Source: a virus (lineage: Duplodnaviria; Heunggongvirae; Uroviricota; Caudoviricetes). Taken from it: a stretch of DNA of 7,590 nt. A model generated the notes under the pieces. The model was not told the origin of the DNA. It made no database searches and saw nothing but the letters and a program-made list of their open reading frames with translations. The translations under genes were made by a program, and so were the position numbers. Location of the stretch: IMG/VR virus record IMGVR_UViG_2734482594_000001. The stretch is one strand, 5' to 3'. The stretch's first letter is position 1. The number at the start of each line of letters is the position of its first letter. Below are positions 1 to 7,590 of the stretch, one piece after another.

Positions 1-1569
1 CCGGACGGCATGACATCGCTGCGTGAATATGCCGGTTATCACGGCGGTGGCAGCGGATTTGGTGGGCAGTTGCGGGCGTGGAACCCACCGGGTGAAAGTG
101 TGGATGCAGCCCTGCTGCCCAACTTTACCCGTGGCAATGCCCGCGCAGACGATCTGGTACGCAATAACGGCTATGCCGCCAACGCCATCCAGTTGCATCA
201 GGATCATATCGTCGGGTCTTTTTTCCGGCTCAGTCATCGCCCAAGCTGGCGCTATCTGGGCATCGGGGAGGAAGAAGCCCGTGCCTTTTCCCGCGAGGTT
301 GAAGCGGCATGGAAAGAGTTTGCCGAGGATGACTGCTGCTGCATTGACGTTGAGCGAAAACGCACGTTTACCATGATGATTCGGGAAGGTGTGGCCATGC
401 ACGCCTTTAACGGTGAACTGTTCGTTCAGGCCACCTGGGATACCAGTCCGTCGCGGCTTTTCCGGACACAGTTCCGGATGGTCAGCCCGAAGCGCATCAG
501 CAACCCGAACAATACCGGCGACAGCCGGAACTGCCGTGCCGGTGTGCAGATTAATGACAGCGGTGCGGCGCTGGGATATTACGTCAGCGAGGACGGCTAT
601 CCTGGCTGGATGCCGCAGAAATGGACATGGATACCCCGTGAGTTACCCGGCGGGCGCGCCTCGTTCATTCACGTTTTTGAACCCGTGGAGGACGGGCAGA
701 CCCGCGGTGCAAATGTGTTTTACAGCGTAATGGAGCAGATGAAGATGCTCGACACGCTGCAGAACACGCAGCTGCAGAGCGCCATTGTGAAGGCGATGTA
801 TGCCGCCACCATTGAAAGTGAGCTGGATACGCAGTCAGCGATGGATTTTATTCTGGGCGCGAACAGTAAGGAGCAGCGGGAAAGGCTGACGGGCTGGATT
901 GGTGAAATTGCCGCGTATTACGCCGCAGCACCGGTCCGTCTGGGAGGCGCAAAAGTGCCGCACCTGATGCCGGGGGACTCACTGAACCTGCAGACGGCTC
1001 AGGACACGGATAACGGCTACTCCGTGTTTGAGCAGTCACTGTTGCGGTATATCGCTGCCGGGCTGGGTGTCTCGTATGAGCAACTTTCCCGGAATTACGC
1101 CCAGATGAGCTACTCCACGGCACGGGCCAGTGCGAACGAGTCGTGGGCGTACTTTATGGGGCGGCGAAAATTCGTCGCATCCCGTCAGGCGAGCCAGATG
1201 TTTCTGTGCTGGCTGGAAGAGGCCATCGTTCGCCGCGTGGTGACGTTACCTTCAAAAGCGCGCTTCAGCTTTCAGGAAGCCCGCAGTGCCTGGGGGAACT
1301 GCGACTGGATAGGCTCCGGTCGTATGGCCATCGATGGTCTGAAAGAAGTTCAGGAAGCGGTGATGCTGATAGAAGCCGGACTGAGCACCTACGAGAAAGA
1401 GTGCGCGAAACGCGGTGACGACTATCAGGAAATTTTTGCCCAGCAGGTCCGTGAAACGATGGAGCGCCGCGCAGCTGGTCTTAAACCGCCCGCCTGGGCG
1501 GCTGCGGCATTTGAATCCGGGCTGCGACAATCAACAGAGGAGGAGAAGAGTGACAGCAGAGCTGCGTAA
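1..1569 (+). CDS. B: portal protein (lambda gpB-like), 5' end truncated by window edge
   Basis: Frame 1 is open from position 1 (ccg gac ggc atg...; first in-frame ATG at 10) to TAA at 1567-1569. Translation (LREYAGYHGGGSGFGG...NFTRGNARADDLVRNNGYAANAIQLHQDHIVGSFF...) is recognised from memory as phage lambda portal protein B. Position directly upstream of C/Nu3/D/E is as expected. No start or RBS is visible because the 5' end lies outside the window. Confidence 0.93.
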   Translation, partial: PDGMTSLREYAGYHGGGSGFGGQLRAWNPPGESVDAALLPNFTRGNARADDLVRNNGYAANAIQLHQDHIVGSFFRLSHRPSWRYLGIGEEEARAFSREVEAAWKEFAEDDCCCIDVERKRTFTMMIREGVAMHAFNGELFVQATWDTSPSRLFRTQFRMVSPKRISNPNNTGDSRNCRAGVQINDSGAALGYYVSEDGYPGWMPQKWTWIPRELPGGRASFIHVFEPVEDGQTRGANVFYSVMEQMKMLDTLQNTQLQSAIVKAMYAATIESELDTQSAMDFILGANSKEQRERLTGWIGEIAAYYAAAPVRLGGAKVPHLMPGDSLNLQTAQDTDNGYSVFEQSLLRYIAAGLGVSYEQLSRNYAQMSYSTARASANESWAYFMGRRKFVASRQASQMFLCWLEEAIVRRVVTLPSKARFSFQEARSAWGNCDWIGSGRMAIDGLKEVQEAVMLIEAGLSTYEKECAKRGDDYQEIFAQQVRETMERRAAGLKPPAWAAAAFESGLRQSTEEEKSDSRAA

Positions 1570-2869
1570 TCTCCCGCATATTGCCAGCATGGCTTTTAAT
1601 GAGCCGCTGATGCTTGAACCCGCCTATGCGCGGGTTTTCTTTTGTGCGCTTGCAGGCCAGCTTGGGATCAGCTGCCTGACGGATGCAGTATCCGGCGACA
1701 GCCTGACTGCCGGAGAGGCACCCGCGGCGCTGGCGTTATCCGGTGATGATGACGGACCACGACAGGCCCGCAGTTATCAGGTAATGAACGGCATCGCCGT
1801 GCTGCCGGTGTCCGGCACGCTGGTCAGCCGGACGCGGGCGCTGCAGCCGTACTCGGGGATGACCGGTTACAACGGCATTATCGCCCGTCTGCAACAGGCT
1901 GCCAGCGACCCGATGGTGGACGGCATTCTGCTCGATATGGACACACCGGGCGGAATGGTGGCGGGAGCATTTGACTGCGCTGACATCATCGCCCGTGTGC
2001 GTGACATAAAGCCGGTATGGGCGCTGGCCAATGACATGAACTGCAGCGCAGGTCAGCTGCTTGCCAGTGCCGCCTCCCGGCGTCTGGTCACGCAGACCGC
2101 CCGGACAGGCTCCATCGGCGTCATGATGGCTCACAGTAATTACGGCGCTGCGCTGGAGAAACAGGGCGTGGAAATCACGCTGATTTACAGCGGCAGCCAT
2201 AAGGTGGATGGCAACCCCTACAGCCATCTACCGGATGATGTCCGGGAAACATTGCAGTCCCGGATGGATGCAACCCGCCGGATGTTTGCACAGAAGGTGT
2301 CGGCATATACCGGCCTGTCCGTGCAGGCTGTGCTGGATACCGAGGCTGCAGTGTACAGCGGTCAGGAGGCCATTGATGCCGGACTGGCTGATGAACTTGT
2401 TAACAGTACCGATGCGATCACCGTCATGCGTGATGCACTGGATGCACGTAAATCCCGTCTCTCAGGAGGGCGAATGACCAAAGAGACTCAATCAACAACT
2501 GTTTCAGCCACTGCTTCGCAGGCTGACGTTACTGGCGTGGTGCAAGCGACGGAGGGCGAGAACGCCAGCGCGGCGCAGCCGGACGTGAACGCGCAGATCA
2601 CCGCAGCGGTTGCGGCAGAAAACAGTCGCATTATGGGGATCCTCAACTGTGAGGAGGCTCACGGACGCGAAGAACAGGCACGCGTGCTGGCCGAAACCCC
2701 CGGTATGACCGTGGAAACGGCCCGCCGTATTCTGGCCGCAGCACCACAGAGTGCACAGACGCGCAGTGACACTGCGCTGGATCGTCTGATGCAGGGGGCA
2801 CCGGCACCGCTGGCTGCAGGTAACCCGGCATCTGATGCCGTTAACGATTTGCTGAACACACCAGTGTAA
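1550..2869 (+). CDS. C: prohead protease / minor capsid protein C (lambda gpC-like, ClpP/S49-like serine protease fold by recall), 439 aa
   Basis: GTG at 1550-1552 is preceded by GAGGAGGAG (1537-1545) and the frame runs to TAA 2867-2869 (439 codons). Translation from VTAELRNLPHIASMAFNEPLMLEPAYARVFF... matches recalled lambda gpC. The start overlaps the 3' end of B by 20 nt in a different frame. The six-frame ORF (1415..2869) extends further upstream only because no stop intervenes. Alternative in-frame ATG at 1589 lacks an equivalent SD. Confidence 0.85.
   Translation: MTAELRNLPHIASMAFNEPLMLEPAYARVFFCALAGQLGISCLTDAVSGDSLTAGEAPAALALSGDDDGPRQARSYQVMNGIAVLPVSGTLVSRTRALQPYSGMTGYNGIIARLQQAASDPMVDGILLDMDTPGGMVAGAFDCADIIARVRDIKPVWALANDMNCSAGQLLASAASRRLVTQTARTGSIGVMMAHSNYGAALEKQGVEITLIYSGSHKVDGNPYSHLPDDVRETLQSRMDATRRMFAQKVSAYTGLSVQAVLDTEAAVYSGQEAIDAGLADELVNSTDAITVMRDALDARKSRLSGGRMTKETQSTTVSATASQADVTGVVQATEGENASAAQPDVNAQITAAVAAENSRIMGILNCEEAHGREEQARVLAETPGMTVETARRILAAAPQSAQTRSDTALDRLMQGAPAPLAAGNPASDAVNDLLNTPV
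2474..2869 (+). CDS. Nu3: scaffolding protein Nu3, nested in-frame within the 3' part of C (131 aa)
   Basis: Internal ATG at 2474-2476 in the C reading frame is preceded by a strong SD CAGGAGGG (2463-2470, 3 nt spacer). It shares the C stop at 2867-2869. Translation MTKETQSTTVSATASQADV... is an Ala/Gln/Glu-rich, low-complexity product consistent with recalled lambda gpNu3. An upstream in-frame ATG at 2264 (MDATRR...) is an alternative start but has no good SD. Confidence 0.7.
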   Translation: MTKETQSTTVSATASQADVTGVVQATEGENASAAQPDVNAQITAAVAAENSRIMGILNCEEAHGREEQARVLAETPGMTVETARRILAAAPQSAQTRSDTALDRLMQGAPAPLAAGNPASDAVNDLLNTPV

Positions 2870-2878
2870 GGGATGTTT

Positions 2879-3211
2879 ATGACGAGCAAAGAAACCTTTA
2901 CCCATTACCAGCCGCTGGGCAATAGTGACCCGGCTCATACCGCAACCGCGCCCGGCGGATTGAGTGCGAAAGCGCCTGCAATGACCCCGCTGATGCTGGA
3001 CACCTCCACCCGTAAGCTGGTTGCGTGGGATGGCACCACCGACGGTGCTGCCGTTGGCATTCTTGCGGTTGCTGCTGACCAGACCAGCACCACACTGACG
3101 TTCTACAAGTCCGGCACGTTCCGTTATGAGGATGTGCTCTGGCCGGAGGCTGCCAGCGACGAGACGAAAAAACGGACCGTGTTTGCCGGAACGGCAATCA
3201 GCATCGTTTAA
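2879..3211 (+). CDS. D: head decoration protein D (lambda gpD-like), 110 aa
   Basis: ATG at 2879 has SD-like AAGGG (2868-2872) 6 nt upstream; the ATG at 2873 abuts the SD with no spacer and is less likely. Stop TAA at 3209-3211. Translation [43 protein letters not shown]... matches recalled lambda gpD. Confidence 0.93.
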
Positions 3212-3228
3212 CTTTACCCTTCATCACT

Positions 3229-3266
3229 AAAGGCCGCCTGTGTGGCTTTTTTTACGGGATTTTTTT
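3229..3266 (+). promoter_or_regulatory. D-E intergenic element: weak hairpin (AAAGGCC...GGCTTTT) followed by two T7 runs immediately upstream of the E start
   Basis: Seen in sequence: 3229-3250 can pair as aaaggcc / ggctttt (3 G:C, 1 G:U and 3 A:U pairs) around an 8-nt loop. T runs at 3247-3253 and 3260-3266 flank ACGGGA (weak SD, 7 nt before the E ATG). Function is inferred only. Confidence 0.3.
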
Positions 3267-4292
3267 ATGTCGATGTACACAACCGCCCAGCTGCTGGCGG
3301 CAAATGAGCAGAAATTTAAGTTTGATCCGCTGTTTCTGCGTCTCTTTTTCCGTGAGAGCTATCCCTTCACTACGGAGAAAGTCTATCTCTCACAAATTCC
3401 GGGACTGGTAAACATGGCGCTGTACGTTTCGCCGATTGTTTCCGGTGAGGTTATCCGTTCCCGTGGCGGCTCCACCTCTGAATTTACGCCGGGATATGTC
3501 AAACCCAAGCATGAGGTGAATCCGCAGATGACCCTGCGTCGCCTGCCGGATGAAGATCCGCAGAATCTGGCGGACCCGGCTTACCGCCGCCGTCGCATCA
3601 TCATGCAGAACATGCGTGACGAAGAGCTGGCCATTGCTCAGGTCGAAGAGATGCAGGCAGTTTCTGCCGTGCTCAAGGGCAAATACACCATGACCGGTGA
3701 AGCCTTCGATCCGGTTGAGGTGGATATGGGCCGCAGTGCGGCGAACAACATCACACAGTCCGGCGTCACGGAGTGGAGCAAGCGTGACAAGTCCACGTAT
3801 GACCCGACCGACGATATCGAAGCCTACGCGCTGAACGCCAGCGGTGTGGTGAATATCATCGTGTTTGACCCGAAAGGCTGGGCGCTGTTCCGTTCCTTCA
3901 AAGCCGTCAAGGAGAAGCTGGATACCCGTCGCGGCTCTCATTCCGAGCTGGAGACAGCGGTAAAAGACCTGGGCAAAGCGGTGTCCTATAAGGGAATGTA
4001 TGGCGATGTGGCCATCGTCGTGTATTCCGGACAGTACGTGGAAAACGGCGTCAAAAAGAACTTCCTGCCGGACAACACGATGGTGCTGGGGAACACTCAG
4101 GCTCGCGGTCTGCGCACCTATGGCTGCATTCAGGATGCGGACGCACAGCGCGAAGGCATTAACGCTTCTGCCCGTTACCCGAAAAACTGGGTGACCACCG
4201 GCGATCCGGCGCGTGAGTTCACCATGATTCAGTCAGCACCGCTGATGCTGCTGGCTGATCCTGATGAGTTCGTGTCCGTTCAACTGGCGTAA
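3267..4292 (+). CDS. E: major capsid protein E (lambda gpE-like, HK97-fold), 341 aa
   Basis: ATG at 3267 to TAA at 4290-4292. Translation MSMYTTAQLLAANEQKFKFDPLFLRLFFRESYPFTTEKVYL... matches recalled lambda gpE. The six-frame ORF starts at GTG 3240, which lies inside the upstream hairpin and has no RBS, so is unlikely. A second ATG at 3273 is a possible alternative start. Confidence 0.93.
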   Translation: MSMYTTAQLLAANEQKFKFDPLFLRLFFRESYPFTTEKVYLSQIPGLVNMALYVSPIVSGEVIRSRGGSTSEFTPGYVKPKHEVNPQMTLRRLPDEDPQNLADPAYRRRRIIMQNMRDEELAIAQVEEMQAVSAVLKGKYTMTGEAFDPVEVDMGRSAANNITQSGVTEWSKRDKSTYDPTDDIEAYALNASGVVNIIVFDPKGWALFRSFKAVKEKLDTRRGSHSELETAVKDLGKAVSYKGMYGDVAIVVYSGQYVENGVKKNFLPDNTMVLGNTQARGLRTYGCIQDADAQREGINASARYPKNWVTTGDPAREFTMIQSAPLMLLADPDEFVSVQLA

Positions 4293-4294
4293 TC

Positions 4295-4320
4295 ATGGCC
4301 CTTCGGGGCCATTTTCTCTC
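4295..4320 (+). promoter_or_regulatory. perfect 7-bp GC-rich stem with UUCG tetraloop plus U/C-rich tail in the E-FI spacer (possible RNA-stability or partial terminator element)
   Basis: Seen in sequence: ATGGCCC (4295-4301), TTCG (4302-4305), GGGCCAT (4306-4312) are exact reverse complements, followed by TTTCTCTC (4313-4320). It sits 3 nt after the E stop and ends 14 nt before the FI start. Confidence 0.5.
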
Positions 4321-4333
4321 TGTGGAGGAGTTC

Positions 4334-4585
4334 ATGACGAAAGATGAACTGATTGCCCGTCTTCAGGAGCTGGGTGAGCAATTGAACCGCGATGTCAGTT
4401 TGACGGGAACGAAAGAAGAACTGGCGCTTCGTGTGGCAGAGCTGGAAGAAGAGCTTGATGACACGGATGAAACTGCCGGTCAGGACACCCCTCTCAGCCG
4501 GGAAAATGTGCTGACCGGGCATGAAAATGAGGTGGTATCAGCGCAGCCGGATACCGTGATTCAGGATACGGCTGAACTGGTCACG
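4334..4585 (+). CDS. FI: FI (lambda gpFI-like, DNA packaging / head assembly factor), N-terminal 84 codons only; 3' end lost in N-gap
   Basis: ATG at 4334 is preceded by GGAGG (4324-4328, 5 nt spacer). Translation MTKDELIARLQELGEQLNRDVSLTGTKEELALRVAELEEELDDTDETAGQDTPLSRENVLTGHENE... matches recalled lambda gpFI. The frame runs into the N-run at 4586. The ORF-track start at 4295 lies in the hairpin and lacks an RBS. Confidence 0.85.
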
Positions 4586-4666
4586 NNNNNNNNNNNNNNN
4601 NNNNNNNNNNNNNNNNNNNNNNNNNNNNNNNNNNNNNNNNNNNNNNNNNNNNNNNNNNNNNNNNNN
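4586..4666. other. run of 81 N (assembly gap or masked sequence) covering the FI 3' end, FI-FII junction and FII 5' end
   Basis: Seen in sequence: uninterrupted N from 4586 to 4666. By recall, the homologous lambda interval is about 240 nt, so the N-run length is probably not the true length. Confidence 0.95.
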
Positions 4667-4936
4667 ATGACATCCGGTGAGCAGTCAGGTGCGGTGATAC
4701 GTGGTGTTTTTGATGACCCTGAAAATATCAGCTATGCCGGACAGGGCGTGCGCGTTGAAGGCTCCAGCCCGTCCCTGTTTGTCCGGACTGATGAGGTGCG
4801 GCAGCTGCGGCGTGGAGACACGCTGACCATCGGTGAGGAAAATTTCTGGGTAGATCGGGTTTCGCCGGATGATGGCGGAAGTTGTCATCTCTGGCTTGGA
4901 CGGGGCGTACCGCCTGCCGTTAACCGTCGCCGCTGA
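4667..4936 (+). CDS. FII: FII (lambda gpFII-like head-tail joining protein), C-terminal ~89 codons; 5' end lost in N-gap
   Basis: Frame open from the gap edge to TGA at 4934-4936. Translation ...TSGEQSGAVIRGVFDDPENISYAGQGVRVEGSSPSLFVRTDEVRQLRRGDTLTIGEENFWVDRVSPDDGGSCHLWLGRGVPPAVNRRR matches the recalled C-terminus of lambda gpFII. The true start is upstream within the Ns; the ATG at 4667 is probably internal. Confidence 0.85.
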   Translation: MTSGEQSGAVIRGVFDDPENISYAGQGVRVEGSSPSLFVRTDEVRQLRRGDTLTIGEENFWVDRVSPDDGGSCHLWLGRGVPPAVNRRR

Positions 4937-4947
4937 AAGGGGGATGT

Positions 4948-5526
4948 ATGGCCATAAAAGGTCTTGAGCAGGCCGTTGAAAACCTCAGCCGTATCAGCAA
5001 AACGGCGGTGCCCGGTGCCGCCGCAATGGCCATTAACCGCGTTGCTTCATCCGCGATATCGCAGTCTGCGTCACAGGTTGCCCGTGAGACAAAGGTACGC
5101 CGGAAACTGGTAAAGGAAAGGGCCAGGCTGAAAAGGGCCACGGTCAAAAATCCGCAGGCCAGAATCAAAGTTAACCGGGGGGATTTGCCCGTAATCAAGC
5201 TGGGTAATGCGCGGGTTGTCCTGTCCCGCCGCAGGCGTCATAAAAAGGGGCAGCGTTCATCCCTGAAAGGTGGCGGCAGCGTGCTTGTGGTGGGTAACCG
5301 TCGTATTCCCGGCGCGTTTATTCAGCAACTGAAAAACGGCCGGTGGCATGTTATGCAGCGTGTGGCCGGGAAAAACCGTTACCCCATTGATGTGGTGAAA
5401 ATCCCGATGGCGGTGCCGCTTACCACGGCGTTTAAACAGAATATTGAACGGATACGGCGTGAACGTCTTCCGAAAGAGCTGGGCTATGCGCTGCAGCATC
5501 AACTGAGGATGGTAATAAAGCGATGA
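4948..5526 (+). CDS. Z: tail completion protein Z (lambda gpZ-like), 192 aa
   Basis: ATG at 4948 is preceded by AGGGGG (4938-4943). Stop TGA at 5524-5526. Translation MAIKGLEQAVENLSRISKTAVPGAAAMAINRVASS... matches recalled lambda gpZ. Confidence 0.92.
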   Translation: MAIKGLEQAVENLSRISKTAVPGAAAMAINRVASSAISQSASQVARETKVRRKLVKERARLKRATVKNPQARIKVNRGDLPVIKLGNARVVLSRRRRHKKGQRSSLKGGGSVLVVGNRRIPGAFIQQLKNGRWHVMQRVAGKNRYPIDVVKIPMAVPLTTAFKQNIERIRRERLPKELGYALQHQLRMVIKR

Positions 5527-5918
5527 AACATACTGAACTCCGTGCAGCCGTACTGGATGCACTGGAGAAGCATGACACCGGGGCGACGCTTTTTGATGGT
5601 CGCCCCGCTGTTTTTGATGAGGAAGATTTTCCGGCAATTGCCGTTTATCTCACCGGCGCTGAATACACGGGCGAAGAGCTGGACAGCGATACCTGGCAGG
5701 CGGAGCTGCATATTGAAGTTTTCCTGCCTGCTCAGGTGCCGGATTCAGAGCTGGATGCGTGGATGGAGTCCCGGATTTATCCGGTGATGAGTGATATCCC
5801 GGCACTGTCAGATTTGATCACCAGTATGGTGGCCAGCGGCTATGACTACCGGCGCGACGATGATGCGGGCCTGTGGAGTTCAGCCGATCTGACTTATGTC
5901 ATTATCTATGAAATGTGA
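5523..5918 (+). CDS. U: tail terminator protein U (lambda gpU-like), 131 aa
   Basis: ATG at 5523-5525 overlaps the Z stop (ATGA, 5523-5526), suggesting translational coupling. Stop TGA at 5916-5918. Translation [54 protein letters not shown]... matches recalled lambda gpU. Confidence 0.92.
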
Positions 5919-5925
5919 GGACGCT

Positions 5926-6745
5926 ATGCCTGTACCAAATCCTGTAATGCCGGTGAAAGGTGCCGGGACCACCCTGTGGGTTTATAAGGGNNNNNNNNNN
6001 NNNNNNNNNNNNNNNNNNNNNNNNNNNNNNNNNNNNNNNNNNNNNNNNNNNNNNNNNNNNNNNNNNNNNNNNNNNNNNNNNNNNNNNNNNNCCGCTTTCA
6101 GACGTTGACTGGTCGCGTCTGGCAAAAGTTAAAGACCTGACGCCCGGCGAACTGACCGCTGAGTCCTATGACGACAGCTATCTCGATGATGAAGATGCAG
6201 ACTGGACTGCGACCGGGCAGGGGCAGAAATCTGCCGGAGATACCAGCTTCACGCTGGCGTGGATGCCCGGAGAGCAGGGGCAGCAGGCGCTGCTGGCGTG
6301 GTTTAATGAAGGTGATACCCGTGCCTATAAAATCCGCTTCCCGAACGGCACGGTCGATGTGTTCCGTGGCTGGGTCAGCAGTATCGGTAAGGCGGTGACG
6401 GCGAAGGAGGTGATTACCCGCACGGTGAAGGTCACCAATGTGGGACGTCCGTCGATGGCAGAAGATCGCAGCACGGTGACGGCGACGACCGGCATGACGG
6501 TGACACCCGCCAGTGCTTCCGTAGTGAAAGGGCAGAGCACCACGCTGACCGTGGCATTCCAGCCGGATGGCGCAACCGACAAGAGCTTCCGTGCGGTGTC
6601 TGCGGATAAAACAAAAGCCACCGTGTCGGTCAGTGGTATGACCATCACCGTGAAAGGTGTTGCTGCAGGCAAGGTCAACATTCCGGTCGTATCTGGTAAT
6701 GGTGAGTTTGCTGCGGTTGCAGAAATCAACGTCACCGCCAGTTAA
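5926..6745 (+). CDS. V: major tail tube protein V (lambda gpV-like) with C-terminal Ig-like (Big_2-type) domain; interrupted by N-gap, apparent frame change across the gap
   Basis: ATG at 5926 is preceded by GAGGA (5917-5921). N-terminal part [22 protein letters not shown] runs in frame 1 up to the gap. After the gap the frame-2 segment [28 protein letters not shown]...[16 protein letters not shown] runs to TAA at 6743-6745. Both parts match recalled lambda gpV. The ORF track splits it into 5896..6108 and 5960..6745 because of the Ns. Confidence 0.88.
5991..6091. other. run of 101 N (assembly gap or masked sequence) inside the 5' region of V
   Basis: Seen in sequence: uninterrupted N from 5991 to 6091. 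The flanking V segments are in different frames (1, then 2). By recall, lambda has only about 22 nt (about 7 codons) between the flanking residues. Confidence 0.95.
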
Positions 6746-6760
6746 TCCGGAGAGTCAGCG

Positions 6761-7183
6761 ATGTTCCTGAAAACCGAATCATTTGAACATAACGGTGTGA
6801 CCGTCACGCTTTCTGAACTGTCAGCCCTGCAGCGTATTGAGCATCTCGACCTGATGAAACGGCAGGCAGAACAGGCGGAGTCAGACAGCAACCGGAAGTT
6901 TACTGTGGAAGACGCCATCAGAACCGGCGCTTTTGTGGTTGCGATGTCCCTGTGGCATAACCATCCGAAGAAGACGCAGATGCCGTCCATGAATGAAGCC
7001 GTTAAACAGATTGAGCAGGAAGTGCTTACCACCTGGCCCACAGAGGCAATTTCTCATGCTGAAAACGTGGTGTACCGGCTGTCCGGTATGTATGAGTTTG
7101 TGGTGAATGATGCTCCTGAACAGGCAGAGGACGCCGGGCCTGCAGAGCCTGTTTCTGCGGGAAAGTGTTCGACGGTGAGCTGA
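6761..7183 (+). CDS. G: tail assembly chaperone G (lambda gpG-like), 140 aa
   Basis: ATG at 6761 is preceded by GGAGAG (6748-6753). Stop TGA at 7181-7183. Translation MFLKTESFEHNGVTVTLSELSALQRIEHLDLMKRQAEQAESD... matches recalled lambda gpG. The acidic C-terminal region contains the slippery heptamer. Confidence 0.92.
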   Translation: MFLKTESFEHNGVTVTLSELSALQRIEHLDLMKRQAEQAESDSNRKFTVEDAIRTGAFVVAMSLWHNHPKKTQMPSMNEAVKQIEQEVLTTWPTEAISHAENVVYRLSGMYEFVVNDAPEQAEDAGPAEPVSAGKCSTVS

Positions 7184-7590
7184 GTTTTGCCCTGAAACTG
7201 GCGCGTGAGATGGGGCGACCCGACTGGCGCGCCATGCTTGCCGGGATGTCATCCACGGAGTATGCCGACTGGCACCGCTTTTACAGTACCCATTATTTTC
7301 ATGATGTTCTGCTGGATATGCACTTTTCCGGGCTGACGTACACCGTGCTCAGCCTGTTTTTCAGCGATCCGGAGATGCATCCGCTGGATTTCAGTCTGCT
7401 GAACCGGCGCGAGGCTGACGAAGAGCCTGAAGATGATGTGCTGATGCAGAAAGCGGCAGGGCTTGCCGGAGGTGTCCGCTTTGGCCCGGACGGGAATGAA
7501 GTTATCCCCGCTTCCCCGGATGTGGCGGACATGACGGAGGATGACGTAATGCTGATGACAGTATCAGAAGGGATCGCAGGAGGAGTCCGG
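6761..7590 (+). CDS. GT: G-T fusion tail assembly chaperone produced by programmed -1 frameshift; T-domain runs off the 3' window edge (partial)
   Basis: The G frame reaches G GGA AAG at 7159-7165. Re-reading from 7165 in the -1 frame gives 142 sense codons to the window end with no stop and no start codon or RBS of its own (VFDGELSFALKLAREMGRPDWRAMLAGMSSTEYADWHRFYSTHYFHDVLLDMHFSGLTYTVLSLFFSDPEMHPLDFSLLNRREADEEPEDDVLMQKAAGLAGGVRFGPDGNEVIPASPDVADMTEDDVMLMTVSEGIAGGVR), which matches the recalled lambda gpGT T-domain. Confidence 0.85.
7159..7165 (+). promoter_or_regulatory. -1 programmed ribosomal frameshift slippery heptamer GGGAAAG (X XXY YYZ) for G to G-T
   Basis: Seen in sequence: in G frame G GGA AAG, located 6 codons before the G stop. 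The lambda G/GT frameshift at this heptamer is established knowledge. Confidence 0.85.
7577..7585 (+). promoter_or_regulatory. probable Shine-Dalgarno (CAGGAGGAG) for the next gene downstream (tape-measure gene H expected), start codon just beyond the window
   Basis: Seen in sequence: strong SD motif 5 nt from the window end, embedded in the T reading frame. In lambda, H begins a few nt before the T stop (recalled). The start codon itself is not visible here. Confidence 0.4.

Follow-up and report, generated by a model that had tools for sequence, protein, structure and literature searches.

Examination of the window, i.e., the whole stretch of DNA analyzed here (7,590 nt), revealed a gene that very probably encodes the Nu3 scaffold protein and that lies nested, in frame, within the last 30% of the head maturation protease gene C, such that two proteins would be read from one frame by use of two start codons (Table 1). 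The sequence points to ATG 2474, found directly behind a strong Shine-Dalgarno (SD) motif, as the position where translation of the shorter protein would be initiated. In this, the outcome agrees with the first-pass annotation of the window, which had described an ATG at 2474 in the C frame following a strong SD and a shorter protein comprising the C-terminal third of C; relative to the 439 residues of C, the nested ORF (2474-2869) indeed accounts for the fraction given above. The nesting of Nu3 within C is already known as the lambda arrangement and is, in biological terms, nothing new.

Table 1. Features of the window considered in the text (positions are those of the whole window).
Feature	Position	Strand	Remarks
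Portal gene B, 3' part	to 1569 (stop)		End overlapped by gene C
SD of gene C, AGGAGG	1538-1543	+	Within AGAGGAGGA; dG -12.0 kcal/mol, the strongest in the C frame
Gene C, head maturation protease (S49/SppA fold) with C-terminal scaffold domain	1550-2869	+	439 aa; GTG start
Protease fold, C residues 81-298	1790-2443	+	Matched by solved SppA chains 3rst_A and 4kwb_A, E about 1e-21
Upstream in-frame ATG, C codon 239	2264-2266	+	Start of nu3 in RefSeq lambda (5132)
Internal SD, AGGAGG	2464-2469	+	Ser-Gly-Gly codons tcA GGA GGg of C
Predicted Nu3 start ATG, C codon 309	2474-2476	+	C frame; 12 residues past the end of the protease fold
Predicted Nu3 scaffold CDS	2474-2869	+	131 aa, 13.4 kDa, pI 4.4; frame and stop in common with C
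Stop TAA common to C and Nu3	2867-2869	+	Overlaps the SD GTAAGGGA of D (start 2879)
D, decoration gene	2879-3211		Start mapped from lambda
E	3267-4292

The window contains a lambda-like head-tail module

The window corresponds to the head-tail morphogenesis module of a lambda-like phage or prophage and is approximately 98% identical to lambda. The genes appear in the lambda order, namely, B (portal), C, D, E, FI, FII, Z, U, V, G, and T, with only the start of T lying within the window. Mapping of the window ORFs onto lambda revealed the synteny of a head module, with a portal protein, a protease/scaffold, a decoration protein and a major capsid protein. When the C region was compared with many records of Lambdavirus and related phages, identities of 97.7-98.6% were obtained; in the comparison with lambda, identity was 99% over the 700 nt surrounding the nested start, with a stretch of 116 nt that includes the SD and the ATG being identical. 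Window positions 2474 and 2264 match lambda positions 5342 and 5132, respectively. As the head module was found in 3464 of 5426 complete Escherichia coli genomes, the window may well derive from a prophage.

Two runs of N interrupt the window, one at 4586-4666 (81 nt, FI/FII) and the other at 5991-6091 (101 nt, V). Their lengths differ from those of the lambda sequence that they replace: the first run shifts the offset to lambda by 161 nt, and the second shifts it the other way by 79 nt. Given this mismatch in length, together with the apparent fusion of FI and FII and the broken V frame, the runs are gaps or masks rather than real sequence. Further downstream, cugcGGGAAAGug is found at 7155-7167, where G ends and beyond which the T frame runs on; the known -1 frameshift heptamer of lambda G/G-T occupies this position. 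The GTG at 7165 that would be called as the start of T lacks an SD (-2.2), in keeping with T being reached by frameshifting.

Gene C encodes an S49 protease followed by a scaffold domain

Gene C of the window corresponds to lambda C (4418-5737), and its start region overlaps the end of the portal gene. Pfam Peptidase_S49 (PF01343) matches C residues 150-297 (E = 8.2e-44), while PHROG 53, the head maturation protease family, matches C with an E value of 1.5e-153. Together with the matches to solved SppA structures, these results place a serine protease domain of the S49 type (SppA/ClpP fold) in the N-terminal portion of C.

Several other features of the region were noted. Early in gene C, the + strand contains a hairpin resembling a terminator (1616-1647), formed by GAACCCGC...GCGGGTTT and with a T-rich tail behind it, the number of terminator-like sites in the region not exceeding that seen in shuffles (2 vs 1.3). 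At the other end of the gene, two in-frame ATGs, 2873 and 2879, follow the shared TAA in the region 2866-2881. In the lambda annotation, the second of these is the start of D; in the mechanically produced list of ORFs, it is the first.

The C-terminal domain of C, which shares both frame and stop codon with the nested ORF, is homologous to lambda Nu3. The nested product matches PHROG 8399 ("head scaffolding protein") from end to end (positions 1-131 of 131, E = 1.4e-78) and is identical to its lambda counterpart at 127 of 131 residues, i.e., with four amino acid differences. As such, the earlier assignment of this product as the Nu3 scaffold of a lambda-type locus was borne out. As a called protein, the exact 131-residue sequence of the window appears on 165 contigs. 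The mass calculated for the 131-residue lambda product (13,394 Da) agrees with that of purified gpNu3, a 13.4-kDa protein. As to composition, the product had been described as rich in Ala, Gln, and Glu. This is true of Ala (20.6%), whereas Glu (7.6%) and Gln (6.9%) are only moderately represented, with Thr (10.7%) being the second most abundant residue. In lambda, Nu3 serves as the scaffold, with C acting as the protease; the two proteins interact, and C may degrade Nu3 (PMC3224144). Given the near-identity of the window to lambda, the short product is predicted to serve likewise as a procapsid scaffold that is removed by the protease.

ATG 2474 is preceded by one of two strong SD motifs in the C frame

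To score SD strength, pairing of the 3' end of the 16S rRNA with the 3-13 nt upstream of each of the 41 ATG, GTG, and TTG codons lying in the C frame was calculated. A strong SD was found at only two of the 41 positions, namely, GTG 1550 (-12.0 kcal/mol), the start of C, and ATG 2474 (-10.8 kcal/mol), with the next best score being -6.4. When the gene starts present in the window were considered in the same manner, that of Nu3 ranked second, behind C and ahead of Z (-10.7), FI (-9.3), and U (-8.5), with G (-6.6), V (-5.9), D (-5.2), and E (-4.1) making up the weaker end of the series. The claim that the internal SD is stronger than most gene-start SDs in the window is, therefore, correct, with only that of C being stronger. 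The 8-mer CAGGAGGG had been offered as the SD; the 6-nt core is complementary to the anti-SD, whereas the 8-mer as a whole is not. The motif reads cAGGAGGg at 2463-2470, with a spacer of 4 nt (GCGA) between the AGGAGG core and the ATG. Such spacing is close to the lower limit for functional spacers and is the same in phage 21 and in relatives sharing 72-75% protein identity with the window. An in-frame internal start codon with its own SD is found at the protease/scaffold junction.

Taken by itself, the motif is only mildly unusual. The pattern AGGAGG-N3-9-ATG occurs twice in the window, as compared with 0.35 expected occurrences, and 13 of 200 shuffles also reach two. The case accordingly depends on position and conservation, with conservation being decisive.

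The junction SD and ATG are conserved in close and distant relatives

Conservation among closer relatives was considered using a sample comprising 80 IMG/VR loci together with lambda, phage 21, and D2. Relatives at 72-75% protein identity retain GGA GGN NNN ATG at the homologous position; in one haplotype, the sequence is GGA GTA, which still provides AGGAG. The codons flanking the motif vary, encoding S, T, L, Y, P, R, or I before it and R, T, S, N, or M after it. The first Gly of the motif (Gly306) is encoded by the rare codon GGA in all 16 linker haplotypes, as compared with 12.8% of the other Gly codons of the same genes. The Met encoded at 2474 is likewise ATG in 16 of 16 haplotypes.

For a more distant comparison, annotated phage records and further IMG/VR loci were added, yielding 114 C homologues that formed 29 clusters at 90% identity. 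These span Lambdavirus, phage 21, Casjensviridae, and phages of Rhodobacter and Ruegeria, with identity to the window being as low as 27%. In the 29 clusters, the distance from the end of the protease domain to the first in-frame ATG thereafter is most often 12 residues. The median SD dG of these junction ATGs is -6.9 kcal/mol, as compared with -2.2 kcal/mol for 476 other in-frame ATGs (Mann-Whitney p = 2e-14, a value that overstates independence since the clusters are phylogenetically related). An SD of -6 kcal/mol or better precedes 79% of the junction ATGs and 5% of the others, and the pattern is present in every major clade sampled. In four of the 29 clusters (PhAER-1, LAh_7, L105, and L116), the junction SD is weak or absent as measured with the E. 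coli anti-SD. In two others (L079 and L083), the "first ATG" is an extra Met, with a GGAGGA-ATG site appearing a few codons later.

Which amino acids are encoded across the GGAG core varies among the clusters (G-G, R-S, Q-E, S-G-A, or L-E), while the ATG always follows 4-8 nt later. This points to selection acting on the nucleotides, and hence on the mRNA, rather than on the protein.

An upstream start at ATG 2264 is improbable

In the RefSeq lambda record (NC_001416), the nu3 CDS is given as 5132-5737, as is also the case in the GenBank lambda record, corresponding to a start at ATG 2264 of the window. Were this correct, Nu3 would be a protein of 201 residues and 20.8 kDa, and 2474 would specify a mere internal Met. 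In addition to the reference records, the 201-residue protein is found in databases (AAA96538.1), and PHROG 8940 is a profile of 201 positions. Nu3 runs near 19-20 kDa on SDS gels, behavior that may have prompted the choice of the 201-residue product. Acidic, Ala/Pro-rich, disordered proteins, however, commonly migrate slowly on such gels, so that the gel size of Nu3 does not discriminate between the two starts.

Several lines of evidence argue against the upstream position. The best SD-like match of ATG 2264 scores -4.3 at a distance of 13 nt, a useless position, and amounts to effectively no SD; the lambda counterpart scores -7.4 at 12 nt, again too distant. A product beginning at 2264 would start within the protease fold, at position 92 of the 154 positions of the Pfam S49 profile, so that a broken third of that domain would remain attached to it. 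Moreover, the codon is ATG in the lambda group only, being an Ile codon (ATT or ATC) in 12 of 16 related haplotypes and encoding I, V, L, or A in more distant homologues. A third proposal, GTG 2168, which is the Nu3 start in the lambda imm434 record, corresponds to GTT or GTC in nine of the 16 haplotypes. ATG 2264 is, therefore, probably not a start, and initiation of Nu3 there is considered improbable. Preference for 2474, already voiced in the first-pass annotation on the grounds that 2264 lacks an SD, is now supported by SD strength, by the domain boundary, by conservation of the junction SD and ATG, and by loss of the Met at 2264.

Two readings of the locus without internal initiation can also be considered. 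In the first of these, a scaffold-sized fragment would be generated solely through autoproteolysis of C, as with the self-processed gpO of phage P2, with AGGAGG being a by-product of a Gly-Gly linker. C is indeed a protease, Gly-Gly is plausible as a flexible linker, and a single gene provides both protease and scaffolding protein in related phages (P2) (PMC8508860). Such an origin would not explain why the SD core is kept even when the amino acids encoded differ, with the ATG always at 4-8 nt, or why the rare GGA codon is used in 16 of 16 haplotypes. Nu3 is, moreover, reportedly still made in the presence of upstream amber mutations in C, a result ascribed to Shaw and Murialdo in 1980. Autoproteolysis as the only source of the scaffold is, as such, even less probable than a start at 2264. 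Finally, that the motif arose by chance or is an internal pause site in C with no role in initiation is scarcely credible: the shuffle count given above and the presence of a second AGGAGG and ATG (2364-2378), out of frame and apparently non-functional, lend this some support, but the motif, its spacing, its frame, and its junction position are conserved down to 27% identity, while the out-of-frame ORF decays in relatives, unlike 2474.

Other RNA features and ORFs near the nested start

The second AGGAGG (2364-2369) is followed, after a 6-nt spacer, by ATG 2376, which opens a +1-frame ORF of 33 codons whose TGA overlaps the ATG of Nu3 (ATGA). This ORF was considered as an upstream ORF coupled to Nu3 and rejected, given that it is interrupted by a stop codon in six of the lambda-group sequences sampled, has lost its ATG in one, and is absent or filled with stop codons in phage 21 and in the 72-75% relatives. 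The AGGAGG in question encodes Q-E-A of a conserved S49 motif, and the ORF is probably a by-product of that motif, GQEAIDAGLADE.

A 6-bp stem, formed by GUCUCU (2457-2462) and AGAGAC (2482-2487), places the SD and AUG of Nu3 in a 19-nt loop and is identical in lambda. Conservation of this hairpin does not extend beyond the lambda group, with neither phage 21 nor the 72-75% relatives preserving it, and it was not retained as a candidate element. Predicted structure in a 100-nt region around the ribosome-binding site did not exceed that of shuffles (z = +1.07), and no match to an Rfam family of structured RNAs was obtained in the window. Minus-strand ORFs across 2488-2938 were likewise set aside, with no homology supporting them.

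A model for the expression of C and Nu3

In the proposed scheme, a single reading frame of the late polycistronic mRNA would give rise to both proteins. Initiation at GTG 1550 would yield the 439-residue C protein, comprising the S49 protease domain, the linker, and the scaffold domain, while ribosomes binding the internal AGGAGG would start at ATG 2474 and generate the 131-residue Nu3, consisting of the scaffold domain alone. With the internal site lying in the linker directly after the protease fold, Nu3 would be a clean, domain-sized product. The internal ATG with its strong SD may, judging from lambda, provide scaffold in excess over the protease, whose own start is a GTG overlapping the end of B. 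By virtue of the common C-terminal domain, the few protease molecules would, again as in lambda, co-assemble with the scaffold in the procapsid and then degrade it ahead of DNA packaging.

An internal promoter, as with herpesvirus UL26.5, was considered as a further source of the short product and rejected, with no sigma-70-like promoter being detected on the + strand between 1500 and 3300. The lack of such a site upstream of Nu3 fits translational rather than transcriptional nesting.

Comparison with related protease-scaffold genes

The window and the C/Nu3 region of lambda (4418-5737) share gene order, the protease domain, the common stop, and the 131-residue product, but differ in that the lambda RefSeq record places the start of nu3 210 nt further upstream than does the favored start of the window. 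Phage 21 contains a homologous S49 protease-scaffold gene (genes 5/6, M81255; 54-58% identity to the window), with gene 6 nested in gene 5. The annotated start of gene 6 and its putative ribosome-binding site (GAGGAGG) are found at the aligned junction, with the ATG occupying the same alignment column as 2474 of the window. The phage 21 scaffold is longer than that of lambda (200 residues, i.e., some 70 extra), a difference attributable to three repeats of approximately 105-115 nt annotated as "Tri boxes" at 1565-1959 of M81255, in gene 6. Xylella phage Sano and other Casjensviridae/Chi-like phages show the same synteny as the window and a junction ATG with a GGAG-type SD. In these phages, identity to the window is 27-32%, the SDs are weaker and are provided through other amino acids, and the region is mostly annotated as a single CDS.

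More distant parallels are known in which protease and scaffold share a C-terminal domain in one frame, namely, herpesvirus UL26/UL26.5 (the assemblin protease and scaffold), Mu I/Z, and P2 gpO. Their proteases may be unrelated to S49, and differences exist in how the shorter protein arises. UL26.5 is expressed from a separate promoter and transcript, not from an internal ribosome-binding site, while P2 produces a single protein that is then processed, unlike the two starts proposed for the window.

Implications for annotation

Expression of Nu3 from within C has been a textbook case of a gene within a gene since 1980, and in UniProt, Nu3 is presumably entered as an isoform of C that arises by alternative initiation and is devoid of residues 1-308. 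That annotations may nonetheless differ as to where Nu3 begins had been anticipated in the first-pass annotation, and this proved to be so. The start is placed at 5132 in RefSeq lambda (5132-5737, 201 residues), at 5035 in lambda imm434, and at the junction in phage 21, while no Nu3 start is given in most records. Xylella phage Sano is annotated with a nested CDS and a ribosome-binding site at the same junction; most of the phage records sampled offer a single CDS and no nested scaffold. Among those E. coli genomes listed, PGAP provides only "S49 family peptidase," with no nested scaffold CDS. The PHROGs are split likewise, with phrog_8940 being the 201-position profile and phrog_8399 the 131-position profile. 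Lambda has been noted to contain gene pairs that share a frame, an arrangement that gene finders are unable to call (PMC9041506).

The practical yield of the present effort, therefore, lies in annotation, given that Nu3 is inconsistently placed in, or omitted from, public records, and that the reference lambda record and the profiles derived from it present a 201-residue Nu3 supported by neither sequence nor comparative evidence. An SD and ATG some 12 residues past the S49 domain could serve as a rule for annotating nested scaffold genes. On balance, the junction SD and ATG appear to be a family-wide, nucleotide-selected trait of S49 protease-scaffold genes, extending from Lambdavirus to Casjensviridae and alphaproteobacterial phages, at 27-32% identity. 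Should this be the case, then nested scaffold genes would be systematically absent from annotation, the start given for nu3 in RefSeq lambda (5132) would be incorrectly placed, and the conserved Gly-Gly in the linker of lambda-like C proteins would be set by the ribosome-binding site and not by protein function.

Follow-up and report, generated by a model that had tools for sequence, protein, structure and literature searches.

Immediately downstream of the major capsid gene E, the DNA analysed here carries a short GC-rich hairpin, and a hairpin is kept at this position in all of the diverged relatives that we compared, including those in which the sequence of the stem has changed. We propose that this E-FI hairpin acts as a 3' protective stem-loop, which would stabilise the capsid mRNA once the antiterminated late transcript has been processed. 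This reading is tentative, and we give it a probability of roughly 45%. The hairpin itself has long been sequenced in lambda and is annotated in N15 and HK225. What is new is the comparative evidence: the hairpin is kept as its stem changes, the T-rich tail that follows it is dispensable, and a conserved partner hairpin lies upstream of E.

Layout and fold of the E-FI junction

The window, by which we mean the whole stretch of 7,590 nt that was analysed, is a lambda-type head/tail module. It shows 97.6% identity to positions 2869-10540 of lambda (reference J02459), and many lambda-like phages and prophages match it too. The features referred to below, in window coordinates, are as follows.

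2869: end of gene C
2879-3211: gene D
3229-3250 (+): companion terminator-like hairpin AAAGGCCGC-CTGT-GTGGCTTT in the D-E gap; its T run continues to 3253 and is followed by the U-rich E leader
3267-4292 (+): E, the major capsid gene (lambda E is 6135-7160, an offset of 2868)
4290-4292 (+): E stop codon TAA
4295-4312 (+): E-FI stem-loop ATGGCCC-TTCG-GGGCCAT, a perfect 7-bp stem, orthologue of lambda 7163-7180
4295-4301, 4302-4305 and 4306-4312 (+): its 5' arm ATGGCCC, loop TTCG and 3' arm GGGCCAT
4313-4320 (+): post-stem sequence TTTCTCTC
4313-4323 (+): pyrimidine-rich tail TTTCTCTCTGT, a possible weak terminator U-tract and/or CU partner of the FI Shine-Dalgarno
between 4320 and the FI ATG at 4334 (+): TGTGGAGGAGTTC
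4324-4330 (+): FI Shine-Dalgarno GGAGGAG, predicted to pair with 4313-4319; not clearly conserved
4329-4350 (+): second perfect 7-bp hairpin, AGTTCAT-GACGAAAG-ATGAACT, which encloses the FI start codon
4334-4336 (+): FI start ATG
4948-5526: gene Z
5523 and 6761: starts of U and G, respectively

Among the gene ends that can be placed, only two intergenic gaps exceed 20 nt, D-E and E-FI. Each contains a hairpin, and the two hairpins follow the genes of the two most abundant head proteins. The window also holds two runs of N, at 4586-4666 and 5991-6091, neither of which keeps its true length; relative to lambda, the window is ~161 nt shorter from the FI start to Z and ~79 nt longer across the second run. 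Because of these runs, neither the 3' part of FI nor the 5' end of FII can be read in the window.

From the E stop to FI, the junction reads TAA-TC-ATGGCCC-TTCG-GGGCCAT-TTTCTCTC-TGTGGAGGAGTTC-ATG. The first-pass annotation had described an exact inverted repeat with a UUCG loop after E, and the sequence is as it claimed, with small corrections to the spacing: the gap to the E stop is 2 nt (TC) rather than 3 nt, and 13 nt rather than 14 nt separate 4320 from the FI ATG. RNA folding, which it had suggested as a check, returned the hairpin in the minimum free energy (MFE) and centroid structures alike. In isolation the hairpin has a predicted energy of -12.3 kcal/mol, with five G-C pairs among its 7 bp and a 4-nt loop. 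This loop is a cUUCGg tetraloop, C(UUCG)G at 4301-4306, closed by a C-G pair. The hairpins of the window and of lambda are identical (18/18 nt), and the J02459 record carries no feature at this site. The corresponding element is annotated in N15 as a stem_loop at 7053-7073 ('putative rho-indep. transcription terminator') and in HK225 at 7009-7028 ('rho-independent terminator').

Judged by the window sequence alone, the E-FI hairpin is not statistically unusual, being no more than chance would provide. Perfect 7-bp inverted repeats with loops of 3-8 nt occur four times in the window, compared with 3.4 +/- 2.0 in dinucleotide shuffles, and the 61-nt fold around the hairpin has a z-score of -0.62. 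A terminator-pattern scan of the window found eight sites where 6.2 were expected. In a sliding MFE analysis, ~2% of same-strand 30-nt windows fold as stably or better, and the hairpin is surpassed in predicted strength by several helices in coding regions. A search with Rfam covariance models gave no match at E <= 1 in 4250-4400 and only two weak chance hits, near 2300. Since these tests within the window are unremarkable, the case for the hairpin rests on its position and on comparison. Another terminator-like hairpin, GAACCCGC-CTATGC-GCGGGTTT followed by TCTTTTG, lies inside the gene C coding sequence at 1616-1637; its d-score, by the uncalibrated formula used below for the tails, is ~ -4.

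Conservation of the hairpin and variation of its tail

To compare the junction across relatives, we used a profile search with one genome per species, which yielded 17 representative prophage loci whose capsid homologues are 59-90% identical. A scan of viral contigs with the E protein gave loci that are 99-100% identical; these are unfit for covariation and were used for polymorphism.

A GC-rich hairpin is present 2-29 nt past the capsid stop in all 17 diverged loci. The stem starts 2-10 nt after the stop in most relatives and 17-29 nt after it in L119, L125 and L140, and in 15 of the 17 loci the post-stop block falls within the most stable 1-16% of blocks. The most distant loci (L119, L120, L121/L123, L125 and L140) have stems that are unrelated in sequence: L120 has CATGCCCC/GGGGCATG, L121 has GCGGGAGC/GCUCCCGU, and L125 has an 11-bp stem. 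Within the family that shares GGCCC, the two outer pairs covary, one changing from U-A to C-G via U.G and the other occurring as A-U, G.U and G-C. The covariation score of this family was matched by only 1 of 500 shuffles, and 96% of the cells of its alignment pair, compared with 34-57% when the register is slid. At the equivalent site N15, HK225 and phi80 have GUGGCCC-(AUUC/UGUC)-GGGCCAC. The loops found among relatives are AUUC, UGUC, UGUU, UUUC, UCCG, UGCG, UUCU and UUAG; thus, UUCG is common but not required.

Closely related loci give the same picture at a finer scale. The core TGGCCC-N4-GGGCCA is unchanged in ~100 lambda-type loci, whose E is 97-100% identical; their outer pair is A-U or G.U, and the loop is UUCU in one locus and UUAG in another. 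Among 36 distinct lambda-type 160-mers, there are 0.5 minor alleles per position in the hairpin compared with ~2.1 in the remaining intergenic region; 13 of the 14 stem positions are invariant, and eight of the nine hairpin changes keep pairing, the ninth being in the loop. Taken together, a hairpin that is kept after the capsid stop while the sequence of its stem changes bears the signature of a selected structure. A stable structure just past E that is conserved among orthologous loci is also what is expected of a 3' protective stem-loop.

The junction is widespread: window positions 4255-4345 are found at >=90% identity in 3,178 of 5,426 complete E. coli genomes, with at most five copies per genome. 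Lambda capsid DNA at 95-100% identity was also present on short, low-coverage contigs (L089-L104, L112, L124, L126-L132, L135, L138 and L139) from assemblies labelled Chromatium, Paenibacillus, Bradyrhizobium, Shewanella, Pseudomonas, Akkermansia, Enterococcus and others, and in a 'Bacillus thuringiensis' protein record (P0001). Such stray capsid DNA is almost certainly contamination from lambda controls or ladders.

Given the window statistics, one could ask whether the hairpin has a function of its own at all; it might be a palindrome that arose by chance, or might matter at the DNA level, for instance as a target for recombination or transposition. Besides the unremarkable inverted-repeat count and fold z-score, this reading can draw on the insertion of IS4 at the palindrome. 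However, the comparative data disfavour it, since the position is conserved with unrelated stems across capsid genes of 59-90% identity, pairs change in a compensatory way, and the hairpin varies less than the adjacent non-coding bases. We therefore regard a lack of function as very improbable.

In L141 (PV340577.1, PhiR70_1; 757-790 and 2190-2225) an IS4 element (InsG) interrupts the E-FI hairpin in the orientation of the late genes and is flanked by a target duplication of 12 bp, GGCCCTTCGGGG. The IS4-hairpin junction is found at 98-100% identity and full length in five complete E. coli genomes (H91-H95). Nine genomes match at least 80% of the IS4-junction query, and three of those listed represent other IS4 sites. 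The E-FI palindrome thus appears to be an IS4 target. PhiR70_1 is uninformative as a natural knock-out of the hairpin, because IS4 brings its own terminator-like hairpin ~65 nt past the E stop and leaves a 5-bp version of the E-FI hairpin before FI.

The tail is much less constant than the stem. At least four common versions occur in lambda-type loci (TTGTTTCTCT, TTGTTTTTCT, TTTTCTCTCT and TTGTCTCTCT). Of 21 representatives, 19 have three to seven T among the first 8 tail nt; N15 and phi80 have a poor tail (CUUUCUGG), and L125 has none. The U-tract of the window, UUUUCUCU, contains 5-6 U in 8 when the closing U is counted. To score the tails we used a terminator d-score whose formula (d'Aubenton-Carafa 1990) is uncalibrated with modern energies. 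With that qualification, the score is positive for the window (~ +8 to +20), lambda (+10), L109, L116, L118, L121 and L140, and negative for the TTGTCTCTCT variant (~ -2), N15 and phi80 (~ -12), L125 (-32) and L123. Hairpins are kept even in loci whose T-tract is poor or missing, so the stem rather than terminator competence is the invariant part.

Candidate roles of the hairpin

The first-pass annotation had offered two roles, a 3' mRNA barrier and a partial terminator. A terminator-like structure with a pyrimidine- and U-rich tail is indeed present, and the same roles appear in annotations and in the literature, so both proposals were sensible; the role itself is still a candidate one. On the plus strand, the stem and loop fall within the range of intrinsic terminators (a GC-rich stem of ~5-14 bp and a loop of 3-8 nt). 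The site does not end a transcription unit, as the co-oriented genes FI, FII, Z, U, V and G follow it. A function on the minus strand was rejected because the reverse complement has no T tail and is followed by GATTACGCC.

In lambda, Q antiterminates late transcription, and this bears on both of the transcriptional readings. According to the first, the hairpin would be a fail-safe intrinsic terminator that stops polymerase lacking Q, arising from leak-through at tR' or from spurious internal starts in the lysogen or in early infection, and that Q-modified polymerase ignores. The pattern scan that classes the hairpin as terminator-like, the rho-independent terminators annotated in N15 and HK225, the T-enriched tails of most relatives and the positive d-scores (uncalibrated formula) of several of them all fit such a role, which has been proposed for intra-operon terminators in a paper on phage L (PMC8022706). 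The D-E hairpin, with its canonical T7 tail, fits as well. Yet this explanation gives no reason why sites should lie after D and E rather than early in an operon of more than 20 kb. In addition, N15 and phi80 have a poor tail and L125 has none, and tails differ even between near-identical lambda-type phages. A coupled ribosome would also impede folding of the hairpin, since only 2 nt lie between the stop codon and the stem. We consider the fail-safe role unlikely.

The second transcriptional reading is a leaky attenuator in lytic growth: some late transcripts would end at the hairpin, leaving less mRNA from FI onward, as at T-phi of T7. In its favour, phages balance expression by inefficient terminators (PMC9163698), and partial termination is among the possibilities raised for phage L (PMC8022706). 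However, lambdoid late transcription is antiterminated, tail quality varies, and downstream tail genes such as V are needed in large amounts. The D-E hairpin presents a further difficulty. A hairpin is predicted upstream of the capsid start in 17/17 of the diverged relatives, mostly as GCCGC-N4-GCGGC plus T7 with a variable loop, and with a different stem in L116/L134, L140, L121, L123 and L125. This element is as conserved as the E-FI hairpin and has a T7 tail in most relatives, and as an attenuator directly upstream of E it would be counter-productive. A terminator-like hairpin upstream of E, the gene needed most, thus argues against attenuation of late transcription. Finally, in PhiR70_1 the E-FI gap is interrupted by the 1.4-kb IS4, which brings a terminator-like hairpin of its own, and this phage was nevertheless deposited as a complete genome (host E. 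coli C). Attenuation at the E-FI hairpin is, in our estimate, improbable.

The start of FI offers a different route to low FI expression. The Shine-Dalgarno is predicted to pair with the CU tract (seven pairs in the MFE structure and six in the centroid, three of them G-U), and the start codon lies within the second hairpin. Position 4331 in that hairpin is polymorphic, with both alleles common: T, as in the window, gives a perfect stem, and C, as in lambda, gives an A.C mismatch. The predicted energy needed to open the start region is 12.2-12.4 kcal/mol for FI, the highest of nine gene starts, and 3.3-3.8 kcal/mol for E, among the lowest, although D also scores poorly by this measure and is abundant. 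The 85-nt junction folds as three hairpins closed by a long-range helix (z = -2.4). Because the most structured start region of the nine is that of FI, low FI can be explained by translation, with no need for the E-FI hairpin.

These structures suggest a translational insulator, in which the hairpin, the CU tract and the start-codon hairpin together would stop the very heavy flow of ribosomes that end at the E stop from sliding on and re-initiating at FI, 41 nt downstream, and would help to keep the FI ribosome binding site closed. The structured FI start and the junction fold are in line with this, as is the position of the stem 2-10 nt past the stop in most relatives. In N15-type sequences the stem can be lengthened by pairing between the FI Shine-Dalgarno and a UUCCA that precedes the hairpin, and protective structures may also block initiation of flanking genes (Dar and Sorek, PMC5927463). 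On the other hand, the pairings that sequester the Shine-Dalgarno are weak and lineage-dependent, the start-codon hairpin is imperfect in lambda, and the hairpin starts as far as 17-29 nt from the stop in three of the relatives named above. Experimental support was not found in the literature searched, and the odds of an insulator role seem low to us.

The hairpin had also been put forward in the first-pass annotation as an explanation of the drop from E to FI. The predictions and comparisons made here do not support this: the FI start is structured, a similar hairpin lies upstream of E, the operon is antiterminated, and the U-tract is the least conserved part. Lambda late protein ratios are reportedly set by translation initiation and not by mRNA level (Sampson, Hendrix, Huang and Casjens, PNAS 1988). 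Translation initiation probably comes first in setting the E:FI protein ratio, with any effect of the hairpin secondary to it.

The ATG at 4295, in the left arm of the hairpin, was present on the plus strand as described. It had been called spurious, yet it shares the reading frame of FI, no stop codon occurs in the 39 nt up to the FI ATG at 4334, and it lies 2 nt past the E stop. In N15 and phi80 a GTG at this position is likewise in frame, and the phi80 record starts the FI homologue there; by eye, the frame of the arm start codon with FI is not conserved in L109, L111 and L116. More speculatively, ribosomes that end at UAA 4290-4292 might re-initiate at AUG 4295 and produce an FI that is 13 residues longer.

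We return to the 3' protective stem-loop. Since the lambdoid late operon is antiterminated, a post-transcriptional role is the one that remains available in lytic growth. In our proposal, a stem-loop would have been selected for the 3' end of the E cistron within the long Q-antiterminated late transcript. The antiterminated polymerase would read through, and the hairpin would then form in free RNA. E would be dense with ribosomes, and the poorly translated FI segment would be open to endonucleolytic cleavage, presumably by RNase E. PNPase and RNase II would trim the product 3'-to-5' until they stalled at the base of the hairpin, and the E or D-E mRNA that is left would outlive the downstream message. 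We infer the processing, the exonuclease stalling and the gain in half-life by analogy with the bacterial operons described below. Predicted initiation, good for E and poor for FI, fits the model of Dar and Sorek, as far as a prediction can.

Several points stand against the protective role. A T-enriched tail is kept in most relatives, and an exonuclease barrier does not need one. An energy of -12 kcal/mol is not exceptional among the predicted local structures of the window. Furthermore, the 5' arm lies 2 nt past the E stop, where a terminating ribosome would cover it, so that the hairpin would be melted repeatedly. We found no transcript 3'-end, half-life or mutational data for the E-FI site in the full-text literature searched, which includes few older subscription papers, and a lambda microarray paper gives no E-versus-FI information.

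The lambda late operon is the textbook case of a single transcript with a very wide range of protein abundance, which is credited to translation initiation. Should the hairpins flanking E stabilise the capsid message, decay of the mRNA would add a second tier to the control of lambda late proteins, and the lambdoid 'intra-operon terminators of unknown role' would gain a function. A broader and more doubtful extension is that the D-E and E-FI hairpins together form a processing cassette that carves out a long-lived capsid mRNA, so that programmed decay would add to late stoichiometry, in an arrangement that recurs across E-family capsid modules, which ~59% of complete E. coli genomes carry. We think this rather unlikely. 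On the practical side, the element belongs to a module carried by most E. coli genomes and by lambda vectors, and it may thus influence how capsid is expressed in display and packaging systems.

Comparison with known systems

The lambda E-FI hairpin (7163-7180) is the same element at the same position; its tail is TTGTTTCTCT, compared with TTTTCTCTCT in the window. The N15-type copies share the position after the capsid stop and differ from the window in the outer pair, which is G-C, in their loops and in their poorer T tract.

Lambdoid late operons are antiterminated, and a likewise predicted terminator lies just past the capsid-assembly genes in the single-promoter, antiterminated late operon of the P22-like phage L (PMC8022706). 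The capsid gene family of phage L is unrelated to E, and we liken the two by position. The authors of that study describe the roles of intra-operon terminators as unknown (PMC8022706).

Two other identities were tried and set aside. The available part of a lambda RIL-seq report lists three Hfq-bound lambda sRNAs (PreS/LPR1, LPR2 and 6S RNA) and places none of them at the E-FI junction; an Hfq-dependent sRNA from the 3' end of E was, as far as this part of the source goes, rejected as unsupported. Identity with a REP/BIME element was rejected on sequence, by comparison with the REP consensus.

In T7, T-phi is likewise a stem-loop directly after the structural gene with the highest expression (the major capsid gene 10), where it is partly read through and RNA is less abundant downstream. 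T-phi stops T7 RNA polymerase, as has been experimentally established, whereas the E-FI element lies in an antiterminated operon of the host polymerase and is putative.

The likeness on which the protective role is modelled comes from E. coli operons whose parts decay at different rates. The malE-malF REP, papBA and menBCE have stable, conserved 3' hairpins at the edge of the more abundant and more translated cistron (Dar and Sorek 2018, PMC5927463). Ribosome density is low in the downstream cistron, and papA, which encodes a major structural subunit, has a hairpin on its 5' side and a terminator hairpin on its 3' side (PMC5927463). In the model of Dar and Sorek, gene A, with high ribosome density, keeps a 3' structure and gene B is cleaved, and the structures are conserved between species (PMC5927463). 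Most of their structures lie within the downstream coding sequence, whereas the E-FI hairpin is intergenic and has no sequence similarity to REP. If the analogy is correct, the capsid cistron would have a protective structure on either side, the D-E and the E-FI hairpin, in the manner of malE-malF and papBA.

What the first reader, a model, noticed from the sequence alone, without database searches (positions are those of the whole stretch)
7159..7590. Programmed -1 frameshift site GGGAAAG joining G to a long stop-free T frame
The heptamer G GGA AAG sits 6 codons before the G stop. The -1 frame downstream is open for 142 codons to the window edge and has no start codon or RBS of its own, which is the signature of the conserved G/GT tail-chaperone recoding in long-tailed phages. 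It is the most functionally non-trivial signal in the window, though it is a known mechanism rather than a novel one.
Basis: partly seen in the sequence, partly recalled or inferred. Interest (0 to 1): 0.5.

Follow-up and report, generated by a model that had tools for sequence, protein, structure and literature searches.

The report
Phage lambda G/GT tail-chaperone frameshift site
This is the textbook programmed -1 ribosomal frameshift that makes the G and G-T tail-assembly chaperones of phage lambda, here in a copy about 98% identical to lambda; it is real, correctly read and already well known.

Summary
GGGAAAG lies at 7159-7165 in X|XXY|YYZ phase of gene G (6761-7183), with five sense codons and TGA after it. 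The -1 frame is open from 7120 to the window edge: 157 codons in all, 142 counted from 7165. The window is collinear with phage lambda 2869-10540 at 97-98% identity. The slip site and the 60 nt after it are identical to lambda, where this exact heptamer is the published G/GT site (about 4% frameshifting; gpG:gpGT about 30:1). The zero frame matches phage_lambda_G and the -1 frame matches phage_lam_T, both above curated cut-offs. Thirteen divergent relatives, down to 31% T identity, all keep an in-phase shift-prone heptamer in the short overlap before the G stop, although the heptamer itself varies (GGGAAAG, GGAAAAG, AAAAAAG, CCCAAAA). One detail is wrong: the T frame does contain start-like codons (GTG 7165, ATG 7210), and old annotations start T at that GTG. 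That GTG has no properly spaced Shine-Dalgarno and is not conserved. A GC-rich stem 7 nt downstream is preserved in relatives, but it is not statistically unusual and is confounded by coding constraint. Verdict: already known, low interest.

The parts
5926..6745 (+). Major tail protein gene V, the upstream neighbour, interrupted by the N run at 5991-6091
   Evidence: Collinear with lambda V 8955-9695. The start 'MPVPNP' at 5926 and the stop at 6745 are visible.
6749..6752 (+). Shine-Dalgarno GGAG of gene G, 8 nt before the ATG
   Evidence: Read directly from the sequence. The 434 record annotates an RBS at the equivalent place.
6761..7183 (+). Gene G, the zero-frame product gpG (140 aa), a tail assembly chaperone
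   Evidence: PF06894 E 5e-60. TIGR01674 phage_lambda_G equivalog 213.9 bits against a cut-off of 74.45. It differs from lambda G at 12 bases, of which 5 change an amino acid.
7120..7183 (+). Overlap zone where both the G frame and the -1 frame are open; the shift has to happen here
   Evidence: The last -1-frame stop is at 7117-7119 and the G stop is at 7181-7183.
7159..7165 (+). Slippery heptamer G GGA AAG, the site of tandem -1 tRNA slippage (Gly, Lys)
   Evidence: It is identical to lambda 10109-10115 and is named as lambda's G/GT slippery sequence in PMC3296357 and PMC7618472. It is present in all 80 IMG/VR relatives.
7165..7590 (+). T-domain coding sequence in the -1 frame (142 codons, cut by the window edge 9 nt before the expected stop). 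It is expressed only as the C-terminal part of gpGT: 6761..7165 joined to 7165..7590, with base 7165 read twice.
   Evidence: PF06223 E 1.9e-14. TIGR01715 phage_lam_T 180.6 bits against a cut-off of 77.35. It differs from lambda T at 2 bases, one synonymous and one D->E.
7173..7243 (+). Candidate 3' RNA structure (weak evidence): an outer helix 7173-7180/7236-7243 enclosing a GC-rich helix 7200-7214/7219-7233. It starts 7 nt after the heptamer.
   Evidence: MFE -40.6 kcal/mol, z -1.99. The helices are 94% and 96% paired in 6 relatives with one compensatory pair. However, 9-12% of 100-nt stretches in this window reach the same z.

Best explanation
This is the phage lambda G/GT programmed -1 ribosomal frameshift, in a lambda-like phage or E. 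coli prophage. Ribosomes start at the G ATG (6761). Most of them read G GGA AAG in the zero frame, end at TGA 7181-7183 and make gpG (140 aa). A small fraction, about 4% in lambda, slip one base backwards on the heptamer: the P-site tRNA-Gly re-pairs from GGA to GGG and the A-site tRNA-Lys (mnm5s2UUU) re-pairs from AAG to AAA. Those ribosomes continue in the -1 frame and make gpGT (279 aa in lambda; 277 aa are visible here). gpG and the G part of gpGT coat the tape-measure protein gpH. The T part recruits the major tail protein gpV, so that the tail tube polymerises around the tape measure. Neither protein ends up in the virion, and the fixed ratio set by the frameshift is required. Shown here: the site, its phase, both reading frames, the family membership of both halves, near-identity to lambda, and conservation of the arrangement in relatives. 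Taken from the literature: the slippage itself, its rate, and the roles of the two proteins.
For: The sequence is identical to lambda from 17 nt before the heptamer to at least 35 nt after it, and the whole window is collinear with lambda 2869-10540 at 97.3-98.3% identity with no indels outside the N runs. G and T hit PF06894 and PF06223 and the equivalog models TIGR01674 and TIGR01715, both well above cut-off on the conceptual fusion. PHROG 32165, a 290-position profile, is matched by G at positions 1-142 and by T at 140-284, so fused GT proteins are already a catalogued family. Records for 434, LLS and N15 annotate the joined CDS or the slippery site. In 13 relatives with T identity from 75% down to 31%, an in-phase shift-prone heptamer sits in the overlap: 5 codons before the G stop in ten of them and 1 codon before it in Gifsy-2, mEp460 and Vibrio HY01. 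The heptamers are GGGAAAG, GGAAAAG, AAAAAAG and CCCAAAA. The chance expectation for an in-phase XXXYYYZ in the overlap zone is 0.03-0.08. Literature: PMC5009743 (30:1 ratio, roles of gpG and gpGT, citing Levin 1993 and Xu 2004/2013/2014), PMC3296357 (GGGAAAG, zero frame kept about 96% of the time, dependence on tRNA-Lys thiolation) and PMC7618472.
Against: Nothing in the sequence argues against it. Expression of this particular copy was not and cannot be tested here. The window ends 9 nt before the expected T stop, and the tape-measure gene H lies just outside it. Two N runs elsewhere in the window mean the intactness of FI/FII and V cannot be confirmed, so this copy could sit in a defective prophage.
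Confidence: 0.96

Rival explanations
1. T is a separate gene translated from its own start codon (GTG 7165 or ATG 7210) and not through frameshifting, as the original lambda record and PGAP annotate it.
For: In-frame GTG at 7165 and ATG at 7210. J02459 lists 'T (tail component;144)' from the equivalent GTG, and RefSeq E. coli G5 lists 'phage tail assembly protein T' the same way.
Against: There is no Shine-Dalgarno at a workable distance; the only purine-rich stretch, GGGAAA, lies directly against the GTG. The GTG is not conserved: the equivalent codon is GTC in PhiR12_1, GCA in CP-1639 and GCC in N15, LLS and phi80. The in-phase slippery heptamer is conserved in all of them. Published work reports T only as part of gpGT (Levin 1993, as cited in PMC5009743 and PMC3296357).
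Confidence: 0.02
2. The frame change comes from transcriptional slippage by RNA polymerase on the A run, giving a subpopulation of mRNAs with one base added or lost, rather than from ribosomal slippage.
For: Some relatives have longer A runs at the same place (AAAAAAG in CP-1639, 1720a-02 and Stx1_8100), where some transcriptional slippage is conceivable.
Against: This window has only three consecutive A's. From general knowledge, not tested here, productive transcriptional slippage usually needs about 6-9 identical bases. In lambda the frameshift rate responds to tRNA-Lys U34 modification, which points to the ribosome (PMC3296357).
Confidence: 0.01
3. G and T are one gene broken by a sequencing error or a recent indel (pseudogene), so the apparent frameshift is an artefact.
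For: The window comes from an assembly with N runs, so it is not a finished sequence.
Against: The same two-frame arrangement, base for base, is found in lambda, 434 and HK630 and in 80 of 80 IMG/VR relatives. Similar DNA occurs in 4092 of 5426 complete E. coli genomes, and the arrangement persists in relatives with as little as 31% T identity.
Confidence: 0.01

Closest known systems
Bacteriophage lambda G / G-T programmed -1 frameshift (Levin, Hendrix & Casjens 1993; lambda 9711-10549)
   Same: Same genes, same heptamer G GGA AAG, same phase, same five codons to the G stop and the same flanking sequence. G differs by 5 of 140 residues, and the visible T part by 1 of 142.
   Different: Only strain-level substitutions (14 bases in 830). 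This copy is slightly closer to phage 434 and PhiR70_1 (98.8-98.9%) and to E. coli prophages (99.3%) than to lambda itself.
Conserved tail-assembly-chaperone frameshift of long-tailed dsDNA phages (Xu, Hendrix & Duda 2004), for example N15 gp14/15, phi80, Gifsy-2 and TP901-1 gpG/gpGT
   Same: Two overlapping ORFs between the major tail protein gene and the tape-measure gene, with the second in the -1 frame and an in-phase slippery heptamer near the end of the first (PMC4493119).
   Different: Those phages use other heptamers (GGAAAAG, AAAAAAG, CCCAAAA), and some place the site 1 codon rather than 5 codons before the stop. The window has the lambda-type version.
E. coli dnaX and IS-element -1 frameshift sites (A AAA AAG with an upstream SD-like element and a downstream hairpin)
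   Same: Tandem slippage on a heptamer ending in A AAG, decoded by the single E. coli tRNA-Lys (PMC5009743).
   Different: Those sites reach high efficiency through defined 5' and 3' stimulators. For lambda G/GT the rate is low, and no stimulator is established by anything I could read. The candidate stem found here is unproven.

Membership tests
Lambda-type G/GT tail assembly chaperone frameshift | The upstream ORF encodes a gpG-family tail assembly chaperone | tested here: met
   PF06894 E 5e-60. TIGR01674 equivalog 213.9 bits against a cut-off of 74.45.
Lambda-type G/GT tail assembly chaperone frameshift | The downstream ORF, in the -1 frame relative to G and overlapping its end, encodes a gpT-family domain | tested here: met
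   G is in frame index 1 and T in frame index 0. The overlap is 7120-7183. PF06223 E 1.9e-14 and TIGR01715 180.6 bits against a cut-off of 77.35.
Lambda-type G/GT tail assembly chaperone frameshift | An in-phase X XXY YYZ slippery heptamer lies inside the overlap | tested here: met
   G GGA AAG at 7159-7165 is the only in-phase heptamer in G. The chance expectation is 0.03-0.08.
Lambda-type G/GT tail assembly chaperone frameshift | The gene pair lies between the major tail protein gene and the tape-measure gene | tested here: inconclusive
   V lies immediately upstream (5926-6745). The H start would be at window 7592, two bases past the edge. H does follow directly in lambda, 434, HK630 and the 99.3%-identical E. 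coli G5 prophage.
Lambda-type G/GT tail assembly chaperone frameshift | The arrangement (frame, site position) is conserved in divergent relatives | tested here: met
   13 of 13 relatives down to 31% T identity and 80 of 80 close IMG/VR relatives.
Lambda-type G/GT tail assembly chaperone frameshift | T has no independent translation initiation | tested here: inconclusive
   Start-like codons exist (GTG 7165, ATG 7210), but they lack a properly spaced SD, and the GTG is not conserved in relatives. Proof needs an experiment.
Lambda-type G/GT tail assembly chaperone frameshift | A gpGT fusion protein is actually made at a low fixed ratio to gpG (about 1:30) and is needed for tail assembly | not testable with these tools
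   Established for lambda in the literature (PMC5009743, PMC3296357). It is inferred for this copy from sequence identity at and around the site.

The most novel reading that the evidence does not exclude
The GC-rich structure that begins 7 nt after the heptamer (7173-7180/7236-7243 enclosing 7200-7214/7219-7233) is a conserved 3' stimulator that helps set the few-percent frameshift rate of lambda-type G/GT sites. Nothing I could read describes such a stimulator. Relatives keep the helices 94-96% paired. Variation inside them mostly preserves pairing (G-C to G-U or A-U); a few cells break a pair. Several synonymous third positions inside them never vary.
Probability: 0.12. Interest if true: 0.3.

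Novelty: already known. Interest (0 to 1): 0.08.

Why it matters
It matters only as a correct annotation. G and T should be annotated as G plus a joined G-T frameshift product, not as two independent genes. The old lambda record and current PGAP output still show T as a stand-alone CDS. The mechanism is a classic case of recoding that fixes the stoichiometry of two assembly chaperones. Finding it again in a near-identical lambda copy adds no new biology.

Tried and rejected
(1) I scanned IMG/VR with a T-domain alignment to get diverse loci for covariation. All 80 returned loci were about 99% identical to the window, so they served only to confirm that the heptamer is invariant. (2) I tested whether a downstream RNA structure stands out. 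Its z-score of -2.0 to -2.3 is matched by 9-12% of all 100-nt stretches in the same window. Most paired columns never vary and lie in the most conserved part of the T protein (ELxFALKLAREMGRPDWRAMLAGM), and there is a single compensatory event among effectively three lineages. I therefore reject it as evidence and keep it only as a low-probability possibility. (3) The PDB sequence search with the GT fusion gave no hit at E <= 0.01. (4) I tried to read Xu et al. 2013 (PMC3762263) for the rate and for data on stimulators, but it is not held. Levin 1993 is not held either, so I could not verify my recollection of what that paper says about downstream sequences and I do not rely on it. (5) The other GGGAAAG copies (878 on +, 1084-1090 on -) are not candidate sites: the one at 878 is out of phase in the portal gene, and the other is on the non-coding strand. 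(6) Structure prediction and the large protein searches were not run because the family assignment was already unambiguous.

Full report
**1. The observation**

Reading 6600-7590 and checking frames by script gives the following:
- An ORF runs 6761-7183 (140 aa) and is preceded by GGAG 8 nt upstream of its ATG.
- GGGAAAG lies at 7159-7165. Its first G is the third base of codon 133, so the phase is G|GGA|AAG.
- After AAG come TGT TCG ACG GTG AGC TGA.
- The -1 frame has its last stop at 7117-7119 and stays open to the last base of the window.

The bare heptamer is not rare. It occurs 3 times in the window against 0.89 expected, and 12 of 200 shuffles reach 3. Its phase and place are what make it unusual. 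Only 3 in-phase XXXYYYZ heptamers occur in 2084 codon positions of the window's genes, so 0.03-0.08 are expected in the 20-codon zone where both frames are open.

One detail of the finding is inexact. The T frame does contain start-like codons: GTG at 7165, ATG at 7210 and others.

**2. What it is**

The stretch 6700-7590 is 98.2% identical to phage lambda J02459 9650-10540 and 98.8-98.9% identical to phage 434 and PhiR70_1. The whole window is collinear with lambda 2869-10540 at 97.3-98.3% identity, with no indels outside two N runs. The window therefore covers portal B (partial), C/Nu3, D, E, FI, FII, Z, U, V, G and nearly all of T.

In the G-T region there are 14 base differences from lambda. 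Twelve are in G, of which 5 change an amino acid. Two are in T, one synonymous and one D->E. None lies between 7142 and 7229, so the slip site and its surroundings are lambda's own. By the same collinearity, T would end at TGA 7597-7599, and the tape-measure gene H would start at 7592, both just past the window edge.

Family assignment is unambiguous:
- G matches PF06894 (E 5e-60) and T matches PF06223 (E 1.9e-14).
- On the conceptual fusion, TIGR01674 phage_lambda_G scores 213.9 bits against a cut-off of 74.45, and TIGR01715 phage_lam_T scores 180.6 bits against 77.35.
- PHROG 32165, a 290-position profile, is matched by G over positions 1-142 and by T over 140-284, so the fused product is itself a catalogued family.

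Similar DNA occurs in 4092 of 5426 complete E. coli genomes, with a best identity of 99.3% in prophages. This module is extremely common.

**3. Comparative support for recoding**

Curated records annotate exactly this:
- Phage 434 has a two-piece joined CDS noted as the 'GT tape measure protein chaperone frameshift product'.
- N15 has a 'slippery sequence for -1 translational frameshift' feature.
- LLS has a 'minus-one programmed translational frameshift site GGAAAAG' feature.
- Gifsy-2 describes a 'G+G' frameshift hybrid protein'.

I examined 13 relatives whose T domains are 75% down to 31% identical to the window's: PhiR12_1, CP-1639, 1720a-02, Stx1_8100, N15, HK225, LLS, phi80, Enterobacter MStein-2023a, Gifsy-2, mEp460 and Vibrio HY01, plus the lambda group. 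In every one:
- T is in the -1 frame relative to G.
- The two frames overlap only briefly.
- An in-phase shift-prone heptamer lies in that overlap. It sits 5 codons before the G stop in ten relatives, and 1 codon before it in Gifsy-2, mEp460 and Vibrio HY01.

The heptamer itself varies (GGGAAAG, GGAAAAG, AAAAAAG, CCCAAAA), and so does the sequence upstream of it. All 80 close IMG/VR relatives carry GGGAAAG.

The codon that old annotations use as the T start (GTG 7165) is GTC, GCA or GCC in relatives. That argues against independent initiation.

**4. Mechanism**

From the literature, this is what happens in lambda. Ribosomes translating G slip -1 on G GGA AAG, and both frames read Gly-Lys across the site. 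The zero frame is kept about 96% of the time (PMC3296357). The gpG:gpGT ratio of about 30:1 is critical for tail assembly (PMC5009743). [quoted passage not shown]

For this window, the sequence features are shown directly. That the same events occur here is an inference from near-identity.

**5. A possible 3' structure**

The 100 nt after the heptamer fold to -40.6 kcal/mol with a z-score of -1.99. An outer helix (7173-7180 with 7236-7243) starts 7 nt after the site and encloses a 13-bp GC-rich helix (7200-7214 with 7219-7233).

In six relatives these helices are 94% and 96% paired. Sliding the 3' partners by 1-3 columns drops pairing to 24-43%. There is one compensatory G-C/A-U pair and several G-C/G-U changes.

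The evidence is nevertheless weak, for four reasons:
- Most paired columns never vary.
- They lie in the most conserved part of the T protein.
- The six sequences represent about three lineages.
- 9-12% of all 100-nt stretches in this same window reach a z-score at least as negative.

I could not read the primary papers to see what is known about downstream effects. I treat this structure as a low-probability side possibility and not as a finding.

**6. Comparison, novelty and verdict**

This is the archetype of the conserved tail-assembly-chaperone frameshift, not a variant of it. Every defining feature that sequence can test is met. The exception is the tape-measure neighbour, which falls two bases outside the window but is present in all close relatives. 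Production of the protein cannot be tested here.

- Novelty: already known.
- Interest: low.
- Practical point: many records, including J02459 and current PGAP output, still list T as an independent CDS.

Noticed in passing
window 4586-4666 and 5991-6091: Two N runs (81 and 101 N) do not preserve length relative to lambda: they stand in for 242 nt (lambda 7454-7695, the end of FI and start of FII) and 22 nt (lambda 9020-9041, inside V). As a result, the ORF listing shows an apparent FI-FII fusion ORF (4295-4936) and puts the two halves of V in different frames. This is an assembly-gap or masking artefact, not biology.
   Followed up: yes
GenBank MW057783.1, 9630-10459 (hit H19): A record named 'Campylobacter phage CJLB-4' (48,361 bp, host Campylobacter jejuni) carries G/T 98.3% identical to this window, at almost the same coordinates as in lambda. 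It looks like lambda DNA under a Campylobacter label, which suggests contamination or mislabelling.
   Followed up: no
L002 7466-7900 (J02459), L009 10074-10508 (E. coli G5), L001 1966-2400 (HK630): Annotation is inconsistent. The original lambda record, PGAP/RefSeq and HK630 list T (or 'GT') as a stand-alone CDS starting at the GTG inside the heptamer. The 434 and LLS records give the correct joined frameshift CDS.
   Followed up: partly
window 219-225 (portal gene B) and 5244-5250 (gene Z): The only other in-phase XXXYYYZ heptamers in the window's genes are T TTT TTC in B and A AAG GGG in Z. I did not check whether the -1 frame is open after them or whether they are conserved.
   Followed up: no
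window 878-884 (+) and 1084-1090 (-): There are two more copies of GGGAAAG. The one at 878 starts at the second position of a portal-gene codon, so it is out of phase for tandem slippage. The other is on the non-coding strand.
   Followed up: yes
window about 4001-4100 and about 2151-2250: These are the 100-nt stretches with the most negative folding z-scores in the window: -4.3 near the end of capsid gene E and -3.7 inside C, just upstream of the Nu3 start. Both fold more strongly than the stretch after the slip site.
   Followed up: no
L096 680-790 (Vibrio phage HY01, MT366580.1): This distant relative (31% T identity) has an in-phase C CCA AAA one codon before the stop of its G-like ORF. 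About 36 nt downstream of the heptamer it has a strong 8-bp GC-rich hairpin (CUUGCCCG AGAG UUCGGGCAAG). The hairpin spans the homologous LAREFG codons, but the pairing differs from the one predicted in lambda. Both ORFs are annotated only as hypothetical proteins.
   Followed up: partly
window 1550-2869: The protease/scaffold pair C and Nu3 (Nu3 is an in-frame internal start within C, lambda 5132-5737, which corresponds to window 2264-2869) is present, as in lambda. This is another known case of two products from one frame.
   Followed up: no
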